In this document: piece by piece, positions 1 through 64,000 of the stretch
Layout of the letters: each line of letters opens with the position of its first letter
Numbering within the stretch: position 1 is the stretch's first letter
From: Escherichia phage ECD7
Length of the DNA stretch: 64,000 nucleotides
Reading direction: 5' to 3' (one strand)
Sequence record: NC_041936.1
Translations under genes and position numbers: made by a program
Notes under the pieces: generated by a model
Databases searched by the model: none
Seen by the model: the letters and a program-made list of their open reading frames with translations, nothing else
What the model was told of the DNA's origin: nothing

Positions 1-94
1 CTCTGCTATTGCATCATTTGCAACGCTAAAGTTTGCAAAATCTTCTCTCGTTTTCTTATCTTTCCACTGATAGGTCACGCCAGCAACAAACATA

Positions 95-919
95 TTACCA
101 TCCTCGCTCTTTACCAATCAAAAATTCAACTTCACGACGTTTAATGTCTTCTTGAAGGTCTTTAATCTTCTGTCGATCTTGCATGATTTCATCCATCTTG
201 TCAAGTGCCGCAATGAAATCATCGAAACGTTCAAAGGTTTTACCTTCATTTGCTTCGCCAAATTTAACCATTGTCAGGCCGTAACGACTACTAAACAGAC
301 GTTTCAACTGTCCAACGATCTTAGAATCAGTGGTTATAACTTCCAATTCTTCTACTTCACGAAAGAATTTTCTATCAGAATCAATAAACCAGCTAGTTCC
401 TTTATGGTCTCTATCTTCGGTTGCGCTCATTAGAGTATGGTCTTTACCATCAATTTCAATTACATCAATTTGCCCACATGGACTAACATTTTTAACAGTA
501 AAAGGTCTATAATTTATTGCTCGTGCAATAACATAATTAAGGTTAGATACGTTTTCAGCATAATGGCAGAAGTCGGTCATAGCATTCGCATCTTTCCAAG
601 TATAAGTTTTACCAACTTCCCATTTCTGGGGAACTTCTTCAACTTCACGAAAGAATTTTCTATCGAATGGACTAAAGAAATATGTTGCCGTCCAAATGTC
701 TTTTCCTGTAGCAGTTTTCGCCGTATGATAAACACCGTCTAGCTCTATTGCATCAATCCAACCGTTACCCTCGATCTCGATGATGGTAAATGGCTTGTCA
801 CCAATAGCTGCACTGATATCGCTGTTAAGTGGAGAAAGAACACCTTCTCCGTTAGTAATAAACTCAGTTTTAGCGTTTTCGTCTTTCCAGGTGTAAGTTT
901 TACCAATTTCCCATTTCAT
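95..919 (-). CDS. hypothetical protein with two tandem copies of a KWExGKTY...DRKFFREV module
   Basis: ORF track 274 aa; internal repeat (MKWEIGKTYTWKD...FDRKFFREVEE and QKWEVGKTYTWKD...SDRKFFREVEE); paralogous to the next two genes. Confidence 0.55.
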   Translation of the reverse strand: MKWEIGKTYTWKDENAKTEFITNGEGVLSPLNSDISAAIGDKPFTIIEIEGNGWIDAIELDGVYHTAKTATGKDIWTATYFFSPFDRKFFREVEEVPQKWEVGKTYTWKDANAMTDFCHYAENVSNLNYVIARAINYRPFTVKNVSPCGQIDVIEIDGKDHTLMSATEDRDHKGTSWFIDSDRKFFREVEELEVITTDSKIVGQLKRLFSSRYGLTMVKFGEANEGKTFERFDDFIAALDKMDEIMQDRQKIKDLQEDIKRREVEFLIGKERGW

Positions 920-931
920 AATATATTCCCC

Positions 932-1417
932 TTAACCGATTTTATCAAGTTCGTTTAATGCTTTCTCTGCTTCCTGTATAGCTTGCACCCTTTCCGGCAT
1001 TTTGTCAAGAAAATCTTTCAACTCTTCAAAACTGGAGATATGACGCAAGGCGTTAGCACCGATAGCCGCATGTGATTTACATTCAAAGCGGATTTTATAA
1101 TTATCCATCGCCAACTTGAGAAGATCTATTAGATCATATTCATGACCAGGCAATAAAACTTCTTTGAAGCACGCTCGGTCGCCATCGGAAAACCATATAT
1201 TATCACCAACATCGATAGAACTAATATAATCCCCTTCGTGATTATAGATTGAACGTACATTACCCCAACGGTCTACAGTAGCGACAGTAAATGGTTTATC
1301 TAGATATGTAAACACACCATCAATATTAGGTTTTTGTTTGTAACGCCAACAATCACGCAAAATGCGCTTTTCGTCCTCACCAACCAACTTATATGTCTTC
1401 CCTTCTTCCCATTTCAT
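932..1417 (-). CDS. hypothetical protein, KWExGKTY module family
   Basis: ORF track 932..1432; likely start at internal Met (MKWEEGKTYK); C-terminal motif ACFKEV. Confidence 0.5.
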   Translation of the reverse strand: MKWEEGKTYKLVGEDEKRILRDCWRYKQKPNIDGVFTYLDKPFTVATVDRWGNVRSIYNHEGDYISSIDVGDNIWFSDGDRACFKEVLLPGHEYDLIDLLKLAMDNYKIRFECKSHAAIGANALRHISSFEELKDFLDKMPERVQAIQEAEKALNELDKIG

Positions 1418-1456
1418 AATATCATCTCTCATTTTTGATACGTGATTCTAATTGGA

Positions 1457-1948
1457 TCATACGGTCGCGCGTTTGCTTGTATTCGCGGATAGCACCGATT
1501 CGGCTAGGCATACCATCCAGTACGCTCTTAATCCTTCTAGGGTAGTGATTTTAGCAATGCTATTATGTAACCCCATCTTATCGGTCAACTGAATGTCGTA
1601 GGCTTCCATAAGCAGACCCAGACGTTCTAAAGTTAGGTCTTCTTCTTTTTCTTCCGATTCTGGAATCTTAGGTTCAATAGTAACTTCGGTAAAGAAACGA
1701 CGCTCACCCGACCAAAACCACACGCCGGAACAACCAATAGGGGATTCTTTTAACGTCATAGAGTCGTAACCACTGCCGATAATAGTAATTTCTCTAACAT
1801 CACCATCATCGTCAAGGTCTTCTACCCTAAACGGGCGACCAGCCAACAAGTCAACAATACATCTGTTAATAGACGACGAAAATTTAGTCAGTTCGGCTTT
1901 CGACGCTTCGCATTCAATCTTGTAAGTTTTACCAACTTCCCATTCCAT
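1457..1948 (-). CDS. hypothetical protein, KWExGKTY module family
   Basis: ORF track 1457..1957; MEWEVGKTYK start and ERRFFTEV motif. Confidence 0.5.
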   Translation of the reverse strand: MEWEVGKTYKIECEASKAELTKFSSSINRCIVDLLAGRPFRVEDLDDDGDVREITIIGSGYDSMTLKESPIGCSGVWFWSGERRFFTEVTIEPKIPESEEKEEDLTLERLGLLMEAYDIQLTDKMGLHNSIAKITTLEGLRAYWMVCLAESVLSANTSKRATV

Positions 1949-1958
1949 AATAATCACC

Positions 1959-2468
1959 TCAAATAATTTTCACTGGAATACTATTAACAATCTTGTATTG
2001 TACTTGATTGTCAGACCCCCGCCACGGCTTCTTCGTTGGCATATCTTTAATATAACGCCCATCGATGAACATGTCAACTGATTCTACAATTTTTCTTTGC
2101 TCATCATTCAATTGGTCAAGGGTATAACCGGACCATAGCCAAATATCTTTATTTGGCATCCATGATTTTACTTCATCGATGATCCGCTGTACACCCTTTA
2201 AATTGCGTTTATACAGTGGATCGCCACCTAAGAATGTTAGCCCCTGAATAAAATCAGGTCTAAGCAGATCCAGAATCAATCCCATTGTATCATCGGTGAA
2301 TGGTTCCCCGTTCTTAGGATTGAGTAGGCTAGCATTAAAGCAACCATCACATGCGTGTGAACATCCGGTAACGTAAAGGGAGACTCTCACTCCCTCACCG
2401 TTAACCATATCACAATCTTTAATATCGGCATAGCGTAGTTTGCCGTATGTATCAGAACTCATATTCAA
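1959..2468 (-). CDS. nrdG: anaerobic ribonucleotide reductase activating protein (radical SAM)
   Basis: 169 aa; Cys cluster GCSHACDGC of the radical-SAM activase type; immediately downstream of nrdD as in T4. Confidence 0.85.
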   Translation of the reverse strand: MNMSSDTYGKLRYADIKDCDMVNGEGVRVSLYVTGCSHACDGCFNASLLNPKNGEPFTDDTMGLILDLLRPDFIQGLTFLGGDPLYKRNLKGVQRIIDEVKSWMPNKDIWLWSGYTLDQLNDEQRKIVESVDMFIDGRYIKDMPTKKPWRGSDNQVQYKIVNSIPVKII

Positions 2469-2604
2469 TTACCCCGAACTCGTTTACAATCTGCGCTTTA
2501 TAGTAACCACCGCGAGATGCTAATAGATAAGCTGGGCTTAGGTATTCGTATTCACGGATTTCTACTTGTGCGTTTTCAGTTTCCCAAATCAGTAAAGTCC
2601 ACAT
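2452..2604 (-). CDS. small hypothetical protein (about 50 aa)
   Basis: ORF 2452..2679 trimmed to the internal Met preceded by AGGAGAATCAAAT and lying downstream of the promoter at 2647-2675. Confidence 0.35.
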   Translation of the reverse strand: MWTLLIWETENAQVEIREYEYLSPAYLLASRGGYYKAQIVNEFGVIEYEF

Positions 2605-2646
2605 ATTTGATTCTCCTGTAAAGTTGTATCTCGTCTTGATGAATAT

Positions 2647-2675
2647 AGTATAGGGGATCTCGCGATCCCCGTCAA
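2647..2675 (-). promoter_or_regulatory. early sigma70-like promoter TTGACG-17-TATACT with palindromic spacer (GGGATC..GATCCC)
   Basis: Hexamers and spacing read on the minus strand; anchored to the ATG at 2679; followed by leader and SD AGGAGAATCAAAT. Confidence 0.5.
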
Positions 2676-2679
2676 GCAT

Positions 2680-3228
2680 TTATTTTAAATTTTTTCGAAT
2701 GTATTCAGACCATTCCTTCCCTGTCATTTCGGACCCGTTCTGGAAACTGAAATATTCATACGGCATCGAGTCAAGATAAAACAGGATCATACATCGCGCC
2801 ATATAATACCAATCACGATTAAAGTAAACTACGTTATCACCAGTACCATCAACCCCTTTATCATAACCATCGCGGGTACGGGCGACCCATTGAATAGTAT
2901 CATTTTTCTCGCGGATCGTAACAGGTTCCCAATATCCAGCACATCCAGCATGACCACACAAACAAGTCAGGAAATATTGACCTTTTGCTTTGTTGTCATC
3001 CCATTCACGATGGATTGGTTCGATCTCGTGAAACAGTGCTAAGCAATCATGATTATGCAACACTGGCTTACCATCAATCAATGCATGGAATGTATACAAA
3101 CGACCAGTAGACAAATAGCTATCCTCACGCTCAACCAGTTCAATAGCAATCTTTTTAGCTCGTTCTTTGTGTCGTTGTGCTTTACGCTTACGGTTTAATG
3201 ATTTCATATTCACCTCACACATTATCAA
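2680..3228 (-). CDS. hypothetical protein
   Basis: ORF track 182 aa; no recognised motif. Confidence 0.5.
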   Translation of the reverse strand: MIMCEVNMKSLNRKRKAQRHKERAKKIAIELVEREDSYLSTGRLYTFHALIDGKPVLHNHDCLALFHEIEPIHREWDDNKAKGQYFLTCLCGHAGCAGYWEPVTIREKNDTIQWVARTRDGYDKGVDGTGDNVVYFNRDWYYMARCMILFYLDSMPYEYFSFQNGSEMTGKEWSEYIRKNLK

Positions 3229-3770
3229 AGGTCGCGATATAGTACATTATGAAAATGAGAACTTGCATTACCAATATTGTAGATAATAAATTCTTCATCC
3301 GGCGCTTGCGCTACAAATTGAGTATGAGCAACCGCCACAACCTTAAAAATACGATCCGTGATCTTGTGTTTAATTTCGGCTCCTACTTCCATAGGAACAT
3401 ATTCATGTGTTTCTGTTTCAGTCGCAAAACAGCCATCTTCTTCATAAGCACGAACAAATCGATCGCAATCAGTACGCTTAACAAATTCAAGAGTATACAA
3501 TTCTCGTGAATTGTCGGTATAGACTAATACAGAATTATTCTGATAGCGAATCACATACAGGTTATTATCATCGTCAATTACGCAAAAGCTACGGATTTGT
3601 GTTCCTTCGCCTTTACTCCAGCAGATATTAACCACAGTTCCTCTAATAAAAAAACTTTCCTTTAAATTAAAACTAGCCAATGTGCTAGCGTGCATTTTAA
3701 CAACAACACCATCGCCAATTTCCAGTTTACGAAGTTTAACTTCTTTGCTCAGTACACAAAACATCATCAT
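3225..3770 (-). CDS. hypothetical protein
   Basis: ORF track 181 aa; promoter and SD upstream; ATGATGATG start. Confidence 0.5.
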   Translation of the reverse strand: MMMFCVLSKEVKLRKLEIGDGVVVKMHASTLASFNLKESFFIRGTVVNICWSKGEGTQIRSFCVIDDDNNLYVIRYQNNSVLVYTDNSRELYTLEFVKRTDCDRFVRAYEEDGCFATETETHEYVPMEVGAEIKHKITDRIFKVVAVAHTQFVAQAPDEEFIIYNIGNASSHFHNVLYRDL

Positions 3771-3799
3771 GTTGTCCTCTCGTTGTTTTCGATGTGAGC

Positions 3800-3827
3800 A
3801 TTATACATTAGCTAATCATGTTGTCAA
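3800..3827 (-). promoter_or_regulatory. early promoter TTGACA-16-TATAAT (AT palindrome ATTAGCTAAT in spacer)
   Basis: Consensus hexamers downstream of the nrdD terminator and upstream of the 3770 start. Confidence 0.55.
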
Positions 3828-3830
3828 CAC

Positions 3831-3864
3831 CCCAAAACGAAAAAGCCGACCCTTTCGGATCGGC
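3831..3864 (-). terminator. rho-independent terminator after nrdD
   Basis: Hairpin GCCGATCCGAAAGGGTCGGC followed by TTTTTCGTTTT on the minus strand. Confidence 0.6.
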
Positions 3865-3870
3865 TGAAAT

Positions 3871-5733
3871 TTACATGTGCTTAACGCGGTTTACCATCTC
3901 GGAGTGTTTCCCGTGATTAAATGGACGCAGATCAACAGATCCAAGATATCCACTAACGCGACGGATAACATTCATCTTTTCCAGATTGTCATTGCCGCAA
4001 TCAGGACAAACAAAACCAGACTCGGTCGCTCTCATTTCCTTATTAGATCCGCATACATGACATACATCAGAAGGAGTATTAACACCGAAGTAGTGCAATT
4101 TATCCATTGCATAGTCTACTACAGTTTCAAGACCTTTCAGGTTGTTTTTCATGTCTGGGAACTCAACATAAGAGATCATGCCACCGGACGCCAGCCAGTG
4201 ATAATCTTTCTCAAAGTCGATTTTCTCAAATGGTGTGACTTTCCGGTCTACGTCAAGGTGGAATGAGTTGGTGTACCAGTCTTTATCGGTAGCACCCTTA
4301 ACAATACCAAATTGCTCTCTGTCCAGTCGATTAAATCGATAGCAAAGGCTCTCGGCTGGCGTACCGTAAAGACTAAACCCAAGTCCGGTTTCATCCTTCC
4401 ATTTTTCAGTATAATGACGCAAGATCTTAAGAATATGTTTACCGTATCGCTGCGCATCTTCCGAATCAAACGGATGAACACCAAACAGGACGCTCAATAC
4501 CTCATGTAAACCAATATATCCAAGAGAGATACTAGCGCGACCATCTTTCAGAACTTCCAAAATTTCATCGTTTTGATGAATACGGAAAAATGCACCTTCG
4601 GTATACAGCACCGGAGCAACATTGGCTTTAGCACCTTTTAAAGCGTCTACGCGACTCATGAGAGCATCAAAGCAAATAGGCAGACGATTAGCTAGCTCTT
4701 GTTCGAATAGCTCAATTCTGCGCATTACAGACGCTTTACCAGCACGACGCGCGGCAATAAGAGCAATACGCGGAAGATTCAGAGTCACAACACCCAAGTT
4801 ATTGCGTCCGTCTAATACTTCCTCGCCTTTCTCATTATGCCACACACCCAGGAAGCTACGACAACCCATCGGGCTAACCGGAACACTAGATCCAGTGATA
4901 CTACGGTTATTCTTCGCAGAGATATAATCAGGGTAAAGACGCTTACTAGAACATTCCAATGCAAGTTGCTTAATGTCGTAGTTCGGATCTTCCGGTTTAA
5001 GGTTTAATCCTTCTTCTAAGAACATCACCAGCTTAGGAAACACCGGAGTGATACCATCTTTACCTAAACCTTTAGTTCGAACGTTCAGGATCGCTTTCTG
5101 AATCAGTTTTTCTTCCCAGCTAGTACCCATACCAAAGGTTAAAGTCACAAAAGGCGTTTGACCGTTGGTGGAGAACAAAGTGTTGATTTCATATTCCAAC
5201 GCTTGATACCCGTCTAAAGTTTCTTTTTCTGTCTTCTCTTGTGCATAGAGAGTATCAGCTTTGATTCCGTAGGTTTCGGCATCAGCAAGGTGTTTATGAT
5301 ATGTTTTCTCAACATACGGTGCTAACACCTGATCGATGTTTGCGATTGTGGTCCCGCCATATTGATGACTTGCCACCTGTGCGATAATTTGAGCGGTTAC
5401 AGCACAAGCAACGCCGATCGATTTCGGACTTTCGATTTGTGCGCTACCCAATTTAAAACCATTCTCTAACATGTCTTTGAGATTAACAAGACAGCAGTTA
5501 GTAAACGGCATAGCGGGTGCATAATCCATATCATGATAATGAATATCACCGTCTACATGCGCTTTATAGATGTGCTCAGGTAACACGGTTTTAGCAATCT
5601 GTTTAGACACAGCACCAGCAATCAGATCTCGACGTGTCGGGAATGTTCGCGCGTCTTTGTTCGCGTTCTCTTTGCTTACTTCGTTTTCTTTACCCGTTGC
5701 GATCTCTGTAATGTCTTTGATTAGTTTTTCCAT
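3871..5733 (-). CDS. nrdD: anaerobic ribonucleoside-triphosphate reductase (glycyl radical enzyme), uninterrupted
   Basis: 620 aa; C-terminal glycyl-radical motif RVSGYLG and Zn-ribbon CHVCGS...CPDCGN; no intron in the ORF. Confidence 0.95.
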   Translation of the reverse strand: MEKLIKDITEIATGKENEVSKENANKDARTFPTRRDLIAGAVSKQIAKTVLPEHIYKAHVDGDIHYHDMDYAPAMPFTNCCLVNLKDMLENGFKLGSAQIESPKSIGVACAVTAQIIAQVASHQYGGTTIANIDQVLAPYVEKTYHKHLADAETYGIKADTLYAQEKTEKETLDGYQALEYEINTLFSTNGQTPFVTLTFGMGTSWEEKLIQKAILNVRTKGLGKDGITPVFPKLVMFLEEGLNLKPEDPNYDIKQLALECSSKRLYPDYISAKNNRSITGSSVPVSPMGCRSFLGVWHNEKGEEVLDGRNNLGVVTLNLPRIALIAARRAGKASVMRRIELFEQELANRLPICFDALMSRVDALKGAKANVAPVLYTEGAFFRIHQNDEILEVLKDGRASISLGYIGLHEVLSVLFGVHPFDSEDAQRYGKHILKILRHYTEKWKDETGLGFSLYGTPAESLCYRFNRLDREQFGIVKGATDKDWYTNSFHLDVDRKVTPFEKIDFEKDYHWLASGGMISYVEFPDMKNNLKGLETVVDYAMDKLHYFGVNTPSDVCHVCGSNKEMRATESGFVCPDCGNDNLEKMNVIRRVSGYLGSVDLRPFNHGKHSEMVNRVKHM

Positions 5734-5745
5734 TGTATCACCTAT

Positions 5746-5768
5746 GAAAAAGCGGGATTTCTCCCGCT
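5746..5768 (-). terminator. terminator-like hairpin plus U5 ending 13 nt upstream of the nrdD start codon
   Basis: AGCGGGAGAAATCCCGCT + TTTTT then CATAGGTGATACA-ATG on the minus strand. Confidence 0.45.
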
Positions 5769-5777
5769 CGTTGATAG

Positions 5778-6272
5778 TTATTTTACCAGTTCTGCTAATT
5801 CTTTTTCCGCCGCTTCCAGTTCAGCTTTCAGTTGTTTGATCTCTTGTCGCTTCTTATTAGCGGCTTCCTGCTTACTATTTCGGATAACCTGATCTAGATA
5901 CAACTCCCAATCCTGAATATTTTTGATAATGTAACCGTCAACATTAATTGGTCGGAGATTCAGTACAGCTTCCAGTTTAGTTGGAAAAACTTTAATTGCT
6001 GGGGTGAAGTATTCATATTCGTTATCTTCAAACCAATAACCTAGACTTGCATTATCAATACGAAGACGAAGTTCAAGATCAAGGTCTTTATCTTCGGTGT
6101 ATAGGTCTTTTACACACCCCATAGAATTAACAACAACTTTAAAACGAATTTTATCTACACCACCAAACACATCAGTAAGGATACCAGCAATTGAGCTATT
6201 AGCGCAAGATTGGTCGCTGAATGCGTCAAGGTTTTCTTTAGTTACAGTATACCAAACATCTTGTACCCACAT
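5778..6272 (-). CDS. hypothetical protein
   Basis: ORF track 164 aa; coiled-coil C-terminus. Confidence 0.5.
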   Translation of the reverse strand: MWVQDVWYTVTKENLDAFSDQSCANSSIAGILTDVFGGVDKIRFKVVVNSMGCVKDLYTEDKDLDLELRLRIDNASLGYWFEDNEYEYFTPAIKVFPTKLEAVLNLRPINVDGYIIKNIQDWELYLDQVIRNSKQEAANKKRQEIKQLKAELEAAEKELAELVK

Positions 6273-6302
6273 AATATAATCCTCTCGTTGTTAAGTGGGA
6301 GT

Positions 6303-6330
6303 ATTATAGCATACTCCCTTTGCACGTCAA
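6303..6330 (-). promoter_or_regulatory. early promoter TTGACG-16-TATAAT with stem-loop GGGAGTAT/ATACTCCC spanning the -10
   Basis: The -35 overlaps the stop of the upstream gene; leader ends GAGGATTATATT-ATG. Confidence 0.5.
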
Positions 6331-7505
6331 GCACTAACTTTTTTCTTTACTGCTTTCACCTTCTGGCGAATTGCTCGAATCTCTTCGATCTCTTTTTCAG
6401 TATCTTTAACAATTTCTTTGCGATTCTGAATATCTTTATCGAGATTATCATCAAGTTTAGGCAGCATGTCAATCAAGAACTTTTTAAGGTCTTTCAGGTT
6501 TCGGATAACAGCACCTTCACCCATTACCGCCACACCAACACCATCCGGCAGATCACCAAACAGCTTAACCAGTTCAGACAGATGATCATGATCTTCTAGT
6601 GCTTCTTCCGGTTCAGATGGCAGTTCAACAAAGTTATAACGTTCATCATTGCTGATCAAGTGATACCACCAAACCCCGAAAGATTTCGGTGTATATTCTA
6701 CACCATCAATTTCAACCGCGTCAACACTTCCATAATCATCTACTTTAGTTACCTTAAATCCTTGTCCCAGCTTTTGAACAATTTCAACAACATTACTTGA
6801 TACAGTTTCAGCGGTAAACCAATATGGCAAATTATGCTGATTTGGCTTGTAGCGTTCACCTACTTTAAATCTCTGACCAGCCGCTTGCATAGAATGAAAT
6901 TGTTGTTTCGTGATTTCCGCGAAGTATTCAAATTCGCCATCATCAAACACACAAGCCCATTGATCACAAAAACGATCTGCCTTAACAGTTTCACCTTTCG
7001 CGGTGATCATGGTAGCTGATCCGTGCAATTCTTCTTCAACTAAAAAGCCATATTCGGCAAAATCAACAAGTTTCATGGCTTCTTTATGCTCTGGGTCATG
7101 CTCTCCCCAGAATCGCTTAAATTCTTGCAAACCTTCTGGGGTAAACGAATAACATTTACCTTTTTCAAAGTAAGTCGGCATTGCATCCTCTTTCTTGTTC
7201 ATCGCTTCGTATGCCTCTTTTGAGATGCGTTTAAAGTATTTACGCTCATTGTGCATAATCATAGTAGCCCAATAATCAACAATATCATTAGCGGAATAAA
7301 CTACATCTCCAGCTTCAATAGTAATAACATGACCGTGGTCATCTTTTTCTAATACTTTAAAGCCCTTTTCGACGATTTCAGCAACCCGAATATGACCACG
7401 GCGCGAAGCATCGGTCAGAATAATTGAATAGCGAGAAAAGTCTAGAAACTCATCTTTACCGCCTTCACGGAATGCATAGTAATGACCTTCAAAGAATTTA
7501 GCCAT
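6327..7505 (-). CDS. hypothetical protein with two internal GFKV...ERKYFKRI-type modules
   Basis: ORF track 392 aa; repeats GFKVLEKDDHGHVITIEAGD...NERKYFKRI and GFKVTKVDDYGSVDAVEIDG...NDERYNFVEL. Confidence 0.55.
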   Translation of the reverse strand: MAKFFEGHYYAFREGGKDEFLDFSRYSIILTDASRRGHIRVAEIVEKGFKVLEKDDHGHVITIEAGDVVYSANDIVDYWATMIMHNERKYFKRISKEAYEAMNKKEDAMPTYFEKGKCYSFTPEGLQEFKRFWGEHDPEHKEAMKLVDFAEYGFLVEEELHGSATMITAKGETVKADRFCDQWACVFDDGEFEYFAEITKQQFHSMQAAGQRFKVGERYKPNQHNLPYWFTAETVSSNVVEIVQKLGQGFKVTKVDDYGSVDAVEIDGVEYTPKSFGVWWYHLISNDERYNFVELPSEPEEALEDHDHLSELVKLFGDLPDGVGVAVMGEGAVIRNLKDLKKFLIDMLPKLDDNLDKDIQNRKEIVKDTEKEIEEIRAIRQKVKAVKKKVSA

Positions 7506-7536
7506 AATATAATCCTCTCGTTGTTTAGATTGTAGT

Positions 7537-7565
7537 ATCTTACTACTCCCGTTTCATCATGTCAA
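7537..7565 (-). promoter_or_regulatory. early promoter TTGACA-17-TAAGAT with dyad GTAGTA/TACTAC
   Basis: Anchored between the 7562 stop and the 7505 start. Confidence 0.45.
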
Positions 7566-8128
7566 GCGTTAAATGACTTTTGGATCTCTTTCAGTTCAGC
7601 TACTTTATCGGCGCTATATTTTGCTTGATGTTCCATGCGCTTAATCTCACCTTTGATATAGGTTTCTAGCTTAGGTTTATTCTCAATCAGAAAATCTTTC
7701 AAGTCATCGGCATTTTTAAAGTATAGCTGATTATCAAAGCTAAAATCTTCCAGCGTCAATGATACCAAAGAAGACTTCGCAAACAAGTTAATCAGATCTT
7801 CCAGCGATTCTTCTTTCTTAACTGGTTTCATTTCTTCAAACTGCTTTTTAGTGATGCGTTTAAAGTATTTGCGCTCGCTTGCATCAATCATGATTGACGC
7901 GCCCTCATAATCATGAGTTTCTACCAAATACACTTTACCCATAACATTAACCGTAAGAACTTTAAAGCCCCTGTGAAGCACACCATACAGGAACTTGTTA
8001 TGTTGTGGATAGCGTTTAACAAATTCCTCTACGGACTCAGCATTACGGAAAGTGTAATAACGACCTCGTTCAAAAACAGCATCATTTGAAGACTTAGCCG
8101 GATACAATTTATACGTTTTCTGTACCAT
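7562..8128 (-). CDS. hypothetical protein, same module family
   Basis: ORF track 7562..8146; MVQKTYKLYP start; GFKVLTVNVMGKVYLVETHD...SERKYFKRI. Confidence 0.5.
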   Translation of the reverse strand: MVQKTYKLYPAKSSNDAVFERGRYYTFRNAESVEEFVKRYPQHNKFLYGVLHRGFKVLTVNVMGKVYLVETHDYEGASIMIDASERKYFKRITKKQFEEMKPVKKEESLEDLINLFAKSSLVSLTLEDFSFDNQLYFKNADDLKDFLIENKPKLETYIKGEIKRMEHQAKYSADKVAELKEIQKSFNA

Positions 8129-8142
8129 AATATAATCCTCTA

Positions 8143-8415
8143 TCATGTCACTAATTGAACAGCACGAAACAGAATGCGGTCACACGGAAGCAGCATAAAT
8201 TCCCAACGCGGATCAAAATCTTTAGCGGTGTATGTTTTCCCATCAACAGAGATTTCACTTACATAACCAATAGGTGACACTTTAAGAACAGTAAATCCAT
8301 TTTTGATTGCTTCGTAGGTATCTTTCAGACCTTCGTAGTCGTCCTCTAAGAAGTCTTTACGTGCTTGCTCAGATTTAAAAACATAGGCAACACCAGCTTT
8401 AAACATCTTACGCAT
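8143..8415 (-). CDS. hypothetical protein, related module
   Basis: ORF 8143..8475 trimmed to the Met preceded by GAAGGAGAATCAACA; GFTVLKVSPIGYVSEISVDG motif. Confidence 0.45.
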   Translation of the reverse strand: MRKMFKAGVAYVFKSEQARKDFLEDDYEGLKDTYEAIKNGFTVLKVSPIGYVSEISVDGKTYTAKDFDPRWEFMLLPCDRILFRAVQLVT

Positions 8416-8446
8416 TGTTGATTCTCCTTCTTGATTAGATGGGAGC

Positions 8447-8475
8447 ATTTTACTACTCCCATTTCTTATTGTCAA
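8447..8475 (-). promoter_or_regulatory. early promoter TTGACA-17-TAAAAT with dyad GGGAG/CTCCC
   Basis: Upstream of the 8415 start (SD GAAGGAGAATCAACA). Confidence 0.45.
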
Positions 8476-8478
8476 CTA

Positions 8479-8952
8479 CTATCTTAATCTTTGTATGAAT
8501 TGTTTCTTATACTTCTTCGTGATCTCTTCTCGTGTATCAGCGTCGCAGTAATCGAAACCTTCTGCGTCCATAATATCAACCATCTCCGCGCGTGTCAAGC
8601 GTGAAAATCGTTTTACTTTATCAACAGCATATTGAGGATGTAAATGATTGTTGGTGTAGTCTCCTTTGATGTAATTAACATAGTTTGTAGCCCAAACAAC
8701 GAAATCAGCACCTAAAGCACCAACACCAAACCGTTTAAAGTCTCCGGTCAACGATCCTTCTAGGCGGTTGCAACACGAATGAAGCAATCCCCTTACGCGG
8801 CCTTGCCCTTTACCATCTAGATCGTGGTCGTGGTCAAGATGGTTTTTGCTCATATCCTCAAAAAGTGGCAATTGACAAAGGGGGCAAATGCCCCCCTGTT
8901 TTTCGAATAGTTCTTGTTTGTACTCTTTAGCACTCTTAGCAGTCAGTAACAT
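8479..8952 (-). CDS. 49: recombination endonuclease VII (Holliday junction resolvase)
   Basis: NHLDHDHDLDG...GRVRGLLHSCCNRLEG matches the T4 gp49 Zn-binding/catalytic region; MLLTAK start parallels T4 MLLTGK. Confidence 0.85.
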   Translation of the reverse strand: MLLTAKSAKEYKQELFEKQGGICPLCQLPLFEDMSKNHLDHDHDLDGKGQGRVRGLLHSCCNRLEGSLTGDFKRFGVGALGADFVVWATNYVNYIKGDYTNNHLHPQYAVDKVKRFSRLTRAEMVDIMDAEGFDYCDADTREEITKKYKKQFIQRLR

Positions 8953-8976
8953 AAATTCACCCTCCAAAGAAGGTAT

Positions 8977-9270
8977 TTAACCATTAATCTTGTTTTTGAC
9001 TACAAAGGATCGGAACTCATCAAAGCCACCGATATAATCACCATCATAGAAAATCTGCGGCATGGTGGCAATAACTTCTACCCCTGCGCGATCCTGAATG
9101 TCGGCAATGATAGAATCAATCTTTACAGGGCGACCGTTTTCGTCCACACCATCATTGACAGGAATATAGATGTAAGGGATCTTACGCGATTCACAAAGGC
9201 GCTTTGCATTCTGGCAATACTTACAGTTGTAACCTTCAAAACCAAAAATTTCTACCATGTTGTACCTCAA
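8977..9270 (-). CDS. nrdC: phage thioredoxin/glutaredoxin (NrdC-like)
   Basis: CKYCQNAKRL redox motif and TMPQIFYDGDYIGGFD closely parallel T4 NrdC. Confidence 0.8.
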   Translation of the reverse strand: MRYNMVEIFGFEGYNCKYCQNAKRLCESRKIPYIYIPVNDGVDENGRPVKIDSIIADIQDRAGVEVIATMPQIFYDGDYIGGFDEFRSFVVKNKING

Positions 9271-10079
9271 TCTACGTTAGTTACATAAACTTCTTGTGTA
9301 TCAGAAGACTTACCACCTGAACGATCTAGGCAATAGGTCTTATTCAACAGGACGCAGTTTAAATCATTCCGCTTGATAAAGTCAAGGAGATGATCATTTA
9401 CCTTTCCCTTATGATGTGTGACATTACTGATACCAAACCGAAAACCACGCTCCATAATAGATTCTACCCACTGATAGAATTTAATCTCTTCCTCGTCACT
9501 CCAGAACTTATTATATTCCGCAGAAGTGATAAGGTACGGCGGGTCCAAATAAACGAAATCACCTGGCAAGATCTCGATCTCGTCATAACGACCAGAAGTA
9601 AAACTGATTCGACCGTCTTTGTTTTCTTCCTTAAAATTCAGGACACGCTCTACCGCGTTTTCGTTAAAAGTCCGGCGACCAAAATTAGCATTAAATTCGC
9701 CCTTCCGGTTATGGCGGTTAATGTTGCTAAAACTGTGCTGAATCAGAACAAACAGAGATAGCGGATCTGGATTCTCATTATACTTCTTACGGAATGCCAT
9801 GTAAGCATCTTTATCATCACGAGACAAATCATTTTCGGCAATAATCCGCTTGATCGTAGAAACCGGATCAGGACACTCGTCAATCGCTTTGTACGCTTCA
9901 ATTAAGCGGTGATCATAGTCATTAGCCAGCACATCCCCTTCGACGTACAGAGACACGCTCAAGCCGCCACAAAAGGCATCAACAAAGCGGTTATAGTGCT
10001 TAGGGAAATACTTACTAACACCTGGCAATAGCTTTTCCTTATTGCCAGTATAGGGAATTAAACCTAATGCTTTCTTCAT
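9267..10079 (-). CDS. dam: DNA adenine methyltransferase (Dam family)
   Basis: 270 aa; motifs YTGNK, NRFVDAFCGGLSV, DFVYLDPPY and ISNV, collinear with T4 Dam. Confidence 0.9.
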   Translation of the reverse strand: MKKALGLIPYTGNKEKLLPGVSKYFPKHYNRFVDAFCGGLSVSLYVEGDVLANDYDHRLIEAYKAIDECPDPVSTIKRIIAENDLSRDDKDAYMAFRKKYNENPDPLSLFVLIQHSFSNINRHNRKGEFNANFGRRTFNENAVERVLNFKEENKDGRISFTSGRYDEIEILPGDFVYLDPPYLITSAEYNKFWSDEEEIKFYQWVESIMERGFRFGISNVTHHKGKVNDHLLDFIKRNDLNCVLLNKTYCLDRSGGKSSDTQEVYVTNVD

Positions 10080-10510
10080 TATCCCTTCCTCAAATAAGTT
10101 CTCTCAAGCTCTACCAGTTCGAAAAATTCTTGCCAATCACACGGAAAATTGCAGTTTCCAAAATGGTCTTCGTTATAGAGTTCTTGACCGGATGGCAACT
10201 TAATATCTGTTACGCTGTAGTATCCGCAACAATCGCAATCACCCTCTGTATATTCTGTTTTGGTAGGAATATCCATCATTGCCAGATACAAAGGTACATC
10301 GTCTTGCTCAAAGTTCATGTAACCTTCATGGTCAAACGAGACAAAGTTATCATCACCACCGAAAGGGATATAATGGTCATAATCGGTTATAGGTTGACCG
10401 TGTAATTCCCATTCTACAATTTTAACATTACCACTAAACTTTATACCCATAATTTCAACAAGAAAATGAGTATCGTCAATGTAAATCTTACTAGGGGTTG
10501 GATAAACCAT
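10079..10510 (-). CDS. hypothetical protein
   Basis: ORF track 143 aa. Confidence 0.5.
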   Translation of the reverse strand: MVYPTPSKIYIDDTHFLVEIMGIKFSGNVKIVEWELHGQPITDYDHYIPFGGDDNFVSFDHEGYMNFEQDDVPLYLAMMDIPTKTEYTEGDCDCCGYYSVTDIKLPSGQELYNEDHFGNCNFPCDWQEFFELVELERTYLRKG

Positions 10511-10520
10511 TATATAATCC

Positions 10521-10817
10521 TCATATCTCAGAGAATAGAATCTCTGTTAGCTTCACTGACTGCTCTCTGAATGTTAGCGTATACTCGAAAGGAAAGTCAA
10601 CACCCAACTTCAAAAGAGAATAGCCTACCGCCTCTTTATGCTTATCGGTTAGGGCGATCCTAACCAATTCCCGTTGAATCTCTTTAGGCGGTGAATGGAT
10701 AGTAACACGGGTATCATGTAATGTCCAGTCACCATTTCGAATTAAGATTAACGGTTTATCATCATTGAAGATCACCGACCCCTTTCCGGTCGGTGAATGT
10801 TTTATATTAATCATCAA
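10521..10817 (-). CDS. hypothetical protein
   Basis: ORF track 98 aa. Confidence 0.45.
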   Translation of the reverse strand: MMINIKHSPTGKGSVIFNDDKPLILIRNGDWTLHDTRVTIHSPPKEIQRELVRIALTDKHKEAVGYSLLKLGVDFPFEYTLTFREQSVKLTEILFSEI

Positions 10818-11028
10818 ATTCTAAGAAATATTCTGGAACGATATAACCGTTAAAGTCATTGCACTTATAAAAATGTGGTGCATTTAATGCTGGATGAGCA
10901 TTAGTAAAGAGTTTACCCTCTAGAAACAGAATGTAATTAATCGGTCTAATACCGACAGAATCAGGGTCTAAACCTTTTTCTTTCAGTTCAGCCAGCGTTA
11001 AAACTCGTCCAGATCGTAACTTAGCCAT
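10807..11028 (-). CDS. hypothetical protein
   Basis: ORF track 73 aa. Confidence 0.4.
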   Translation of the reverse strand: MAKLRSGRVLTLAELKEKGLDPDSVGIRPINYILFLEGKLFTNAHPALNAPHFYKCNDFNGYIVPEYFLEFDD

Positions 11029-11314
11029 GATTTACCCCCAATTCATCAAGATTATGTCGCAGCATTTCAGAGTATTTTTCTACTTCCTTAATCTTAGTGT
11101 GGATATCCACGATCTCATCCACACTATCAGAAATTTTAATGGCATTCGCGAGCGTGCTTTTACCCGCTTTCACAGTCTCTTTCATTTCAACCAACATGTC
11201 CGCGTGTTTCAATAGTAATTCTTCACGTCGAACATAAGCGACGGTCAAAGCCTCATCAGCGATTTCTAAAGCATTTTCAGCGACACCAACAACCATTTTA
11301 CGAGTAGACAGCAT
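11021..11314 (-). CDS. hypothetical coiled-coil protein
   Basis: ORF track 97 aa. Confidence 0.45.
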   Translation of the reverse strand: MLSTRKMVVGVAENALEIADEALTVAYVRREELLLKHADMLVEMKETVKAGKSTLANAIKISDSVDEIVDIHTKIKEVEKYSEMLRHNLDELGVNHG

Positions 11315-11328
11315 AAATTCACCTCACA

Positions 11329-11637
11329 TTATTTCACATTAACGCCGTCATCAATCCAGCCGACGCTATTTGGTTTAACAGTTTTACCATAGGATGCATA
11401 CTTAATCAAGCATGGTTTAACATCATTATCAAATCTTCCTAAACGTACCCCAAGATCAGGAATATCCATGTAGGCGGCTTTATATCCCCATGTGCCATAT
11501 TCAGAATCAATCTCAACCGGACGGCCTTTAAAAGCATACACTACACCGTGACGGTCAACGATAACATAGCAATAACCAGCCGGAAGATACACAGTTTCGC
11601 CGTAAACTTTAACTGGAGTAGCAGAAGAGATAAACAT
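11329..11637 (-). CDS. hypothetical protein
   Basis: ORF 11329..11673 trimmed to the Met behind GAGGATTATATT; promoter at 11672-11700. Confidence 0.45.
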   Translation of the reverse strand: MFISSATPVKVYGETVYLPAGYCYVIVDRHGVVYAFKGRPVEIDSEYGTWGYKAAYMDIPDLGVRLGRFDNDVKPCLIKYASYGKTVKPNSVGWIDDGVNVK

Positions 11638-11671
11638 AATATAATCCTCACATCGTTCATTTGATGCGGTC

Positions 11672-11700
11672 ATTATATGATAACCGCATTTTCATGTCAA
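11672..11700 (-). promoter_or_regulatory. early promoter TTGACA-17-TATAAT with dyad ATGCGGT/ACCGCAT around the -10
   Basis: Consensus hexamers; leader GAGGATTATATT-ATG. Confidence 0.55.
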
Positions 11701-11708
11701 CAGTTTTT

Positions 11709-12071
11709 TTAAAAATCTTCGTCCGGTTTATATCGACCGTCATCGACTGGTTTTGGACTGAATCCTTTATGCGTGCGCGGCTTCGCTTCCGGTTTACCAG
11801 CAATCATCAAACCAAAACATTTCATCCCCTTATAACACATAACAATATCAACCACGGTCCACGTTATAGGCCATAAGATTGCAGCAATACAAAATGCTCC
11901 TGTATCGACCTCTTTGGTGTCCTTGTCGAATCTGGCATACAAGCAGAATACTAGATACGAGATCATTGCACCAGTAACCCAGATATAAAGTACATTAACA
12001 ATATCTTGTGTTGTCAAATTGTCCTCCTTACATGTCTTGCAGTGCATAAAAGCATTTTTCTTCGTAGTCAT
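11709..12071 (-). CDS. hypothetical membrane protein
   Basis: ORF track; two hydrophobic segments; the listed first codon is non-ATG so an internal ATG is used. Confidence 0.4.
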   Translation of the reverse strand: MTTKKNAFMHCKTCKEDNLTTQDIVNVLYIWVTGAMISYLVFCLYARFDKDTKEVDTGAFCIAAILWPITWTVVDIVMCYKGMKCFGLMIAGKPEAKPRTHKGFSPKPVDDGRYKPDEDF

Positions 12072-12306
12072 AGAAAATGTCAAAGTATGCTTTTTCTACA
12101 TACTCGCCATTGATCCAAGCGGCAGTAACAATCAGAGTGGTCCAGTTAGATCCGCTCTCAACGGTAAAGGTTTTAATACCCAGCTTCGCTGCCAAGTCGA
12201 ACGCAAACCGGACGCAACCACGGCAGGAAGTGATATTGGAAGTTTTGATTTTAAAGCCACCGCGAGTTTTAGAAATTTCTACTTTAGCGAAAGACAGGTT
12301 GCTCAT
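12028..12306 (-). CDS. hypothetical protein with CRGC motif
   Basis: ORF track 92 aa; SD AAGGAGAATCAAA; promoter at 12349-12377. Confidence 0.45.
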   Translation of the reverse strand: MSNLSFAKVEISKTRGGFKIKTSNITSCRGCVRFAFDLAAKLGIKTFTVESGSNWTTLIVTAAWINGEYVEKAYFDIFYDYEEKCFYALQDM

Positions 12307-12348
12307 TTTGATTCTCCTTAAGAAAGTGTGTTTCGTTTTGATGTGTGT

Positions 12349-12377
12349 AGTATAGGGGATACGTGATCCCCTGTCAA
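12349..12377 (-). promoter_or_regulatory. early promoter TTGACA-17-TATACT whose 17-nt spacer is the palindrome GGGGATCACGTATCCCC
   Basis: Anchored between the 12386 stop and the 12306 start. Confidence 0.55.
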
Positions 12378-12385
12378 CAACTTTT

Positions 12386-12715
12386 TTATGATTTTAGTGA
12401 ATTAACCACTACATCAAAATGATGGACAGAGCACACCTTACGAAACACATATTCATCGTGTTTCGGGATCTCCCCTAACCTCTCTATTTCGCTCGCCATA
12501 ACGATAAACTGTTTATCTGGTGCATATGCCTTGTATGCTTCAACAACGCACGGAAAACGCGTTTTAGAGAGTTCTGGATAGTTTTCTGAATCCAGAAGGA
12601 CAATGAATACTCTGTTACATTGATTGTAGAATCCTGTTTTTGATTTCATCAAGTTTTCTTCTATGTTCAAGTCGCGCAATCTTCTTTTCATGATTTCGTT
12701 GGTTCTTGTCTTCAC
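12386..12715 (-). CDS. hypothetical protein (overlaps upstream ORF by about 100 nt)
   Basis: ORF track 109 aa. Confidence 0.4.
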   Translation of the reverse strand: MKTRTNEIMKRRLRDLNIEENLMKSKTGFYNQCNRVFIVLLDSENYPELSKTRFPCVVEAYKAYAPDKQFIVMASEIERLGEIPKHDEYVFRKVCSVHHFDVVVNSLKS

Positions 12716-12956
12716 AGTTTACCCACTCAACAAGATCTTTACCTAACTCGAAAGCCCATTCTCGGTCTTGCTTTACGTTTTGTAGGTATGGACTTTCTGA
12801 CACTCTACGAAGTGATGTTGTCGTAACAAGAATGATCCCAGAAATGGTCGGATGTTCCTTTCCATATACAATAGGACGCGAGTCACGTTCAATACCCTGT
12901 AAGAAGGTGTATCCTGAATCACTTAGGATCATATACATTTTCATTTCATCCATCAC
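12615..12956 (-). CDS. hypothetical protein
   Basis: ORF track 113 aa. Confidence 0.4.
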   Translation of the reverse strand: MMDEMKMYMILSDSGYTFLQGIERDSRPIVYGKEHPTISGIILVTTTSLRRVSESPYLQNVKQDREWAFELGKDLVEWVNCEDKNQRNHEKKIARLEHRRKLDEIKNRILQSM

Positions 12957-13210
12957 AGTTTCCTCAACCAGTTATTAAAGCGAGTAAACCATGATGCTTT
13001 TCGTGCTTCTTTTACTTTATGTGCACGTAAACCACTGAAACACCATTCATAATCATCACTGAAACATGATTCAACAGGAACACCCGCATTTCGTAGTTCT
13101 CTGGTCTTTATCATGAATCCTTGACATAAGGGGCGACCTTCAACAATAATAGGAAGTTTAACTTTTTCCATGAAAGTATACCCAGCACGGTCAATAATTT
13201 CAATTTTCAT
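12953..13210 (-). CDS. hypothetical protein
   Basis: ORF track 85 aa. Confidence 0.45.
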   Translation of the reverse strand: MKIEIIDRAGYTFMEKVKLPIIVEGRPLCQGFMIKTRELRNAGVPVESCFSDDYEWCFSGLRAHKVKEARKASWFTRFNNWLRKL

Positions 13211-13454
13211 TTACATTATCTCCATAGATCTTTCCAGCAATATCAATTTCACCAGCGCGAACATCTAGGATAAGATGCGGTAGGTGTATGCAGTTTTCCC
13301 ACCCTACGCGCTTCATTTCTTCTACGGTAACGTAAGCCCATCCGTTCGCTGTAATAAAGTCTACTTCAACCTTGAGAGGAAAGAAAGACTTTTCTATGTC
13401 TTCGAATCCGACAATATGTTTTGTTGTTGAATATGGAATATATCCGGTGATCAT
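13200..13454 (-). CDS. hypothetical protein
   Basis: ORF track 84 aa. Confidence 0.45.
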   Translation of the reverse strand: MITGYIPYSTTKHIVGFEDIEKSFFPLKVEVDFITANGWAYVTVEEMKRVGWENCIHLPHLILDVRAGEIDIAGKIYGDNVNEN

Positions 13455-13885
13455 TTTGTGATCTCCTTATACTCAACACACCATAAGCGGGTAGCCCATG
13501 ATAAACGCTCATAACGCTGGCAGAAATCGGACCATAGATATTGTGCACCGTTCGGCATAGTTGAAATATGCGTTTTCTCTCCAACTTTCACGAAAGAAGT
13601 ATTCGATTTTGTGATCTCGACCGGAGTATACCCGAAAGCGGGTTCCAAGCCAACATCTGAACTAAATGCCAATTTAACAGAATTTGTTTTTCTGACCGCT
13701 GTCCGGTTTCCTTCTGGGTATAGCACAGCAGGTTTAGCGCCTAAGCGGATAAACTCAGTGTTTTTAATAAACAGAATATCATGATAACCGTCATATTCTG
13801 ACACTTCCATAGTAACAGGAAAATCGACATGTGCTAAACCCGGTAGATCTCGCATATCATGAAAGGTCGCCATCAACTTTTTCAT
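13451..13885 (-). CDS. hypothetical protein (paralog of 13896..14141)
   Basis: ORF track 144 aa; shared motif ITKSN.SFV.VGE.THI.TM...QY.WS.FC..YE.LSWA. Confidence 0.5.
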   Translation of the reverse strand: MKKLMATFHDMRDLPGLAHVDFPVTMEVSEYDGYHDILFIKNTEFIRLGAKPAVLYPEGNRTAVRKTNSVKLAFSSDVGLEPAFGYTPVEITKSNTSFVKVGEKTHISTMPNGAQYLWSDFCQRYERLSWATRLWCVEYKEITK

Positions 13886-13895
13886 TCTATATTCC

Positions 13896-14141
13896 TCACT
13901 CTTCTGTAATTACTTCATATTCAATTTTCCATACATCAATCGCCCAGCTTAAAAGCTCGTACGATTTACAGAAAGATGACCAAATATACTGTTTTCCGTA
14001 CATCGTTGTTATGTGTGTATGCTCGCCAACTTCAACGAAAGACATATTTGACTTTGTGATAACTATAGGAATGCAACCGAAAGGAGGCGGTATTACTGAT
14101 TCGTTGGTCTTCATTCTATATTCCTCACTCTTCGGTTTCAT
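13896..14141 (-). CDS. hypothetical protein (paralog of 13451..13885)
   Basis: ORF track 81 aa. Confidence 0.45.
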   Translation of the reverse strand: MKPKSEEYRMKTNESVIPPPFGCIPIVITKSNMSFVEVGEHTHITTMYGKQYIWSSFCKSYELLSWAIDVWKIEYEVITEE

Positions 14142-14322
14142 TTCTTTTATATGGTACTATAACCGGATTAATACAGCAAGCACCAATTACGTTATGAGCA
14201 CCACAATTTAAGCATTTATAATCATGGAACTTATTAAGGAATCGCCCGAACTCATAACCTACTAGCGCCGCGTGTACTTGAGTCTCGATCTCATCCATAT
14301 CAGCCAATGTTTTAACCTTCAT
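14125..14322 (-). CDS. hypothetical Cys-rich protein
   Basis: ORF 14125..14361 trimmed to the Met behind GAGGATTATATT; CLNCGAHNVIGACC. Confidence 0.4.
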   Translation of the reverse strand: MKVKTLADMDEIETQVHAALVGYEFGRFLNKFHDYKCLNCGAHNVIGACCINPVIVPYKRNETEE

Positions 14323-14332
14323 AATATAATCC

Positions 14333-14623
14333 TCAAATACTGGTTTTGCGAAGATGGTCATTACATGCTTTTAATGCATCAGTTGCTGTGTCATAACGAG
14401 TATTATCATAGCACCAATAACCATCTGTCAACTGATAAATTAATCCATCCTTTTTAGCTTCGATGAAAGATAACTCTTTGAAAGTTTCTACTTTCTTTGC
14501 TGATACTCCACGGTCACGGCGCTTATAGAGTTTAGCTAAAATGCGTTCAGCTTGTTCCTCTTTATCACCAGACAGATCCCAAATAATGTTGCGGATATGT
14601 TTGATTAATTGTTCAGTGGTCAT
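14333..14623 (-). CDS. hypothetical protein
   Basis: ORF track 96 aa; promoter at 14653-14680. Confidence 0.45.
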   Translation of the reverse strand: MTTEQLIKHIRNIIWDLSGDKEEQAERILAKLYKRRDRGVSAKKVETFKELSFIEAKKDGLIYQLTDGYWCYDNTRYDTATDALKACNDHLRKTSI

Positions 14624-14652
14624 CTTTGATTCTCCTTAGTTGGTATGTGTGC

Positions 14653-14680
14653 ATTATAGCATTGTGATTATCTTTGTCAA
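14653..14680 (-). promoter_or_regulatory. early promoter TTGACA-16-TATAAT
   Basis: Immediately downstream of the 14684-14717 terminator; SD AAGGAGAATCAAAG. Confidence 0.55.
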
Positions 14681-14683
14681 CAC

Positions 14684-14717
14684 CCAAAAACAAAAAAGGC
14701 TATCCCGAAGGATAGCC
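14684..14717 (-). terminator. rho-independent terminator after the Gly-rich gene
   Basis: Hairpin GGCTATCCTTCGGGATAGCC + TTTTTTGTTTTT on the minus strand. Confidence 0.6.
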
Positions 14718-14724
14718 CATAAAA

Positions 14725-15501
14725 TTACACGCGAGCGCCGTAGATCGTGCCTACTTTATCCCAGCGAGGGGCATTACCAGTAACAGCCTTACCAGCAGCA
14801 CCACCGTTATATTCTGTACCGTTACCTTGAGTATTACATCTTCCTCCAGCAGCACCGACGTCACCACCAGCACCACCTGTATATGCACTAAGAGACCCCT
14901 CACCAACAGATCCTTTACCCGGAGCGGAAATAGTGCCGGCGGTTGCACCAGCACTCATATTAGAGGAAGACCCACCAGCACCAAATGGACGACCGCCGCC
15001 ACCGCCAAAGGATAGTTTACCCCTGTTACCACCGCCACCGCCACCGCCGCCACCAGCGATTGCACCGTTATTCGTAATTCGTAGACGTGTACCGATAGCG
15101 TTATTGATTGCGTTTCCACCAGCAGCGCCAGCAGCGTTACTACCACCATTACCCCCACGTCCGTAGACAGTCACACCGGCGTTAATGATCAATGTTACAT
15201 ATTCGTTTGTTAACGAGCTAGGGAAGTCAAGACAAGGAACGCCAGTAGATTGGGAAACAATATTACCAGTGATAGTAATTACTACAGGAGTAGATCCTTG
15301 TGCTTTCATCCAGTTAATAAGAGTGTCTTTATTGTAAGAGTTACTAGCACCAATGCTATAATGAATCTCTTTAGAGCGTCCGACCATTGCCGACATATAC
15401 GCCGGACGACCTAAGCGTACAGCTTGCATTGCGGCGCTCATCCACCGTTGACCAGTCTCGGACACCGCAGATGATCCTACCCATCCAGAAGATATTGCCA
15501 T
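14725..15501 (-). CDS. glycine-rich protein (folded N-terminal part plus about 140-aa Gly/Ala/Ser low-complexity tail)
   Basis: ORF track 258 aa; runs such as GGGGGGGGGNRGKLSFGGGGG; bracketed by hairpin terminators on both sides. Confidence 0.55.
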   Translation of the reverse strand: MAISSGWVGSSAVSETGQRWMSAAMQAVRLGRPAYMSAMVGRSKEIHYSIGASNSYNKDTLINWMKAQGSTPVVITITGNIVSQSTGVPCLDFPSSLTNEYVTLIINAGVTVYGRGGNGGSNAAGAAGGNAINNAIGTRLRITNNGAIAGGGGGGGGGNRGKLSFGGGGGRPFGAGGSSSNMSAGATAGTISAPGKGSVGEGSLSAYTGGAGGDVGAAGGRCNTQGNGTEYNGGAAGKAVTGNAPRWDKVGTIYGARV

Positions 15502-15514
15502 AAAATTTCCTCAC

Positions 15515-15537
15515 AAGAAAAGCCCCAATTAAGGGGC
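15515..15537 (-). terminator. hairpin with short U-run upstream of the Gly-rich gene (weak terminator or attenuator)
   Basis: GCCCC-TTAATT-GGGGC + TTTTCTTG, 20 nt before the 15501 ATG. Confidence 0.35.
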
Positions 15538-15555
15538 ATTGATTGATAATATTAC

Positions 15556-15777
15556 TTAGATGACCTCTGCTTCACCATCCAGGAAGAAAGACCATGTTTT
15601 GTTAGGATAGCGAAGCGCCCATGATTCAGCAGTTTTAACACCAGATTCGAACAATTGACGACTGGTTACTTTAGCCATACCATCTTCGATGGCAACGTTT
15701 TCAATAATCATCGGGTAATTAGCGCCACGCATGAAACCGAAACCAGCGGAAGATTTGATAATTTTAACAGTTGCCAT
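15556..15777 (-). CDS. hypothetical protein
   Basis: ORF track 73 aa; promoter at 15820-15848. Confidence 0.45.
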   Translation of the reverse strand: MATVKIIKSSAGFGFMRGANYPMIIENVAIEDGMAKVTSRQLFESGVKTAESWALRYPNKTWSFFLDGEAEVI

Positions 15778-15819
15778 TTTTTGATTCTCCTAGAAAGTGT
15801 ATCTCGTTTCGATGTGTGC

Positions 15820-15848
15820 ATTATGCAATAACACCGGATCGCTGTCAA
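15820..15848 (-). promoter_or_regulatory. early promoter TTGACA-17-CATAAT
   Basis: Anchored between the 15867 stop and the 15777 start; same leader as other cassettes. Confidence 0.5.
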
Positions 15849-15866
15849 CACTTTCTAAGAAAAATT

Positions 15867-16151
15867 TTAAATTAATCGAATATAGCCCAGAATTTCAGCA
15901 CTTTTAGCCAGGTCTAAAACTTCCCATTCAAGGTCGCCGTAGTCATAATTTGCAACCATCAACTGACCATTTTTCATGCAGCAATCATGAGAGAAAATTT
16001 GCCCCGCATAAACTACGATAGTGATAAACTTTCCTGATTCTGGCGGTGTGGAAGACAAAGCGACCATATGACCATTCAGCTTAGTCACCAGTGATGGAAC
16101 AATAAAATTCGGGCTTACCTTAATACCGTTAAATTCGTTTGTGTCTTTCAT
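15867..16151 (-). CDS. hypothetical protein
   Basis: ORF track 94 aa. Confidence 0.45.
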   Translation of the reverse strand: MKDTNEFNGIKVSPNFIVPSLVTKLNGHMVALSSTPPESGKFITIVVYAGQIFSHDCCMKNGQLMVANYDYGDLEWEVLDLAKSAEILGYIRLI

Positions 16152-16498
16152 GCCAGACCTCGCAAAACACTAATAGCATAATCATGCTGGTTATTCATAA
16201 TATCAATTGCATTGTGATAACGAGCTAAACCATCAAGGATAAATTCTTGTTTATCCTGTTTCAGTTTGGTATCACGCGCAGCCATAAGAGCATCGAGAAC
16301 AGGTCCAAAGTGATTATCTAATTCATCTTCGGTTGCAATGTTTCCTATTGCCTCGTCGATCCGTGATTCTAATGCTTGCTTTTCGTTGATCACTTGCTGG
16401 GTATATTCCAACACATCAAGAATATCGCGGGTAACGTCGCCATGATAAGGTATTCCCGCATGAAGGTGATCAATTAGTCGTTGAATGTCAATGTTCAT
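16148..16498 (-). CDS. hypothetical protein
   Basis: ORF track 116 aa. Confidence 0.45.
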   Translation of the reverse strand: MNIDIQRLIDHLHAGIPYHGDVTRDILDVLEYTQQVINEKQALESRIDEAIGNIATEDELDNHFGPVLDALMAARDTKLKQDKQEFILDGLARYHNAIDIMNNQHDYAISVLRGLA

Positions 16499-16833
16499 TT
16501 GTAACCCTCCTCTGAAAGCACATCCCAGATCGTTGCGTCAAGATGCATTAAATTCCACATAATAGAATCATAACTACCGAAGCCAGAAGTAAAAATTACA
16601 TCACACTGGCGATAAGTCTTATGAAAATCGGTAGCGGTCTCTGCATCAATAGGCATATCGTCACCGGAAAGCACCAGACATTTAAGAATCATAACTCTGT
16701 TAGCCGTTGGCGCTTGCTTAGTCTTTTCAGCATATTTTTCGATGATCCGTTTTGCCTTTTCTTCTTTGATACGTCCAGACCAAATCCGGTTTCGGTATTG
16801 ATTCATAATAATTTCAATCACATCATTTTGCAT
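16495..16833 (-). CDS. hypothetical protein
   Basis: ORF track 112 aa. Confidence 0.45.
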   Translation of the reverse strand: MQNDVIEIIMNQYRNRIWSGRIKEEKAKRIIEKYAEKTKQAPTANRVMILKCLVLSGDDMPIDAETATDFHKTYRQCDVIFTSGFGSYDSIMWNLMHLDATIWDVLSEEGYK

Positions 16834-17032
16834 TCTTCACGGTCTCCATAATTGTTTTGTAAGCCAGTTTAAGATGATCACCGAAAAACTTTGCGGTGTT
16901 ACCCTTCGGATCGCGGAGCATGGTTTCTACGATCTCATCGTCAGTAACAATTTCTCCCTTCTTTGCTGCATGTTCTACCATATACTTCAAAGTTTCTTCG
17001 GAGGCAAGTGCTGCGGCTACTGGATTAATCAT
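16823..17032 (-). CDS. hypothetical protein
   Basis: ORF track 69 aa; SD AAGGAGAACCAAA; promoter at 17062-17090. Confidence 0.4.
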   Translation of the reverse strand: MINPVAAALASEETLKYMVEHAAKKGEIVTDDEIVETMLRDPKGNTAKFFGDHLKLAYKTIMETVKNAK

Positions 17033-17061
17033 TTTGGTTCTCCTTTGTTGTCGATGTGTGC

Positions 17062-17090
17062 ATTATGCTATACCCTATTCCGGTTGTCAA
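17062..17090 (-). promoter_or_regulatory. early promoter TTGACA-17-CATAAT
   Basis: Downstream of the 17094-17125 terminator; leader CAACAAAGGAGAACCAAA-ATG. Confidence 0.5.
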
Positions 17091-17093
17091 CAC

Positions 17094-17125
17094 CTAAAAA
17101 CGAAAAAGCCACCCTTTCGGATGGC
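17094..17125 (-). terminator. rho-independent terminator
   Basis: Hairpin GCCATCCGAAAGGGTGGC + TTTTTCGTTTTT on the minus strand. Confidence 0.6.
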
Positions 17126-17359
17126 TTTTGATTATATTTTATTCACGTCCATTTGTATAGTAGTGTTTGAATCGACCTTTGCTAAACTCGTTAAACATAG
17201 TAACCAATTTACCATCCCTTTCCAATGATAACCCTTCCTCGTCTTAGATGGGTCTTCCGATTCGGCAGTAATTGAACACGCGAAAGTATGAGGAAGCCAA
17301 ATGGTTGTGTTAATGCTAGTATTCTTTTACTTCTGGTATGTATCCCAATGTGACTAACA

Positions 17360-17758
17360 TTAAGCCAATCGAGTGAGTTTATAAATTGTTTTAAAGCATA
17401 GAGCTTTGATATCGTCTAAAACGCTCTGTAACGAGCTATCAACATCATTATAAATCTCACTAGCCATTTGCGTTAACTCTTGCAAATAGGCAATTTCGCT
17501 CATCTCCTTGCGGACGACCAACGTTGGCTGATAACGACCAGTGATCCCAATATTGGTTTCAGTGAAATCATCAACCAATTCTTGCATTTCAAGATAGAAC
17601 TCTTCTAGAGCCTTATGTTTTGCATAAGATCCAGGACCAGTTACCCCAAAATGCGCAGAATGCATATAAGTAACACTCATCAGACATTCACCGATAAAGC
17701 GGTCAACTTTATTAGCTTTCCCCTCTTCGGACGTCTTTCGAAAATCACTGAATTTCAT
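17360..17758 (-). CDS. Dps/ferritin-like protein (putative)
   Basis: ORF 17360..17857 trimmed to MKFSDF; HSAHFGVTGPGSYAKH...EEFYLEMQELVDDFTE has the His-x12-His and Asp/Glu spacing of a Dps ferroxidase site. Confidence 0.45.
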   Translation of the reverse strand: MKFSDFRKTSEEGKANKVDRFIGECLMSVTYMHSAHFGVTGPGSYAKHKALEEFYLEMQELVDDFTETNIGITGRYQPTLVVRKEMSEIAYLQELTQMASEIYNDVDSSLQSVLDDIKALCFKTIYKLTRLA

Positions 17759-18047
17759 GTTCTCGATTCTCCATATTATGCAACATAACAAACTGTTGTG
17801 CGGCATATTCCCCCATAATAAAACACTGCTTAGAATCCATACATTTACTACGAGCATACATCTTCATAATATGGGCATGAAATTTCTGGCTGGTTTCAAT
17901 GGAAGGAGATATTTTGTTTACATATACTATCATTGCACCGTCGAAATAATCAGTAAAGTCACCAGTTGGATCATATTGATCAGCACTGACACTTCCGACC
18001 GCAGTCAAGCATATTGCCGCTGTTAGAGTTTTACGAATAAATGACAT
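17745..18047 (-). CDS. secreted/periplasmic protein, rI-like (putative lysis-inhibition regulator)
   Basis: 100 aa; N-terminal signal peptide MSFIRKTLTAAICLTAVGSVSA; two-Cys C-terminal region resembling T4 rI; sits next to tk as rI does in T4. Confidence 0.45.
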   Translation of the reverse strand: MSFIRKTLTAAICLTAVGSVSADQYDPTGDFTDYFDGAMIVYVNKISPSIETSQKFHAHIMKMYARSKCMDSKQCFIMGEYAAQQFVMLHNMENREHEIQ

Positions 18048-18055
18048 AAGTCATT

Positions 18056-18096
18056 CCCCCAGATTAAAAATATTCAGTTATATTTATAATCTGGGG
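18056..18096 (-). promoter_or_regulatory. 10-bp stem hairpin (CCCCAGATTA..TAATCTGGGG) containing a late-promoter TATAAATA box (18081-18088) and overlapping the SD of the rI-like gene
   Basis: Inverted repeat between the tk stop and the 18047 start; TATAAATA read on the minus strand; SD GGGGGA lies in the 3' stem arm. Confidence 0.5.
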
Positions 18097-18115
18097 CTTT
18101 ATTTATGATTAACTC

Positions 18116-18712
18116 TTATTTGGTAGTACCGTCAATAAAATGTTTACGGCACACAGAGACATATTTATCCTCTGCACCAACTTCTATTTGAGCACCATCG
18201 CGAATAACATTACCCTCTTTATCTACACGAAGGACCATTGTTGCTTTCTTGCCACAATGACAAATACCCTTCATTTCGACCAGTTTATCAGCAAATGCCA
18301 TTAATGCCGCAGATCCTTCAAATAGATTGCCCTGAAAGTCGGTGCGAAGGCCATAGCACAGTACAGGGATATTTGCATCATCGACAAGCGCACACAAGCC
18401 TAAAACATGCTCTTTAGTCATAAATTGGGCTTCATCTACAAATACAGCATCAGGACGCCATCGATCCGGTCTACGCTTACCTAACGATTCACGATAAACC
18501 AAATCGAAAAGATCATCCGATTTAGTGAAGGTGATCGCTGGAGCACTTAGACCAATTCGGGAAACAACTTCACTTTCTGAATCTCGATTATCAATCGCTG
18601 GCTTAAGAATTAATACTCGCATATCACGTTCGGTATAGTTATAAGCACTTTGTAACAGAGAAGTTGATTTGCCAGCGTTCATAGATGCATAGTAGAAATA
18701 TAGTTGCGCCAT
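18116..18712 (-). CDS. tk: thymidine kinase
   Basis: 198 aa; P-loop SMNAGKST, VFVDEAQF, C-terminal Zn motif CHCGK...CRKH. Confidence 0.9.
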   Translation of the reverse strand: MAQLYFYYASMNAGKSTSLLQSAYNYTERDMRVLILKPAIDNRDSESEVVSRIGLSAPAITFTKSDDLFDLVYRESLGKRRPDRWRPDAVFVDEAQFMTKEHVLGLCALVDDANIPVLCYGLRTDFQGNLFEGSAALMAFADKLVEMKGICHCGKKATMVLRVDKEGNVIRDGAQIEVGAEDKYVSVCRKHFIDGTTK

Positions 18713-19005
18713 TAATTAATCTCCAAAAATCCAGCAAGACCTAAACCGATATAAGTCCAGATACAAAGGAAAAAGAAGCAAACACCCATAGCAAAGATAA
18801 ATCCGCGTAGTGTCTTTGGATAACCTACCCAATATTCCCGACCATCTTCTAACCGGATCAACTTATTGCCTTGCGAGTCCATATCAACTACAACATGTTT
18901 ATTTCGAGATTGCAATAGATATTGTTTTACAATCTCTACACCCGCCATAATAACAATAACGAAAATAAAAGTCCACACAACAAGATTAATGATAGTCTCA
19001 AGCAT
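18712..19005 (-). CDS. hypothetical membrane protein
   Basis: ORF track 97 aa; two hydrophobic helices. Confidence 0.45.
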   Translation of the reverse strand: MLETIINLVVWTFIFVIVIMAGVEIVKQYLLQSRNKHVVVDMDSQGNKLIRLEDGREYWVGYPKTLRGFIFAMGVCFFFLCIWTYIGLGLAGFLEIN

Positions 19006-19240
19006 TTTCTATCACCTCCACCCAATCAGGTGTTTCCTGAAAGACTCCTTCACCTTCATGATGGTCGCAACCTTTATTGCTGCAATACATCCACCAATCC
19101 CACATTCCCCACGGTAAACGCTGCATATCGTCGTTACAGCAAGTGAAGATGATAGGCCAACCACATCTACCACAACGGCAGTTTTCCTTCATGTGTGCGG
19201 TATTAGGCTTCTTCATAGATGACTCCAATATAATCGACAT
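18998..19240 (-). CDS. hypothetical Cys-rich protein
   Basis: ORF track 80 aa; CRCGRCG...CCNDD...CSNKGCDHH. Confidence 0.4.
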   Translation of the reverse strand: MSIILESSMKKPNTAHMKENCRCGRCGWPIIFTCCNDDMQRLPWGMWDWWMYCSNKGCDHHEGEGVFQETPDWVEVIENA

Positions 19241-19443
19241 TTACATTTAGGGCAATGCGGTTCTTTAATATAATACCCGTCTGTCTTTGGAACACTAACA
19301 GGAGCGGTTTTTATATTGTATTCAGTGAAACAACGAAAACAAGTTACGTTTTCTACAGACTGACGTTTCACCCAATCACCGGAATATAGATCATTTTTAT
19401 TTGTCATATTCAACCACCACAATGTTAATGTCTGGAGTAGCAA
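19213..19443 (-). CDS. hypothetical zinc-ribbon protein
   Basis: ORF track 76 aa; CFRC...CPKCKC. Confidence 0.4.
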   Translation of the reverse strand: MLLQTLTLWWLNMTNKNDLYSGDWVKRQSVENVTCFRCFTEYNIKTAPVSVPKTDGYYIKEPHCPKCKCRLYWSHL

Positions 19444-19852
19444 TATTAATGATCTCTTCTACACATTCCCACTCAAGGCCACCGATACCGCAACCGATTT
19501 TAGGAATATAGAAAGGCTGTATAGCACCCTCAAAAACATCATTGAGAGACTCAAATCCTTTCAGGATAGCACCATATTCAGCATTTGGACCCGGTCGGAA
19601 TTTGGTATAGAGATTCACCCCGCACCAGTTATAACCATTAACTTGATGCGTCCAGACACTAAACCCACCCAGCTTTTCGACCTTACCGCGAGAAGTTTGC
19701 TTGTCAATCTCTAACGCTTGCGGGAACTCTTTCGCGATCTTCGCAGCAATACCAGCGCCCATAGTATGAAAACAATTACAACCATGAATTAAATGACCGT
19801 TTCCTTGTTTAAACAGGGCGATGAGATCGCCCTTTACAGTATCAATAATCAT
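19397..19852 (-). CDS. macro-domain-like protein (putative ADP-ribose binding/processing)
   Basis: 151 aa; GDL...IHGCNCFHTMGAGIAAKIAKEFP...IPKIGCGIGGL parallels the macro-domain pattern; SD GAGGTTTATATT. Confidence 0.45.
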   Translation of the reverse strand: MIIDTVKGDLIALFKQGNGHLIHGCNCFHTMGAGIAAKIAKEFPQALEIDKQTSRGKVEKLGGFSVWTHQVNGYNWCGVNLYTKFRPGPNAEYGAILKGFESLNDVFEGAIQPFYIPKIGCGIGGLEWECVEEIINIATPDINIVVVEYDK

Positions 19853-19867
19853 AATATAAACCTCTCA

Positions 19868-20227
19868 TTAGTCACGGGAAGACAACCCAGCCATAAAACG
19901 GCTTAACAGTGTGTCGCGATAAGCAAAGCATAATTGCTTATCAGGAGCAGTATCACACAAGTTGCGTTTTGTTTTAGCAAAGCTGGCAATACTCAGATCC
20001 CATGCTCGATTTTTTCGTTTTTCGTCTCGACCTTGTTTGTATGCTTCATCAAGTTCGAGCGCGATAAAATCACTACACATGTTATCATCATCACAGAAAG
20101 TTTTAATGATCTTTTTGTTGATCTCAAATCCTTTGTATTCAAACTTTGGATAAGGGCGCTCATTACTAGCAAGCGCACCAGCAGAGAACATCATAGCAAT
20201 CATAGCAATTATTGTCAACTTTTTCAT
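19868..20227 (-). CDS. secreted hypothetical protein
   Basis: 119 aa; signal peptide MKKLTIIAMIAMMFSAGALA; several Cys. Confidence 0.45.
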   Translation of the reverse strand: MKKLTIIAMIAMMFSAGALASNERPYPKFEYKGFEINKKIIKTFCDDDNMCSDFIALELDEAYKQGRDEKRKNRAWDLSIASFAKTKRNLCDTAPDKQLCFAYRDTLLSRFMAGLSSRD

Positions 20228-20234
20228 ATATTCC

Positions 20235-20825
20235 TCAATAGCGTTTAGTCTTAAGAATGCCTTTACTCTTTAGATGGTTAGCCTTTTTTAGTACGTCATC
20301 AGCATAACCTAATCCGGCTTTATAGTTCCATCCAGCATTGTAAGAAGCTAGCGCGAGTCTGATATTACCGTTTCGAATATCCAGCCAGTATGCTAACTCA
20401 TCCATCGCGTAGAATGCAGAAACCTCGCGATTCATGATAAAGTTGATAGTCTGGCGATCACTCATTTTAACACCGCGCTTTGCATTTTTCGCTTTCACCG
20501 TTTTAAGGTAATTTTGAAATAATCCATAAGCATGATGATTTTTCTTTGGTGCTAAGTTTGCACCCGCGCTTGATTCTTGCCATGCGATACCCGCCAGGAT
20601 GTGACCTAAACCCTTTCCGTTATAGCGAATATTCGGATGGTACTTTTTCAACTTACCGCTTTTCTCAAATTGCTCGCCGTATTGATAGGCGAAATGTAAA
20701 TTATCTAGTTGGTGTGCTGTAAAGTTGTCTATCGGCGCTTTTTTGATCGGTGCGCTAGTCGATGCGTGTGTAGCACCAACGGCTAGTGACAGACTCAATA
20801 CTATCGCTTTTAGAACTTTTAACAT
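20235..20825 (-). CDS. secreted lytic transglycosylase-like protein (SLT domain)
   Basis: 196 aa; signal peptide; SLT motifs AWQESS, GLFQ and SYNAGWNY. Confidence 0.6.
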   Translation of the reverse strand: MLKVLKAIVLSLSLAVGATHASTSAPIKKAPIDNFTAHQLDNLHFAYQYGEQFEKSGKLKKYHPNIRYNGKGLGHILAGIAWQESSAGANLAPKKNHHAYGLFQNYLKTVKAKNAKRGVKMSDRQTINFIMNREVSAFYAMDELAYWLDIRNGNIRLALASYNAGWNYKAGLGYADDVLKKANHLKSKGILKTKRY

Positions 20826-20859
20826 TAATTTCTCCTGTTTGGCTTAACTTTCTGATTTC

Positions 20860-20888
20860 ATAATATAGCCCTATCACCAGAAAGTCAA
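20860..20888 (-). promoter_or_regulatory. early promoter TTGACT-17-TATTAT
   Basis: Between the regB stop and the SLT-like gene start. Confidence 0.45.
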
Positions 20889-20911
20889 GCATTATTTTTA
20901 ACCAATTTCCA

Positions 20912-21334
20912 TTATTGGTCTACCTTCAAAACAACCGCCGACATTTTACCCGCCAGTCGTTTTGGATTCTCTATAATCATTCGGCAGCATAGACCGTGAT
21001 ATGGCTTACCCTCTTCGATTAGATCTACTGTCATCCCGATCCACATGTTACCATCAGTAATTTCTAATCGATTAGGTCGGTTTTCCATTTTCAGGAAGTC
21101 GAAGATCTCCGGCAAACGAGTTTCTATCTTATTGAATAGTTCCATTGTCTTATGTTCATCGATATGACGATCGGTTAGACGGTCGATCATATGCGGACTA
21201 AAGCGAATGAAAATATACTCGCCGTAACCATCATTCAAGCACTTTTCTTTGATCTGCGCATTGGTTTTGCGCATTTCGGTTTCGAAGAATCTACGCAGCT
21301 TACTACGGCGAACATGTACGTTAATTGTTTCCAT
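20912..21334 (-). CDS. regB: RegB site-specific endoribonuclease
   Basis: ORF 20912..21376 trimmed to METINVHVRRSKLRR; RLEITDGNMW and CCRMIIENPKRLAGK match T4 RegB. Confidence 0.85.
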   Translation of the reverse strand: METINVHVRRSKLRRFFETEMRKTNAQIKEKCLNDGYGEYIFIRFSPHMIDRLTDRHIDEHKTMELFNKIETRLPEIFDFLKMENRPNRLEITDGNMWIGMTVDLIEEGKPYHGLCCRMIIENPKRLAGKMSAVVLKVDQ

Positions 21335-21338
21335 TTTA

Positions 21339-21674
21339 TTATCCTTTCTTAAACAAATTGCGAATCCAGTATACAAACGGGATCTCTTTAAACTTGAATT
21401 TCTCTATAGTTAATTCTTTAGTAGCAAGATGAATACCATAAGCATCATGTGTCACGATATGCCATTTTCTATAGTCCAAATGTGAACAACCGTCTGGATC
21501 TAGGTTAATAAGAGTTTCTCGCTCACTAGGATTATTTTTCCACAATTTTGTAATAGGATCGCACATAATTCGACCTAGCGTACCATGAATAATCTCACAA
21601 CGGTAAAGTTTTCCAGCAGTGAGATAGGCGCACCCGTCATAGTCGGTATAAACAAACACTTCTTTAACACTCAT
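21339..21674 (-). CDS. hypothetical protein (small paralog family with 21732..21992 and 21974..22168)
   Basis: ORF 21339..21731 trimmed to MSVKEV behind AAGGAG; shared GY..D..G......L...C.HLD..W motif. Confidence 0.45.
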   Translation of the reverse strand: MSVKEVFVYTDYDGCAYLTAGKLYRCEIIHGTLGRIMCDPITKLWKNNPSERETLINLDPDGCSHLDYRKWHIVTHDAYGIHLATKELTIEKFKFKEIPFVYWIRNLFKKG

Positions 21675-21702
21675 TTTAATACTCCTTTGTTTCGATGGGG
21701 GT

Positions 21703-21731
21703 ATATTACTACCCCCGTTTTGTTGTGTCAA
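21703..21731 (-). promoter_or_regulatory. early promoter TTGACA-17-TAATAT with stem-loop GGGGGTA/TACCCCC around the -10
   Basis: Upstream of the 21674 start; SD AAGGAG. Confidence 0.5.
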
Positions 21732-21992
21732 CTACTTTTTCAAGATTTTTTTAATTGCGTTCCAAAGACCTTTATTCTCAGGTTGTTTTGGTTCTTCGAT
21801 CAGTGTCCATGTTCGACCGTCTAAGTGTGCACAATTTTTAAGACAAATAAAAATCTGGTGTCCATTATCATCACGGATATAACCACTATTCGCAAATCTT
21901 TCATGTGGTGTATATTCATACAGTGTATTTGGTGTAATATACTTGCGGTTACTATAAGGTGTCATTACATATTTCATGGTACTAACTCCCAT
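21732..21992 (-). CDS. hypothetical protein (paralog)
   Basis: ORF track 86 aa. Confidence 0.4.
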   Translation of the reverse strand: MGVSTMKYVMTPYSNRKYITPNTLYEYTPHERFANSGYIRDDNGHQIFICLKNCAHLDGRTWTLIEEPKQPENKGLWNAIKKILKK

Positions 21993-22168
21993 TTATCACC
22001 GCGAAGATGAGAACATCCACCATCAAGAAGGATCGTAATACGAAACCCCGCATCATCTTCAATATACCCGATTGTCGGTGGATTTTCGTCGTCTCGTGCC
22101 GGGGTAAAATCATACATCTTTCCCGGTGTGATATCATTGCCTTTATTGCTATTGGTATAAACTTGCAT
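21974..22168 (-). CDS. hypothetical protein (paralog)
   Basis: ORF track 64 aa. Confidence 0.4.
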   Translation of the reverse strand: MQVYTNSNKGNDITPGKMYDFTPARDDENPPTIGYIEDDAGFRITILLDGGCSHLRGDKWELVP

Positions 22169-22189
22169 TTTCTTAATCTCCTATATTAA

Positions 22190-22888
22190 CTAACCACGGG
22201 TATAGTGTTCCAGAACAACTGTCAGATGAATATATTCTAATAGATCTTTCCAAAAGTCAACATCTGGTTCTTCCGGCATACCGTTTTTCTTTGCCTCTTC
22301 ACGCGCGAGTTTAACACGCTCGTAGAGGTCTTTCAATTCTTCCCGCACATTATCAAATGTTCTTTCTCCTAACTTACACGCTAAAATCGAAGAACGTCGT
22401 GCGAGCGGGAATTGTAGATCACCTGTCTGGTAGATTTCAAGTAGCTGATAACCAACACGCAGAGCATGAGAAAGATCTTTCCAGTTACTGAAATACTTTT
22501 CCGATTTGGCTACCTGTTTCTTGAGATAACCAGACAAACCCCACATACCAACATGATAGAATTTATCGCGATGTGTTCGGATGTATTCCCATTCTCTGGA
22601 GGATTCGATCAACATGTTACTAGGCGCGTGCACCATGTCAATAGCGCCGATATCGCCTTTACATGCCAGATTGATAAACCGTTTTAGACTGAACATATTA
22701 ACGTCAATATCGTCTTTGGTGTTCTTGATCCCTTGACCGCTAGTGCTTTGATCATAGTGTTCTTTCATCGATCCTAAGATAATTTCTTTCGCAGTCGGAA
22801 CAAAGATACCACGATAATCTTTATCTGAATTTTCAGTATCAAGGCCGTATAAGTGAGATCCGAAGACCATTTTAACCATTGTATGCAT
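22190..22888 (-). CDS. nucleotidyltransferase-fold protein (pol-beta-like NTase superfamily), function unknown
   Basis: 232 aa; N-terminal VFGSHLYGLDTENSDKD matches the GS-x(9-13)-DxD NTase signature. Confidence 0.5.
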   Translation of the reverse strand: MHTMVKMVFGSHLYGLDTENSDKDYRGIFVPTAKEIILGSMKEHYDQSTSGQGIKNTKDDIDVNMFSLKRFINLACKGDIGAIDMVHAPSNMLIESSREWEYIRTHRDKFYHVGMWGLSGYLKKQVAKSEKYFSNWKDLSHALRVGYQLLEIYQTGDLQFPLARRSSILACKLGERTFDNVREELKDLYERVKLAREEAKKNGMPEEPDVDFWKDLLEYIHLTVVLEHYTRG

Positions 22889-22933
22889 AATTAAACCCTC
22901 AGTTGATTAAGAGATTGCATCATATCATCATAA

Positions 22934-22963
22934 AACGAAAAAGCCAACCCTTTTCGGATTGGC
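22934..22963 (-). terminator. rho-independent terminator after the grcA-like gene
   Basis: Hairpin GCCAATCCGAAAAGGGTTGGC + TTTTTCGTT on the minus strand. Confidence 0.6.
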
Positions 22964-22974
22964 TTGATGAAAAA

Positions 22975-23391
22975 TTAGAGAGATTCGGTAAAGGTACGCG
23001 CGATAACGTCACGCTGCTGGTCTGGAGTCAGACTATTGAAGCGCACTGCGTAACCAGAAACGCGAATTGTAAGCTGCGGGTACTTCTCAGGATGTTCAAC
23101 AGCGTCCAGCAACATTTCTCGTAACAATACGTTAACATTCAAATGCTGACCACCTTCGACAACCGGAGCACCATTATCTACAATGACAGGACGGAAGCTA
23201 GTTGTGTGCAGTGCCAGCGAATCGACGTCTTCTGCGGTGATCACATGGTCTTCTGCGAAAGTTTTACTAACAATTACTTTAGCGCCGATCAGTGCTTTCG
23301 GTTCGGATACCAGAATCATAGGCGCGAAGTGTCCACCAATAATAGTACCTTTATGCTCACCTTTCATGATTTGAATTGCTTTAAATTCCAT
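22975..23391 (-). CDS. grcA: autonomous glycyl radical cofactor (GrcA/YfiD-like)
   Basis: 138 aa; C-terminal [12 protein letters not shown]...[36 protein letters not shown] is close to E. coli GrcA; T4 is known to carry a YfiD homolog. Confidence 0.85.
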
Positions 23392-23401
23392 AATTCACCT
23401 C

Positions 23402-23527
23402 TTATAGATCAGGACGTTCGTCATTAATTTTACCAACCAAAACACCATAGAGTTTATCAGGTTGGATTTTACGATTCTTTTTAATTGTAGCACGAAATCG
23501 ACGAGCTACGCTATCTTTATTTTTCAT
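23402..23527 (-). CDS. small basic hypothetical protein (41 aa, not in ORF track)
   Basis: Hand-translated MKNKDSVARRFRATIKKNRKIQPDKLYGVLVGKINDERPDL; start overlaps upstream stop (TAATG). Confidence 0.25.
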   Translation of the reverse strand: MKNKDSVARRFRATIKKNRKIQPDKLYGVLVGKINDERPDL

Positions 23528-24012
23528 TAGTTGATACCTAAGCCAATGAAAATAGGTTGGTCTTCTACACTACCCCTTCCAACACTAAATCGATTTACTT
23601 CTAAAAACTGCAATACGCTGTCAGTAAATCCGCGCATGGTAGTATCTAGGATAAAAATTGTTTTGTCAAGACTACGACCTCGCCAAGTGATCGGATTCAG
23701 GAAAGTTCGGATAGACGTACAATCTACATTTGAAATATTTACATTTTCACCGCGACCGCGATCTCGGATCGTTTTGGCATGTTCCCGCGTCGTTGAAACG
23801 ATAAAGACACTATAGCCTTTTCTAGTATAATGGTCATATAACTTGATTGTAGCGTCTGTATGCCCTGTCTGACGTCCTAAATTGATTGAGACGATGGAAT
23901 CTAGGTCATCAGCAAAATTGCGTCGCTTACGGCGTTCTATGATGCCATTTACGGCAGAAATACACGCAGCATAAATCAAATCTTTACTTTCTAATTTTAC
24001 ATCAATATTCAT
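23527..24012 (-). CDS. hypothetical protein
   Basis: ORF track 161 aa; SD GGAG; GC hairpin just upstream. Confidence 0.45.
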   Translation of the reverse strand: MNIDVKLESKDLIYAACISAVNGIIERRKRRNFADDLDSIVSINLGRQTGHTDATIKLYDHYTRKGYSVFIVSTTREHAKTIRDRGRGENVNISNVDCTSIRTFLNPITWRGRSLDKTIFILDTTMRGFTDSVLQFLEVNRFSVGRGSVEDQPIFIGLGIN

Positions 24013-24028
24013 GGTAAAGTCTCCAGTG

Positions 24029-24061
24029 AACGGGGAGAGATCCTTAGATTGTCTCCCCGTT
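24029..24061 (-). promoter_or_regulatory. GC-rich 10-bp stem-loop (AACGGGGAGA..TCTCCCCGTT) without U-tract, between the endolysin and the next gene
   Basis: Perfect inverted repeat with 13-nt loop; shares the CGGGGAGA arm with hairpins near nrdD and gene 19. Confidence 0.4.
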
Positions 24062-24074
24062 GATGGTTAATATT

Positions 24075-24464
24075 TTATTTTGGATCTGGGTATTTGCTGT
24101 GTGGTAGCTGAAAATGAACACCGTCTTTAAACGATACCCAATCCCCACCCCATTCAACAGAAACACCCAATTCTCGACCAGCTTGTTTAAATGCATCCGC
24201 GATCATGCGGTAGTATTTCATGTTCCATGTATCCTTATCTTTCGGATACGCTACAACGTCAACCGCTAAACCGTGAAGATGACGAGATTTCATAGTCTTA
24301 GATTTACCTTCCGCAACATATTTCTTTTGCGTTTCTAGACTACGTACACCTTCCGTAATACCAAAATCGACCGGAGTCAGTTCTAATGCACGATGAACGA
24401 CTTTTACCAGATCAGGATGCACACCAACAAGCCGATCTTTGCTTCTTTGAGATAATTTAAACAT
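24075..24464 (-). CDS. endolysin, L-alanyl-D-glutamate peptidase (peptidase M15 family)
   Basis: 129 aa; SRHLHGLAVDV and DGVHFQL are the Zn-binding His/Asp/His motifs of M15 peptidases (T5 endolysin type). Confidence 0.7.
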   Translation of the reverse strand: MFKLSQRSKDRLVGVHPDLVKVVHRALELTPVDFGITEGVRSLETQKKYVAEGKSKTMKSRHLHGLAVDVVAYPKDKDTWNMKYYRMIADAFKQAGRELGVSVEWGGDWVSFKDGVHFQLPHSKYPDPK

Positions 24465-24493
24465 TATTCACCCCCCTTTGTGAGTGATAATAT

Positions 24494-24685
24494 TTAGATT
24501 CCGGCGATCCTGCATATAGTTCTTGTATTAGCACCAATCAGGATCGCATTAACGACAACCATTCCCCAATCAACCCACTGATTATTATAAATGCTAAACC
24601 CGTTTGCAAGACCAAATACAAGCATTCCGGTACACATACTCAGAGCAATAATCAACATCACGGTAAAACCAAATGCAAATCTCAT
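24494..24685 (-). CDS. small hydrophobic membrane protein
   Basis: ORF track 63 aa; two TM-like segments. Confidence 0.4.
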   Translation of the reverse strand: MRFAFGFTVMLIIALSMCTGMLVFGLANGFSIYNNQWVDWGMVVVNAILIGANTRTICRIAGI

Positions 24686-24686
24686 A

Positions 24687-24953
24687 TTATTTTCCTTTTC
24701 TCTGTTTACGTTTATAAAAGTAATACATTACCTCATCGCGTCCGGTGATCCAACATGCTAGGGCGGTAAACAGGTTTACAATTCCCAACACACCTACGGA
24801 TGCGGCGCTGTCAACAGACATAGGAACAGTAAAGGCCATAGCTAACATAGCAACGCCACAAATGACATTAAGCACCATTATAATAAGACCGAAGAAAACC
24901 ATTGTCAATCCTCCCAAATAAGAAAACCAACAATCACGCCAGTGATAAGACAT
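24687..24953 (-). CDS. small hydrophobic membrane protein
   Basis: ORF track 88 aa. Confidence 0.4.
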   Translation of the reverse strand: MSYHWRDCWFSYLGGLTMVFFGLIIMVLNVICGVAMLAMAFTVPMSVDSAASVGVLGIVNLFTALACWITGRDEVMYYFYKRKQRKGK

Positions 24954-25096
24954 GATGCGCCGCTAATAAGACAACCCGCGCCAAGTGATTCCCACCAGAT
25001 CAGAGAAGCGACAATAACACAGAATCCCCATACTACCGCAATCACAACATAGGCAAGGGTCGCCCAAAACATATATTTGTTCATAATAAATCCCAT
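24905..25096 (-). CDS. small hydrophobic membrane protein
   Basis: ORF track 63 aa. Confidence 0.4.
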   Translation of the reverse strand: MGFIMNKYMFWATLAYVVIAVVWGFCVIVASLIWWESLGAGCLISGASCLITGVIVGFLIWED

Positions 25097-25254
25097 TCAC
25101 CAAACAAATAAGAAAAAAGCCATATCAACAGAAACGAGGCAATTGATCCGGCAAGCAAAATGATATTAGAGAATCCGCCGTCTATCCAGCGACAAAACAG
25201 AATACGCCAGTATAGAAGCATAAACCCAGTACAAAGCATACTATAAGCAACCAT
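25081..25254 (-). CDS. small hydrophobic protein (57 aa, not in ORF track)
   Basis: Hand-translated MVAYSMLCTGFMLLYWRILFCRW...; fills an otherwise non-coding gap. Confidence 0.3.
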   Translation of the reverse strand: MVAYSMLCTGFMLLYWRILFCRWIDGGFSNIILLAGSIASFLLIWLFSYLFGEWDLL

Positions 25255-25315
25255 AGAAAGCCCTCCAGTGAGCTAATTTAGTGCGGGTAGTACATTACCC
25301 TACCCGTATTGTTAA

Positions 25316-25474
25316 TCATCGCAGAGCTTCTTCTAGCGCGATCCCAAACCATCCACAAACAACGCCCATACAGACAGCTACAAGAAGATTCATTCTCTCT
25401 TTAGGAATCATTGCAATCATAACAACAACCATACAGAAAGCCATTACCATTGAAGTTAACATTTGTTCAACCAT
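25316..25474 (-). CDS. small hydrophobic protein (52 aa, not in ORF track)
   Basis: Hand-translated MVEQMLTSMVMAFCMVVVMIAMIPKERMNLLVAVCMGVVCGWFGIALEEALR. Confidence 0.3.
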   Translation of the reverse strand: MVEQMLTSMVMAFCMVVVMIAMIPKERMNLLVAVCMGVVCGWFGIALEEALR

Positions 25475-25476
25475 TA

Positions 25477-25815
25477 TCACACCTTTAAAGTCATAGACGC
25501 ATAAACATTAATGCCAGTCCAGTTAGGATCGCAATTATACTCAACATCCCACAAATAAAGCGGTTTAGATGTATCAGCCAAGTTTTTAAAATCTTCTACC
25601 CACATTTCAAGGCTATATGATGGATAAACTAGGCTATCATATCCGCCGTAACGTTGGCCTACTGGTCGGTCAGTAAAAACTACCTCAAGATCCGGTAATT
25701 CTTTTTCAAGGATAACCGCCAGCGCATAAATCAGACGGTCTTCCTTGTTACGCTGCCGAAGGACCGTTGTCAGTTGGGTTTTCTGGTTCACTAGCAAGCA
25801 CCTCCACATTTTCAC
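25477..25815 (-). CDS. hypothetical protein
   Basis: ORF track 112 aa; overlaps upstream ORF by 68 nt. Confidence 0.4.
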   Translation of the reverse strand: MKMWRCLLVNQKTQLTTVLRQRNKEDRLIYALAVILEKELPDLEVVFTDRPVGQRYGGYDSLVYPSYSLEMWVEDFKNLADTSKPLYLWDVEYNCDPNWTGINVYASMTLKV

Positions 25816-26068
25816 AGAATGAAATTTTCACAGACACAATTTTACCATAAGTGAAGAATGAATATACATTATCGAGATATTCAACGTCACCTACAATCAC
25901 ATCAAACTGCGGATCAGCAACTGCCGCAACATATTCTACCAGTTCATCAAGAGAATGCAACTTAATTTCATCAATTCGGCTGTATTTGGTTGCATCTTTA
26001 ATTTTAAAACCACGTTCTTTCAGCTTGTCAATCAGAATTTCACGCGGAGTTTCAAACAGTTTGCTCAT
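25748..26068 (-). CDS. hypothetical protein
   Basis: ORF track 106 aa; SD GAGGATTATATT. Confidence 0.45.
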   Translation of the reverse strand: MSKLFETPREILIDKLKERGFKIKDATKYSRIDEIKLHSLDELVEYVAAVADPQFDVIVGDVEYLDNVYSFFTYGKIVSVKISFCENVEVLASEPENPTDNGPSAA

Positions 26069-26089
26069 AATATAATCCTCACATTAAAT

Positions 26090-26290
26090 CTAAAATTTGT
26101 TAACGACGAATTGCATAATTAGACTAATCACAAACATTGCAAACCAAGTATAAATGCAACAGATAAAAGCTACATACAATTCAATCTGGTCAGAGAATAC
26201 ACCGGGTAAAAGCATTAGCAAAATAACAACAGTAAAGACGCTAGCGATACCCGCAACAAAACCAATATCATTTTTACTAATCGTCATCAA
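26090..26290 (-). CDS. small hydrophobic membrane protein
   Basis: ORF track 66 aa. Confidence 0.4.
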   Translation of the reverse strand: MMTISKNDIGFVAGIASVFTVVILLMLLPGVFSDQIELYVAFICCIYTWFAMFVISLIMQFVVNKF

Positions 26291-26496
26291 GTCACCGTTT
26301 TGTAAAGAAACACAATAAAATCCAAGACAAGAAAGACAGTGTAAATGATCATCGTCAAGACAGTAAACACTGTCAAATTTTCATCGTTAGTTAATTCATA
26401 GTCGCCCATCCATACAATAACAAGATATAGCATTGAAAGAATGGAAGCACCTACGAAGTTAAAAAACATATTCTTGAGCGTCATATTAACAACCAT
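26287..26496 (-). CDS. small hydrophobic membrane protein
   Basis: ORF track 69 aa. Confidence 0.4.
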   Translation of the reverse strand: MVVNMTLKNMFFNFVGASILSMLYLVIVWMGDYELTNDENLTVFTVLTMIIYTVFLVLDFIVFLYKTVT

Positions 26497-26668
26497 CGCG
26501 GCTTAAGTCAACAACAATTGCATACAGCATAATGAATATGCTAGCAGATCCGAGAATCAATGCACCCTCACATTTTGAAACTCGCTCATCAAAATGTAAC
26601 ATTATCCATCCGAGGATGTTAAAGGCGCAGACCGCGCCTATGTTCGCTAACCAATTAATCTTTTTCAT
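26486..26668 (-). CDS. small hydrophobic membrane protein
   Basis: ORF track 60 aa. Confidence 0.4.
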   Translation of the reverse strand: MKKINWLANIGAVCAFNILGWIMLHFDERVSKCEGALILGSASIFIMLYAIVVDLSRDGC

Positions 26669-26676
26669 AATATACC

Positions 26677-27003
26677 TTAGAAAGAAACAGTTTTCAAGAA
26701 ATCCAGATTTTTAGTACCGAAAACAGAAAAGTAGTGTTTTCCTTTTTCGGTTTTAGAGAAAGCGATTGTCTTCTCTACATGGTGACGGAAGCCAGACAGA
26801 CGATCACCCAGGTCAAGGCGGCAAGCGTAAGTAGTGCCGTTTTCGAAAGTAACCTCGATTTGAGTTTTGTCATATTCGCTTTCATAGGCTTTTGCTGCCG
26901 CGTCCTGTGCTTTACGCTCGAAGTCTTCGAAGTGGAATACTTCGTTTGCGTTAGCGAATACAGAAGATTCAGAGAAGATAACTTTAACAGATACTGGTTT
27001 CAT
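26677..27003 (-). CDS. hypothetical protein
   Basis: ORF track 108 aa; promoter cassette at 27046-27074. Confidence 0.45.
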   Translation of the reverse strand: MKPVSVKVIFSESSVFANANEVFHFEDFERKAQDAAAKAYESEYDKTQIEVTFENGTTYACRLDLGDRLSGFRHHVEKTIAFSKTEKGKHYFSVFGTKNLDFLKTVSF

Positions 27004-27045
27004 TTTGATACTCCTTAGTAGTTCGTGTTTCGTTTCGATGGGTGT

Positions 27046-27074
27046 ATTATGCTATACACCCTCTCTCGTGTCAA
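27046..27074 (-). promoter_or_regulatory. early promoter TTGACA-17-CATAAT with stem-loop GGGTGTAT/ATACACCC
   Basis: Upstream of the 27003 start. Confidence 0.5.
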
Positions 27075-27083
27075 CAACTTTTT

Positions 27084-27272
27084 TTAGTCTTTTTTCAAAA
27101 TTTTTAAGGCAGTTTCTACAGCACCTTTCCAACCCTCCCACATAATGGACATAGTAATGAAGTTAAAGCACCCGCAGGAATCAACCTTTTTAGAGATAAA
27201 CCATTCAACAAATCCTTCGCTCATACCATGCTCTTTAGCGGATTCGCGTAATTGTTCAATTTGGTCTTCCAT
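27084..27272 (-). CDS. hypothetical protein
   Basis: ORF track 62 aa. Confidence 0.4.
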   Translation of the reverse strand: MEDQIEQLRESAKEHGMSEGFVEWFISKKVDSCGCFNFITMSIMWEGWKGAVETALKILKKD

Positions 27273-27281
27273 AGTATCACC

Positions 27282-27482
27282 TCAACACTTAACGTTATTC
27301 AAACGATTTTGAAAGTACATATAGCAAGCATAATTTTGCTTTGGTTGTACCGTATCAGATAGACACGCTTTTGCAGCCTCGCGGTCCGATGGATCTACAC
27401 CCTCAGCTTTAAGTAATGCTAAAATCTGGTTATAGCGTACTCTTAGCTGTACTAATGGTTTCTCTCCCACAAAACCCTCCAA
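27282..27482 (-). CDS. hypothetical protein
   Basis: ORF track 66 aa. Confidence 0.4.
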   Translation of the reverse strand: MEGFVGEKPLVQLRVRYNQILALLKAEGVDPSDREAAKACLSDTVQPKQNYACYMYFQNRLNNVKC

Positions 27483-27710
27483 TTAAAGTTGTTCTGCAAT
27501 GTATGCGGTGCATTTGCGGAGTTTAGCCATAGCACCACCTTTCATGTCGCTTGCGCCTACAATGTTCATGATCTCTAAGCGATCAGCCGGATTCAGTCTA
27601 GTAGCCCAGATCTGGTTAGCCAGTTCCATTTTACCCATCTGCGGTTCCATCTCAAACATTTCACGCTCAAAGTCGATAATTTCTTTTGCTGCGTCTTTAA
27701 AGTTAATCAT
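27483..27710 (-). CDS. hypothetical protein
   Basis: ORF track 75 aa; promoter at 27740-27768. Confidence 0.4.
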   Translation of the reverse strand: MINFKDAAKEIIDFEREMFEMEPQMGKMELANQIWATRLNPADRLEIMNIVGASDMKGGAMAKLRKCTAYIAEQL

Positions 27711-27739
27711 TTTGGTCCTCCCGTTTCGTTGATGGTTGT

Positions 27740-27768
27740 ATTGTAGGGGAGTTATCCTCCCCTGTCAA
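27740..27768 (-). promoter_or_regulatory. early promoter TTGACA-17-TACAAT whose spacer is the palindrome GGGGAGGATAACTCCCC
   Basis: Anchored between the 27777 stop and the 27710 start. Confidence 0.5.
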
Positions 27769-27776
27769 CACTTTTA

Positions 27777-27962
27777 TCAGAAATATGCAATATAGTTTGC
27801 CAGTCCTACAGAGTCATCATTCGGCATTGCTTTTACCGCCAGTTCAAACCCTGCTTCAACTTTCTGTTTAGCGGATTCTTCGTTATAACCCCAGATGACC
27901 AGAATAGCTACTACGTTTTCTTTGCTTACTGCTTTCAGTGCTTTAGTGATGCGACGTGCCAT
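27777..27962 (-). CDS. hypothetical protein
   Basis: ORF track 61 aa; promoter at 28009-28037. Confidence 0.4.
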   Translation of the reverse strand: MARRITKALKAVSKENVVAILVIWGYNEESAKQKVEAGFELAVKAMPNDDSVGLANYIAYF

Positions 27963-28008
27963 AATTTGATTCTCCGTTTAAGAAAGTGTGTTTCGTTTCG
28001 ATGGGTGT

Positions 28009-28037
28009 ATTATGCTATAGGCGTGATCTGGTGTCAA
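28009..28037 (-). promoter_or_regulatory. early promoter TTGACA-17-CATAAT (near-identical copy of the 27046 cassette core)
   Basis: Shares about 30 nt with the cassette at 27020-27055. Confidence 0.5.
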
Positions 28038-28054
28038 CAACTTTTTTAAAAATT

Positions 28055-28088
28055 TTAGGCAATAAAAAAGCCACTCCGAAGAGTGGCT
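28055..28088 (-). terminator. rho-independent terminator
   Basis: Hairpin AGCCACTCTTCGGAGTGGCT + TTTTTTATT on the minus strand. Confidence 0.6.
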
Positions 28089-28237
28089 TATAGGGAAGGT
28101 AGCGAATCTTCCTTGTCTCCAACCTGCTAGCGGCCTAGCAAGTGAATGCTTTAGCGTACCGGATCACCCCATACGCTGTAATAAATGCGGCTAGGTGACG
28201 TCCAAATCATTCTAACCGCGCTGTCTTTAGTTCACTA

Positions 28238-28456
28238 TTATTTATATCGCTTTCTCTCGCGACGTTTTTGATCTTCTTCCTTGATAGAGTTAAACGCATC
28301 AAAAAGACACATGACACTGATAATGAACATAACCGTATTTTCTACGATATCCCACGGCTTCGCATCAGTACAGATCCCCCAAACGGTAAGAAATGCAAAT
28401 AGTGCAGAAGAGATCACAAGCATGATACTTGCTAAGATATAAAAAGTCATTTTCAT
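28238..28456 (-). CDS. small hydrophobic membrane protein
   Basis: ORF track 72 aa. Confidence 0.4.
   Translation of the reverse strand: MKMTFYILASIMLVISSALFAFLTVWGICTDAKPWDIVENTVMFIISVMCLFDAFNSIKEEDQKRRERKRYK
28239..28246 (-). promoter_or_regulatory. TATAAATA late-promoter-like box overlapping the last codons of gene 28238..28456
   Basis: Exact match to the T4 late -10 consensus on the minus strand, facing a 150-nt non-coding stretch that ends at a terminator; could be chance. Confidence 0.3.
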
Positions 28457-28647
28457 GGTTTTACCTCAATTCTTCGATATTCATCACACATCCACGCAGT
28501 AAGCAAGAATCCCAGCACATAAGCAACAAAATACGTTAATGCTTCTTCTGGTTTCGTGCTATGTATCATCAGTAAACCAGCGAGAACGGTCTTAACAATT
28601 ACATTTAAAATAATTAGCCACGCAAATAATTTCATCGTTTGCCCCAT
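28453..28647 (-). CDS. small hydrophobic membrane protein
   Basis: ORF track 64 aa. Confidence 0.4.
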   Translation of the reverse strand: MGQTMKLFAWLIILNVIVKTVLAGLLMIHSTKPEEALTYFVAYVLGFLLTAWMCDEYRRIEVKP

Positions 28648-28871
28648 TTCGGTCGAGTCTTTTCAAACTTATACATTACGTAACAATCTCGAATCATCCA
28701 CGTAACAAGAGCACCAGTCAACACAGACAACACACAGAAGAAGTAAAACGGTCCGGTTGCATTATCAACATGAGCAAGCCATGTAAAGAAAACACATGCT
28801 AAGAATGTAAAGAACATCATAAAACACAAGAAAGCAAAATATTTTATGCTACTCATAGCGCCACCATACAA
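28632..28871 (-). CDS. small hydrophobic membrane protein
   Basis: ORF track 79 aa. Confidence 0.4.
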   Translation of the reverse strand: MYGGAMSSIKYFAFLCFMMFFTFLACVFFTWLAHVDNATGPFYFFCVLSVLTGALVTWMIRDCYVMYKFEKTRPKWGKR

Positions 28872-28959
28872 CAGATCATAAGAAAACCCAACGCAATAAG
28901 AATTGCATCAAATTTAGTGAACTCCGGTCCACCTATCAACATCATTCGTTCCTGTTCAT

Positions 28960-29202
28960 TCATAGATCACAGAGCCATCTGAAAGCACCACATAAAGCGA
29001 GCAGAATACTAGGTATAAACGAGACTAAAACAAGTTGGCAAAAATCATCTAAGGTAACACCGGAATAGCTACCTACTGTAACAACACCGATCATCAGACA
29101 CAGAAAGAAAACAAATGCAATCAGAAACAAAGTATTGCTAAACAGTTTAGTGATCATTAGACACCCCACGACGATCAATTTCAAAAACTTTTTTATCATC
29201 AA
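28960..29202 (-). CDS. small hydrophobic membrane protein
   Basis: ORF track 80 aa. Confidence 0.4.
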   Translation of the reverse strand: MMIKKFLKLIVVGCLMITKLFSNTLFLIAFVFFLCLMIGVVTVGSYSGVTLDDFCQLVLVSFIPSILLALCGAFRWLCDL

Positions 29203-29350
29203 CGAAGCATGTCACAACTGCCTCGTTGACTTCCGCAAATTGTTGTGTTACCCACTTAAGGTCAGAGCGAAACAATGTTCTATTAATAACAAATGTTTTA
29301 CCGCTCTTATCCTTACCCATAAATTTTGCTTTAACCATATCCAATTCCAT
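29147..29350 (-). CDS. hypothetical protein
   Basis: ORF track 67 aa. Confidence 0.4.
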   Translation of the reverse strand: MELDMVKAKFMGKDKSGKTFVINRTLFRSDLKWVTQQFAEVNEAVVTCFVDDKKVFEIDRRGVSNDH

Positions 29351-29359
29351 ATTATCACC

Positions 29360-29518
29360 TTATTTGCTAATCGCTAAACCCAATCCGAAGAGAGCACCCG
29401 ATGCTACAGTATACACGAAAGTTTCAAAGGCAGTAAAGATATCTAAGCCACCAGCTAACAGAGTTGCAGTAAACAGAGTACCAGCTACGAACATAAAAGT
29501 TTTACCGATAAATTTCAT
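29360..29518 (-). CDS. small hydrophobic protein (52 aa, not in ORF track)
   Basis: Hand-translated MKFIGKTFMFVAGTLFTATLLAGGLDIF...; preceded by AAGGAGAATCAAG and the promoter at 29550-29578. Confidence 0.35.
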   Translation of the reverse strand: MKFIGKTFMFVAGTLFTATLLAGGLDIFTAFETFVYTVASGALFGLGLAISK

Positions 29519-29549
29519 CTTGATTCTCCTTTCGTTTGTTTGTGGGGGT

Positions 29550-29578
29550 ATCTTACTACCCCCGTTTCATGTTGTCAA
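29550..29578 (-). promoter_or_regulatory. early promoter TTGACA-17-TAAGAT with stem-loop GGGGGTA/TACCCCC
   Basis: Between the 29585 stop and the small ORF start at 29518. Confidence 0.5.
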
Positions 29579-29584
29579 CTGTTT

Positions 29585-29959
29585 TTAAGAAAATTTTACT
29601 TCGTCTACAATGTCTTTCATGACATTGATTTCCATTCCGGTCAGAACACGTTGGAACATGTGCTGAACATACGCTTTCAGGTATTCATTTGACGGCTTGC
29701 TATCAAAAGTCTTTTTAGTGTAGTAGTCATCACCGAAAGCTACTGTAATTACATTTTCGTCGTCATTCCAAGCGATATAAGCAAATTTGCCGTTATCCCA
29801 GAAGCGAGCACTAATTGCTACTTTTGTTGAATCGAATCCTAATTCGCTGTGAGATTCAAGAACTACTTGCGTGCCAGTTTCTTTATGAATGTAGTAGCGG
29901 GATACTAAGTCAAAGTTACGGGTGTAGTGACATTCGAATTTATCTTTAAACATCATCAT
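29585..29959 (-). CDS. hypothetical protein
   Basis: ORF 29585..30028 trimmed to MMMF behind AGGAGAATCAAA; promoter near 29997-30025. Confidence 0.45.
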   Translation of the reverse strand: MMMFKDKFECHYTRNFDLVSRYYIHKETGTQVVLESHSELGFDSTKVAISARFWDNGKFAYIAWNDDENVITVAFGDDYYTKKTFDSKPSNEYLKAYVQHMFQRVLTGMEINVMKDIVDEVKFS

Positions 29960-29996
29960 TTTGATTCTCCTAAGTGTGTTTCGTTTCGATATGTGT

Positions 29997-30025
29997 ATTA
30001 TTCTATAGTCGTTTATGGTTGTCAA
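29997..30025 (-). promoter_or_regulatory. early promoter TTGACA-17-AATAAT
   Basis: Downstream of the terminator after the acb1-like gene; coordinates anchored to the 30069 stop. Confidence 0.45.
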
Positions 30026-30029
30026 CACC

Positions 30030-30062
30030 TAAAAACAAAAAACCCCGAAAAATTTTCGGGGT
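30030..30062 (-). terminator. rho-independent terminator after the acb1-like gene
   Basis: Hairpin ACCCCGAAAATTTTTCGGGGT + TTTTTGTTTTT on the minus strand. Confidence 0.6.
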
Positions 30063-30068
30063 ATAAAA

Positions 30069-30539
30069 TTACAGTTTGGTCGTCCACTCCAGGTCTAGAT
30101 CTTCGACATACTCATGAGATCGGACAATCTCTAAATCGAACTCTAGGTCAGTGCCAAATTTACGCGCACCAACATCATAAGAAAGCGTGATATGCGGTAC
30201 ATATTCAGGATAATCCCACGTCGCACCTAAAGCAGTGCCGATATCGTGTCTGAATTGCATGTAGTCGCTTTCAAATGCCAACACAAGCGCATTAGTACCG
30301 GATTGAGTTTCAAACACTTTCAGATGACACAGAGAGCCTAAAAACTTTTCACCCTCTTCCGGGATAAACGGAACATAGACACGAGAATATAAGATAGTGC
30401 TATGCAGTTTATCACGAGGAACAGCATTAGGCAGATCGTAGAACTCCTGCAATTTTTCAATGCGGTCTAGTGTATCCTCAGTGAATTTAACCGCAGCATA
30501 TGTACCTTTAACGGATTCTCGAAACGGGGTCATAATCAA
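30069..30539 (-). CDS. acb1: 2H-phosphoesterase, Acb1-like (anti-CBASS; T4 gene 57B position)
   Basis: 156 aa; two H-x-T/S-x motifs (HSTILY, HITLSY) of the 2H family; lies upstream of 57A and gene 1 as T4 57B does. Confidence 0.65.
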   Translation of the reverse strand: MIMTPFRESVKGTYAAVKFTEDTLDRIEKLQEFYDLPNAVPRDKLHSTILYSRVYVPFIPEEGEKFLGSLCHLKVFETQSGTNALVLAFESDYMQFRHDIGTALGATWDYPEYVPHITLSYDVGARKFGTDLEFDLEIVRSHEYVEDLDLEWTTKL

Positions 30540-30802
30540 GCCTCCGTGATCAGTTCTACTTCCTCTTTATCGTCTTCCGCTGCTTCGTCTTTAGGGAGAA
30601 GTGCTTTCACTTCTTCGACAATCGCATCAAGGGAAACAGTGCCGTTTTCGTCTGGCTGAATACCCAGAATGCGTACCAGTTCCATCAATACACGCTCACG
30701 ATCTTTCAGTTGGCCTTCTAAGAATGCGGCCTTTTCTTGAGTGTCAAACAGACGTACTTTCAGGACATTAATCATTTGTTCATGCTGATTGGACATATTC
30801 AC
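30536..30802 (-). CDS. 57A: gp57A-like protein (by position)
   Basis: 88 aa acidic coiled-coil ORF between the 57B-like gene and gene 1; assignment by synteny only. Confidence 0.45.
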   Translation of the reverse strand: MNMSNQHEQMINVLKVRLFDTQEKAAFLEGQLKDRERVLMELVRILGIQPDENGTVSLDAIVEEVKALLPKDEAAEDDKEEVELITEA

Positions 30803-30829
30803 ATCTCCTACTTGTTGATAACTTTTTTA

Positions 30830-31486
30830 TTAAATGTTCGCGAGAATCGCGCTTTCAAATTCTTCTAATGTACCATTATTTATGATAATGGTTTCACCGT
30901 CAATAGGCAAAATTCCTTTTTCGGTGGAGTGAGTCGATACAATACCAGTATCACGATGAATATGCAACACCTTAGCACCCATAGAACGCATGAGAGCAAT
31001 TTCAATAGGCTGACGCACATCAACCACTACAAAATACCCTTCTTCATTTTTGCGCTTCATAAACTCATTCACGAAGAGATTACACCAATAAAGCGGATTG
31101 ATCAAGTTAACCATTATATCAGTACCGAGAGTGGTTAACATGAGACGAATAGACCAGACGTTATTATGTTTTTCGCCAATCTCATTAACGACCTTGTAAA
31201 TCTCAGCCAGACGATCACAAGTAAAGGAACTACCGCCATACTTCGAATCTAACATAAGCAGACACTGAATAAACCACTTATGCGCGGTATAGGTATCAAT
31301 ACCTAGATCGGCTTCTCTGTCACGCCCTAACCCGTCAAAGTCAAGATAAGTCAGACCTAAGTCTGGTTGACATTCGCATAAGATTTCTTTGATCGGTGCT
31401 GCCAGTTGATAACTGTGTCCATCAATGATTAACGCGGCAGTGTCTTTTCCTACTCGCTTTTTACCACAAAGTGCAATCAATTTCAT
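30830..31486 (-). CDS. 1: deoxynucleoside monophosphate kinase
   Basis: 218 aa; P-loop CGKKRVGKDT; T4 gene 1 position. Confidence 0.8.
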   Translation of the reverse strand: MKLIALCGKKRVGKDTAALIIDGHSYQLAAPIKEILCECQPDLGLTYLDFDGLGRDREADLGIDTYTAHKWFIQCLLMLDSKYGGSSFTCDRLAEIYKVVNEIGEKHNNVWSIRLMLTTLGTDIMVNLINPLYWCNLFVNEFMKRKNEEGYFVVVDVRQPIEIALMRSMGAKVLHIHRDTGIVSTHSTEKGILPIDGETIIINNGTLEEFESAILANI

Positions 31487-31501
31487 TATATAAGCCTCTT
31501 A

Positions 31502-32092
31502 TTACTTTCTAAAAGCAGGGTGCATAGCTTTAATACCTTCCACCCGCTGACGATCCGCCGCCTGAATTGCTGGGCGAGGAACGATCAGTTGACCATCACG
31601 TTCAATGCTCATTGTTTTAAATGGAAGAATTGCAGTACACACCAGAGATTCATGCATATCATCAGTGTATGTTAACTCAAGTTCCCCCAATTGTGAACAC
31701 CAACAACCATAAAAGTTAAAGGTGCAAACAATGTTACGGCGTTCATTGTCCATCATGTGAACTTGAACGGCTTCCGGCATTGAATCCTTCCACGCTGTGG
31801 AGTTACCGTTATTGTAGTCTACTATAGAAAGCATCCATGTGTAAAGGTTTAGATAGCTTTCCAAATGCTCATCAACGATAAACCGGACTACCAACGGGTC
31901 AAACTCCACATGACTAGACGGATAATCAGCAACCGCCAAACCATATTGACCAGCAACTTGCTTAGTCGGTGGAATGGTTATAGCAGGAAGTGTAACACAT
32001 TGACAGTTTAAAGTAAAGCCTTTTGTTAGTTGACCATCTGGAATATTGATCTGCCAGTTGCTAGGGTTAGCATAGTTAAAGAGATTAGACAT
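31502..32092 (-). CDS. 3: tail completion / sheath stabiliser protein gp3 (by position)
   Basis: 196 aa ORF between gene 1 and gene 2; call is synteny-based. Confidence 0.55.
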   Translation of the reverse strand: MSNLFNYANPSNWQINIPDGQLTKGFTLNCQCVTLPAITIPPTKQVAGQYGLAVADYPSSHVEFDPLVVRFIVDEHLESYLNLYTWMLSIVDYNNGNSTAWKDSMPEAVQVHMMDNERRNIVCTFNFYGCWCSQLGELELTYTDDMHESLVCTAILPFKTMSIERDGQLIVPRPAIQAADRQRVEGIKAMHPAFRK

Positions 32093-32282
32093 TACTGATT
32101 CCTCAAATGAAAATATTTATTAACAATTGTCGCTTTGCGACGTGCCGGAGGCACTGACTACTTTTTAACCGAAACAAATTTTCTATTATTCTAAAGATCT
32201 TTCTTCGTTTTGGTTATGTTTTAACCAATAACTATATTTTTATACAGTAATAAATAAAACGGGTACTATACGAGGACTTCTT

Positions 32283-32537
32283 ATGACAGAAGACATTTTG
32301 TTAAAACTCTATGATCGTCTGGATAACGAATTGGCAACATTGCGGGGTGAAGTTCTCTATTTGTCTAAATGCAATACAGATCTGCTTAAGCAGATTGCAG
32401 AAAGGGATGATCAAATAAAATCCCTTTCAGGTGCATTACGTGATCGCGACAAGGCATTAGAGATTTTACAGCGTGTTACCAATAAGGAAGAATTAAAAGA
32501 CTTCTTACATGGTTATGCTCATGCCATCGATCTATAA
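32283..32537 (+). CDS. hypothetical coiled-coil protein, opposite strand to neighbours
   Basis: ORF track 84 aa; only plus-strand ORF in the early block, adjacent to the HE-like gene. Confidence 0.35.
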   Translation: MTEDILLKLYDRLDNELATLRGEVLYLSKCNTDLLKQIAERDDQIKSLSGALRDRDKALEILQRVTNKEELKDFLHGYAHAIDL

Positions 32538-32567
32538 TAAAAAAGCCCGTCAATGACGGGCTTAATT

Positions 32568-33602
32568 TTAATATGTATCAGCTAATTTAATTATGTTATC
32601 AAGTTCCGTGATTGGTAAAGTTTCTGTGTATCCATCTTTCAACATGGATTTATCAACAACGCCACAATGATAAGTTCTCTTTATTTCCTTTTCAAGTTCC
32701 CACGGAATCCAGCCATCAACACTTTGTTTGACGTAAACAAGTTTGTGAACAAACTTAGATTTCTGCATATGTTGTTTCATTCTGGTTTCCGGTAATTCAT
32801 TGGTTACACCAAACTTTATAAATTTATCATCTAACGTCTGGATATAAAAATATCCCATCTCAGATGGACGATAGCCAGAAGAACTACATTTCGGACACCC
32901 TTTAGCATTTCTGTTGAACGTACAATATCTTACAGAAAATTCTGCGTCATGTTTTGTACATTTAAGTTTTATCCATGAATTTGCAGTACCTATCCATTCA
33001 CCATCGACACCTATATATTCATACCCTAACTTTTTACATTTATCTTCTATTCTAGATAGTGCATCTTCCACGGGAACGACATATTCCGTCTTAAATTGTT
33101 CAGCCGCACATTTCTTACAACCACATGTACCATGATTTTTAAAATCAAAGAACTTTGTATTCTTCCAAATGTGGTCATGTTTCTTGCATCTAAGAATCAT
33201 CTTAGTAATTTGTGATTTCCAGCCACCAACAAATCCCAAAAATTCATAATCAAGATCTTTACATTTTTCTTCAATGAATTTGGTTGCTTCCTCTTCTGTC
33301 ATAACTCCCCTACATTGAGGGCAACCAACAATAACCTTTTTAGCATAGAAACTATTACTGGAAACATCATAGACAGTTCCATGCTTATTGCATTGGATAA
33401 CAGATCTAGTCAATTTTCCTTTCCATTCTCCAGAAAATCCTAAGAATGTATGGTCGACAAGTTTACATCTTTCAATAACTTTATCCGCAAATTCTCTAGG
33501 AGATTTTGTTACCTTGTTTACTCTGTATTCTATTTCTTCCGGTTGACGAAGATAATAAACGTGGGGATTGCTCCCCACGGAATTAATATTAATATTAAGC
33601 AT
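32568..33602 (-). CDS. putative homing-endonuclease-like protein: three Cys-containing repeats plus C-terminal T5orf172/GIY-YIG-like domain
   Basis: ORF 32568..33704 trimmed to the Met overlapping the gene 2 stop; three ~55-aa repeats (..C.KHG...GCP.C..); C-terminal GYFYIQTLDDKFIKFGVTNELPETR...ELEKEI. Confidence 0.45.
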   Translation of the reverse strand: MLNININSVGSNPHVYYLRQPEEIEYRVNKVTKSPREFADKVIERCKLVDHTFLGFSGEWKGKLTRSVIQCNKHGTVYDVSSNSFYAKKVIVGCPQCRGVMTEEEATKFIEEKCKDLDYEFLGFVGGWKSQITKMILRCKKHDHIWKNTKFFDFKNHGTCGCKKCAAEQFKTEYVVPVEDALSRIEDKCKKLGYEYIGVDGEWIGTANSWIKLKCTKHDAEFSVRYCTFNRNAKGCPKCSSSGYRPSEMGYFYIQTLDDKFIKFGVTNELPETRMKQHMQKSKFVHKLVYVKQSVDGWIPWELEKEIKRTYHCGVVDKSMLKDGYTETLPITELDNIIKLADTY

Positions 33603-34416
33603 CCTTCCACACCTTCCTTGCATCATAGTTTTTACCTTTAGAAACAAATTTATATGTGTTAAGGTAGATAATATTGCTCCAGTCTTTCGGGCTAATCTCA
33701 ACAAGTTTTGTTTTAATGTGTCCAGGTAGATATGCTTTGATCATGTGGTCACTACCACGCATACCTTTTACATCGCTCCATTTGATTTTTAAGCGTGTTT
33801 TATTGCTCAAGGTAGGAGTAGATGCATATTGCTTTAAAAGTGCCTCTAAAAACTGCTGACGGGCTTTAGGCGTTACATAGTGTAAGTTAAGACCCAGCAT
33901 TACAGTATTACCCGCCTTTGTCTTAGAATCACCCAGACAAATGATCAGCGGGAAAACATCCCAATATGGCAAAGTGTCTTTATACTTCGCATCATACATA
34001 AAGGTATAGATTCGCCCTACTTGCGGTTTTACAATCTGGTGTCCCTTTATTCCCGCTTTTATTGTTTTAGTAAACCACTCCTGTGATTTTTCTTTAGGGC
34101 GACTCTTTGATACAGCACGCATAGACGCACGAAAATCATTAATCATCATCATTGCGCGTTGCTGCTTATTGAGACCCTTTGCGCCTTTCCCTTTTAGTTT
34201 TTCAACTTCTATTGCTGTTTTAATTTCGCTGGCATAACGAGACATACTTTTAGTGAAAGTCGCATAGGCTATTCCCTTAGAATCTGCAAATGCTTTAGCT
34301 GTCATTCCTTTGGCTTTTGCTTTCGCAAATTCTACACCCAATTCGACCCACTGTTTAGACTTTCTTTTTTGGGGAGACGGCTTTTCGTCTTCTGTGATTA
34401 TTTCAAATACGCTCAT
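33595..34416 (-). CDS. 2: DNA end protector protein gp2
   Basis: 273 aa, T4 gp2 size; position between gp3 and gp4. Confidence 0.75.
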   Translation of the reverse strand: MSVFEIITEDEKPSPQKRKSKQWVELGVEFAKAKAKGMTAKAFADSKGIAYATFTKSMSRYASEIKTAIEVEKLKGKGAKGLNKQQRAMMMINDFRASMRAVSKSRPKEKSQEWFTKTIKAGIKGHQIVKPQVGRIYTFMYDAKYKDTLPYWDVFPLIICLGDSKTKAGNTVMLGLNLHYVTPKARQQFLEALLKQYASTPTLSNKTRLKIKWSDVKGMRGSDHMIKAYLPGHIKTKLVEISPKDWSNIIYLNTYKFVSKGKNYDARKVWKDA

Positions 34417-34427
34417 AATATTATCCT

Positions 34428-34901
34428 CTATTTGTTAAGCCCTTTAAAGCCAAACACTTTCTTTAATGCATGTTCGGTTATGATCTTAAACTCCATGTTA
34501 TGCTTTTGGCATAATTTCACGGCAGCTAACCATTTTTCAGTATTTTTTGTGTACGTCCATACTTCATGCATATATCGTTGCTTTGTCTTCGCGGTCATTC
34601 TTTTTGGCTTTTCCGGTGGCCTTGTCTCTTTAGCTGGTTTAACTTCCCATAAATGCTCCTTGCCATCATCAAACTTAACGTAAAAATCCATAAAGTATCT
34701 GTGTCTTTTCCCGTCTGTTGATGACTCATAAGGAATTACTACGGTCTCAGATCCCCATTTTGCAACTCTAGGATTGCGGTCTAGCCACTGCATGATCCAT
34801 CTTTCCCAGCTTGAACGGTATGTGATCTTACGTATATCCCCTTTATACTTTTCCTTATTCTCAGGAACATACTTGCCCTTATAAGTGTTAGATCCTCCCA
34901 T
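34428..34901 (-). CDS. 4: head completion protein gp4
   Basis: 157 aa starting MGGSNTYKGKYVPENK; T4 gp4 position opposite gene 53. Confidence 0.75.
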   Translation of the reverse strand: MGGSNTYKGKYVPENKEKYKGDIRKITYRSSWERWIMQWLDRNPRVAKWGSETVVIPYESSTDGKRHRYFMDFYVKFDDGKEHLWEVKPAKETRPPEKPKRMTAKTKQRYMHEVWTYTKNTEKWLAAVKLCQKHNMEFKIITEHALKKVFGFKGLNK

Positions 34902-34916
34902 TTTAGCACCCTTTAT

Positions 34917-34924
34917 TATAAATA
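34917..34924 (+). promoter_or_regulatory. late promoter box TATAAATA upstream of gene 53
   Basis: Exact T4 late consensus about 32 nt before the ATG, in the divergent 4/53 intergenic region. Confidence 0.55.
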
Positions 34925-34956
34925 CATAATACTATTTATCAATTGAGGGTGATAAA

Positions 34957-35511
34957 ATGCTCTTTTCTTTCTTCCCTGCCATTGAATACAACGGCAAGAT
35001 GATTACTGACATTGTGCGCAATTACCGCGCATATTTCAACGCAATAATTTCTGATTATAACATACAAACATATTACATTCAAGGTAGTCCACGACCGGAA
35101 CAAGTTGCATATGAAGTATACGGAAACCAACAACTTTATTGGATCTTGCTGATGCTTAATGACGTATACGATCCGTTCCATGACTGGATCACCGATCAAG
35201 AGACAGCATATGAATCAGCCGAACAACGATATGCAAATGTAGGAGGAAATCAAGTATTATACCACGTTGATATTGACGGAAACAAGTATTGGAATCTTAC
35301 CGAATATCCGAAAGGATCAAGCAATTGGTATGATAAAGGGGATATTCATCACCGTCATTTGCAGTTTCAGGGTGCATTATCGGCAGTAGACACACTGGAA
35401 GATGCGATCCTCCGTAATGAGGAACGACGCAAGATCAAGATCATAGATCCTACACAAATTAAACAATTTATTAACGCATTCATTCGAGAAATGGAAAAGG
35501 CTGATGTGTAA
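34957..35511 (+). CDS. 53: baseplate wedge protein gp53
   Basis: 184 aa; first gene of the late block ahead of gp5; TATAAATA late promoter upstream. Confidence 0.75.
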   Translation: MLFSFFPAIEYNGKMITDIVRNYRAYFNAIISDYNIQTYYIQGSPRPEQVAYEVYGNQQLYWILLMLNDVYDPFHDWITDQETAYESAEQRYANVGGNQVLYHVDIDGNKYWNLTEYPKGSSNWYDKGDIHHRHLQFQGALSAVDTLEDAILRNEERRKIKIIDPTQIKQFINAFIREMEKADV

Positions 35512-35522
35512 GGTGATTAATT

Positions 35523-37322
35523 ATGCTAATGTTTAATAACTCCGTTAAATGGTTTACCGGAATTGTAGAAAACAGGGAAGACCCATTAATGCTGGGGCGT
35601 GTTCAGGTTAGGATTCATGGTATACATCCCTCGCTATCCGCACACGGTGACATTCAAGGTCTTCCAACCGAAGATCTATTATGGATTACGCCAGTACAAG
35701 ATATTACAAGCGCGGCGATCTCCGGTATAGGTCAAAGCCCTACTGGTATTGTTGAAGGTTCAATGGTATTTGGTTTGGCTTTAGATGAACGCTATTTAAA
35801 CTGCGTTATTCTGGGTACTATTGCCGGACAATATACAGAGAAACCACTCACTACAGAGGGTTTTTGCGACCCTTCTGGTGCATATCCTCGTTATATTGGT
35901 AATGATGTTAATATTCTTGCTCGTGGCGGTATTAACCCAGAAACCGGACAAACAACAAAACCTGATAGTGTCTATATTCGAGATGAAAACACTGGAGTTG
36001 CAGTAAATCCAGACGACGAGCCATTAGACCAAATTCCGGTTGATGATAATCCTGATTTTACAATCGAAAAAATGCTGCGGGGCGATGAGGGATATCGCGA
36101 GAAATGGTATCTTGATTCAGAAGGATATCCGACAATAGGCATCGGGCATTTGATCATTTATAAGAAAACCAGTGATCTGGGTATTATCAATAATGAACTT
36201 TCTAAGCTGGTAGGGCGTGAAGTTACAAACGGAAGACTTACCGCCGAAGAAGTTAGTAAAGTATTTGCCGACGATATAGAAAAGACTCGTCGTGATATGC
36301 GCAAGCATCCACGAATTGCACCTGTCTATAATAAATGTAATGCCTCACGTCGTATGGCATTAGAAAATATGGCGTTTCAAATGGGTGTTGGTGGATTGGG
36401 TAAATTTAAGAATAGTCTTGCTGCGATGTTAGCGGAAGAATGGAAACAAGCCTATGATGGATTACGTCAATCTGTATGGGCTAACCAAACTCCAGGACGA
36501 TCCAGCCGTGTTTCTAAAATTATTCTGACTGGTAACTTAGAATCATATGGCGTAATTGCTCCAAAGAAAGAGGAATCAATTTCGGATGACCCGCGAGCAC
36601 GTTTGAGAAATGCCCGTATTGCTGCCTATAAGACGCAGAGAGCAGAAGAAGACCCAGAAGCACCGTTTACCCCACAAGACACACGAATCATGTTTAAAGA
36701 GCCTAAGAGTTCGTATTCTGCGAGGTATCCTTATAACCATGTTTACGAGTCAGAGAGCGGTCATATTATCGAGATTGATGATACTCCTTCTCATGAGCGT
36801 TATCACCGCAAACATCCTTCTGGTACATTTGAAGAAACCAGACCGGACGGAACGAGGGTAGAAAAGATTGAAGGCGATGATTATCTGATCGTTAAACAAG
36901 GCCGGAAAGTAAACGTTAAGGGTAATTTGCAAGTTGTTGTTGAAGGTGACGCGCAAGTTTATTATATGGGTAATGTGATGCAAACCGTTGATGGTAACGT
37001 CACGGAATTTATTCGTGGCAATGTTAATCAGACCGTTGAAGGCACTGCTAACATGCATGTTGTAGGTGATGTTACCGCTCAGCTTGACGCTAATTTGACG
37101 GCTAATGTCAAGGGTAATGCTGAATTAATGATCGAGGGTAACACTACAGAGACAATTAAAGGTAACTATGATTTAACCGTTGAGGGTAATTTTAATATGA
37201 CCGTCAATGGCACTAAATCAGATCAGGTTAATGGTGATTGGTCCCGTAATTGTGGTGCAAGCGTTAAAGATATTGCATCTGGTACAGTTAAAATTGATGG
37301 TAGCCGTATTGATCTTGGGTGA
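35523..37322 (+). CDS. 5: baseplate hub / cell-puncturing protein with lysozyme domain gp5
   Basis: 599 aa; N-terminus DPLMLGRVQVRIHG, lysozyme core GYPTIGIGHL, C-terminal VxGxxxxx beta-helix repeats and SGTVKIDGSRIDLG. Confidence 0.95.
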   Translation: MLMFNNSVKWFTGIVENREDPLMLGRVQVRIHGIHPSLSAHGDIQGLPTEDLLWITPVQDITSAAISGIGQSPTGIVEGSMVFGLALDERYLNCVILGTIAGQYTEKPLTTEGFCDPSGAYPRYIGNDVNILARGGINPETGQTTKPDSVYIRDENTGVAVNPDDEPLDQIPVDDNPDFTIEKMLRGDEGYREKWYLDSEGYPTIGIGHLIIYKKTSDLGIINNELSKLVGREVTNGRLTAEEVSKVFADDIEKTRRDMRKHPRIAPVYNKCNASRRMALENMAFQMGVGGLGKFKNSLAAMLAEEWKQAYDGLRQSVWANQTPGRSSRVSKIILTGNLESYGVIAPKKEESISDDPRARLRNARIAAYKTQRAEEDPEAPFTPQDTRIMFKEPKSSYSARYPYNHVYESESGHIIEIDDTPSHERYHRKHPSGTFEETRPDGTRVEKIEGDDYLIVKQGRKVNVKGNLQVVVEGDAQVYYMGNVMQTVDGNVTEFIRGNVNQTVEGTANMHVVGDVTAQLDANLTANVKGNAELMIEGNTTETIKGNYDLTVEGNFNMTVNGTKSDQVNGDWSRNCGASVKDIASGTVKIDGSRIDLG

Positions 37323-37330
37323 GGTAACTA

Positions 37331-37897
37331 ATGGTTGAAATTCTTCCGATGAGTTCAAAATTGGAGGATATCAGCGAGCGAGAAATCTTTGAGGTGGTGT
37401 TCTCTTATAAAGCAACGCCACCGGATGCAAATACCACATACACGATTAAAGAGTTTAAGATCAGCGAGTATCGCCCTAATAAGGGCGTTACCGTTGAAGA
37501 AACTAAAATATCTGGTGAGTATCTGGATAGTTTTTCGCTTGGCGCGGATTCTCTTAAATATATAACGAAAGATCGAATTAAAAAATCTGCCGGAAGTTTT
37601 GATGATTTACCAGATCCAACTACCGCAGATCTATATTATTTTAACGCTCCTACACATCTACAGGAGGTTTATACTTATAAAGTAACCCTAACCTATATCC
37701 AATCTGTTTCAGAGTCTTCTGGGGGGTCTGGTGAAGGAAATAGTGGTGGTTCCAATAGCCGAGAGGGTGCTGGTGAAACTAATCCGCCTCCGGTAGTAAC
37801 CGAGCACACAATAGAGAAAGTTTATACTCAAACCGTTTTTGGAAATTGGGATGTGTGGAGTAAACAGTTAAGAGATTATGTACATAGGGGTGTTTAA
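37331..37897 (+). CDS. 5.1: gp5.1-like baseplate-associated protein (by position)
   Basis: 188 aa ORF between gp5 and gp5.4. Confidence 0.5.
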
Positions 37898-38190
37898 TGG
37901 CTGGATTATCCTACGATAAAGCTAAAACTACAGGGCACGGAAACTACCCACCTACGGTAATTAATGCAACTCAATCTAAGGTATTTGTTGAGGGTATCCC
38001 TGTATTAGTCGAAGGAGACCCAATTACACCACACACAAAAACAACAAAGCCTTATGATACACACGGGGGAACTACGGTCGCCAGTACCCCGAAAGTATTT
38101 GTTACCGGAAAGAAAGCAATTCAAATGGCAGATCGTATTAGCTGTGGCGATACCGTCGCTATGGCATCACCGAAGGTATTCATAAAATGA
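37897..38190 (+). CDS. 5.4: PAAR-repeat spike-tip protein gp5.4
   Basis: 97 aa; [32 protein letters not shown] matches T4 gp5.4. Confidence 0.85.
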
Positions 38191-40091
38191 CAAAGCAAAA
38201 GATTACACAAATTCCTGATATTTTTAATGCTGCTACATTCGATGAAATTAAAAGCGCATTAACAGACTGGATGAGAAACCAGGAAGAATTTAAAGATTTT
38301 GATTTTAATGGTGCTGGTATTAACGTATTGATGGACTTGCTCGCATATAATACCCTTTATATTCAGCAATTCGCCAACGCCGCGCTATATGAATCTTTTA
38401 TCAGAACGGCAATTAAGCGTAGTTCAGTTGTTCAAGCCGCGCAAGATTTAGGATATTTGCCAGCGAGCAAAACGAGTGCATCGACTACAATTATGTTGCA
38501 TGTATCACATCCGCGAAATCCGGCAAGTATTCGAATCCCACGAGGAACTAAATTTATTGCAAGTGTGGATCGCCAGACGTCTTATCCGTTTGTGACTACA
38601 GAAGACGTTGTGAGCGTTTTAGGTTCAAATGGTTTATATACGCCTATGCTTAAAGTCGCACAAGGTCGTATTGTTCGTACAGAAATGTTATTTGATCCGA
38701 AGAAACAAATTCTGATCCGTGATCCTGATATTGACCGCGCTCAGGTTAAGTTGTGGGTAGACGGTGCTGAATGGAAAGACTGGACGCGAGAAAGTATTGT
38801 TAATGCAACTGGCGCTAGTAATATTTTCTATCTGCGTGAAACCGTAGACGGACATACTGAAATTTTCTTTGGTGAGGGTGAATCAACTTTATCTGCTGCT
38901 GGCGGTGCACTGGAAGCAAATTATATTGGTGGACTTAAGCCGTCAACTGGCGCTAATATTGTTATTGAATATATCAGCACTAAGGGCGCGGAAGCAAACG
39001 GTTCAGTTAATTTCACATACGCGGATACCCTTGCATCTATCTCTATTGTTAAAATTATTGAGAATCCGACAAATGATCGTGATTATGTCGGTGCAGATGG
39101 TGGTGGTGATCCTGAATCAATCGAACGTATTCGTGAACTTGCTCCGGTAATGCGTGAATCTCAGCGTCGTTGTGTAACTGCGTCCGACTATGAGGCTTTT
39201 GTATCTAGCCGTTTTGGTAGTATTGTTCAGGCGGTACAATGTTTCACCGACCGAGAAAAACCGGGTTATGCTTTTGTTGCTGTTAAGCCTAAATCTGGCT
39301 TGCGCTTGACAACTGTTCAAAAAGAAGATATGCGGGATTATCTGGCAAAATATAATCTTGCCCCTATCACTCCGAGCATCATTGACCCTAACTATCTGTA
39401 TATTAAACAGAATATTAAAGTTTCCTATTCAATCAATGACTTGTCAGAATCAGAGCAGTGGTTGCGCGGTGCGGTTATTGATCAGATTGATGCATATTAT
39501 ACCGACGAAGTGGAAATTTTTAACCAGACCTTTAGTAAGTCTAAAATGCTTGCGCGTATTGACAAAGCTGATGTATCTGTGATAGGTTCTAGTGCAGAAA
39601 TAGAGATGGTGCGAGAGATCGACAACTTCTATAAAGCACCGATGGCTGGAATCAAGTTTTTAAACCAGTATAAGAGCGGAATCAAGTCTAGTTCATTCAA
39701 CTTCGAAAAGGACGACAAGCAATATCCAATCCATTATGTAAGTACAGAAATGAACAAAGAATCCGGTTTAGCTAAATTGCTGGTTGGACCTTTCCCTGTT
39801 GATTCTACAATCGCTTTACCGCACTATTCCGGCACTGATTTTGATAAAGAGGTTATCGACGGTGCGGACCTATACTTTGAGGTTGGAGAGGTTCAGCATT
39901 ATGACGACCTTATTTCATGGGATCTGGGTAAACTGAATATCAATAGCGATCGCTTTACTGGTTCATATATTGAGTTGACAGCTAAACCGATTGCTGATAA
40001 CATCTTTACTAAAGACGGTTCTTTGATCGTGTTTGAAAACGATCTCCGTCCTCAGTACACAACTATTAGTCTGGAGGCAATTGCTCAATGA
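38187..40091 (+). CDS. 6: baseplate wedge protein gp6
   Basis: 634 aa (T4 gp6 is about 660 aa); synteny. Confidence 0.85.
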
Positions 40092-43000
40092 TTAAAGCGC
40101 CTAGTGTAACTAGCTTGACAATAGAAAAATTGTCTGCTAATCAGGCGTATATCACATGGGATGACGTAGGCGAAAACTTCTTTTATTTTGTGGAGTTAGC
40201 CGAAACCAGAACGCGAGACGGGGAGATCATCCCCGTCGATGAGTTAAGCTGGGTAAACCTGGGATATACTGCCGATCAAAACTGGTTTGAGGATAAAAAC
40301 CTTTTTCCAGAATATTATTACAAGTTTCGTGTAGCAGTAGCCGCAGAAGGATTTGAACAAAGTAAATGGGTTGAGACAGAAGAGTTTCAGACATTTAAAA
40401 CAAACGCATATAATTTTTCTATGATGCGAGAGTTCAACCTTGCAAACGAGTTTATAAAGGAAAAATTTACATACGATAATCGAGAGTATGTCAAGTTTAA
40501 TACTGACCTGATTCAAGCATCATTGATGAAGGAAGATTTTGTCTTTAGTCCTGAATATGCAAACATGACAAATATCTCAAACTACATTGTAGTTGATGAG
40601 AACTTTCATGAAATACAGGATCACATAGAAAAAGTTTGTACTGATATAAACCGCACAATGTTAGCGGAAATGAACGGTGTTTTGTACCTTTTCGAACGGT
40701 TCCAGCCGATCGTGAAAGTGTCAAATGATAAAGGTCAATCATGGAAAGCATACAAGGCTTTTAATGATCGTGTAGGCAATCCGGTTTCCCGCACATGCGT
40801 TTATCAGTCTAAAACCACTACTTACGTTTTAGGATATGACCGAATCTTTTACGGACGACAAGCTAGCGATACTCGATGGAGCGCGGACGATGTTCGATTT
40901 AGTGATGATACGATCACTTTTGCAAAGGTTGGTGACGAGAACGATTTAGGCTTTGATGTTGAGGTCTTTGGTGTATTTTCCAGATTAACAGGTGATACCA
41001 CAAAATACGCCGAAGCTATGGCGTGCAGTGATGACTATTTGTGGGTTGGTGCTAAAGATGTTATTCGCCGGATTCGTCTTAAGAATACTCCTGTTGATAC
41101 CGTACAGGGTTCGCCTACGTTTGGAGAAAAAATATTCGATCCTGATGTTATACGAGTAACAGGAAATGATAAAGCTGTCATTCAGAAAATGGATGTGATC
41201 GACGGTAAATTGCTTGTATTTGTTACGGGTGAAGTTAAACAGCGTTATCAAGATCCAACTAAACCAGAAAACGTTGTTCCGTCAGATGATGCGGGTGTAT
41301 ACTTAATAGGGAGTGATGGTCTGTCTTTTCAGAGAGTATTTGGCAACACTCCGCAGGAAAGGGAATATATTCAGCACGGGTTCAGTAATATGTCAACCAA
41401 TGGTGATGAGGTGTTCATAAGCCATTATAATCATCACTTCGAAAGCATTTTACCTGATCCAGAAACTGCCGCAAAATATGAATTAGGCGAAGCTGTAAAA
41501 TATTCTCAGGAGCCAACTTATCTAACTGATAAGAAAATACATCAAACTACTTTCAGAGCAAGTTATGATGATTTGCGTATTTGGGAGTTAGGACCGCAAG
41601 CGTATTATAACGAGGCTGATTATACATGGATGCGTCGAAACGGTGTCCGTGTGTGGATCACAAATGATAATCGCCCGTTGGTTGTTTATCCAGAGGTTGT
41701 CTATACTCAAGAAGTTGATACATCTGGCATTCTTGACCAAAATAGGGTTAACCGAGAAGTTTATGATAAAGGGACCGTGACCTGTTATCTTAACAATGTT
41801 AAATTTGAAGGATTCAAACAATATGCATCCGGTGTAATGTTCCATAAAAACACAGGAGAGATCATTGGATTCTATCAATTTAATTATCGTGTTCGTGATC
41901 AGGTTGGTGTATATTGGAAACCTACAAATGTAGCATTTGTTGCTGAATTGCAAAATCAGGTTAGAGAGGTTCCCTGGGTTCCGGTTCACTACGATCGAGA
42001 GCAAGATCCAGATTTGCGGCCTTTACTGAATAAGATGACCCCTGATAGCTTTTTACTTGAGAACGAAAATTTCAGAAAATTCTCTGAATATTATCTGCAA
42101 TTCTTAAGCGATGGTTCAGGAACATATTATAATAAACTAAAAAATCTGATTAAAAACAAATATCCACGCGAGAAAGATGCATATGAGTATCTTTGGTCAG
42201 AGATGAACAAACGAAACATCTATGCAGATAAAAACAAGCGAGATGCGGTAGTAAGATTCTTTGAATCCCGCAAATCAGATTTTTATTCCACTAAGGGCGT
42301 GGAGGCTTCTTATAAGTTCTTGTTTAAGTTACTTTATAATGAAGATGTGGAAATTGAGGTTGAATCACAAGCCGGACTAGAGTATGATATTGTTGTTAGT
42401 TCAACGAACATTGACGAGGATATCGTAGGTCGCACGATTTATACTCCAACCGGACGGGCTAACGTGACGTATCTTGAAAGGGAATATGAAGGTGGTCGCC
42501 TACGCTGGCGAGTAACCATTCATAACCTGATCGGGCGGTTCGAAGAAGGTCAAGTGATCAAATCAGAGAAAACAGCGTTTGAAGGGATGATCCTTGTTGG
42601 TGTACGTGGTAAAGAGTTGTTGAGTAGTTCAATCGACTATATCAACCGCTCACGAAGCCAATACACCATGAAGATTAAAAGTGCATTGCCAGTTTCGCGC
42701 TATGCAAATGATGTAATGCGATTCGTTCATCCTGTCGGCTTTGGGTTTATCGGTGTTACCCTGCTTACAATGTTCATTAACAGCGGGTTAAGCATGAAGC
42801 ACACCGAGACTATAATTCAATCTCTGAAAAATTATAAGTTTGACAGCGGATTGCCTAGCGTGTATCCTGATCGGGTGGCAGACCTTGACGTTGACGGAAA
42901 CATTAAGAAAGACCCGCTTACCGGAAAAGCATTATATTTGACTTCACCTTTAATTGGTGAAGAATTTCCGGTTCCTCCTGAATATGATCAGGAGAACAGC

Positions 43001-43174
43001 GAATTGTTCCACGGACTTAAAGCAAGCGAACGAAGATTTGCAATGAGTCCACTGTTTGACCAGTCGGCGGTAACATTCTCTATGTTCCGTGAACTTGTAG
43101 ATAAACGGTTGAAGGATAATATAGGGAATCCACGCGATCCGAAGAATCCGACACAGAGGAAAATTAATGGCTAA
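40088..43174 (+). CDS. 7: baseplate wedge protein gp7
   Basis: 1028 aa (T4 gp7 is about 1032 aa); synteny. Confidence 0.85.
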   Translation: MIKAPSVTSLTIEKLSANQAYITWDDVGENFFYFVELAETRTRDGEIIPVDELSWVNLGYTADQNWFEDKNLFPEYYYKFRVAVAAEGFEQSKWVETEEFQTFKTNAYNFSMMREFNLANEFIKEKFTYDNREYVKFNTDLIQASLMKEDFVFSPEYANMTNISNYIVVDENFHEIQDHIEKVCTDINRTMLAEMNGVLYLFERFQPIVKVSNDKGQSWKAYKAFNDRVGNPVSRTCVYQSKTTTYVLGYDRIFYGRQASDTRWSADDVRFSDDTITFAKVGDENDLGFDVEVFGVFSRLTGDTTKYAEAMACSDDYLWVGAKDVIRRIRLKNTPVDTVQGSPTFGEKIFDPDVIRVTGNDKAVIQKMDVIDGKLLVFVTGEVKQRYQDPTKPENVVPSDDAGVYLIGSDGLSFQRVFGNTPQEREYIQHGFSNMSTNGDEVFISHYNHHFESILPDPETAAKYELGEAVKYSQEPTYLTDKKIHQTTFRASYDDLRIWELGPQAYYNEADYTWMRRNGVRVWITNDNRPLVVYPEVVYTQEVDTSGILDQNRVNREVYDKGTVTCYLNNVKFEGFKQYASGVMFHKNTGEIIGFYQFNYRVRDQVGVYWKPTNVAFVAELQNQVREVPWVPVHYDREQDPDLRPLLNKMTPDSFLLENENFRKFSEYYLQFLSDGSGTYYNKLKNLIKNKYPREKDAYEYLWSEMNKRNIYADKNKRDAVVRFFESRKSDFYSTKGVEASYKFLFKLLYNEDVEIEVESQAGLEYDIVVSSTNIDEDIVGRTIYTPTGRANVTYLEREYEGGRLRWRVTIHNLIGRFEEGQVIKSEKTAFEGMILVGVRGKELLSSSIDYINRSRSQYTMKIKSALPVSRYANDVMRFVHPVGFGFIGVTLLTMFINSGLSMKHTETIIQSLKNYKFDSGLPSVYPDRVADLDVDGNIKKDPLTGKALYLTSPLIGEEFPVPPEYDQENSELFHGLKASERRFAMSPLFDQSAVTFSMFRELVDKRLKDNIGNPRDPKNPTQRKING

Positions 43175-44162
43175 TGAAAATAGTGTGATCTATCGCTCAA
43201 TCATTACTAGTAAATTCAGAACGGAAAAACTTCTGAATTTCTATAATTCTGTAGGCGATGAGGCAAATCAAATTACAATTTATGGAACGTTTGGACGTTC
43301 GGAGCCGTGGTCAGAAAACGAAAAAGAGGTGGGCTTTGCCCCACCTTATCCGACCGATTCAACGGCTGGTGTTGTTGACATGTGGACCCATATGATGGGG
43401 GCGGTTAAGATTAACAAATCACTTCTTGATGCGGTTATCCCTCGTAAAGATTGGGGTGATACCGGACAGGATAACCCGCGCACATTCTTTATCAATGACA
43501 TTGTTGTTGTCAACTCAGCACCATATAACAGAACTGATGTTGGTAGCGGCTGGATGGTGTATCGCGTAACCGATGTTCCTGATCGCGGTTACTGCTCGAT
43601 TTCAAGCATTGACGCTAAAGTGGAGTGTTTGAAGTTGGGCGGAAAGTGGACCCCCACTCATGAATCAATTGCGCCACCTGTAGGAAAGGGCGATTCTATT
43701 GATATGGGTGATGGGTATCGTTGGGAATATCTGTACACAATTCCACCTGATGCGGCGATCAACCGTTGCACCAATGAACATATTGTTGTACCGTTCCCCG
43801 ATGAACTGCGACAAGATCCGGCGCGTTGGGGTTATGACAATGTGATCACCTGGTATAATGACTATAATCTGCTTTATCGGCTGAAAGTAGTAACTTTGCG
43901 TTTTCAGGCTTATATGGACTCTGCGCAATTCCCAACTACCGCGTTAGTGGGTAATACTGGTTTCCGTCAGTTAAGCATTATCCTTAACCCATTGGAAAAG
44001 AAAGCACGCCCTAGCGATCCAGACGTTAAAGCGGTCAAAGATAAGTACCGACCGCAAGACTTAGAGCCACACTCAGGCGAAATGATCTACATGGAAAACC
44101 GACAACCTATCGTTCGGTCATTAGATCAAACAGAACTTGTTTCTGTATTGTTTGAGTTCTAA
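43167..44162 (+). CDS. 8: baseplate wedge protein gp8
   Basis: 331 aa (T4 gp8 is about 334 aa); synteny. Confidence 0.85.
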   Translation: MANENSVIYRSIITSKFRTEKLLNFYNSVGDEANQITIYGTFGRSEPWSENEKEVGFAPPYPTDSTAGVVDMWTHMMGAVKINKSLLDAVIPRKDWGDTGQDNPRTFFINDIVVVNSAPYNRTDVGSGWMVYRVTDVPDRGYCSISSIDAKVECLKLGGKWTPTHESIAPPVGKGDSIDMGDGYRWEYLYTIPPDAAINRCTNEHIVVPFPDELRQDPARWGYDNVITWYNDYNLLYRLKVVTLRFQAYMDSAQFPTTALVGNTGFRQLSIILNPLEKKARPSDPDVKAVKDKYRPQDLEPHSGEMIYMENRQPIVRSLDQTELVSVLFEF

Positions 44163-44174
44163 GTGTATGATTTA

Positions 44175-44205
44175 AAAGCCAATTCGAGAGAGTTGGCTTT
44201 TTCTA
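44175..44205 (+). terminator. rho-independent terminator after gene 8
   Basis: Hairpin AAAGCCAA-ttcgagagag-TTGGCTTT + TTTCTATTTT. Confidence 0.5.
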
Positions 44206-44214
44206 TTTTGGGTG

Positions 44215-44242
44215 TTGACAATCTTGTCTGATAAGGTATAAT
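44215..44242 (+). promoter_or_regulatory. early sigma70-like promoter TTGACA-16-TATAAT inside the late block
   Basis: Consensus hexamers then SD GGAGG and the ATG at 44272. Confidence 0.6.
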
Positions 44243-44271
44243 GATCACATCTAAACAACGGAGGATAAATT

Positions 44272-44529
44272 ATGGCACGTCGTAAATTTACAGATAATTG
44301 TGAAGCAATTCAGGTATCCCCTTGCGGTTGGGATGTGATCGCGAACGGTGAAAAGATCGGAGAGATCATCGATCATACTCATTCATCACTAGCCGATTAC
44401 ACCGATGAACTATTGGAGGGTATCAACTTCATGAATGACACTAAACGATTCAAGACTATCGACGAAGCTATCTATTTTGTGTATAATCCAACTTTCGGTA
44501 TGTGGGGTAATAGAAAATGGCACGCGTAA
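44272..44529 (+). CDS. hypothetical protein, first gene of the inserted early cassette
   Basis: 85 aa; MAR start shared by all three cassette genes; SD GGAGG; own early promoter. Confidence 0.5.
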   Translation: MARRKFTDNCEAIQVSPCGWDVIANGEKIGEIIDHTHSSLADYTDELLEGINFMNDTKRFKTIDEAIYFVYNPTFGMWGNRKWHA

Positions 44530-44849
44530 ATATTAAATTGCATTACACAATGAATAAAGCTAAGTTCCCAATGCAAAAGCATTACTATGGTCTACGTGCA
44601 CAAGATCCTAAACTCTATGGTACTCATTGGTTTTGTAAACATGATAACCAATGGCACACATACGAAGAAATGCACGAGATGATGAAACAGGGTATTGAAT
44701 TTAGTTATTCTAATTATGACCATCGTATAACTTGCATTCGAAAATTGAAACGATGGATTCGTAAGAATCCGCAATTTAAAAACTTTGTGTTCTTTATGTC
44801 TCATGTTTATTTGGGACATAGCGTTACCGTCACAGCAAAGGTTAAATAA
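44517..44849 (+). CDS. hypothetical protein, second cassette gene
   Basis: 110 aa; start overlaps upstream stop. Confidence 0.5.
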   Translation: MARVNIKLHYTMNKAKFPMQKHYYGLRAQDPKLYGTHWFCKHDNQWHTYEEMHEMMKQGIEFSYSNYDHRITCIRKLKRWIRKNPQFKNFVFFMSHVYLGHSVTVTAKVK

Positions 44850-45688
44850 TGGCACGACTTTCTAAACAAGAACAAAAATTACACGATCGGGTGATGGAGT
44901 TGATTAATTCAGATCGCCCATTGACATATGAAGAAAAAGAATTTTGCTATAATAACTATCATGGCGATGGTCTAGGCGGTTCAGGTGCATTCTTTACCCC
45001 AGAAGGGCTTGCATGGGATTTTACCATCGATGCACATTGCACAGGAAAAGTATTAGATCTTTGTGCTGGGATCGGTCGCTTATCTTTTTGTATGTTACAT
45101 CGTTGTAAGCCAGAAAAGATCGTATGCGTCGAACTCAATCCAGAATTTGCGCGGATTGGCAAGAGACTATTACCGGAGGCAGAATGGATCACCAGCGATG
45201 TATTCGAATTTGAGTCAAACGAAAAATTCGATGTGGTGATCAGCAATCCACCTTTCGGGAAAATCAATACAACCAACACAAAGGATGTATTTGAGTACAC
45301 TGGCGGCGAATTTGAATTTAAGGTTATGACATTAGGCCAGAAGTTTGCCGATGTTGGCTATTTTATTGTTCCTGTGGGTTCCGCTGGTTTTGCTTATTCC
45401 GGCAGACCTTATTATGACGGGACCATGAAGTCTAATAAATATCTAAAATGGAGCAAACAAACTGGTTTGGTGACTTATGCCGGATGTGGTATCGATACAT
45501 CAATCTATCGCGATGAATGGCACAGTACCAACGTTTTAACAGAAGTGGTTGAGGTTCGGTATTACGAGAAAGAAGCCGTAGAAGCGCCTAAATCACGCCC
45601 TAACGAACAAATAGAAGAAAGTAAGGAGATTACCTTACCGAAACAGGAAAGCGAGTCTGGGACGCTCTCAGATTTGTTTGACATTTAA
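44849..45688 (+). CDS. N6-adenine methyltransferase-like protein (gamma-class motif order, NPPF)
   Basis: 279 aa; FFTPEGLAWDF, AdoMet motif VLDLCAGIGRL, catalytic DVVISNPPFGK; no obvious target-recognition domain. Confidence 0.65.
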   Translation: MARLSKQEQKLHDRVMELINSDRPLTYEEKEFCYNNYHGDGLGGSGAFFTPEGLAWDFTIDAHCTGKVLDLCAGIGRLSFCMLHRCKPEKIVCVELNPEFARIGKRLLPEAEWITSDVFEFESNEKFDVVISNPPFGKINTTNTKDVFEYTGGEFEFKVMTLGQKFADVGYFIVPVGSAGFAYSGRPYYDGTMKSNKYLKWSKQTGLVTYAGCGIDTSIYRDEWHSTNVLTEVVEVRYYEKEAVEAPKSRPNEQIEESKEITLPKQESESGTLSDLFDI

Positions 45689-45693
45689 TTATA

Positions 45694-45718
45694 AGCCGTC
45701 CTCGTGGGCGGCTTTTTT
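45694..45718 (+). terminator. rho-independent terminator after the methyltransferase-like gene
   Basis: Hairpin AGCCGTCC-tcgt-GGGCGGCT + TTTTTT. Confidence 0.55.
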
Positions 45719-45728
45719 GTATGTATTT

Positions 45729-45736
45729 TATAAATA
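45729..45736 (+). promoter_or_regulatory. late promoter box TATAAATA upstream of gene 9
   Basis: Exact late consensus 28 nt before the gp9 ATG; SD GAGGA. Confidence 0.55.
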
Positions 45737-45763
45737 ATACATCATAACATGAGGAATTAAACA

Positions 45764-46618
45764 ATGGCACAAGTTCCAAAGAAAAGAATAGACACAGGTA
45801 CTGTCGGCAATCCATCGACTGGCGATATCTTATATGATGGCGGTAATAAAATTAACGATAACTTTGATTCAATATATGACGCATTTGCTGATCAGCGGTT
45901 TAAAGACGTAGACCACGGCGTGGGAAGAATGGTTATTCATGCAACCGGATACTATCAGAAGCATCCACGTCAAAGCTACGCTGGTTCCGCTGTTGAGATT
46001 GGGAGTCTACACGATATCGATACAACTCAAGGCGCACTTATTGCTATTCTACCTAAAGCGAAGGTTGGTGAGGGTGTTGTATTCATAAATAGTAACGGTA
46101 GCCTTTCAACGACGACACCGCTCAATATTCGAACTCAAGCAGGTGATTCTATTAGCGGGTATTCCGGTGATGCTACAATAACACAACCATTTTCAAAAGT
46201 CACTGTTTGGTGTACTGCCGTTGAAGGTAGTCGCGTAACATGGCGATTGGGTATCGAAAGTATGTTTACCGATACAACAACGCCATTAGATAAAACAGTT
46301 AACGTAACTGGAGTAGCAACAAACGTTGCTATTGCCGCAAAAACAGAATACGTTTCCATCAAATTATTAACTACCGCTAGCAATACATCCGGTTCAAAAA
46401 TGCGTTCAAGTGAAACGCTACTAATGATTGATTCTAAAGCCGGAAAAGTTTATGCGACGGAATATGCAGTTTTGCAGAAGACAGAAGATGAACTATACAC
46501 GGTTCGTTATTTCATCGGTTCCGGCGATAAAGTATATGCAGAGTATAAGGCTACTGGCGAAAATATTCGTTTAGCAGTTAAAGCCGTAGACACTATTAAA
46601 ATCGGGGTTGCTACATGA
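45764..46618 (+). CDS. 9: baseplate wedge / long tail fiber connector gp9
   Basis: 284 aa; N-terminus PKKRIDTGTVGNPSTGDILYDGGNKINDNFDSIYDAF parallels T4 gp9. Confidence 0.85.
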   Translation: MAQVPKKRIDTGTVGNPSTGDILYDGGNKINDNFDSIYDAFADQRFKDVDHGVGRMVIHATGYYQKHPRQSYAGSAVEIGSLHDIDTTQGALIAILPKAKVGEGVVFINSNGSLSTTTPLNIRTQAGDSISGYSGDATITQPFSKVTVWCTAVEGSRVTWRLGIESMFTDTTTPLDKTVNVTGVATNVAIAAKTEYVSIKLLTTASNTSGSKMRSSETLLMIDSKAGKVYATEYAVLQKTEDELYTVRYFIGSGDKVYAEYKATGENIRLAVKAVDTIKIGVAT

Positions 46619-48417
46619 AACAATTAATTAATATCGGTAACGTTGTTGATGACGGTACAGGTGATTATCTAAGAAAAGGTGGTCAAAAGATTAATGACAA
46701 CTTTTCTGAACTTTACACTAAGCTGGGGGATGGTGATATCCCTCATGCATCCGGCGCGTGGAAAACTCACACACAACCAGTATTAAAACCAAATTTTGGT
46801 GATGCATGGGCGATTAATACAACGAACAACGCTGTTTCTGTTGAATTGCCTAAAGGAAGCGCGAGTGATTATAATAAAACAATTAAACTTCGTGATGTTT
46901 GGCGCTCATGGGCTGCACATAACGTAACGTTGAAGCCAGCACAAGGTGATACCATTAAGGGATCTCCAATCGACCGTGAGTTGTATAAAGATTTCATGGA
47001 TGTTGAATTGGTTTATTGTGCGCCTGGACGTTGGGAATATGTCGAAAATAAACGAGTAGATACTATCACCACTTCCGATTTAAGCACAGTCGCTAAGGAA
47101 GTTTATATTGCAACCGAAGGACAAACAGACTTCCCCAATGTGTTTGGTTCCAATACTTACAACATTCGAAATGTTGAAGTGTATTATCGCGGTAACTTGC
47201 TTTATTATGGCAAGGATTTAACCGATGATTCTAACTATGGTTCAATCGGTGAAAATGGTGATATTGTTCCGCTGGACGGTAAAAGCATTAAATTACGCTT
47301 CCCTTGTTCGGCGGGTGATACCATTCAAATCATCACTTATATGGACGGTATCGCATCCTTCCGGTCAAGCTATATTACTCATACAATCCGCGTTTATGAA
47401 ACAGGAATGACCACTTTGGAATCCATCCCAGGTGAAGTTTGGGTTGGTGAACTAGCTAATAAGAAAGAATTTACTAATGCTGAATTAGGCGTAAGTAAGC
47501 GAGATCTTATTAATCCAAATTCATTTGAATTGCTGATCAACGGCACACAAATGATTAAAGCGGGCGATGCGGATTTACCTTTCTTTATTTGTGAAGGTGC
47601 TGACGGTGAAACAGAAGAAACCTGCGTACTTGCTGGCGGTCAATGGGTGGAATCTGGCGAAGATTATTCATTGATGTTCGACGAAAACAGCGTGGTGACT
47701 GGTATTAAATTATCTAAAGCACTAGATAACCGAGACACTATCACAATTCGCTGGTTTAATAATGATATCGGAACATTAATGGAATGGGACGGTGTAGGTG
47801 GTATTAAAGAAAAAGCAGATAAAATCTATCTTAATAACGAAGATGAAGTTACTCTGACAAATCGAATTGAATATACCGATTTCCAGAATCCAAGCCAAGC
47901 GACTAAACGCCCAATGGAAGATTATACAGGTCGTGTGATGGATATCTATTCCATATTCGATATTTTCTATCCTATAGGCACAATTTATGAAAATGCGCAT
48001 AACCCAGCTAACCCAGCGACCTATATGGGATTTGGTACATGGGTACGTTATGCAGAAAAAGAATTTTTAGTTGGTTGGTCCTCTGACGCAAGCGATCAAA
48101 ACTTCGCACTAAACAACAACGATCTTGATACACATGGTCAACCTACACACACCGCAGGTGGTAACGGTGGTGATGTTGCATACCAGATCAAGAAAAATAT
48201 GATTCCTGAATTACAGAGCGACGATCGAGTTCTTGTAAAAGATGATAACGGAAATATTATTATCGGTGGTTGTCAGGTAGACCCTGATGCAGTAGGTCCA
48301 GCGTTTACCAAATATCGCGAAGATAATGTTAAAGTTAATCAGGGAAATACCGATCCATCAATGATTGGTATTCTTCCTCCATACAGAACTGTCTATCGTT
48401 GGCTAAGGGTAGGTTAA
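46615..48417 (+). CDS. 10: baseplate wedge / short tail fiber attachment protein gp10
   Basis: 600 aa (T4 gp10 is about 602 aa); synteny. Confidence 0.85.
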   Translation: MKQLINIGNVVDDGTGDYLRKGGQKINDNFSELYTKLGDGDIPHASGAWKTHTQPVLKPNFGDAWAINTTNNAVSVELPKGSASDYNKTIKLRDVWRSWAAHNVTLKPAQGDTIKGSPIDRELYKDFMDVELVYCAPGRWEYVENKRVDTITTSDLSTVAKEVYIATEGQTDFPNVFGSNTYNIRNVEVYYRGNLLYYGKDLTDDSNYGSIGENGDIVPLDGKSIKLRFPCSAGDTIQIITYMDGIASFRSSYITHTIRVYETGMTTLESIPGEVWVGELANKKEFTNAELGVSKRDLINPNSFELLINGTQMIKAGDADLPFFICEGADGETEETCVLAGGQWVESGEDYSLMFDENSVVTGIKLSKALDNRDTITIRWFNNDIGTLMEWDGVGGIKEKADKIYLNNEDEVTLTNRIEYTDFQNPSQATKRPMEDYTGRVMDIYSIFDIFYPIGTIYENAHNPANPATYMGFGTWVRYAEKEFLVGWSSDASDQNFALNNNDLDTHGQPTHTAGGNGGDVAYQIKKNMIPELQSDDRVLVKDDNGNIIIGGCQVDPDAVGPAFTKYREDNVKVNQGNTDPSMIGILPPYRTVYRWLRVG

Positions 48418-48418
48418 T

Positions 48419-49063
48419 ATGATTTCGAAAACACGTTCAAAAGCTAGTGTATTTTCCAGCGATGCGGCGTTTATTTCATACGATCCAGGATCGAAAGATC
48501 CTGTTATCGGTGGTTCTCGTCCAATTGGTGGCGTTAATGTCGATCAATCAAGAAAAGGTTCCTATGTAAACAACGTTCAATCTGCAATTGATGACCTTTA
48601 TTCGTTGTCAATGATCCGAATTGGTGACGTTTTAGTAACAACAAATTCAACTGCACCACAATCGGCAGGGCAAATTGAAACATTAACATTTGCAGGAAGC
48701 GTTAATAATCAACATAACCCAGAAGCAAAGAAAGTATTAATTGATGTTTTGGGTTATCCATTTATTGTTGATGTTGGGTCTTCCGGCGTTTCTCTATGTG
48801 AGAAAGTAACGGAAAAATTTACCGAACTAATGAATAAAAACATTATGTTCAAAGAAGTAAAAAGAAAAGGAAGTAGCAACGACCAATTAGAAATTCATTA
48901 TATCGATTCTCTTGAACATCAACCAACCGATATTAACAAGTACGGAATTACAATCACAGGAAATGTTGATTCTCCTGCTCGTGTTGGTTATGGTTCATGG
49001 TCTCGCATGGGTACAGAAGAGAAATTTGGAACTACCCTATATTATTTCAAACGTATTGCATAA
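48419..49063 (+). CDS. 11: baseplate wedge protein gp11
   Basis: 214 aa (T4 gp11 is about 219 aa); synteny. Confidence 0.8.
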   Translation: MISKTRSKASVFSSDAAFISYDPGSKDPVIGGSRPIGGVNVDQSRKGSYVNNVQSAIDDLYSLSMIRIGDVLVTTNSTAPQSAGQIETLTFAGSVNNQHNPEAKKVLIDVLGYPFIVDVGSSGVSLCEKVTEKFTELMNKNIMFKEVKRKGSSNDQLEIHYIDSLEHQPTDINKYGITITGNVDSPARVGYGSWSRMGTEEKFGTTLYYFKRIA

Positions 49064-49074
49064 GGTGATGTATA

Positions 49075-50475
49075 ATGGCAAACAATACTATTAACCACGT
49101 AAAAGACGATGCTCAATACGTCAAGTTTAACCCTGTAAATGATTGGCCTCAAAACATTACCAACGTACAAGCGGCTTTAGCCGCTATTAACGGCTTTGCT
49201 GTAAATGGATTGCCGGACGCTACGGAAGATACAGCCGGGATCGCTGCAATCGCAACTCAGGAAGAAGTAAACGACGGTACTGTAGATAATAAGATCGTGA
49301 CTCCAAAAACACTGGCTGTTAAAATGTCACGTCCAGATGCTACAAAAGAAGTAAAGGGTATCACCCGATTTGCCACGATGGAAGAATCGCTGCAAGAGAG
49401 CAACGAGAACATGGCAATCGGTCCAGACACACTAAACCATTACTTCACCACTAAAAAGGCGTCAGAGAGCGTTCAGGGGACTATTAAGATATGTTCTCTT
49501 GAGGCAGCAAAGATTGGCAGTGATGACACAATGGCAGTAACACCGAAAAAGATGCACACTGCCATTGCACAGATTGTGCCGGGATTAATTCCAGATCAAA
49601 ACACAGCAACCGAAAGCGCACAGGGTTTAGTTCAGTTAGCAACTAATGCGCAGGTTTTACAAGGCCAGATTCGAGAAGGTTTTGCAATTAGCCCTTATGC
49701 ATTTGCAAATGCTCGCGCCAATGAGAATCAGGCGGGTACTGTTAAGATCGCCAGCCAGTCACAGATGAATGCTGGTTCAGATGATACTGTAGTTGTTTCT
49801 GCTAAGAAGTTTGCAAGCACTAAGGCAACAACGTCTCAATACGGCATTGTTAAACTACGAGACACCGTAGGAAGTGAGGCTAACGCTGCACTATCAGCAA
49901 ATGCTAAGGTTCTTCCTAGCACTGGCGGTACGGTAAGCGGAAACGTCTATAAAGGTTCAAACTCAGACGGCAACCAGTTTGTTACTAAAAATGAATTAGC
50001 GAATCACGCAATGCCAATTGGTGGTATTATCCTTTCTGGATTCAATGCCGATCGAGGTGACTTTCTGATCTGTAATGGTCGTTCACTGAATAAAAATCAA
50101 TATCCGCAATTATTTTCTGCGATTGGTTATACCTTTGGTGGTTCAGGTGACAATTTTAATATTCCTGATATGCGCGGTTTAGTTGCTCGTGGTTGCGATC
50201 ATGGAAGAAACCTTGATCCAGGTCGTCGATTTGGTTCTTATCAAGAAGATGCAATGCAGAGAATTACTGGTAAATTCCCTGTAGCTGACCGCTGGCGCGG
50301 TTGGTATGGTGGCGCATTTACTGCACAGCGCGGTCAATGGAGCACGAACTATAAAAACGGTGGTGGTGATGATTGGGGTTCTACTGTTAACTTTGATTCA
50401 GGAAGATCCGTAAGAACGGCTAACGAGACTCGCGTCAAGAGTCTGGCATTAAACTATATCATAAGGGTGCGCTAA
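49075..50475 (+). CDS. 12: short tail fiber protein gp12
   Basis: 466 aa; N-terminus NNTINHVKDDAQYVKFNPVNDWPQNITNVQAALAAI and C-terminal NIPDMRGLVARG collinear with T4 gp12. Confidence 0.9.
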   Translation: MANNTINHVKDDAQYVKFNPVNDWPQNITNVQAALAAINGFAVNGLPDATEDTAGIAAIATQEEVNDGTVDNKIVTPKTLAVKMSRPDATKEVKGITRFATMEESLQESNENMAIGPDTLNHYFTTKKASESVQGTIKICSLEAAKIGSDDTMAVTPKKMHTAIAQIVPGLIPDQNTATESAQGLVQLATNAQVLQGQIREGFAISPYAFANARANENQAGTVKIASQSQMNAGSDDTVVVSAKKFASTKATTSQYGIVKLRDTVGSEANAALSANAKVLPSTGGTVSGNVYKGSNSDGNQFVTKNELANHAMPIGGIILSGFNADRGDFLICNGRSLNKNQYPQLFSAIGYTFGGSGDNFNIPDMRGLVARGCDHGRNLDPGRRFGSYQEDAMQRITGKFPVADRWRGWYGGAFTAQRGQWSTNYKNGGGDDWGSTVNFDSGRSVRTANETRVKSLALNYIIRVR

Positions 50476-52244
50476 TGATTGAACAATTAAACATCCACGA
50501 GATCCCACATGTTGACGGTGTACCAAGCGAAGGACAGCACCGTATTAACTGGATCAAGAATGGCGAATGTTTAAGCGCAGCAACGACACAGACGGGCAAT
50601 GACGGGACGCTTAACCGCGCCCCGGTTGCAATTCAAGAAAACGTTGCACGCGTAAACGAAAACGCAAAATCAACCGTCGCTAAAGTTAACGAGGTTGTAA
50701 CGGCGGTTAACGATATTAAAACAACTTTAGGGGTAATTTCTGACGGAAGTATCATTGATGTGGTTAACCAGACTGTCGCAAAAGTTGAATCCGTCGAAGA
50801 GAACTTAGGAGAAACAGCAAGAACTCTGCAAACAACGGTAGACGCTGTATCAGAACTTAACATCAAGATTGGTGATCGCCCCGCTGCCGATCCGAGCACA
50901 AGAACAATCTATGATGACATTTCTTTCATCAAACAAGAAATGGGTTCTTATCCTAACTTTAATATCAATGGTTCCCCTGATGCTGGCAGTTCCGGTTCTG
51001 GCATCAAATACCGAGTTATTCAGAATACCGCAGCATTAAATGACCACGGTCGCCGAATCATTCAGCTTGAAAACGACTGGCAAGATTCTGACGTAGGCGA
51101 GTTAACAAGACAAGTTAACAAAATGCGCAGTGAGATCGGCGACACGTCTCTTGCAACACAAGAAAATGTGTATGTTCGTCTCCGCACCAACGCAAGAAAC
51201 ATTGCTAACTTATCAAACGAAGTTCTAGAAGTCAAGAAAGCAATTTTGTTTGATTCAATCCCTGATATCGGGACTAAAGTCACTACGCTGGGAACTAATT
51301 ATGAACGTCTAAACAATGATGTTAATGGTGTAGATTCCGGTATTCGTCCTCGTCTTCTGGCTGTCGAGAATAAGATCGGAACGCCTCAATCGGCTGGAAG
51401 CATTGACTATCGATTAACCAACACAGAGCGAGAATTTTTAGATCTTAAACAGGTTGTTGGTGTAAGCGGTGCTGACGGTTTGCGCGGTGAAGTTGTTCGA
51501 CTTTCCAATGAGATTGGCACTGACAGCGATCGACATACTCTAGCCGGACGTATTAAAGTTGTAGAAAACACTCAGGGTCGGTTAGAAGCAAGCGTACAGG
51601 ACATGGAACAGATTGTAGGTGATCGCGAATCAGGTTTGACCGCTGGCGTTATTAAACTATCAAGTGATATCTATGGCGATGATGGTTCAGAAGATCCATT
51701 TACTCAGAAAGGCGTGATTAAAATCGTCAAAGAGCTACAAACATCTAACGGAAACAAAGTAGATGATGTACCTGATGACGGTTTCCATTATCTGCGTAAG
51801 CGCGGAGAATGGGTGCAAGTTGCATATGCTGCTGGAGCATTTAAAAATACCGCAGATATTACGGTTGAACTTGACGAACAGGATGTTTATAAACCGATTC
51901 CGCTAAACGATATGACCGAAGAAGTTCCTGCGCGTGGAATGGTTAAGAGCGAATCTCTTGTTACGGTTAACGACAAAGGATTATTCCGTTGTGATTTCCG
52001 TTGTTCTGTAAATGCGGCACATAACGCTACTTTCGTAGTCGGTATTGCTAAAAATGGTCTGATTGTACATGAGGTACGAAATGGTCATTATGGAGCTGAT
52101 GATTTAATTAGCTATTCTACCAGTGCTTTCCTAAATATTGAAAAGGGCGACCGGATCGATATTCGCATTAAGGGCGTATCCGAAGAAGCATTAGCGCAAC
52201 AGCTACAAATTAAAGAGTTCCTCTTTGGGATTTCTCCGGTATAA
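50475..52244 (+). CDS. wac: fibritin (whisker/neck fibre) with extra C-terminal domain
   Basis: 589 aa; N-terminus VDGVPSEGQHRINWIKNGE as in T4 wac; foldon-like YLRKRGEWVQV followed by about 140 additional residues. Confidence 0.85.
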   Translation: MIEQLNIHEIPHVDGVPSEGQHRINWIKNGECLSAATTQTGNDGTLNRAPVAIQENVARVNENAKSTVAKVNEVVTAVNDIKTTLGVISDGSIIDVVNQTVAKVESVEENLGETARTLQTTVDAVSELNIKIGDRPAADPSTRTIYDDISFIKQEMGSYPNFNINGSPDAGSSGSGIKYRVIQNTAALNDHGRRIIQLENDWQDSDVGELTRQVNKMRSEIGDTSLATQENVYVRLRTNARNIANLSNEVLEVKKAILFDSIPDIGTKVTTLGTNYERLNNDVNGVDSGIRPRLLAVENKIGTPQSAGSIDYRLTNTEREFLDLKQVVGVSGADGLRGEVVRLSNEIGTDSDRHTLAGRIKVVENTQGRLEASVQDMEQIVGDRESGLTAGVIKLSSDIYGDDGSEDPFTQKGVIKIVKELQTSNGNKVDDVPDDGFHYLRKRGEWVQVAYAAGAFKNTADITVELDEQDVYKPIPLNDMTEEVPARGMVKSESLVTVNDKGLFRCDFRCSVNAAHNATFVVGIAKNGLIVHEVRNGHYGADDLISYSTSAFLNIEKGDRIDIRIKGVSEEALAQQLQIKEFLFGISPV

Positions 52245-52251
52245 GAAATTA

Positions 52252-52278
52252 AAGGGGCGTTAAGCCCCTTTTTCGTTT
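52252..52278 (+). terminator. rho-independent terminator after wac
   Basis: Hairpin GGGGC-gttaa-GCCCC + TTTTTCGTTT. Confidence 0.55.
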
Positions 52279-52290
52279 ATAGGTGATATT

Positions 52291-53223
52291 ATGTCAGGAT
52301 ATGTAACAAATAACCCAAGAGAATTAAAAGACGCTATTCTGCGTCGTTTAGGCGCACCAGTAATTAACGTAGAAGTAACAGAAGACCAGATTTACGATTG
52401 TATTCAGAGAGCATTAGAACTCTATGGGGAATATCATTTCGATGGTGTGAATAAAGGATATAAAGTATTTCGTGTTAGTGCAGAGCAAGCTCAACACGGG
52501 GTATTTGATTTGAGCGATTCTGGAGTATTCGCAGTAACTAAAATAATTCGAACAAACGTAGGTAGCGCGGCTACGATGGATGGCACTGCCGTTTATCCGT
52601 GGTTTACTGACTTTCTGTTGGGTTTAGCTGGTGTAAATGGCGGTTTAGGATCTGGCTGTAGTAAATTTTATGGTCCAAATGCAATGGGCGGTGATCTAGG
52701 ATATTTCGAACAGCTTATGAGCTATCGAGCCACTATGCAAAATATGCTCAATCCGCTTCCAGACTATTGGTATAATAGCGCAAACGGACAACTTAAGATA
52801 ACAGGAAACTTCCGAGAAGGTGATCTCATTGTTGTTGAATTATATGTTAAAAGCTATGTAGACGTTCCTGATATGATCGGCGCGGTTGCTGGTTATGCTC
52901 ATGCTGGAGGATGTTCTACCGCTGGCGGGATTAGCGCCGTTTATGATAATCCAACTGCTGGTTTAAGCGGGATTGTTGCTGGCATGGGACCGATCAGTGA
53001 GAACAAGCAGGGCGCATATAATAACCGTTGGGTTAAAGACATGGCAACCGCTTTCACTAAGGAGGTGTGGGGGTCCATCATGGCTAAACATCAAGGTCTG
53101 CAATTACCCGGCGGTGTCACTGTTGATGGTATCCGAATCATTGAAGAAGCACGCGCCGACATTGAGAAATTGCGACAAGAACTAGAATTATTAGATCCTC
53201 CGTTCGGCATCCTCATGATTTGA
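52291..53223 (+). CDS. 13: neck protein gp13
   Basis: 310 aa (T4 gp13 is about 309 aa); synteny. Confidence 0.8.
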
Positions 53224-53232
53224 TTAAATGTG

Positions 53233-53275
53233 TTGACTAATATGTTCTCGTTAGTGTATGATCTGACGAGAACAT
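53233..53275 (+). promoter_or_regulatory. sigma70-like promoter (TTGACT...TATGAT) embedded in a 10-bp stem-loop ATGTTCTCGT/ACGAGAACAT upstream of the GIY-YIG gene
   Basis: Inverted repeat with the -10 in the loop; SD AAGGAG; same promoter-plus-stem-loop architecture as the early-region cassettes. Confidence 0.45.
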
Positions 53276-53289
53276 AAAAGGAGAATCAT

Positions 53290-53874
53290 ATGGCATATTA
53301 TTATCTATATCAAATAACAAATAATTTAAATGGGATGGTCTATGTTGGTATGAGAACGTCCAAAAAACCAATAGAAAAGGATTCTTATTGGGGGAGCGGA
53401 AAACGAATTAAAAGAGCAATAAAAAAGTATGGAATAGAGAACTTCACAAAAACTATTCTTTCCACACACAACACGTTAGAAGAACTAGCTTTAGCAGAAA
53501 AAAAGATAGTGACTAAGGAATTTGTAGAAAGAGAAGATACATATAATATTGCTCTGGGTGGAGTGAATAGAGGTTCTTTGTGGGATGACATGGACGAAGA
53601 AACAAAAAATGAAGCAAGAAGAAAAATATCTGAAAAAGCATCCAGTCGAAAAAGAGAATCTCACTCAGACGAGACTAAAAATAAAATGAGTCAATCGGCA
53701 AAAAATAGAAAGAGAGATTGGGAAAATTTTAAAGGCGCAAGAAAAATTATGGCAGAAGGTGTTCTATACCTAACCACTCAAGAATGTTGTAGAAAGTATG
53801 GGATATCAGCCGCTTCTATGAGGAAACGAGTAAAGTCAACCGCAGAAAAATGGAAGGAGTTTTATTATGTTTGA
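53290..53874 (+). CDS. free-standing GIY-YIG homing endonuclease (Seg/I-TevI-like)
   Basis: 194 aa; N-terminal [23 protein letters not shown]...[16 protein letters not shown]...EELALAEKK fits the GIY-(x10)-YIG, Arg, Glu layout; AT-rich; between genes 13 and 14. Confidence 0.8.
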
Positions 53875-54619
53875 CTCTACATTATTTGCCAGATTGGAGT
53901 CACAGAAGGATTATGAGAACACTAGACAAACAGAAATTCTCAATCCTTATGTGAATTTCAATTCACATACAAATACACAAACTCTAGCCGATATTATGGT
54001 TGCCGAGTCTATACAAATGCGCGGCGTCGAGATGTACTACATACCGAGAGAATTTGTTAAACCTGATATGATATTTGGGGAGGACGTACAAAGCAAATTC
54101 ACTAAGGCGTGGAAGTTTGCAGCGTACATAAATTCTTTCGATGGGTATGAGGGTGCTGGCAATTTCTTTCAATCTTTCGGTTATACCGCTAATGATGAAT
54201 TAACCATAACCATAAATCCAAATTTATTCAAACATCAAGTAGACAACCAAGAGCCTAAATCCGGCGATTTGTTTTACATTCCTATGAGCAACGATTTATT
54301 CGAAATCTCATACGTCGAGCCATATCAGCCGTTTTTTCAGGCTGGCAAAAATGCCATGCGTAAAATTATTGCAGAGAAATTCGTGTATAGCGGCGAGGAA
54401 TTGCGACCAGAATTACAACGCAATGATGGAATTAATGTTGATGAGTTTGCGGATCTGGATCTTGCACCGATCACTAATCTGGACGGGTTAACAGATATCA
54501 ACTTAGATCAGTACAAAGAAGATAAGCAATTCAGAAGCGAAGGACAAGATTTTATTGATCCGTTTGATCCTATTAATGCAAGGGTTCACCTTTCGCCGAT
54601 TTTTGATAAATACTCATAA
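53867..54619 (+). CDS. 14: neck protein gp14
   Basis: 250 aa (T4 gp14 is about 256 aa); synteny. Confidence 0.8.
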
Positions 54620-54632
54620 ACAAGGGGGTCAA

Positions 54633-55466
54633 ATGTTCGGTTGGCACTATAATTCGTCAATTAGACGGTATATTGTATTGCTGGGTAATTTATTCTCCGG
54701 CGTACAAATTAAAAGGGTGCGTAGCGACGGTGAGCGTTTTATTAAAGTTCCTATCACCTACGCAAAGAAAGAAAAATTCATGATGAGTCTGGACAAATAT
54801 AACAACATCTCAAGTGAGGAAGACGTAGCAAAGGTAGAAACTATTTTACCGCGTATGTGTCTTTCTTTGATTGATATGACATACGCCCAGAACTTTAAAA
54901 CAAATATTGCAAATAAGACAGTACCAAAATATACGGCTGATGGAATCAGGAGCATAACACAATATAACCCTGTACCATATAAGTTTACTTTCGAGTTAGG
55001 GATTTATACGCGTAACGAAGATGATATGTTTCAGATAATTGAACAGATTCTTCCTTACTTCCAGCCTCATTTTAACTGTAAGATTAAAGAACTACACGGT
55101 AATGATGTATGGATTGATCGAGATATTCAGGTCACAATTAGTTCTATTACTCCAGATGAACAGGTAGGCGAAGATAAGTTTTCTCGTCGTCGTCTTGAGT
55201 GGACCATTATGTTCGAATTTATCGGGTTTATATATCCTCCAGCTACCGACGTTAAGGGGGAAATCAGAACGATTTATCTTGATTTTCATGCCAATTCTCG
55301 TGAATTGAATCCTAGCGGTAATTTTGAATCAGTGGATCACGAGGTCGTTAAACGTGACGTCGAGCAAGAAGAATGGGATGGAACAATCAAAGAATCATAT
55401 TCTAGTGATATTCCAATACCAGTTGCACCGACCCCACCGGGTCCACGTATTGTAAGAGAATTTTAA
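54633..55466 (+). CDS. 15: tail sheath stabiliser / tail terminator gp15
   Basis: ORF 54555..55466 trimmed to MFGWHYNSS downstream of the gp14 stop; 278 aa (T4 gp15 is about 272 aa). Confidence 0.8.
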   Translation: MFGWHYNSSIRRYIVLLGNLFSGVQIKRVRSDGERFIKVPITYAKKEKFMMSLDKYNNISSEEDVAKVETILPRMCLSLIDMTYAQNFKTNIANKTVPKYTADGIRSITQYNPVPYKFTFELGIYTRNEDDMFQIIEQILPYFQPHFNCKIKELHGNDVWIDRDIQVTISSITPDEQVGEDKFSRRRLEWTIMFEFIGFIYPPATDVKGEIRTIYLDFHANSRELNPSGNFESVDHEVVKRDVEQEEWDGTIKESYSSDIPIPVAPTPPGPRIVREF

Positions 55467-55479
55467 GAGGTAATTTATT

Positions 55480-58793
<3,314 letters not shown>

Positions 58794-58824
58794 CGATAAT
58801 GCATAAAAAGATGAGGAAATTCTA

Positions 58825-60825
58825 ATGACTCTATTATCACCGGGTTTCGAAACGAAAGAAACTACTCTCTCCACTACCATTGTGCAATCTGCGACTGGTC
58901 GCGCGGCACTGGTAGGTAAATTCCAATGGGGTCCAGCTTTCCAGATTATTCAAGTAACTAATGAAGTTGAATTAGTTAATAAATTTGGTCAGCCGGATAA
59001 TAACACCGCAGACTATTTCATGAGCGGGGCTAACTTCCTCCAGTACGGTAATGATCTGCGTGTTGTTCGTGTATTGAATAAAGAAAAAGCGAAAAACGCA
59101 ACTGCCCTAGCTGGTAACGTCGAGTTTGAAATCACAAACGAAGGTTCAAACTATGAAGTAGGCGATACCATCAAGATTAAACATAACCGTCAAGATATTG
59201 AAACGGCAGGTAAAGTAACTAAAGTTGATGGTGATGGTAAAGTTAAGGGTGTATTTATCCCAACTGGTAAAATTATCGCTCACGCTAAAGCAATCGGTGT
59301 ATATCCAGAACTTGATGGCGATTGGACGGCAGAGTTCACTTCTTCGTCGGGTAACGGTAGTGCGGCGCTGTCAGTAACGAAAATTGTTACTGATTCCGGT
59401 CTTCTGTTAACGGATCTGGAAACTTCCCGCGCCAATATCACAAATCAAACTTTCTTGACTAAACTCAAGAAGTATGATATGCCAGCGGTAAGCGCGATCT
59501 ATGCTGGTGAGATTGGCAACTCGCTGGAAGTTGAAATTCTGGCGCGTAGTGCGTTTAAGAACACAGCACCGGAACTGACCATGTATCCTTATGGTGGCGA
59601 GCGCACCGCAGCACGCAACCTGATTCCATATGCACCGCAGAATGATAATCAATATGCATTTATTGTTCGTCGCGATGGTGTTGTGGTAGAATCCTATGTA
59701 CTGTCTACTCTGAAAGGGGATAAAGACGTATATGGCAATTCTATCTACATGGACGACTTCTTTGGTCGTGGTTCTAGCCAGTACATCTATGCAACCGCTC
59801 AAGGGTGGGTAGATGGTTTCAGTGGTATTATCTCTCTTGCCGGTGGTGTTTCTGCTAACGAAGCAACGACTGGTGGAGTTGGTGCTGATCCGTTCATCGG
59901 TGCGATGATGCAAGGTTGGGATCTGTTTGCTGAACGAGAATCTATTCACGTAAACCTGTTGATCGCTGGTGCATGTGCTGGCGAAGGCGATGCGTTCTCT
60001 ACCGTACAGAAACATGCTGTTTCCATCGGTGATGAGCGTCAGGATTGCTTAGTAATGGTTTCTCCGCCACGTAGCACTGTTGTTAATATTCCGGTGACTA
60101 CTGCAATTGATAACCTGATTGCATGGCGCGAAGGTTCAGGAAACTATAATGAAAACAACATGAACATTAATACCACTTACGCGGTTATTGATGGTAACTA
60201 CAAATATCAGTATGACAAATACAACGACGTAAACCGTTGGGTTCCGTTGGCTGCTGATATTGCTGGTTTGTGCGCTCGTACTGATGCTGTATCCCAGCCG
60301 TGGATGAGTCCGGCAGGTTATAACCGTGGTCAGATCATGAACGTGGTTAAACTGGCAATTGAGCCTCGCAAGGCGCACCGCGATCGTCTGTATCAGGCTG
60401 CAATTAACCCGGTGATCGGTGCTGGTGGTGAAGGGTTTATCCTGATGGGTGATAAAACCGCTACGACTGTTCCTAGCCCGTTTGACCGCATTAACGTTCG
60501 TCGTCTGTTTAACATGCTGAAAAAGAATATCGGTGATTCAAGCAAATACAAACTGTTTGAAAACAACGATAACTTTACTCGCGCTTCCTTCCGTATGGAG
60601 GTTTCGCAATATCTCAGCACGATTCGCTCTCTGGGTGGCATTTATGACTTCCGAGTACAATGCGACACCACGAATAACACGCCGGATGTAATTGATCGTA
60701 ACGAATTTGTTGCTAGTATGTTCATCAAACCAGCAAAATCGATCAACTATATCATGCTCAATTTCACTGCTGTTGCAACTGGTTCTGATTTTGACGAAAT
60801 TATCGGTCCAGTTAACCAGGCATAA
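58825..60825 (+). CDS. 18: tail sheath protein gp18
   Basis: 666 aa (T4 gp18 is about 659 aa); TATAAATA late promoter upstream. Confidence 0.95.
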   Translation: MTLLSPGFETKETTLSTTIVQSATGRAALVGKFQWGPAFQIIQVTNEVELVNKFGQPDNNTADYFMSGANFLQYGNDLRVVRVLNKEKAKNATALAGNVEFEITNEGSNYEVGDTIKIKHNRQDIETAGKVTKVDGDGKVKGVFIPTGKIIAHAKAIGVYPELDGDWTAEFTSSSGNGSAALSVTKIVTDSGLLLTDLETSRANITNQTFLTKLKKYDMPAVSAIYAGEIGNSLEVEILARSAFKNTAPELTMYPYGGERTAARNLIPYAPQNDNQYAFIVRRDGVVVESYVLSTLKGDKDVYGNSIYMDDFFGRGSSQYIYATAQGWVDGFSGIISLAGGVSANEATTGGVGADPFIGAMMQGWDLFAERESIHVNLLIAGACAGEGDAFSTVQKHAVSIGDERQDCLVMVSPPRSTVVNIPVTTAIDNLIAWREGSGNYNENNMNINTTYAVIDGNYKYQYDKYNDVNRWVPLAADIAGLCARTDAVSQPWMSPAGYNRGQIMNVVKLAIEPRKAHRDRLYQAAINPVIGAGGEGFILMGDKTATTVPSPFDRINVRRLFNMLKKNIGDSSKYKLFENNDNFTRASFRMEVSQYLSTIRSLGGIYDFRVQCDTTNNTPDVIDRNEFVASMFIKPAKSINYIMLNFTAVATGSDFDEIIGPVNQA

Positions 60826-60858
60826 TCAGTAAATTAGCATAGATTAAAAGTTAAATCA

Positions 60859-60879
60859 AGCGGGGAGAAAATCCCCGCT
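60859..60879 (+). promoter_or_regulatory. RNA stem-loop AGCGGGGA-gaaaa-TCCCCGCT between genes 18 and 19
   Basis: 8-bp GC-rich stem, weak U-tract; likely transcript-stability or attenuator element. Confidence 0.4.
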
Positions 60880-60898
60880 CTATTAAGGAATATCAATT

Positions 60899-61393
60899 AT
60901 GGCACTCGATTTGAATGATATTACACGCGGTTTCGAGTCTGGCGATTTTGCTCGTCCCAACCTGTTTGAAGTTGAGATCCCGTATCTGGGGCAAAACTTT
61001 AAGCTGATGTGTAAGGCTGCGACTGTCCCGGCTGCTACCGTAGAAAAAATTGCTATAGGCTATCAAAACCGTAAAATTAACATCGCTGGCGACCGTGTAT
61101 ACGACGACTGGACCATCACTGTATTCAACGATGACGCACACAAGATCCGTGATGCTATCGTTGCATGGAGCGATCAGACACACGGCACTGGTTCGGCGAT
61201 CACGGGTGCAACTCCTGCACAATATAAGAAACAAGCTATTGTTCGTCAACTTAACCGTAACACCGAATCAACTAGCGAAAAAACATTGTACGGTATTTTC
61301 CCGACCAACGTTGGTGAAGTAACCCTCGATTGGGAACAAAACAACGAAGTTGAAACGTTTGAAGTTACTTTTGCTATCGATTGGGTAGAATAA
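60899..61393 (+). CDS. 19: tail tube protein gp19
   Basis: 164 aa (T4 gp19 is about 163 aa); flanked by GC hairpins. Confidence 0.9.
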   Translation: MALDLNDITRGFESGDFARPNLFEVEIPYLGQNFKLMCKAATVPAATVEKIAIGYQNRKINIAGDRVYDDWTITVFNDDAHKIRDAIVAWSDQTHGTGSAITGATPAQYKKQAIVRQLNRNTESTSEKTLYGIFPTNVGEVTLDWEQNNEVETFEVTFAIDWVE

Positions 61394-61405
61394 ATATATT
61401 ATCAT

Positions 61406-61424
61406 GCGGGGAGAAGTTCCCCGC
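61406..61424 (+). promoter_or_regulatory. RNA stem-loop GCGGGGA-gaagt-TCCCCGC between genes 19 and 20
   Basis: Near-identical stem to the 60859 hairpin; followed by CTAATTTCTCCC. Confidence 0.4.
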
Positions 61425-61451
61425 CTAATTTCTCCCAATTCGAGGTGAATA

Positions 61452-63017
61452 ATGTTTAGTAGATTAAAAATGCTTGCGCGTTGGGCTGATTTTGACAACG
61501 ACAAATACGAAGAACAAATTAAAGATAAAGCAGAGTCTATCGCCGCACCTAAAAACAATGATGGTGCTACGGAAGTAGAAATTAATGATAATTTACCTGC
61601 TAGCGCGTGGAACTCTCTTACCCAGCAATTTTACAGCACCGACCAGAAAATCAGCACAACTAAGCAATTAGTTAACACATATCGCGGTTTGATGAATAAC
61701 CATGAAGTCGAAAACGCTGTACAAAATATCGTTAACGATGCGATTGTATTTGAAGAAGGTCATGAAGTTGTTTCATTAAATCTTGAGGCGACTGGCTTTA
61801 GTGAATCTGTAAAAGAGCGCATTCATGAAGAATTTAAAGATCTTTTAAACACTATCCAGTTTGATAGGCGCGGTCAGGATATGTTCCGTCGCTGGTATGT
61901 CGATTCGCGTATTTTCTTCCATAAAATAATCGGCAAAAATCCAAAAGATGGTATCGTAGAATTACGCCAGCTTGACCCACGTAATCTTGAATATGTTCGC
62001 GAGATCATTACAGAAGACACACCGGAAGGTAAAATTTATAAAGCAACGAAAGAATATTTCATTTACACTGTAGGCAATAGTTCTTATTGCGCGGGTGGTC
62101 AAGTATTCTCTCCTAATAGTCGCGTTAAAATCCCGCGTAGTGCTATTACATACGCTCACAGCGGCTTAATGGATTGCGATGATAAATATATCATTGGTTA
62201 TTTGCATCGGGCTGTTAAGCCAGCAAACCAGCTTAAATTGTTGGAAGACGCAATGGTCGTTTATCGTATCACGCGTGCACCGGAACGCCGAGTGTTCTTT
62301 ATTGATACCGGAAACATGAACAACCGCAAGGCTGCACAGCACATGAACTCAGTGGCACAGTCTTTTAAAAACCGCGTTGTTTATGATGCATCGACTGGTA
62401 AACTTAAAAACCAGCAAGCAAATCTATCAATGACAGAGGACTACTGGTTACAGCGTCGAGATGGTAAAGCAATCACCGACGTTACTACTTTACCAGGTGC
62501 ATCCGGTATGAGTGATATCGATGATATTCGCTACTTTAACCGTAAATTGTATGAAGCGTTACGCGTTCCATTGTCACGCAGCAATCTCTCCGATGCTAAT
62601 ATGGTGATCGGTGGTGATGGTTCAGAAATTACTCGCGATGAGTTGGAATTTTCGAAATTCATTAGAACTCTGCAATCACAGTTTTCGGAAGTATTGCGCG
62701 ATCCTCTGAAATATAATCTGATTCTCAAAAATGTAATTACGGAAGATGATTGGGATCGTGAAATAAATAATATCAAGGTGGTTTTCCATCGGGACTCTTA
62801 CTATACAGAAGTTAAAGACGCGGAAATTTTAGAACGTCGAATCGGTCTAATCGAACGTATTACACCTTACATTGGTAAGTATTTCTCTAACCAGACAGTG
62901 ATGCGTGACATTCTGAAATATACCGATGACCAGATGGACACCGAGAAGAAACAGATCGAAGAAGAAGCGAACGATCCGCGCTTTAAACAAACTCCCGATG
63001 AAATAGAGGATTTTTAA
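61452..63017 (+). CDS. 20: portal vertex protein gp20
   Basis: 521 aa (T4 gp20 is about 524 aa); synteny. Confidence 0.95.
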   Translation: MFSRLKMLARWADFDNDKYEEQIKDKAESIAAPKNNDGATEVEINDNLPASAWNSLTQQFYSTDQKISTTKQLVNTYRGLMNNHEVENAVQNIVNDAIVFEEGHEVVSLNLEATGFSESVKERIHEEFKDLLNTIQFDRRGQDMFRRWYVDSRIFFHKIIGKNPKDGIVELRQLDPRNLEYVREIITEDTPEGKIYKATKEYFIYTVGNSSYCAGGQVFSPNSRVKIPRSAITYAHSGLMDCDDKYIIGYLHRAVKPANQLKLLEDAMVVYRITRAPERRVFFIDTGNMNNRKAAQHMNSVAQSFKNRVVYDASTGKLKNQQANLSMTEDYWLQRRDGKAITDVTTLPGASGMSDIDDIRYFNRKLYEALRVPLSRSNLSDANMVIGGDGSEITRDELEFSKFIRTLQSQFSEVLRDPLKYNLILKNVITEDDWDREINNIKVVFHRDSYYTEVKDAEILERRIGLIERITPYIGKYFSNQTVMRDILKYTDDQMDTEKKQIEEEANDPRFKQTPDEIEDF

Positions 63018-63259
63018 ATGAAACAATTTATCGAAGCAATTAAAACTCGCGATCTAACGCTGATCGAAAAAGAATTTGATAAGATCATGGAGGCTAAAAA
63101 AGCCAGATCATCGAATCCCAGCGTGTCGAAATCGCATCCAGTATCATGATCGAAGGTGAAGAAGAAAAAGACCGCGATGATGAAGAAGATATGGAAGATG
63201 AGGACGACGAAGACGAAGATCGCAAAGAAGATAAAAAAGACAAAGAAGACGACGAATAA
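63018..63259 (+). pseudogene. 67: prohead core protein gp67 homolog disrupted by a -1 frameshift in an A6 run
   Basis: Frame 0 MKQFIEAIKTRDLTLIEKEFDKIMEAKK stops at 63147-63149; the -1 frame continues SQIIESQRVEIASSIMIEGEEEKDRDDEEDMEDEDD... to 63259; together about 80 aa, the T4 gp67 size. Confidence 0.6.
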
Positions 63260-63271
63260 TAGGAAGCCAAC

Positions 63272-63679
63272 ATGATTAAAGATTTTACTCCTAAAGCTGA
63301 CTTAGAAACTTTTCTGCCGGAAGCACAGGAAAAATTGGACATGTTGGCTATGTTTGAGTCAGAAGAACTATTGAAAATCGTTGAAGGTATCTCCGAGGAT
63401 GAGCCGGAACTGGCGGTAGCAATGCTGTCTATCATCGACGGAATTACTGTAAATGAAGCAATGGTTAAACATGTAAACGCACGCGGGGAAGTTGCACGTA
63501 AGAAAGATCGCAAAACCCGTGAGCGTAATGCTTACATGACTACTGGCCTAAGCAAAGCTAAACGCCGTCAAATTGCCCGTCGTGCTGCAAAAACCAAACG
63601 TGCAAATCCATCTATCGAACGTCATGCGGAACGTAAGCGCAAAAAAGCAATGCGTAAACGTAAGGCGTTAGGATTATAA
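63272..63679 (+). CDS. 68: prohead core protein gp68
   Basis: 135 aa basic C-terminus; between 67 and 21 as in T4. Confidence 0.75.
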   Translation: MIKDFTPKADLETFLPEAQEKLDMLAMFESEELLKIVEGISEDEPELAVAMLSIIDGITVNEAMVKHVNARGEVARKKDRKTRERNAYMTTGLSKAKRRQIARRAAKTKRANPSIERHAERKRKKAMRKRKALGL

Positions 63680-63690
63680 CAGGAAACAAC

Positions 63691-64000
63691 ATGGAAAAGA
63701 ACGAATTACTGATCGAACAATGGGGCGTTCCTTGTGCTCGCGGTAGTTCGTCATTGCTTGAATCATTTGATGATAAGGCTACAGGAAATCTCTATATTCA
63801 AGGGATTTTCCTGCAAGCCGAAACGGTAAACCGCAATAAACGCTGGTATCCTCGCAGTGTTCTAGAAAATGCGGTTACTAAATACATACATGAACAAGTT
63901 GAGACACATCAAGCTCTAGGCGAACTTAATCACCCAGCAAGAGCAATGCCAGATCCATCTAATGCTTGCATCATAATTGAAAAATTATGGTGGGAAGGTA
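63691..64000 (+). CDS. 21: prohead core scaffold protein and protease gp21 (5' part; runs off the window)
   Basis: Hand-translated MEKNELLIEQWGVP...IQGIFLQAETVNRNKRWYPRSVLENAV...ALGELNHP parallels the T4 gp21 N-terminus. Confidence 0.85.
   Translation, partial: MEKNELLIEQWGVPCARGSSSLLESFDDKATGNLYIQGIFLQAETVNRNKRWYPRSVLENAVTKYIHEQVETHQALGELNHPARAMPDPSNACIIIEKLWWEG

Follow-up and report, generated by a model that had tools for sequence, protein, structure and literature searches.

The 57B locus of phage ECD7

We have analyzed a stretch of 64,000 nucleotides from Escherichia phage ECD7 (NC_041936.1), which we term the window. It contains a minus-strand ORF lying at the end of a group of genes that have counterparts in phage T4. 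The genes and signals at this position are as follows.

31502..32092, minus strand: gene 3, tail completion and sheath stabilizer (phrog_45, 2.6e-43; Phi1 and T4 annotations); synteny anchor
30830..31486, minus strand: gene 1, dNMP kinase (Pfam DNMK, 7.7e-68); synteny anchor
30536..30802, minus strand: gene 57A, tail fiber assembly chaperone (Pfam GP57, 27.3 bits; phrog_1002, 2.2e-26), immediately 5′ of acb1
30541..30545, minus strand: Shine-Dalgarno sequence GGAGG, inside the 3′ end of 57A
30069..30533, minus strand: acb1 (gene 57B) coding sequence, 154 aa, with its stop codon at 30069..30071 (ORF, Pfam PF23474 and PDB 7T26)
30042..30062, minus strand: intrinsic-terminator-like hairpin of 9 pairs (5 G-C) with a T run behind it, 7 nt past the acb1 stop (consensus match)
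30025..29997, minus strand: sigma-70-like site TTGACA-17-AATAAT, ahead of the next ORF (consensus match)

The gene order in the window, 3 > 1 > 57A > 57B, matches that of both T4, where it is also on the same strand, and Phi1. The Phi1 annotation names the ORF gene 57B and its neighbors 57A, 1 and 3. The order is also kept in annotated distant relatives, i.e. Acinetobacter, Vibrio, Pseudotevenvirus and Slopekvirus phages. An earlier note on this DNA had placed the ORF at the 57B position, and the gene order agrees. It had also described the ORF as lying upstream of 57A and gene 1. That is correct in plus-strand coordinates, but transcription of this minus-strand block reaches 57B last.

The earlier note gave the length of the protein as 156 aa. 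There is indeed a minus-strand ORF at 30069..30539 in the ORF listing of the window, and this encodes 156 aa if read from a TTG codon, but the real start, an ATG at 30533, gives 154 aa. The sequence immediately 5′ of acb1 is GGAGGCTTGATTATG. The GGAGG within it lies 7 nt ahead of the ATG, as against just 1 nt from the TTG at 30539, and we therefore place the beginning of acb1 at the ATG. The TTG was rejected as a start; it also shares nucleotides with the TGA that ends 57A (30538..30536). The Phi1 annotation begins acb1 at the same ATG, and this start is almost certainly the correct one. With its Shine-Dalgarno sequence placed within the end of 57A, and the 57A stop codon at 30536..30538, acb1 is predicted to be translationally coupled to 57A. 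57A itself probably starts, like its Phi1 counterpart, at the ATG at 30796.

Assignment to the Acb1 family

The 154 aa protein matches the Pfam Acb1 profile (PF23474) with a score of 174.4 bits against a cutoff of 27 (E = 1.5e-51). Residues 9–152 align with positions 1–143 of the 144 in the profile. The sole match among PDB sequences is Acb1 of Erwinia phage FBB1 (7T26 and 7T27), with E = 1.8e-43 and ∼53% identity. The earlier note had suggested alignment with T4 Acb1 as a check. BLASTP comparison with T4 57B (NP_049750.1) gives 47% identity from end to end, with E = 3e-47. A search of NCBIfam with the 154 aa protein gave no matching model. An AlphaFold2 model calculated from the single sequence had a mean pLDDT of 37.4 and a pTM of 0.36, too low for the model to be of use. 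[quoted passage not shown]

The earlier note proposed that the ORF encodes an Acb1-like 2H phosphoesterase, and considered that closer homology to LigT-type RNA ligases would speak against this. The Pfam and PDB matches, the retention of the functional residues (described below) and the synteny all bear out the Acb1 assignment. Closer homology to the LigT type was not found, because both of the relevant models score below their cutoffs and are fragmentary. The 2_5_RNA_ligase2 model (PF13563) reaches 19.4 bits against a cutoff of 27 (E = 0.0011), and LigT_PEase (PF02834) reaches 14.1 bits against a cutoff of 23.3 (E = 0.057). Both matches are confined to residues ∼70–126, the part of the protein surrounding the second HxT motif.

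Catalytic motifs and ligand-contacting residues

Three segments of the protein correspond to functional elements of characterized Acb1 enzymes.

30396..30404, minus strand: first catalytic motif H44-S45-T46 (HSTILY; codons CAT AGC ACT), aligning with H44/T46 of T4 Acb1 and invariant in an eight-member alignment
30186..30194, minus strand: second catalytic motif H114-I115-T116 (HITLSY; codons CAT ATC ACG), aligning with H113/T115 of T4 Acb1 and invariant in the same alignment
30072..30104, minus strand: C-terminal lid segment EDLDLEWTTKL, approximately residues 144–154, with E144 and W150, aligned to T4 and FBB1 Acb1

The two H-x-T/S motifs that the earlier note had pointed out (HSTILY and HITLSY) are present, at residues 44 and 114. 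The protein has five histidines, exactly two of which are in such motifs, and ∼0.68 motifs would be expected in it by chance. Two or more are found in 10 of the 75 ORFs of at least 100 aa in the window, and in one of the 30 ORFs of 120–200 aa. If a hydrophobic residue is required after each Hx[TS], the acb1 ORF is alone among the window ORFs in having two. The pair of motifs by itself is weak evidence that is only suggestive of an Acb1. It is the full-length profile match that is decisive for the identity of the protein, as judged by sequence comparison.

The important residues of T4 Acb1 are known (PMC9117128). The catalytic tetrad comprises H44, T46, H113 and T115, the bases stack on Y12, W74, F107 and W147, and E141 contacts adenine N6. 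Residues 145–152 form a lid that closes over the ligand (PMC9117128), and catalysis requires this lid (10.1101/2025.08.21.671373). In a three-way alignment Y12, H44 and T46 are the same in the window protein, and H113, T115, E141 and W147 are kept as H114, T116, E144 and W150. Two positions are substituted, W74 by F74 and F107 by Y108, both aromatic for aromatic. The crystallized FBB1 Acb1 likewise has F74 and Y108. The set of ligand-contacting residues is therefore identical to that of a crystallized, active enzyme.

We also aligned eight members of the Acb1 family, from Escherichia, Erwinia, Acinetobacter, Aeromonas, Vibrio and Klebsiella phages. There are 22 invariant columns, which include the tetrad. 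Compared with T4 the window protein has an insertion of two residues at approximately 131–132, in a loop whose length is variable across the family in this alignment.

Some homologs depart from this architecture. In phage UPEC03 and Klebsiella phage 05F (each at 1459..2082 of the compared stretch), representing Pseudotevenvirus and Slopekvirus, the Acb1 homologs have 207 aa, with a C-terminal extension of ∼55 aa and a lysine in place of the lid tryptophan. This is a variant architecture, for which different behavior is possible. In Pseudomonas phage psageK9 (52..1854 of the compared stretch), a 600 aa protein encoded beside the terminase gene holds a segment that matches Acb1 residues 38–123 with 37.6% identity. 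This suggests a 2H domain fused into a larger protein.

Conservation among related phages

The region 29000..33000 of the window is 98.4% identical to phage Cognac, and 97.6% identical to both Phi1 and JSE. A total of 57 DNA records match this region, all with at least 95% identity, and the relatives inspected belong to Krischvirus, i.e. the RB49-like T4-type coliphages. The window protein is 100% identical to gp57B of RB49, Phi1 and JSE (Q7Y455; AAQ15381.1, ABR24636.1 and ACL78078.1). There are eight nucleotide differences between the acb1 genes of the window and Phi1, all of which fall in third codon positions. The frame of acb1 is intact, and relative to Phi1 it is changing only synonymously. 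In a tblastn search with the window protein 1,474 phage records were matched, 54 of them with at least 99% identity.

The gene is already known and named, as the catalogued acb1/57B of the RB49-type phages, since the exact sequence has been deposited for RB49, Phi1 and JSE, and is named Acb1 in UniRef. There it has the name ‘Anti-CBASS protein Acb1’ with the RB49 protein Q7Y455 (Q7Y455_BPRB4) as representative, and the exact protein sequence is present on 316 contigs. Yet in GenBank and RefSeq the gene is still labeled ‘RNA ligase’ or ‘hypothetical protein’ for many of these phages. These labels should give way to Acb1. Beyond correct annotation the importance of the gene is small, as structure, mechanism and phenotype are already established for the Acb1 family (PMC9117128). 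In the literature library that was searched, no paper contains both ‘Acb1’ and ‘RB49’, and neither biochemical nor genetic tests of the RB49-type protein came to light. The lysate screen of PMC9117128 included the RB49-like phage vB_EcoM-G2494, the Acb1 of which is identical to the window protein at 153 of 154 residues.

In Cognac (MZ504877; 1071..1534 of the compared stretch, corresponding to 30069..30533 of the window) the deletion of a single nucleotide in a run of five T splits acb1, and the annotation has two fragments in its place, of 82 and 64 aa. Either Acb1 has been lost naturally in this phage, or the homopolymer was misread in sequencing. If the deletion is real, it follows that acb1 is dispensable under laboratory conditions.

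Proposed activity and alternative functions

The 57B protein of T4 was uncharacterized prior to the study of PMC9117128. There, T4 Acb1 was found to cleave cyclic di- and trinucleotides containing adenosine in a metal-independent manner, and to rescue phage from CBASS. T4 Acb1 and all nine further homologs assayed cleaved both 3′3′-cGAMP and cAAA, and FBB1 Acb1 was crystallized with 3′3′-cGAMP, which it hydrolyses (PMC9117128).

The window protein resembles T4 Acb1 in its identity of 47%, its length (154 against 152 aa), the HxT/HxT tetrad, the adenine-reading glutamate, the lid tryptophan and its genomic position. It differs in having F74 and Y108 where T4 has W74 and F107, and in the two-residue loop insertion. 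The resemblance to FBB1 Acb1 (7T26 as the apo form, 7T27 with 3′3′-cGAMP) extends over residues 10–153, and includes F74 and Y108. The differences are the host genus, and the same loop insertion that again sets the window protein apart. Cellular 2H phosphoesterases of the LigT/2′-5′ RNA ligase type (PF02834 and PF13563) would share the two HxT/S motifs and the 2H fold, but they are without the lid and aromatic cage of Acb1, and act on RNA ends rather than cyclic oligonucleotides.

We consider that the ORF at 30069..30533 is the Krischvirus (RB49-type) ortholog of T4 57B/Acb1, a single-domain metal-independent 2H phosphodiesterase that cleaves the messengers of CBASS, with a probability of roughly 90%. 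The cyclic nucleotides by which CBASS raises the alarm are most likely destroyed by the product of the gene. We infer the enzymatic activity, the substrate range and the anti-CBASS phenotype of the RB49-type ortholog by analogy with the enzymes that have been assayed.

By that analogy, the window Acb1 should bind cyclic di- and trinucleotides with one or more adenosines, for example 3′3′-cGAMP, cUA, cAAA and cAAG. The substrate would lie in a U-shaped pocket, with its bases stacked on Y12, F74, Y108 and W150, and with E144 reading adenine N6. The C-terminal lid would then shut over the bound ligand. H44/T46 and H114/T116 are expected to catalyze attack by the adenosine 2′-OH on the 3′-5′ bond, so cleaving 3′ of adenosine. 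The resulting 2′,3′-cyclic phosphate intermediate would be hydrolyzed to give a linear product with a 3′-phosphate. Because the second messenger would be removed, the CBASS effectors should remain silent, and the phage would escape abortive infection. RB49-type phages are thus predicted to be resistant to CBASS systems signaling by adenosine-containing cyclic di- and trinucleotides.

The same activity should also carry a liability. Panoptes uses decoy nucleotides such as 2′3′-c-di-AMP to sense promiscuous phosphodiesterases. T4 Acb1 degrades 2′3′-c-di-AMP, and so activates Panoptes (10.1101/2025.08.21.671373). The same would therefore be expected of the window Acb1, and RB49-type phages should be sensitive to decoy-based systems of this kind.

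The exact specificity cannot be read from homology, because close 2H phosphodiesterases differ in substrate range (10.1101/2025.08.21.671373). The window protein might be an enzyme of the Acb1 fold that acts mainly on something other than a CBASS signal, or that has a shifted range. It could, for example, chiefly remove cA3 made by type III CRISPR or other cyclases, or have become narrower in range so as to avoid decoys such as 2′3′-c-di-AMP. Related 2H phosphodiesterases in the structural group of T4 Acb1 differ in their preferences, which are set by the core (10.1101/2025.08.21.671373), and the window protein has two base-stacking positions unlike those of T4, plus the insertion at ∼131–132. 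But F74 and Y108 are also present in FBB1 Acb1, an enzyme that hydrolyses 3′3′-cGAMP, and the insertion sits in a loop of family-wide variable length. Moreover, cleavage of both 3′3′-cGAMP and cAAA by nine out of nine additional homologs (PMC9117128) argues against such a shift, which we regard as improbable. Function as a LigT-type 2′-5′ RNA ligase or cyclic phosphodiesterase acting on RNA ends, in tRNA repair for example, with no role in the evasion of defense, is more improbable still. The protein falls in phrog_755, labeled ‘RNA ligase’, a name that several RefSeq records share, and the weak matches to 2_5_RNA_ligase2 and LigT_PEase reflect membership of the 2H superfamily. However, those matches are sub-threshold fragments set against a full-length score of 174 bits for Acb1, and the PDB sequence matches are to Acb1 only. 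The base-stacking residues and the lid, which are specific to the binding of cyclic oligonucleotides, are kept. The ‘RNA ligase’ label rests on resemblance within the 2H superfamily alone, T4 57B having been uncharacterized when PMC9117128 appeared.

There is also the question of whether acb1 still serves the phage. Cognac, the closest relative at the DNA level, has the gene split into fragments of 64 and 82 aa, which would be consistent with a decaying or dispensable remnant that makes no further contribution to fitness. Against this, the reading frame in the window is intact with every functional residue in place, a protein at least 99% identical is encoded in 54 phage records and the differences from Phi1 are all synonymous. 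The Cognac deletion, lying within a homopolymer, may also be an artifact of sequencing. We regard a remnant as the least probable of these alternatives, with a chance close to negligible. The preferred reading is an active Acb1 directed against CBASS messengers.

Other candidate counter-defense genes

The earlier note regarded the ORF as part of a scattered counter-defense set, with four other members in the window.

9267..10079: Dam (PF02086; T4 name in Phi1, dam)
19397..19852, minus strand: macro-domain protein (PF01661; 2,734 phage records; T4 name in Phi1, tk.4)
22190..22888: nucleotidyltransferase of the RlaP type (PF10127; 1,618 phage records; T4 name in Phi1, nrdC.11)
44849..45688, plus strand: second methyltransferase, 279 aa, N6-type (MTS, Eco57I and N6_Mtase matches; 288 phage records; no T4 name in Phi1)

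All four of the named genes are present. The description of the set as unusually rich is not supported, as Dam, tk.4 and nrdC.11 carry T4 names in Phi1. In view of these names and the wide record counts, the set is standard Straboviridae content rather than anything unusual. Only the second methyltransferase is more narrowly distributed. The set is spread across 35 kb, its members lying 7–20 kb from acb1 among unrelated genes, and the genes surrounding them are mostly T4-named or ORFs of unassigned function. There is no positional or tested functional link of Dam, the methyltransferase, the macro protein or the nucleotidyltransferase to Acb1.

The second methyltransferase is part of an insertion (44517..45688, plus strand) between the baseplate genes 8 and 9. 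It is preceded by an ORF of 110 aa (44517..44849) that has no Pfam match. Phages that have this methyltransferase include Krischvirus, Klebsiella, Enterobacter and Aeromonas phages, and some jumbo phages. For the tk.4-like macro protein there is a match to the macro domain within the NCBIfam model of the DarG antitoxin (NF048014), with E = 1.5e-14 and 54 bits, short of the full-length cutoff. The protein may strip ADP-ribose from DNA, thereby countering toxins of the DarT type.

The two genes of the window whose T4 homologs have the most firmly established roles in anti-defense were absent from the list of the earlier note. These are given here together with the ORFs that lie between acb1 and dmd.

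33595..34416: gene 2 (gp2, DNA end protector)
29585..29959, minus strand: ORF of 124 aa (phrog_15253, unknown function; Pfam Gp30.7, E = 0.007, sub-threshold)
within 29360..29959, minus strand: hydrophobic ORF of 52 aa, between acb1 and dmd
29147..29350, minus strand: dmd, discriminator of mRNA degradation (Pfam PF17587, 7.6e-16; Phi1 annotation), ∼0.7 kb 3′ of acb1

T4 Dmd and gp2 have established anti-defense roles, and T4 Dmd inhibits the RnlA and LsoA toxins. Dmd is the nearest gene to acb1 whose T4 homolog has such an established role, and is a more informative neighbor than the genes of the proposed set. Two minus-strand ORFs of unassigned function (29360..29959) separate acb1 from dmd, and a PDB sequence search with the longer of these (29585..29959) gave only matches at the level of chance. 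This is where the window departs from T4, in which the 3′ neighbor of acb1 is ipI. The latter is an anti-restriction gene (PMC9117128). The two ORFs at 29360..29959 are candidates for inclusion in screens for new anti-defense genes. One can envisage acb1, these ORFs and dmd as an anti-defense island in which the middle genes counter further systems, combined with a Krischvirus Acb1 of shifted range, for which F74, Y108 and the two-residue loop insertion would be the candidate determinants, and which might for instance degrade CBASS signals but spare 2′3′-c-di-AMP and so not trigger Panoptes. We consider this a long shot.

In the vs region we identified no Acb2 (T4 vs.4). The ORFs tested there, among them three small ones at 21339..22168, are without Pfam match, and short divergent proteins could escape this search.

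Other features of the window

Three adjacent small minus-strand ORFs of 111, 86 and 64 aa (21339..22168) are found between regB and the nucleotidyltransferase gene. They have no Pfam match. They share the motif G-C-S/A-H-L-x-x-x-x-W, and look like tandem paralogs. The vs.6-like protein (22975..23391, minus strand) ends in a glycyl-radical domain (PF01228, E = 1.5e-16), in which RVSGYAVRF is the motif. In this the protein is similar to spare glycyl-radical cofactors like GrcA. The window also has nrdD and nrdG, the genes for anaerobic ribonucleotide reductase.

Between genes 3 and 2, in the region 32283..33704, there is an ORF of 343–378 aa with two CapR homology domains that overlaps the 3′ end of gene 2. 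It is annotated as ‘endonuclease’ in Phi1, and T4 has nothing at this position. Next to it are a small plus-strand ORF (32283..32537) and, at 32543..32563, a terminator-like hairpin that is bidirectional. The region is probably a mobile endonuclease cassette.

The large terminase gp17 (55974..58790, plus strand) has 938 aa, compared to 607 aa in Phi1. It contains an insertion of 331 aa at approximately 56466..57458 (residues 165–495) that includes a LAGLIDADG_3 domain. The insertion splits the Walker A motif right after SRQLGK, and the flanking sequences are 98% identical to Phi1. These features suggest an intein that carries a homing endonuclease.

Follow-up and report, generated by a model that had tools for sequence, protein, structure and literature searches.

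T4-type phages are a classic system for homing-endonuclease genetics. The T4 endonucleases SegA-G and the related enzyme I-TevI have the GIY-YIG superfamily fold, the Seg-type architecture being an N-terminal PF01541 domain followed by a C-terminal NUMOD or helix-turn-helix module. The Seg genes are free-standing between conserved T4-type genes, and their spread by double-strand-break repair with co-conversion of the flanking sequence is established.

A second, poorly characterised group of GIY-YIG-like enzymes, the T5orf172 family, has been described as homing endonucleases in which the repeats come before the nuclease domain (PMC10448857, PMC8096241), with examples such as ICP1 gp174, gp165 and gp130 and proteins of T5-like and Aeromonas phages (PMC10448857; Netter et al. 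2021, PMC8096241). In the wider family, cutting of DNA in vitro has been published for one protein only, ICP1 Odn (Gp88), in which a sequence-specific binder is fused to a C-terminal T5orf172-type nuclease domain with conserved Arg and Glu residues; mutation of the conserved Glu abolishes cutting (PMC8263062). According to the 2023 survey by Barth, Dunham and Seed, T4 itself is without T5orf172 genes, and the supplementary tables of that survey contain no mention of RB49, Phi1 or Krischvirus (PMC10448857).

Here, we analysed a 64,000-nt stretch of the genome of Escherichia phage ECD7 (NC_041936.1), hereafter the window. The phage is a Krischvirus, that is, an RB49-like T4-type coliphage. Between genes 2 and 3, the window carries an open reading frame (ORF) that we interpret as a free-standing homing endonuclease of the T5orf172 family, located directly after gene 2 and targeting the gene 2 3' end, with a probability of about 0.78. 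As in the T5orf172 endonucleases with CapR, DUF723 or DUF4379 modules, repeated CapR-type zinc fingers are followed by a C-terminal T5orf172/MUG113 domain, which is recognised via homologues; the gene is free-standing beside an essential structural gene, is optional at a fixed site, and varies in repeat content between alleles. Unlike the surveyed T5orf172 endonucleases, it resides in a T4-type genome (Straboviridae, Krischvirus). The features of the locus are listed in Table 1.

Table 1. Coordinates of the endonuclease locus and its neighbours in the window
Feature	Coordinates	Strand	Basis
Gene 3 (tail completion / sheath stabiliser), downstream neighbour	31502..32092	-	Pfam Phage_T4_gp19, PHROG 45, orthologue annotation
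Spacer, 190 nt	32093-32282		300-bp windows across spacer, 33-34% G+C
84-aa gene RB49ORF130w, neighbour	32283..32537	+	PHROG 17832, E 2.1e-57, full length
Bidirectional terminator hairpin, left insert boundary	32543..32563	.	Two-strand terminator scan, alignment
~1.03-kb segment missing from RB49-type genomes (indel)	32562..33588	.	Three-way and six-way alignments
Free-standing homing-endonuclease-like gene	32568..33602	-	ORF list and translation, PHROG match, orthologue annotation
T5orf172/MUG113-like (GIY-YIG superfamily) nuclease domain, residues 242-344	32571..32879	-	
Three CapR-homology zinc-finger repeats	32880..33506	-	Pfam, repeat alignment, Cys conservation, model
Terminator-like hairpin CGUGGGGAGCAAUCCCCACG then UUUAUUAUCUU, endonuclease codons 8-14	33560..33579	-	Terminator scan and RNA folds
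Hypervariable gene 2 3' end, codons 251-273	33595..33670	-	Divergence vs RB49, haplotype linkage
Gene 2 (DNA end protector), upstream neighbour	33595..34416	-	PHROG 429 'DNA end protector', E 2.7e-71; orthologue annotation

An optional segment at a fixed site

Genes 3 and 2 adjoin in T4, 106 bp apart. The first-pass annotation of this DNA, which pointed to this adjacency, regarded the ~1.5 kb between them in the window as one inserted island. Comparison of the junction among relatives supports a mobile insertion but narrows it: only ~1.03 kb (32562-33588) varies among close relatives. Of 57 related phage records, 9 carry this segment, each time in an identical position, with the gene 2 stop codon on one side and a shared terminator on the other. 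The site is also filled in L006, a metagenomic relative that is only ~80% identical. The G+C content of the insert is 0.33-0.36, compared with 0.40-0.44 in the adjoining genes. The exact ends of the segment are ambiguous because TTAAT is common to both; a target-site duplication was considered for this pentamer and rejected as uninformative, since the motif is short (5 bp) and AT-rich and since homing leaves no duplication.

The other two parts of the supposed island, an 84-aa opposite-strand ORF at 32283-32537 and an AT-rich 190-nt spacer, are present as described but do not belong to it. Both occur in every one of the 14 Krischvirus loci compared, which come from 13 phage records and one metagenomic contig and include loci with and without the insert. 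The 1.5-kb island was thus rejected as a single unit: across the genus, RB49ORF130w and the spacer are constant, and they lie outside the mobile unit. Between the window and L006, RB49ORF130w differs by 14 synonymous and 7 non-synonymous codon changes. The terminator at the left boundary of the insert serves RB49ORF130w and, in genomes lacking the insert, gene 2; the corresponding terminator is annotated in the GEC-3S and G2248 records.

The endonuclease ORF comprises 344 codons and a stop codon. The overlap of its start with the gene 2 stop, pointed out in the first-pass annotation, is seen as ATGCTTAA (ATG at 33600-33602, gene 2 stop at 33595-33597). However, the start is ambiguous, because further in-frame ATGs are found at 33623 and 33626, upstream by 7-8 codons; initiation at 33626 would yield 352 aa instead of 344 aa, and a longer N-terminal form is used in one database cluster and in the FL37 annotation. 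The product matches PHROG 681 'endonuclease' (E 2.6e-79), and the orthologues in Phi1 and Skers are annotated as 'endonuclease' and 'putative GIY-YIG nuclease family protein', respectively. An NCBIfam search with the ORF gave no match, the PADLOC defence models returned nothing meaningful, and tblastn revealed no paralogues within the 64-kb window, a weak match inside a 1028-aa ORF (40088-43174) being attributed to chance. Among phage genomes, tblastn identified relatives in 451 records, among them those of T5 and of phages infecting Vibrio, Aeromonas and Klebsiella.

Three CapR repeats and a divergent nuclease domain

The N-terminal part of the protein contains three repeats (residues 33-100, 101-175 and 176-243; the coordinates in Table 1 end at residue 241, at the border with the nuclease-domain part). 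Three repeats with a Cys signature had been recognised from the sequence, with a length estimated at ~55 aa; the period is in fact 68-75 aa. Their pairwise local scores lie 13-20 standard deviations above those of shuffled sequences, and 0 of 500 shuffles equalled them. Each repeat has a C-x2-H ... C-x2-C arrangement (C71/H74/C94/C97, C139/H142/C162/C165 and C215/H218/C236/C239), with the Cys residues invariant or nearly so among 81 relatives, and is predicted to fold as a helix, three strands and a helix. The earlier suggestion of zinc-binding, DNA-binding modules is substantiated by the Pfam CapR homology domain (PF21817), which matches three stretches of the protein and scores 55.6 bits (cut-off, 24.2). 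A homologous zinc-finger domain is found in PLE CapR (PMC8096241), a capsid repressor without a nuclease; the window protein has three copies, presumed to be its DNA-recognition module, together with a complete, intact-looking nuclease-like domain.

This C-terminal domain of ~100 aa contains the segment GYFYIQ...KFGVTN...R...E...GYTETL and represents a divergent branch, the window sequence itself falling under the Pfam thresholds: its best nuclease match, GIY-YIG (PF01541), has an E value of 0.045, below the threshold of every nuclease family. In homologues that are 31-50% identical to the window protein in the nuclease domain, by contrast, the corresponding domains exceed the gathering scores of MUG113 (27.9, 26.9 and 26.1 vs 22.3) and of T5orf172 (25.9 vs 20, covering profile positions 1-96 of 101). 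At E <= 0.001, MUG113 was matched by 23 and T5orf172 by 9 of the 81 relatives. Modelled alone, the domain reached a pLDDT of 95.8, its best matches among solved structures were GIY-YIG nucleases, and 93 viral models matched it at E <= 0.001, with CapR, GIY-YIG, T5 Orf172 or homing endonuclease in the names of several. It was modelled separately because a Foldseek search of the PDB with the whole-protein model was dominated by repeat topology; the weak tandem dsRBD matches obtained there are uninformative on the nuclease and were discarded. Thus, membership of the C-terminus in the T5orf172/GIY-YIG superfamily, proposed in the first-pass annotation by resemblance, is supported by profiles of homologues and by structure.

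Residues Y253, K263, G265, R274, E304, G324 and E327 are shared by 92-98% of 154 relatives (R274 by 98%, E327 by 92%), and all are kept in the window protein; the second Tyr of the canonical 'YIG' is replaced by Lys/Phe. A profile of the domain searched against all PDB sequences gave chance matches only (E >= 0.66), and hhalign against the I-TevI catalytic domain (an approximate sequence) gave a probability of 0.2 with no usable alignment; the putative equivalence of R274 and E327 to I-TevI R27 and E75, or to Odn E180, is therefore by motif order only.

The comparison with the Seg enzymes and I-TevI is one of shared fold and different construction. In the window protein, the nuclease is C-terminal, the DNA-binding part consists of CapR zinc-finger repeats, with no NUMOD or helix-turn-helix families found in a Pfam search of the ORF, and GYFYIQ and KFGVTN stand in place of GIY and YIG. 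The first-pass annotation correctly set the nuclease-last order apart from that of Seg, but this order is the standard architecture of T5orf172 homing endonucleases (PMC10448857, PMC8096241) and hence not an oddity. Odn shares the binder-nuclease fusion but has a RepA_N module for DNA binding and serves as a weapon against a satellite, not as a homing element; its cleavage has been measured, whereas the Krischvirus protein is known from its sequence and model.

A gene 2 patch linked to the endonuclease gene

At the gene 2 3' end, the window differs from RB49 at 20 of 82 bp (~24%), compared with 49 of 2990 bp (1.6%) elsewhere (Fisher p = 1.3e-16). All window-type carriers share one invariant haplotype of this patch, linked to the endonuclease gene, while their outer flanks are shuffled and the differing flank haplotypes also occur in phages lacking the gene. 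Three phages, MIZ4, MIZ5 and kvi, have a carrier-type patch without the endonuclease gene; these sites fit resistant empty sites and fit plain recombination equally well. We consider the patch a putative target or immunity region.

A second allele of the endonuclease, present in Phi1 and L006, differs from that of the window in repeats 2-3 and in the gene 2 patch. The Phi1 patch, distinct from the window patch, is 90% identical to that of L006, whereas the nuclease domain and repeat 1 are 98-100% identical at the DNA level between the window and Phi1; across the three alleles, the nuclease domain is the most conserved part. One tentative and rather unlikely interpretation is that repeats 2-3 and the ~90-bp patch were swapped jointly, as two non-contiguous cassettes, in a natural specificity swap. 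If so, each endonuclease variant would be matched to its own immune home site, and the allele pair would reveal how individual zinc-finger repeats correspond to parts of the target, providing a first handle on the recognition code of CapR-type repeats and showing how free-standing homing endonucleases can retarget without cutting their own genome. With two allele classes only, the co-variation of repeats and patch is anecdotal. A protein-pattern scan of IMG/VR found no further alleles at the site; an exact 20-mer of the carrier-type junction was absent from IMG/VR and had one unrelated chance match in JGI metagenomes.

Homing and alternative explanations

Under the homing model, the three CapR repeats would bind a long DNA site and the C-terminal domain would cut nearby, using Tyr253, Arg274 and Glu327. 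When a relative lacking the gene co-infects the cell, the enzyme would most likely cleave the RB49-type gene 2 3' end, and the T4-type recombination machinery would repair the break from the carrier genome, copying the endonuclease gene together with the adjoining gene 2 patch of ~70 bp. The carrier's own patch is recoded and presumably uncleavable. Double-strand-break repair with co-conversion, as known for Seg, would thus also account for the spread of the window gene.

The same protein could instead be a nuclease of inter-phage competition, excluding co-infecting relatives or a satellite by cutting their DNA, with gene transfer as a by-product. T5orf172 nucleases can serve in this way, as does ICP1 Odn (PMC8263062). 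The competitors would be cut in an essential late gene, only a minority of the phages carry the nuclease, and empty alleles of resistant type occur. We nevertheless consider exclusion as the main role improbable, because the gene directly adjoins the stretch that sets carriers apart from non-carriers, and gene and stretch move as one block, which is the signature of homing. The biochemistry of exclusion and homing is the same, and the two are not mutually exclusive.

I-TevI can act as an autorepressor. A domesticated DNA-binding regulator that tunes transcription near the gene 2/gene 3 junction, with the nuclease inactive or secondary, would have a parallel in PLE CapR, a repressor derived from the T5orf172/CapR family (PMC8096241), and co-variation of the repeats with the adjoining gene 2 and start-site sequence would also be expected of an autoregulatory operator. 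Such a role appears very improbable for a gene that is dispensable, being missing from about 48 of the 57 related records, and that has kept a full nuclease domain with every family-conserved residue. The lowest probability goes to an ordinary accessory gene inactive on its own locus, acquired once with donor flank and spread or lost by general recombination. Recombination among T4-type phages is intense, the flanks are visibly shuffled, and cleavage by the window protein is only predicted; furthermore, the patch holds the translation signals of the endonuclease gene, several of its changes creating a AAGGAAGG motif and the upstream ATGs in the endonuclease frame, so that the diverged sequence could be hitch-hiking donor DNA, or recoding kept for a Shine-Dalgarno site and ATG, rather than a mark of immunity. 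However, the second allele, with its different repeats, has a separately imported patch, the sequence that separates repeats and patch being window-like, and family members adjoin essential genes in many phage lineages (PMC10448857).

Read as a homing endonuclease, the element is an expected, fairly ordinary selfish gene, and its family is already on record from other phages. It extends the T5orf172/CapR-repeat homing endonucleases to a T4-type phage, T4 itself being without this family. Crosses between RB49-like phages are easily made, and nature provides carriers as well as empty sites of sensitive and resistant type, which would allow direct tests of target choice, co-conversion and immunity in this nuclease family. 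For annotation, we propose the label 'putative T5orf172-family homing endonuclease' in place of 'hypothetical protein'.

Expression signals

No separate promoter is evident for the endonuclease gene, which begins at the gene 2 stop and is probably co-transcribed with gene 2. With the terminator-like hairpin 20 nt into the coding sequence, its expression is probably low. The hairpin may attenuate read-through from gene 2, a function that is conjectural because no compensatory changes are available; its stem is kept in both Phi1 and L006.

An optional gene between genes 2 and 3

The window phage is an RB49-like coliphage of the T4 type and belongs to the genus Krischvirus. Its segment 31400-34500 has matches of 90-99% identity in 57 phage records, all from Escherichia, Shigella or Krischvirus phages. 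The minus-strand order is gene 4, gene 2 (encoding the DNA end protector), the endonuclease ORF, gene 3 and gene 1. In T4, genes 3 and 2 are indeed adjacent, with 106 bp between them, and the first-pass annotation interpreted the approximately 1.5 kb found here as an insertion island. We identified a smaller variable unit. The endonuclease gene is present in 9 of the 57 related records (ELT3, FL37, FL38, G2248, Cognac, Skers, pEJ01 and two records of Phi1), and the remaining ones lack a segment of ~1.03 kb that, in alignments, lies precisely between a bidirectional terminator hairpin and the gene 2 stop codon and comprises hardly anything beyond the ORF. The G+C content of this insert is 33-36%, compared with 40-44% in the neighboring genes. 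A 75%-identical allele occupies the same position in L006, a metagenomic phage ~80% identical in this region.

A comparison of 14 related Krischvirus loci, from 13 phage records and one metagenomic contig, shows the 84-aa ORF (RB49ORF130w) and the AT-rich 190-nt spacer, both found as originally described, in every locus, whether or not it carries the insert; therefore, this ORF is a resident gene outside the mobile unit. Compared with L006, RB49ORF130w has 14 synonymous and 7 non-synonymous codon changes. The encoded protein is a coiled-coil protein (PHROG 17832). Upstream of the ORF, the window carries AATAAATA where L006 has TATAAATA, the T4 late-promoter consensus. Of two small hairpins in the spacer between gene 3 and RB49ORF130w, the second, GTGCCGGAGGCAC, is replaced in L006 by its exact reverse complement, GTGCCTCCGGCAC, with the stem kept and the loop inverted.

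Features of the gene 4 to gene 3 region of the window
Feature	Coordinates	Strand
Gene 3	31502-32092	-
Two small hairpins, gene 3/RB49ORF130w spacer	32129-32154	
Segment upstream of RB49ORF130w	32240-32282	
RB49ORF130w	32283-32537	+
Bidirectional terminator hairpin	32543-32563	
Insert (indel)	32562-33588	
Endonuclease ORF	32568-33602	-
CapR repeats, residues 33-243	32880-33506	-
Terminator-like hairpin	33560-33579	
6-bp tandem duplication	33582-33587	
Diverged 3' end of gene 2	33589-33670	
Gene 2	33595-34416	-
Sigma-70-like promoter facing gene 4	34915-34942	-
Late-promoter motif facing gene 53	34917-34924	+

The endonuclease ORF consists of 344 codons and a stop, and its start overlaps the end of gene 2, as noticed in the first pass: the ATG at 33600-33602 and the gene 2 stop at 33595-33597 both lie within ATGCTTAA. 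Additional in-frame ATGs at 33623 and 33626 are used in some annotations, but more distant homologs begin further downstream, which makes the shorter version no less likely. At the 5' end of the gene, a tandem duplication (ATTAAT) yields MLNININS in the window phage, compared to M(L/R)NINS in the other carriers examined (Phi1, Skers, L006 and protein cluster P0001).

A T5orf172-family protein with CapR zinc-finger repeats

The three repeats with a cysteine signature recognized from the sequence are genuine, with local alignment scores of repeat pairs 13-20 standard deviations over shuffled controls and a C-x2-H ... C-x2-C signature in each, although their period is 68-75 residues rather than ~55. 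The repeats match the Pfam CapR homology domain (55.6 bits; cut-off 24.2), and the whole protein belongs to PHROGs family 681, ‘endonuclease’ (E 2.6e-79). CapR is a zinc-finger repressor of PLE, a Vibrio cholerae satellite, and it owes its DNA-binding domain to phage homing endonucleases with a C-terminal T5orf172 domain (PMC8096241). In the predicted model, each CapR repeat consists of a helix, three strands and a helix. The top Foldseek matches of the whole-protein model in the PDB are the tandem double-stranded-RNA-binding-domain proteins TARBP2, Loqs, R2D2 and NF90, at weak significance (E 2e-3, probability 0.5); the repeats may combine a dsRBD-like topology with a zinc site, or the resemblance may be due to chance.

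The suggested resemblance of the C-terminus to T5orf172/GIY-YIG nucleases was supported by homologs and by structure prediction. The window protein alone falls below every Pfam nuclease threshold (best match GIY-YIG, E 0.045). Among eleven homologous C-terminal domains (28-50% identical), however, MUG113 is matched by eight and T5orf172 by six (E <= 10); single homologs exceed the MUG113 gathering score (27.9, 26.9 and 26.1 vs 22.3), and one, covering positions 1-96 of the 101-position T5orf172 profile, exceeds the gathering score of that family (25.9 vs 20). Of 81 full-length relatives, 75 match CapR, 23 MUG113 and nine T5orf172 at E <= 0.001. The AlphaFold model of residues 242-344 is confident (pLDDT 95.8, pTM 0.87) and has a GIY-YIG-type beta-beta-alpha-beta-alpha core. 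Lower-ranking structure matches include PD-T4-3, EF2693, AtGRXS16, I-TevI, UvrC and Eco29kI, whose scores are modest but agree on this fold. A search of predicted viral structures gave 93 models matching the domain at E <= 0.001; their TM scores reach 0.95, and several carry the name CapR, GIY-YIG, T5 Orf172 or homing endonuclease. Residues Y253, K263, G265, R274, E304, G324 and E327, all present in the window protein, are 92-98% conserved across 154 relatives. Direct profile alignment of the domain to I-TevI gave no usable alignment; judging by motif order, R274 and E327 are the putative counterparts of its catalytic Arg and Glu.

Free-standing homing endonucleases in which one to several zinc-finger repeats (CapR/DUF723/DUF4379) precede T5orf172 are widespread next to essential phage genes (PMC10448857), and one T5orf172 nuclease, Odn of phage ICP1, cuts DNA in vitro and is inactivated by a change of the conserved glutamate (PMC8263062). 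At the sequence level, the window gene belongs with this family. It does not conform to the T4 Seg type, given that the nuclease comes last, NUMOD/HTH modules are lacking and PF01541 is not matched, nor to CapR-type repressors, given that a nuclease domain is present. The nuclease-last order thus differs from that of Seg endonucleases, as pointed out in the first-pass annotation, but is no oddity, being the architecture described for the T5orf172 family (PMC10448857). The earlier interpretation was essentially right, with corrections limited to the extent of the island and this supposed anomaly. Orthologs have already been deposited, some labeled ‘endonuclease’ or ‘putative GIY-YIG nuclease family protein’. 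The available text of the phi1/RB49 comparison paper names only segC and RB49 ORF040 as homing endonucleases, and that of the 2023 family survey does not include RB49, Phi1 or Krischvirus (PMC10448857); according to this survey, T4 lacks T5orf172 genes. The window gene is a well-supported addition to the T5orf172 family from a lineage that has not figured in discussions of this family.

The family includes 2130 representatives at E <= 0.001 in a 50%-identity library, with relatives in 451 phage records, T5 among them. Three full-length homologs (P0004, P0005 and P0007), with 33-35% identity, come from Salmonella enterica contigs 169-683 kb long, and the family is therefore also found in bacterial chromosomes, possibly within prophages. 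Six relatives (P0011, P0013-P0015, P0017 and P0018) carry the same zinc-finger repeats with another C-terminal module (motif FDFYLPE...IE.DG.QH) and no T5orf172-like domain, which suggests that nuclease modules are swapped on a common DNA-binding scaffold.

Linkage of the insert to the 3' end of gene 2

A comparison of the window with RB49 shows 20 differences within the 82 bp adjoining the insert and 49 across the remaining 2990 aligned bases (Fisher p = 1.3e-16), and 14 of the 23 differing codons of gene 2 are among its last 23. Over 33590-33720, identity is 100% for each of the seven window-type carriers and 80-90% for 39 records without the gene, nearly all of them RB49-type (84-85%). In a haplotype table of 14 phages, the 19 informative sites of this patch form one invariant block with the endonuclease gene; informative sites 9-40 bp leftward, and from ~80 bp further rightward, are reassorted among the carriers, which share them with non-carriers. 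The carrier-type patch also occurs in three records without the gene, MIZ4 and MIZ5 (98.5%) and kvi (96.9%). The kvi patch is a mosaic, RB49-like at the three sites closest to the stop codon and carrier-like further on.

This linkage is the trace expected from, albeit not proof of, a homing endonuclease cutting inside the 3' end of gene 2. Under such a mechanism, a protected gene 2 allele would have to travel with the endonuclease gene, adjoining gene 2 markers would be co-converted along with it, and homing would also leave occasional resistant empty sites. MIZ4, MIZ5 and kvi are candidates for such resistant sites or, alternatively, for recombinants. The recoding of the patch may also partly serve expression because some changes produce extra ATGs in frame with the endonuclease, as well as the AAGGAAGG motif. 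The carrier-linked allele differs synonymously from RB49 (33598-33626, minus strand) at codon 265 (GAT vs GAC) and codons 268-269 (AAG GTG vs AAA GTT), and due to these changes, the in-frame ATGs and the AAGGAAGG motif are present only in the carrier-linked allele. The ATGs are kept in the empty-site phages MIZ4 and kvi.

The Phi1 protein is 80.6% identical to that of the window. At the DNA level, the nuclease domain, repeat 1 and the N-terminus are 98-100% identical between the two alleles, but identity is only 42-73% over repeats 2-3 and 65-80% over the gene 2 patch, and Phi1 is L006-like in both of these divergent segments. In the last 93 nt of gene 2, Phi1 is 90% identical to L006 and 71-74% to the window and RB49, whereas the preceding 60 nt match RB49 exactly and L006 at only 78%. 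Therefore, the presumed specificity modules and the patch appear to co-vary, and the sequence that separates them is constant. No further alleles emerged from scans of IMG/VR and JGI metagenomes, and this co-variation, seen in two allele classes, is a lead rather than a result.

Predicted expression

No promoter consensus was found between gene 2 and the endonuclease ORF; the nearest good site on the same strand is sigma-70-like, upstream of gene 4. Insert-less genomes have the terminator within 7 nt after gene 2, whereas in carriers codons 8-14 of the endonuclease gene contain another hairpin, terminator-like and followed by a U-rich tail, its stem conserved in Phi1 and L006 without compensatory changes. 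In view of this hairpin, most transcripts of gene 2 would presumably still terminate at this point, leaving read-through as the only source of the endonuclease. Low expression is typical of T4 homing endonuclease genes. The promoter facing gene 4 is near-consensus (TTGATA, 16 nt, TATAAT) and is overlapped by an opposed TATAAATA late-promoter motif facing gene 53, an arrangement that amounts to a compact divergent control region.

Follow-up and report, generated by a model that had tools for sequence, protein, structure and literature searches.

A candidate clamp-tethered DNA adenine methyltransferase encoded between baseplate genes 8 and 9 of Krischvirus

Organization of the gene 8/9 junction

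The analysis was performed on a 64,000-nucleotide stretch of Escherichia phage ECD7 (NC_041936.1), a Krischvirus of the RB49/Phi1-like type; this whole stretch is referred to as the window. Baseplate genes 8 and 9 are separated in it by an insert of about 1.55 kb, composed of a terminator, a sigma-70 promoter, three coupled open reading frames (ORF1, ORF2 and ORF3, corresponding to ORF140, ORF142 and ORF143 of Phi1), a second terminator and a late box. The features are as follows.

43167..44162, + strand: gene 8, baseplate wedge, 5' flank of the insert (Pfam Phage-Gp8, 8e-144; PHROG 977)
44174..44201, + strand: intrinsic terminator hairpin, the stem-loop half of the putative PeSL, 12-bp stem followed by a T run, -15.6 kcal/mol; predicted to stop late read-through from genes 6-8
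44206..44242, + strand: putative PeSL early promoter, 12/12 consensus, with conserved leader TTTTGGGTG, -35 TTGACA at 44215-44220, 16-nt spacer and -10 TATAAT at 44237-44242
44272..44529, + strand: ORF1, 85 aa, start MARRK (Phi1 ORF140; phrog_16603)
44517..44849, + strand: ORF2, 110 aa, start MARVN (Phi1 ORF142; phrog_12630)
44849-45688, + strand: ORF3, 279 aa, start MARLS (Phi1 ORF143)
44849..45592, + strand: ORF3 residues 1-248, predicted catalytic domain, minimal gamma-type SAM-dependent amino-methyltransferase
44990-45007, + strand: motif X, FFTPEG, residues 48-53, N-terminal to motif I
45050-45076, + strand: motif I, VLDLCAGIG, residues 68-76, SAM binding
45245-45256, + strand: motif IV, NPPF, residues 133-136, catalytic
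45593..45661, + strand: ORF3 residues 249-271, disordered acidic/polar linker (AF2 pLDDT <50), variable in sequence among Krischvirus orthologs
45662..45685, + strand: ORF3 residues 272-279, C-terminal peptide TLSDLFDI, predicted gp45-binding motif resembling the gp43 tail SLTDLFDI
45693..45714, + strand: intrinsic terminator closing the early cassette, 9-bp stem with six G-C pairs followed by a T run, -15.9 kcal/mol
45729..45736, + strand: T4-type late promoter box TATAAATA for gene 9, 27 nt 5' of the gene 9 ATG
45764..46618, + strand: gene 9, baseplate wedge/tail-fibre connector, 3' flank of the insert (Pfam T4_gp9_10_N, 1e-40)
9267-10079, - strand: Dam (TIGR00571, 152 bits against a cut-off of 115)

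ORF1 and ORF2 overlap by 13 nt and ORF2 and ORF3 by 1 nt (TAATG). An earlier note on this DNA, made from the letters alone, had described a self-contained early-promoter module within the late baseplate operon, with a TTGACA-16-TATAAT promoter and three translationally coupled frames of 85, 110 and 279 aa between two terminators and ahead of a late box; every one of these elements was recovered in the place given for it. Late boxes are no more frequent in the window than expected by chance (5 against 6.3), and all five are located 27-34 nt 5' of a Shine-Dalgarno sequence and ATG. The three frames also share the start MAR, as the note had remarked, which is true and uninformative as a signal, since MA[RK] is conserved family-wide in the methyltransferase and gp8 and gp9 also begin with MA.

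The two genes are adjacent in T4, as had been claimed, and likewise in Mosigvirus, CC31, phiR1-RT and Mineola, in whose records query positions 16-2731 correspond to about 1.19 kb. In the comparison of the junction across T4-type genomes that the note had proposed, the insert was present in 57/57 Krischvirus records and absent from T4 and these other genera. Horizontal acquisition, which the note had favoured, is in keeping with a methyltransferase family that is mobile among phages, prophages and plasmids (see below), whereas a recent arrival fits neither the presence in every Krischvirus record nor the ordinary composition of the insert (G+C 0.345-0.418 against 0.404 for the whole window), in which no compositional sign of recent transfer was found. 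A 17-nt direct repeat at 44001 and 45590, with a spacing (1589 nt) close to the size of the insert, was taken as chance; both copies are intragenic and encode K-[AS]-R-P. An Rfam search of 43000-47000 gave sub-threshold chance matches only. No restriction endonuclease was found beside the methyltransferase, ORF1-3 being the only genes between gp8 and gp9 and having no nuclease-family matches; with no cognate endonuclease, the insert is not a restriction-modification system.

The terminator-promoter element

Mobile regulatory cassettes named PeSLs, for promoter-early stem-loop, have been described in RB49 and phi1 (Arbiol et al. 2010, PMC2839356; Comeau et al. 2014, PMC4122927). Each consists of a consensus sigma-70 promoter and a stable stem-loop in an intergenic position 5' of an ORFan (PMC2839356), and promoter/terminator activity, recombination or mini-circle formation has been demonstrated for PeSLs at other loci (PMC2839356). 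The element at 44174-44242 likewise joins a stem-loop terminator to a consensus sigma-70 promoter 5' of ORFans, and its sequence is repeated in the genome: TTTTGGGTGTTGACA (with two mismatches at most) is found at five sites in the window against 0.23 expected, and the sister copies keep the same order of hairpin, T run and promoter. Perfect promoter sites, of which that of the insert is one, number only four in the 64 kb, again against 0.23 expected. Judged by layout and by membership of this repeat family, the element is a PeSL cassette, a point absent from the earlier account. A few PeSLs are situated within virion modules, beside genes of unknown function (PMC2839356), and the main text of that paper mentions neither the gene 8/9 locus nor a methyltransferase. 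Published PeSL cassettes are variable, whereas the gene 8/9 insert is fixed throughout Krischvirus; a PeSL-type element may have brought an early transcription unit into the late baseplate operon, where it has since become fixed.

ORF3 has a minimal methyltransferase fold

In ORF3 the motifs follow in the order X, I, IV that defines the gamma class. Thirty-five homologues all have L71, C72, A73, G74, I75 and G76, N133, P134, P135 and F136 do not vary across the methyltransferase family, and the protein scores over the Pfam cut-offs for MTS and Methyltransf_25. In the AF2 model, residues 1-247 form the fold with high confidence and residues 248-279 have pLDDT <50; no target-recognition domain was found, the fold stopping at about residue 247 and the remainder being disordered. 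From the M.TaqI chain, 180 of 382 residues align with ORF3. Identity to METTL5/PH1948, HsdM, M.TaqI, M.BseCI and the MADS methyltransferase mad2 is at most 24%. The protein differs from M.TaqI, M.BseCI, HsdM and mad2 in having no recognition domain or HsdS partner, and apparently from METTL5 in having no TRMT112-like partner; among genes co-distributed with the family, neither a specificity partner nor a TRMT112-like protein was found.

These features are best explained if ORF3 is a gamma-type, N6-adenine-like methyltransferase devoid of a target-recognition domain, and its substrate is probably DNA. The orphan gamma-type enzyme proposed in the earlier note, encoded in addition to Dam, is thus upheld. 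Structure prediction, which the note had also suggested, was informative for the fold of ORF3 and returned no structural match for ORF2.

The C-terminus of ORF3 copies the polymerase tail

ORF3 ends in TLSDLFDI, and the Krischvirus DNA polymerase gp43 ends in SLTDLFDI. In Phi1, gp43 ends ...EKVASLTDLFDI and ORF143, the ORF3 counterpart, ends ...ESGTLSDLFDI. The C-terminal 30-mer of gp43 is 100% identical in 57/57 Krischvirus records, including one record identical to the window, and among the stop-to-stop segments of at least 60 aa in the window and at two Phi1 loci the ending is seen nowhere else. SGTL[ST]DLFDI is invariant while the linkers differ among the window and four further sequences (P0001, P0002, L013 and L014), a 68%-identical ortholog included.

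RB69 gp43 ends ...EKKASLFDMFDF, and the Krischvirus gp43 tail aligns with the RB69 tail ASLFDMFDF. The C-terminal 11-mer of RB69 gp43 was crystallized on the sliding clamp gp45 (1b8h), and the clamp motifs at the C-termini of gp43, gp33 and gp55, each borne on a variable unstructured linker, can replace one another (PMC3012046, PMC2988020). The tail of ORF3 likewise lies at the extreme C-terminus, is hydrophobic/acidic and follows a variable unstructured linker, and the peptide is near-identical to that of the cognate gp43. TLSDLFDI is predicted to be a gp45 sliding-clamp-binding motif, through which ORF3 would physically bind gp45. Against this, Phi1 gp45 has 36% overall identity to RB69 gp45, the pocket residues listed for RB69 being only partly conserved. 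As clients of T4 gp45, PMC9690074, PMC3012046 and PMC2988020 describe polymerase, gp33, gp55, RNase H and ligase, and no methyltransferase. The tail, which the earlier note had missed, offers an alternative answer to the question of how a methyltransferase without a recognition domain finds DNA.

Distribution of the methyltransferase family

The family is horizontally mobile, with members in many T4-like and jumbo phages, in prophages and on plasmids; the phage matches fall in Krischvirus, Pseudotevenvirus, Slopekvirus and other T4-like or jumbo phages. Match counts for Escherichia, Enterobacteria and Shigella approximate to what the 57 Krischvirus records and the RB16-type coliphages would give together, which suggests that the family is absent from the Tequatrovirus and Mosigvirus records, of which the same collection contains hundreds. 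No E. coli plasmid match to the ORF3 family was obtained at 1e-5.

Among T4-like phages, the polymerase and methyltransferase tails are SLNTLFGDDW and AQNLFTFTIE in RB16, SLNDLFGDW and KSDLFTFTIE in KP15 (in both of which only a [DN]LF core is common to the pair), and SLSDLFDF and SSATFDFRIE in a further phage (L037). The bacterial beta-clamp motif has the consensus QL[SD]LF (PMC9690074). Homologues on Pseudomonas megaplasmids end in SFAQLSLFDAA after an 80-aa Pro/Ala linker, those on prophage-type contigs in QLSLFDAA, QLDLFGMAA, QADLFGVAA or QASLFGDAA, and others in QLSFF (Agrobacterium), QLALL (Labrenzia) or GLFDI (Streptomyces). Tail type thus tracks replicon type, being gp43-like in T4-like phages and of the QL[SD]LF type on plasmids and prophage-type contigs. 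The strict motif Q[LIMFV]x[LMF][FLM] was present in the last 12 residues of 24/142 full-length representatives of 50% clusters, whereas shuffles of the same tails averaged 0.24 and never exceeded 2, and internal 12-residue windows gave 0/3026. Many members have no tail, among them enterobacterial island copies of about 238 aa and those of Aeromonas AS-zj and Yersinia fHe-Yen9-04, so that the clamp is not obligatory for activity of the fold.

The gene is located between the primase-linked 61.1 and helicase 41 in RB16 and KP15, and adjoins RecT/YqaJ or another DNA methylase on prophage-type contigs. A methyltransferase assayed in Ochrobactrum phage vB_OspM_OC was considered as a homologue and rejected, being CcrM-like. 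The open-access literature yielded no report of binding, methylation or phenotype by experiment for any family member; it likewise yielded nothing relevant on DNA methyltransferases of bacteria or phages that bind a clamp, or on a Krischvirus methylome, which does not prove that none exists.

ORF1 and ORF2 as a probable separate cargo

The two small frames are as unrecognizable as had been stated, with no match in Pfam, NCBIfam or PADLOC and only families of unknown function in PHROGs. Relatives of ORF1 are confined to Krischvirus and a few Vequintavirus phages, and ORF2 shows allelic replacement within Krischvirus. ORF1 and ORF2 also occur as an adjacent pair in the rV5-like Vequintavirus FV3 and its relatives, in which no match to the methyltransferase family was obtained at E<=1e-5. 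Conversely, no relative of ORF1 or ORF2 was detected by tblastn beside the methyltransferase copies of Citrobacter chromosomes, and the neighbours of the copies in RB16 and KP15 and on Pseudomonas, Agrobacterium, Streptomyces and Labrenzia plasmids, compared by annotation, are other genes. Since the pair is found without the methyltransferase and the methyltransferase family is widespread without the pair, ORF1-ORF2 are unlikely to be specificity subunits, and the insert is best explained as holding two separate cargoes, the ORF1-ORF2 pair and ORF3.

Discussion

The reading that we consider probable, on the strength of the sequence comparisons and the AF2 model, is that ORF3 is a clamp-tethered, replication-coupled DNA adenine methyltransferase, delivered in an early PeSL-type unit with two independent cargoes. 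The protein would be produced early from the sigma-70 promoter and would dock on gp45 clamps at replication forks or on those left on new DNA, by way of a disordered linker of about 23 residues that joins the fold to TLSDLFDI, the apparent copy of the phage's own gp43 clamp-binding tail. With the clamp as its DNA-tracking module, ORF3 would methylate adenines of the newly made phage DNA, its sequence specificity being short or low, and so may add protection or marking to that given by Dam at GATC; an anti-restriction role is conceivable on these grounds. The Krischvirus lineage is generally described as being without T4-type hydroxymethylcytosine. Modified cytosines, of unknown origin, have been reported in Krischvirus SAP (2026; PMC13390438), which counts against taking the DNA of the genus as unmodified and in need of protection.

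Alternatively, ORF3 might belong with the METTL5/RsmC/TrmN6 or HemK/PrmC enzymes, amino-methyltransferases of RNA or protein, and would then act early on host rRNA, tRNA or a translation factor, its C-terminal peptide being unrelated to the catalytic target. The best PDB sequence matches of ORF3 are PH1948 and RsmC and the best NCBIfam matches PrmC, RsmC and PrmB, several GenBank records carry the label 'release factor glutamine methyltransferase', and the size of the protein and its want of a recognition domain recall METTL5. The NCBIfam matches are, however, all far under the family cut-offs, and identity as a HemK/PrmC glutamine methyltransferase was rejected at 37.4 bits against 199.1 (TIGR03534). 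The match to HsdM-type DNA enzymes extends over motif X (GAFFTP) and the N-terminal helices, the best match in the defence library is mad2 (5e-17), and no TRMT112-like partner was found to accompany the family. It is hard to see why such an enzyme would have a clamp-type tail that changes from one replicon type to another, and the neighbouring replication, recombination and DNA-methylase genes do not point to it; we regard this alternative as unlikely.

The earlier note had read the three frames as one anti-restriction or epigenetic unit, with ORF1 and/or ORF2 possibly supplying specificity or DNA recognition. A common promoter and terminator, translational coupling, the missing recognition domain of ORF3 and the allelic replacement of ORF2, of a kind often seen in specificity subunits, speak for it; the separate distributions of the pair and the methyltransferase family described above, and the small proteins' failure to match any characterized family or, for ORF2, any structure, make it very improbable. 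The tail might also be real and mainly regulatory, ORF3 competing with gp43, gp33 and gp55 for gp45 and so setting, for instance, the timing of polymerase exchange or of late transcription, or it might be a degron or other shared signal, with methylation secondary in each case. The DLFDI ending shared with gp43, the early promoter, and gp45 sites that are common to replication and late-transcription clients and accept interchangeable motifs (PMC2988020) accord with this. Yet the SAM-binding and catalytic residues (CAGIG; N133, P134, P135, F136) are strictly conserved across the family, and the homologues on plasmids and prophages, which use the host beta clamp and to which late-transcription control of the T4 type does not apply, follow the same principle in their tails; we regard this explanation, too, as very improbable.

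Extended to the whole family, the clamp-tether reading would be that adenine methyltransferases without recognition domains, on phages, prophages and plasmids, use the clamp of the replisome that copies them (gp45 in T4-like phages, the host beta clamp elsewhere) as a DNA-binding and processivity module, giving replication-coupled, low-specificity methylation of nascent mobile-element DNA. For this wider proposal, drawn from the comparison of tails, we see the balance as even. The Krischvirus gene 8/9 enzyme illustrates it most clearly, since the enzyme's tail is a duplicate of the one on the phage's own polymerase. If true, the tether would explain how a small methyltransferase without a recognition domain reaches DNA at all and how methylation could be confined to replicating mobile-element DNA, sparing the host chromosome, and a DNA-modifying enzyme would join the clients of T4 gp45 and the bacterial beta clamps.

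The closest functional parallels are DNMT1 and two plasmid enzymes. In DNMT1, a clamp-binding peptide on a DNA methyltransferase aims methylation at new DNA marked by PCNA (PMC9690074), and ORF3 is alike by prediction. DNMT1 is, however, a large C5-cytosine enzyme with DNA-recognition domains of its own and an internal PIP box near the N-terminus, whereas ORF3 has a 248-aa NPPF fold without such domains and its motif at the extreme C-terminus; the two are to be seen as analogues, not homologues. If the model is correct, it would supply a previously undescribed prokaryotic/viral counterpart of DNMT1-PCNA, and a directly testable parallel to eukaryotic replication-coupled methylation. M.EcoGIX and M.BceJIII are plasmid orphan m6A methyltransferases, termed 'replication-associated single-strand-specific', with replication-dependent activity, degenerate SAY specificity and an anti-restriction role on entry; their authors suspected that a host protein, for example the sliding clamp, acts as an intermediary (PMC7736820). 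Like ORF3 they are small orphan methyltransferases on mobile DNA; unlike it they are beta-class DPPY enzymes without sequence kinship to it, linked to PolI and with no reported clamp motif. Homology was ruled out on the enzyme class and on the absence of E. coli plasmid matches. A clamp tether, if real, would also explain replication-dependent methylation by such other plasmid orphan enzymes. Orphan methyltransferases are common on phages and plasmids, and therapy collections make use of Krischvirus phages, whose host range against restriction systems is affected by the modification status of their DNA.

Organization of the cassette between genes 8 and 9

The region 43900-45900 was 100% identical to Escherichia phage Delraymugoa. 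It matched 57 phage records at 90-100% identity, every one of them of the RB49/Phi1/JSE type (genus Krischvirus). The layout set out in the earlier note (terminator, promoter, three ORFs, terminator and late box) was recovered element by element, and its placing of Dam at 9267-10079 was confirmed.

Features of the 8/9 junction
43167-44162, gp8
44174-44201, first terminator hairpin, 12-bp
44215-44242, sigma-70 promoter TTGACA-16-TATAAT, 12/12 consensus
ORF1 (85 aa), ORF2 (110 aa; 44517-44849) and ORF3 (279 aa), overlapping by 13 nt and then by 1 nt
45693-45714, second terminator
45729-45736, late box TATAAATA
45764-46618, gp9

The cassette promoter is one of four perfect sigma-70 sites in the 64 kb (0.23 expected). 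The late box TATAAATA was not enriched across the window (5 seen, 6.3 expected); its position is meaningful because each of the five copies precedes a ribosome-binding site and ATG by 27-34 nt.

Comparison of the junction across T4-type genomes bore out the adjacency of genes 8 and 9: gp8 and gp9 matches were contiguous in T4, Mosigvirus, CC31, phiR1-RT and Mineola-like phages, in whose records query positions 16-2731 corresponded to about 1.19 kb. Since the two genes are contiguous in these other T4-type groups, the 1.55-kb insert is specific to Krischvirus, and it was present in all Krischvirus-level records. The Phi1 annotation lists the three genes as ORF140, ORF142 and ORF143, the last labelled 'DNA methyltransferase'. 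A 17-nt imperfect direct repeat, AAAGCACGCCCTAGCGA / AAATCACGCCCTAACGA, was observed at 44001-44017 (3' end of gene 8) and 45590-45606 (methyltransferase linker), with a spacing of 1589 nt, close to the insert size; it is probably due to chance and could be a recombination scar.

About 50 'promoter-early stem-loop' (PeSL) elements, each a consensus sigma-70 promoter with a stem-loop terminator and mostly 5' of ORFans, were described in RB49 and phi1 by Arbiol et al., with a few inside virion modules and with modular shuffling mediated by them; the gene 8/9 locus is not discussed in the main text of that paper (PMC2839356). The cassette terminator-promoter fits this definition and belongs to a repeated sequence family, TTTTGGGTGTTGACA being found in five copies in the window at up to two mismatches (0.23 expected).

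Further copies of TTTTGGGTGTTGACA (at most one mismatch each)
3822-3836, minus strand
14675-14689, minus strand
17085-17099, minus strand
30020-30034, minus strand

All four map to the early, minus-strand portion of the window; on the plus (late) strand the cassette copy stands alone. Of the three sister promoters that were inspected, two (at 3800 and 14653) shared the hairpin, T-run, promoter layout with 'CACAT' following the -10 box, and the hairpins directly upstream of these copies were G+C-rich. The PeSL identity accounts for the presence of an early unit inside a late operon, for its insulation by terminators and for the separate late promoter of gene 9. The cassette as first described is thus a known, genus-fixed feature, its genes already annotated and its PeSL already published.

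Distribution of the cassette genes

ORF3 had 1729 relatives in a large protein collection and was represented in 187 plasmid records and 288 phage records, the latter comprising T4-like Pseudotevenvirus and Slopekvirus, Aeromonas, Sinorhizobium, Dickeya and Vibrio phages, and jumbo phages. ORF1 and ORF2 were found only in Krischvirus and in Vequintavirus (rV5-like) coliphages, where the pair is 58-70% identical; in FV3 (JQ031132, 12605-13425; locus L012, 3510-4330) the two are again adjacent, among rV5-type ORFans. No methyltransferase-family match in Vequintavirus was listed at E≤1e-5, no relatives of ORF1 or ORF2 were detected by tblastn beside the Citrobacter homologues of ORF3, and the annotated neighbours of the homologues in RB16, KP15 and plasmids of four genera were other genes. 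Judged by distribution, the three genes appear to be two separate modules, and the suggestion that the small ORFs supply specificity to the methyltransferase is disfavoured because each module occurs without the other.

Neither ORF1 nor ORF2 had a family match in any library searched, and the predicted model of ORF2 was poor (pLDDT 62), with no structural match. ORF2 occurs in Krischvirus as two alleles (98-100% versus 71-76% identity, the latter group including RB49 record NC_005066, GEC-3S, Whisky and Makalu phages). On either side, ORF1 and ORF3 are near-identical (about 90-100%). This pattern indicates local recombination and points to allelic replacement or a diversifying hotspot at this site. 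A small number of records named 'Campylobacter phage' (C9, A112b) also carried ORF2, at 58% identity; they look like coliphage-type sequence with an unexpected name.

Predicted fold and substrate of ORF3

The AF2 model of ORF3, built with 35 homologues, was confident (pLDDT 83, pTM 0.80) and comprised two N-terminal helices and a Rossmann methyltransferase fold (residues 1-247) followed by a disordered segment (248-279). Motifs X (GAFFTP), I (DLCAGIG) and IV (NPPF) were invariant in the homologue alignment. ORF3 is accordingly modelled as an exocyclic-amine methyltransferase lacking a target-recognition domain, most likely one acting on N6-adenine.

DNA and RNA substrates are not told apart by the fold or by the sequence. 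The fold-comparison list was headed by lmo1582 (18.8), METTL5 (18.3) and PH1948 (17.7), followed by Type I HsdM (16.2), M.BseCI (16.1), MmeI (16.0), KsgA/Erm (about 15.8) and M.TaqI (15.8), and on the model ORF3 may be a METTL5-like RNA methyltransferase. Its best match in the defence library was the MADS methyltransferase mad2 (5e-17), and its NCBIfam PrmC and RsmC matches fell far under the family cut-offs. We regard DNA as the likely substrate. Phi1 ORF189 (L007 3027-3743; NC_009821 117297-118013; outside the window), a 238-aa protein annotated 'DNA methyltransferase' and containing FAFPPC, is not related to ORF3 and had no Pfam match at 1e-3; a third modification enzyme may thus be present in Krischvirus.

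C-terminal tails and the sliding clamp

In the homologue alignment, phage versions ran on into an additional C-terminal stretch whose hydrophobic end is conserved, whereas enterobacterial chromosomal versions ended at the fold. The Phi1 methyltransferase ends in ...ESESGTLSDLFDI and the Phi1 DNA polymerase, gp43, in ...YEKVASLTDLFDI; the C-terminal 30-mer of gp43 was identical in 57/57 Krischvirus records, including the phage identical to the window. Among stop-to-stop segments of 60 aa or more from the window and both Phi1 loci, none besides these had this ending. RB69 gp43 ends in ...YEKKASLFDMFDF, and its C-terminal 11-mer was co-crystallised with the gp45 sliding clamp (PDB 1b8h); gp43, gp33 and gp55 can exchange their C-terminal clamp motifs, which are carried on variable, probably unstructured linkers (PMC3012046, PMC2988020). 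ORF3 resembles these proteins in having a linker that varies between orthologs and a constant end, SGTL[ST]DLFDI, retained even in a 68%-identical ortholog. From this likeness, the ORF3 tail is quite probably a clamp-binding motif. Endings resembling the clamp motif were also seen in Phi1 DNA ligase gp30 (...TVKEVFDV; L007 9863-11359), Phi1 gp33 (...PTNTLDI; L007 28356-28625) and gp55 (...LPSLDQFYEIEN; L006 27150-27683). In T4, the end of the ligase is not known as a gp45 contact.

In other T4-like lineages, the methyltransferase tail appears related to that of the phage's own gp43.

Tails in other T4-like lineages (gp43; methyltransferase)
RB16: SLNTLFGDDW; AQNLFTFTIE
KP15: SLNDLFGDW; KSDLFTFTIE
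L037 type (T4-like lineage): SLSDLFDF; SSATFDFRIE

In RB16 (L008 16840-17571) and KP15 (L009 17138-17914) the gene is part of the replication cluster, flanked by 61.1, which adjoins the primase gene in Pseudotevenvirus/Slopekvirus, and by helicase gene 41, and is preceded by two small conserved ORFs different from Krischvirus ORF1/ORF2.

Homologues on replicons using the host replisome end in a QL[SD]LF-type motif, the consensus for the bacterial beta-clamp (PMC9690074). Those of Pseudomonas megaplasmids have an 80-residue Pro/Ala linker that leads to a terminal ...SFAQLSLFDAA. Among prophage-type IMG/VR contigs, dozens have the ends QLSLFDAA, QLDLFGMAA, QADLFGVAA, QASLFGDAA or QLDIFEQIA, and plasmid-type ends include QLSFF (Agrobacterium), QLALL (Labrenzia) and GLFDI (Streptomyces). 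The last 12 residues were scanned in 142 full-length representatives of 50%-identity clusters: Q[LIMFV]x[LMF][FLM] was present in 24 (mean 0.24, maximum 2 after tail shuffling; 0/3026 internal windows) and the looser xLF pattern in 45 (3.1 expected). The putative clamp-binding tail, and the apparent family-wide rule that the tail matches the clamp of the replicon, are new here.

Tails were absent from many family members. Tail-less homologues of 236-242 aa were very common in Enterobacteriaceae (Citrobacter freundii chromosomes L001-L004, about 8001-8717; IMG/VR loci L015-L036), where they mark the extreme border of segments, about 20-40 kb long, that resemble islands or prophages; the Citrobacter copies adjoin bssR-yliI-gstB, with an HNH gene and many small unknown ORFs. 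In two prophage-type contigs examined, the methyltransferase adjoined RecT/YqaJ recombination genes or another DNA methylase.

Proposed mechanism and phage DNA modification

We propose that ORF3 is made early and would bind gp45 through its polymerase-type tail; having no recognition domain, it would take the clamp as a DNA-tracking module and methylate newly made phage DNA, with short or degenerate specificity complementing Dam as the likely outcome. Our confidence in this mechanism as a whole is moderate, and an anti-restriction purpose is something we infer. The closest functional analogue of the pairing is DNMT1-PCNA. The closest prokaryotic one is M.EcoGIX/M.BceJIII, plasmid replication-associated orphan enzymes of the beta class (DPPY) and unrelated to ORF3, whose DNA methylation is replication-dependent and for which a clamp-type intermediary was suspected by the authors (PMC7736820). 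Searches of open-access literature turned up no Krischvirus methylome and no account of a clamp-binding motif in a DNA methyltransferase from bacteria or phages.

Two observations have a bearing on the anti-restriction idea. Match counts suggest that the methyltransferase family is absent from the Tequatrovirus and Mosigvirus records of the same collection, which number in the hundreds. Phages of the RB49 type, in general descriptions, do not have the cytosine modification of T4. Krischvirus SAP was reported in 2026 to have modified (glucosylated methyl-type) cytosines, with no known pathway genes found, and its 99.96% identical relative TB34 to have canonical cytosines (PMC13390438). Both phages carry the cassette, at 98.1% identity.

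Follow-up and report, generated by a model that had tools for sequence, protein, structure and literature searches.

The fibritin of Escherichia phage ECD7, Wac, carries 140 residues beyond a foldon-like hairpin, and we propose that these residues (450–589) form a trimeric C1q-like head that nucleates folding of the neck whisker and makes up its distal contact surface. We put the probability of this reading at roughly 0.6; it draws on structural modelling and on analogy with phage T4. The analysis covered a 64,000-nucleotide window of the ECD7 genome (NC_041936.1) and the relatives found by database searches with its wac gene. The homology of the hairpin, the existence and conservation of the extension and its predicted fold are established here, and the folding requirement that the head would account for comes from the literature. 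ECD7 Wac is a member of the described RB49-type fibritins, and the extension was already known. Our additions are a predicted C1q/TNF-like fold, a retained foldon hairpin, a narrow distribution by sequence and a mosaic within the genus.

Fibritin tips control the timing of tail-fibre deployment in T4-like phages, and the T4 foldon is widely used as a trimerisation tag. A C1q-like head, if true, would explain why RB49 Wac fails to fold with the foldon-like hairpin alone, and it points to another natural trimerisation module, besides the foldon, for use in coiled-coil fusions. Residues 450–589 also offer a concrete object for asking whether the whiskers of RB49-like therapeutic phages bind their own fibres or the host surface.

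The wac gene and its neighbours

The wac gene, encoding an RB49-type fibritin of 589 aa, lies at positions 50475–52244 of the window on the plus strand. Gene order in the list of open reading frames places it between gene 12 (short tail fibre) and gene 13, as in T4. The upstream neighbour is a 466-aa ORF with a Pfam Collar domain that is annotated gp12 in relatives, and the downstream neighbour is a 310-aa gp13 homologue. Wac matches PHROG 1056, 'fibritin neck whisker', over residues 1–581 (E 5.9e-186). At the nucleotide level the gene is 99.7% identical to wac of Escherichia phage JEP8 and 95.5% identical to that of RB49, and all 56 of its megablast matches are Krischvirus-type coliphages in which it is annotated 'fibritin/neck whiskers'. 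On the basis of these identities and the uniformly Krischvirus-type matches, ECD7 is placed by sequence comparison as an RB49-like genome (Krischvirus, Straboviridae).

Directly 3' of the wac stop codon, a scan found an intrinsic terminator-like hairpin with a T-rich tail, AAAGGGGCGTTAAGCCCCTTT then TTCGTTTATA (52251–52281, plus strand; the hairpin proper is 52251–52271). A terminator is annotated at the same site in G37-3, G2494 and Makalu_001. The gap between wac and gene 13 measures 46 nt, and the terminator-like hairpin that it holds is strong and bidirectional, with an 8 bp stem that includes 5 G-C pairs. The ORF list and the terminator scan place gene 13 directly after the terminator, with no chaperone gene downstream of wac.

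Homology to T4 fibritin extends through a foldon-like hairpin

By alignment, the homology of ECD7 Wac to T4 fibritin begins at the N-terminus and reaches as far as residue 449, the end of a foldon-like hairpin. The N-terminal neck-attachment domain spans about residues 1–60 (50475–50654, plus strand; the boundary is approximate) and is assigned from its match to 1ox3 and 2ibl. Residues 7–84 align with these crystallised N-terminal fibritin fragments at an E value of about 2e-15 (phmmer, PDB), bearing out the T4-like N-terminus noted in the first-pass annotation. In fibritins this N-terminal domain, about 50 aa long, is the conserved neck-binding part (PMC3797505). The shaft, approximately residues 61–430 (50655–51764, plus strand), is homologous to the segmented coiled coil of T4 fibritin. 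Residues 6–431 of Wac align to the 487-aa T4 protein with an E value of about 1e-49 (phmmer, PDB sequences), and the shaft runs collinear with T4 residues 5–435, a homology that gives the coiled-coil assignment.

The shaft leads into the foldon-like beta-hairpin motif DVPDDGFHYLRKRGEWVQV at residues 431–449 (51765–51821, plus strand), identified by Pfam Fibritin_C and by alignment with T4. A second phmmer stretch aligns Wac residues 425–449 (NGNKVDDVPDDGFHYLRKRGEWVQV) with T4 residues 456–480, the foldon; taken alone, this stretch scores weakly against T4 fibritin (4.8 bits, independent E 85). Fibritin_C itself covers residues 368–451 at profile positions 2–92 of 93, with E 1.9e-30 and 105 bits against a cut-off of 21. 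Foldon-tagged fusion constructs in the PDB (haemagglutinin, spike) match Wac residues 396–451. The segment had initially been equated with the foldon that closes T4 fibritin, and this identification holds: the C-terminal foldon motif is present in ECD7 Wac, but it is internal rather than terminal.

The hairpin core, Y-x-R-K-x-G-E-W-V, is conserved; the same does not hold for LLSTFL, the hydrophobic foldon tail of T4. Serratia phage 92A1 fibritin and P0005 both retain the motif, as NPDDQFYYVRQGDRWVQI and VPNDDFYYVRNHANWIQV, respectively, and between RB49 and JSE its dN/dS of 0.04 is the lowest in wac.

The extension is genuine and narrowly distributed

The extra C-terminal domain, residues 450–589, is encoded at 51822–52241 on the plus strand and is predicted to form a C1q/TNF-like jelly-roll head. 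Codon 450 starts at nucleotide 51822, and 51822–52244 holds exactly 140 post-hairpin residues plus the stop codon. The initial estimate of about 140 extra residues was therefore accurate, with exactly 140 following residue 449 where T4 has 7. Within the extension, residues 450–480 are a lower-confidence linker with the first strands, and residues 481–589 are the core. The peptides FRCDFRCSVNAAHNATFVVGIAKNG quoted in the first-pass annotation are present in Wac. The two cysteines, Cys 506 and Cys 510, vary among relatives: in JK32 position 510 is Thr, and the homologues in Serratia phage 92A1 and P0005 are without both.

Comparison of fibritin lengths across relatives, proposed together with the original observation, gave a uniform result, with 10 of 10 Krischvirus wac genes encoding 589 aa and aligning without gaps. 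The 140-aa segment is present at full length in 57 phage records and is annotated fibritin or wac wherever the record is annotated (tblastn). Because the 589-aa length recurs in ten genomes, the segment is complete in 57 records and a terminator follows the stop codon, the extension is genuine and not an artefact of sequencing or gene calling. Its amino acid identity is 82% to RB49 and 94% to JSE.

Beyond Krischvirus, a tblastn search of 50,697 phage records added a single protein, the Serratia phage 92A1 fibritin (26% identity), in which a foldon-like hairpin also precedes the domain. An exhaustive phmmer search of 1.84 billion representatives matched only RB49-type Wac, P0005 and P0004. P0005 is a 591-aa fibritin of the same architecture with 31% identity. 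A profile search of PDB sequences with the tip alignment returned chance-level matches to ribosomal protein L15 alone. As far as sequence similarity reaches, the extra domain hardly occurs outside Krischvirus and a few Serratia-type fibritins.

P0004 is a 696-aa protein of six near-identical repeats of ~115 aa (…GEEIPPGTNITWRYEVTNTGNLPLSNINVTDDKLG…), which give six matches to the tip (E 1.9e-10, 22% identity). We regard it as a likely spurious match, in which repeats or composition probably drive the score, or else beta-sandwich domains resemble each other distantly.

A word-indexed protein search returned nothing for residues 376–589 and, for the tip, just two 110-aa 'proteins'. For these two, P0001 and P0002, we considered a tip protein encoded on its own or translation from an internal start at Met480, and rejected the idea: both are artefacts of N-run gaps in wac. 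The gaps occur in two Krischvirus-like metagenome scaffolds, L011 (about 3900–3929) and L023 (444–453), at about codons 455–475. Gaps in two independent scaffolds hit the same stretch of wac, adjoining the recombination junction described below, a coincidence that would fit strain heterogeneity breaking the assemblies at this site.

The extension is predicted to fold as a C1q/TNF-like jelly roll

We modelled the extension with AlphaFold2 as a monomer, with and without the hairpin, using an alignment of five sequences for each model. The model of residues 421–589 has a mean pLDDT of 60.8; that of residues 450–589 has a mean pLDDT of 72.7 and a pTM of 0.69. Both are all-beta, in keeping with the beta-rich appearance of the sequence remarked on at the outset. 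Confidence is moderate, and residues 450–458 and 485–490 score below 50. The predicted fold is a ten-strand beta-sandwich jelly roll.

Searching the PDB with Foldseek returned cerebellins, C1QL, 4-1BBL, collagen X NC1 and BxpB at probability 1.0. Against BFVD there were 310 matches at E<=1e-3, many of them phage or giant-virus proteins named 'C1q domain containing' or 'collagen triple helix repeat'. Pfam profiles point the same way at lower scores. BclA_C matches ECD7 Wac with E 0.0018 and 18.6 bits, below its cut-off of 38. Among eight homologues, BclA_C was hit by six (best E 1.6e-4) and C1q by four (best E 0.0049), all below the gathering scores, and no match to Pfam C1q, TNF or BclA_C reached its gathering score. 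We conclude from the models that residues 450–589 are likely to form a C1q/TNF-like jelly roll, which is an assignment at the level of fold and not of curated family membership.

BFVD also holds two short stand-alone proteins of T4-like phages with a tip-like predicted fold: A0A192YAF6 from Morganella phage vB_MmoM_MP1 (141 aa, 'fibritin neck whiskers') and A0A1J0MHA5 from Klebsiella phage KPV15 (159 aa). They match the tip with TM scores of 0.64 and 0.67, respectively, at E about 1e-5. Other lineages may thus have C1q-like whisker tips too, perhaps encoded by ORFs of their own or by split genes.

The ECD7 allele is a recombinant

Diagnostic sites, together with sliding-window and per-region identities, delimit a JSE-type recombinant tract in an RB49-type backbone at about 51900–52800 (plus strand). 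Its left junction falls between nucleotides 51899 and 51902, in codon 476, and its right junction between 52776 and 52854, inside gene 13. Among the sites that distinguish RB49 from JSE, 392 of 394 at 50322–51899 are RB49-type, and the next 68 (51902–52203) are JSE-type without exception. The ECD7 wac allele is a sharp recombinant that changes from RB49-type to JSE-type within these few nucleotides, with its last 114 codons JSE-type. The same mosaic is found in JEP8, PHB13, E26, 011D4, ELT3 and ELT4, and nearly so in Makalu_002. Letarov and Krisch described the C-terminal module as no longer mobile (PMC3797505). That immobility concerns swaps between fibritin types; within a type, alleles are evidently still being exchanged.

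Rates of change differ between tip and shaft. Between the RB49 and JSE groups, dS is 0.78 in the tip, half the 1.6 of the shaft, and dN/dS is 0.18 in the tip, about twice the 0.09 of the shaft. Within close pairs, tip dN/dS reaches 2.1 (JSE vs G37-3) and 0.60 (JSE vs KFS-EC) against 0.15–0.18 for the shaft, values based on about 6–7 replacements in 109 codons. This pattern fits gene flow in the tip combined with overall purifying selection. Variable tip positions are scattered over the predicted fold (21 of 72 strand and 15 of 37 non-strand positions) with no single loop cluster, and the stretches 544–556 and 578–589 are invariant.

Between gene 13 and gene 14 lies a 194-aa ORF for a GIY-YIG homing endonuclease (53290–53874, plus strand), which matches Pfam SegE_GIY-YIG at E 9.5e-7 and, weakly, the DNA-binding domain of I-TevI. 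Within the phage database its DNA is limited to Phi1, kvi and phiS, which carry it under the annotation SegC. The ORF is absent from RB49, JSE, JEP8 and E26, although JEP8 and E26 have the ECD7 wac allele, and the ECD7 genome is therefore a mosaic matched by no single database record. Co-conversion by the homing endonuclease was considered as the cause of the wac mosaic and rejected. The segC-like gene occurs in Phi1 and kvi, which have the RB49-type tip, and in phiS, which has the JSE-type tip, and is absent from JEP8 and E26; the two show no link.

Tip alleles do not track the long tail fibre genes

The abstract of Letarov et al. 2005 is said to report that novel gpwac C-termini accompany novel gp36 C-termini. 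We compared wac with the long-tail-fibre loci (L012–L021) of ten Krischvirus genomes. The tip showed no covariation with gp34, gp35 or gp36 in these genomes (Mantel r between -0.21 and -0.06); the comparison with the gp37 N-terminus, made without alignment across indels, is unreliable. Individual phages make the same point. In JEP8, which has the ECD7-type wac, gp36 is RB49-type and the tip JSE-type; JK32 has a gp36 identical to that of RB49 and a tip that is 19% different. The comparison shows that tip diversity is not driven by co-evolution with gp34, gp35 and gp36. It leaves fibre binding unrefuted, as a conserved interface would give the same outcome.

A gp36 homologue accompanies this tip type in Serratia phage 92A1, a co-occurrence that may simply be common descent, and gp36-C-like sequences are found as well in phages without a detectable RB49-type tip.

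Across Krischvirus, amino acid differences reach at most 10% in gp34–36 and 22–25% in the wac shaft, where dS is near-saturated at 1.5–1.9. Either wac has diverged more than is usual for a structural gene, or recombination has homogenised the fibre locus. In phage Brandy, gp37 (L020, 6979–9908) is annotated as two overlapping ORFs and, read as one, contains many stop codons, which indicates a frameshift or sequencing error in this distal tail-fibre gene.

Possible functions of the tip

In the proposed whisker, the neck-binding N-terminus and coiled-coil shaft would lead through the foldon-like hairpin into the 140-residue predicted jelly roll. C1q/TNF-like domains are obligate trimers whose N- and C-termini lie together at the base. 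Three copies at the tip would, in the geometry that we infer, form a globular head capping the trimeric whisker. Such a head would most likely act as the C-terminal nucleus that sets the register of the shaft and trimerises it. The 27-residue foldon of T4 trimerises its shaft alone, and C1q-like domains do so in collagen X, C1q and BclA.

Fibritins are trimeric, and in RB49 fibritin the enlarged C-terminal domain is required for trimer folding, the small motif alone being insufficient (PMC3797505). We propose that this requirement arises because the head nucleates trimerisation from the C-terminal end. Judging from the known foldon structure, the hairpin would no longer suffice because, unlike its core, the hydrophobic tail found in T4 is not conserved. 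The head would also provide the distal contact surface of the whisker, most probably for the knee of the long tail fibre. This partner is suggested by T4, in which the C-terminal part of fibritin is the contact site for the long tail fibre (PMC3797505); by the same analogy the tip would hold the knee region during long-tail-fibre attachment and retraction.

Alternatively, the tip could be an accessory adhesin or lectin that binds host glycans reversibly (LPS, O antigen or capsule) and concentrates virions before the long tail fibres engage, with allele exchange as adaptation to hosts. We consider this possible but rather unlikely. The first-pass annotation had suggested an accessory receptor-binding or environmental-sensing module; the structural side of that reading, a distal domain added beyond a homologue of the T4 foldon, holds. 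The closest structural matches found by Foldseek are receptor- or carbohydrate-binding phage fibre tips, namely the cyanophage A4 tail fibre, the 'CBD' (so named in its PDB entry) of the cyanophage A-1(L) short tail fibre, the lactococcal phage 1358 RBP with GlcNAc, the mycobacteriophage TM4 gp23 receptor-binding domain and PRD1 P5, along with a Photorhabdus TNF-like lectin. However, the same fold is purely structural or serves folding in BclA, ExsFA and collagen NC1, and the tip has no known ligand. Two further points in favour of an adhesin are that within wac it is the tip that is exchanged between lineages, and that it does not covary with gp34–36. In RB49-like phages, however, gp38 rather than Wac is where differences in host range and host-range mutants have been mapped (PMC9569957). 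The raised dN/dS of the tip in close pairs also counts in favour; yet those ratios come from a handful of replacements, the tip is under purifying selection over longer range, and its variable positions spread across strands and loops alike. Letarov and Krisch proposed adhesin-like roles for the enlarged tips of RB43 and Aeh1 (PMC3797505), and a 2026 preprint describes k-mers predicting LPS-sugar specificity in gp12 and the neighbouring fibritin gene, a signal that most simply reflects linkage to gp12. Still more doubtful is the bolder version in which the C1q-like head is a second, glycan-binding adhesin system, independent of the long tail fibres, and exchange of tip alleles between lineages, as seen in ECD7, tunes which E. 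coli surface is first bound.

It seems improbable that the tip is a folding or stability cap only, devoid of a binding partner, its variation being neutral drift plus ordinary homologous recombination among co-infecting Krischviruses. Folding is the sole function of the domain with published experimental support (PMC3797505), and the recombinant tract is not domain-shaped, since it starts at codon 476 and runs for ~0.9 kb into gene 13, as ordinary homologous exchange predicts. The metagenome scaffolds that break in the same stretch of wac would likewise fit mixed strains in a sample. Against this, the C-terminal part of T4 fibritin does contact the long tail fibre (PMC3797505), and without any interaction at its far end the whisker would be deprived of both functions known for Wac, yet the gene is full-length in 57 of 57 relatives and under purifying selection.

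A chance resemblance to the foldon followed by a longer coiled coil, the outcome named at the outset as refuting the observation, or a read-through or gene-fusion artefact, can be dismissed: the foldon stretch scores poorly by itself, but Fibritin_C extends through the hairpin at E 1.9e-30, the motif follows collinearly on a homologous shaft and is conserved in relatives of 26–31% identity, what follows is predicted to be a separate folded all-beta domain with a strong jelly-roll match, and the 589-aa length is constant in ten genomes with the tip in 57 records.

Comparison with known systems

The nearest relative of the proposed C1q-like head on a whisker is RB49 gpwac itself, the RB49-type fibritin reportedly first described by Letarov et al. 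2005 (J Bacteriol 187:1055). RB49 gpwac is the same gene in the same position with the same length of 589 aa. The ECD7 allele differs in being recombinant, and here the foldon hairpin is found to be retained and the extra part is given a predicted fold. T4 fibritin is homologous to ECD7 Wac in N-terminal domain, shaft and hairpin and has the same gene 12 and gene 13 neighbours, but it ends 7 residues past the hairpin, whereas ECD7 Wac adds 140.

Other fibritins have enlarged tips of different kinds: Ig-like domains in the RB43 type, two foldons in the JS98 type and a chaperone gene in the Aeh1 type (PMC3797505). As in ECD7, these types join a conserved N-terminus and shaft to a swapped or extended C-terminal module; the module itself differs. 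Phage receptor-binding heads that resemble the predicted tip (A4 tail fibre, 9k09; A-1(L) short tail fibre CBD, 8ke9; phage 1358 RBP, 4l92; TM4 gp23, 9n6a; PRD1 P5, 1yq5) are carried on host-contacting tail or vertex fibres. The ECD7 tip is instead on the neck whiskers, which in T4 have the long tail fibre of the phage itself as their known partner.

The C1q/TNF-like heads of BclA and ExsFA of the Bacillus exosporium, of gC1q, of collagen VIII and X NC1 and of cerebellins are, like the predicted tip, ten-strand domains of ~110–140 residues placed C-terminal to a trimeric stalk. Wac differs in having an alpha-helical coiled coil, not collagen, as its stalk, and identity to the tip is 9–20%. Heads of the BclA/C1q type nucleate trimerisation of their stalk, which matches the folding requirement reported for RB49 Wac.
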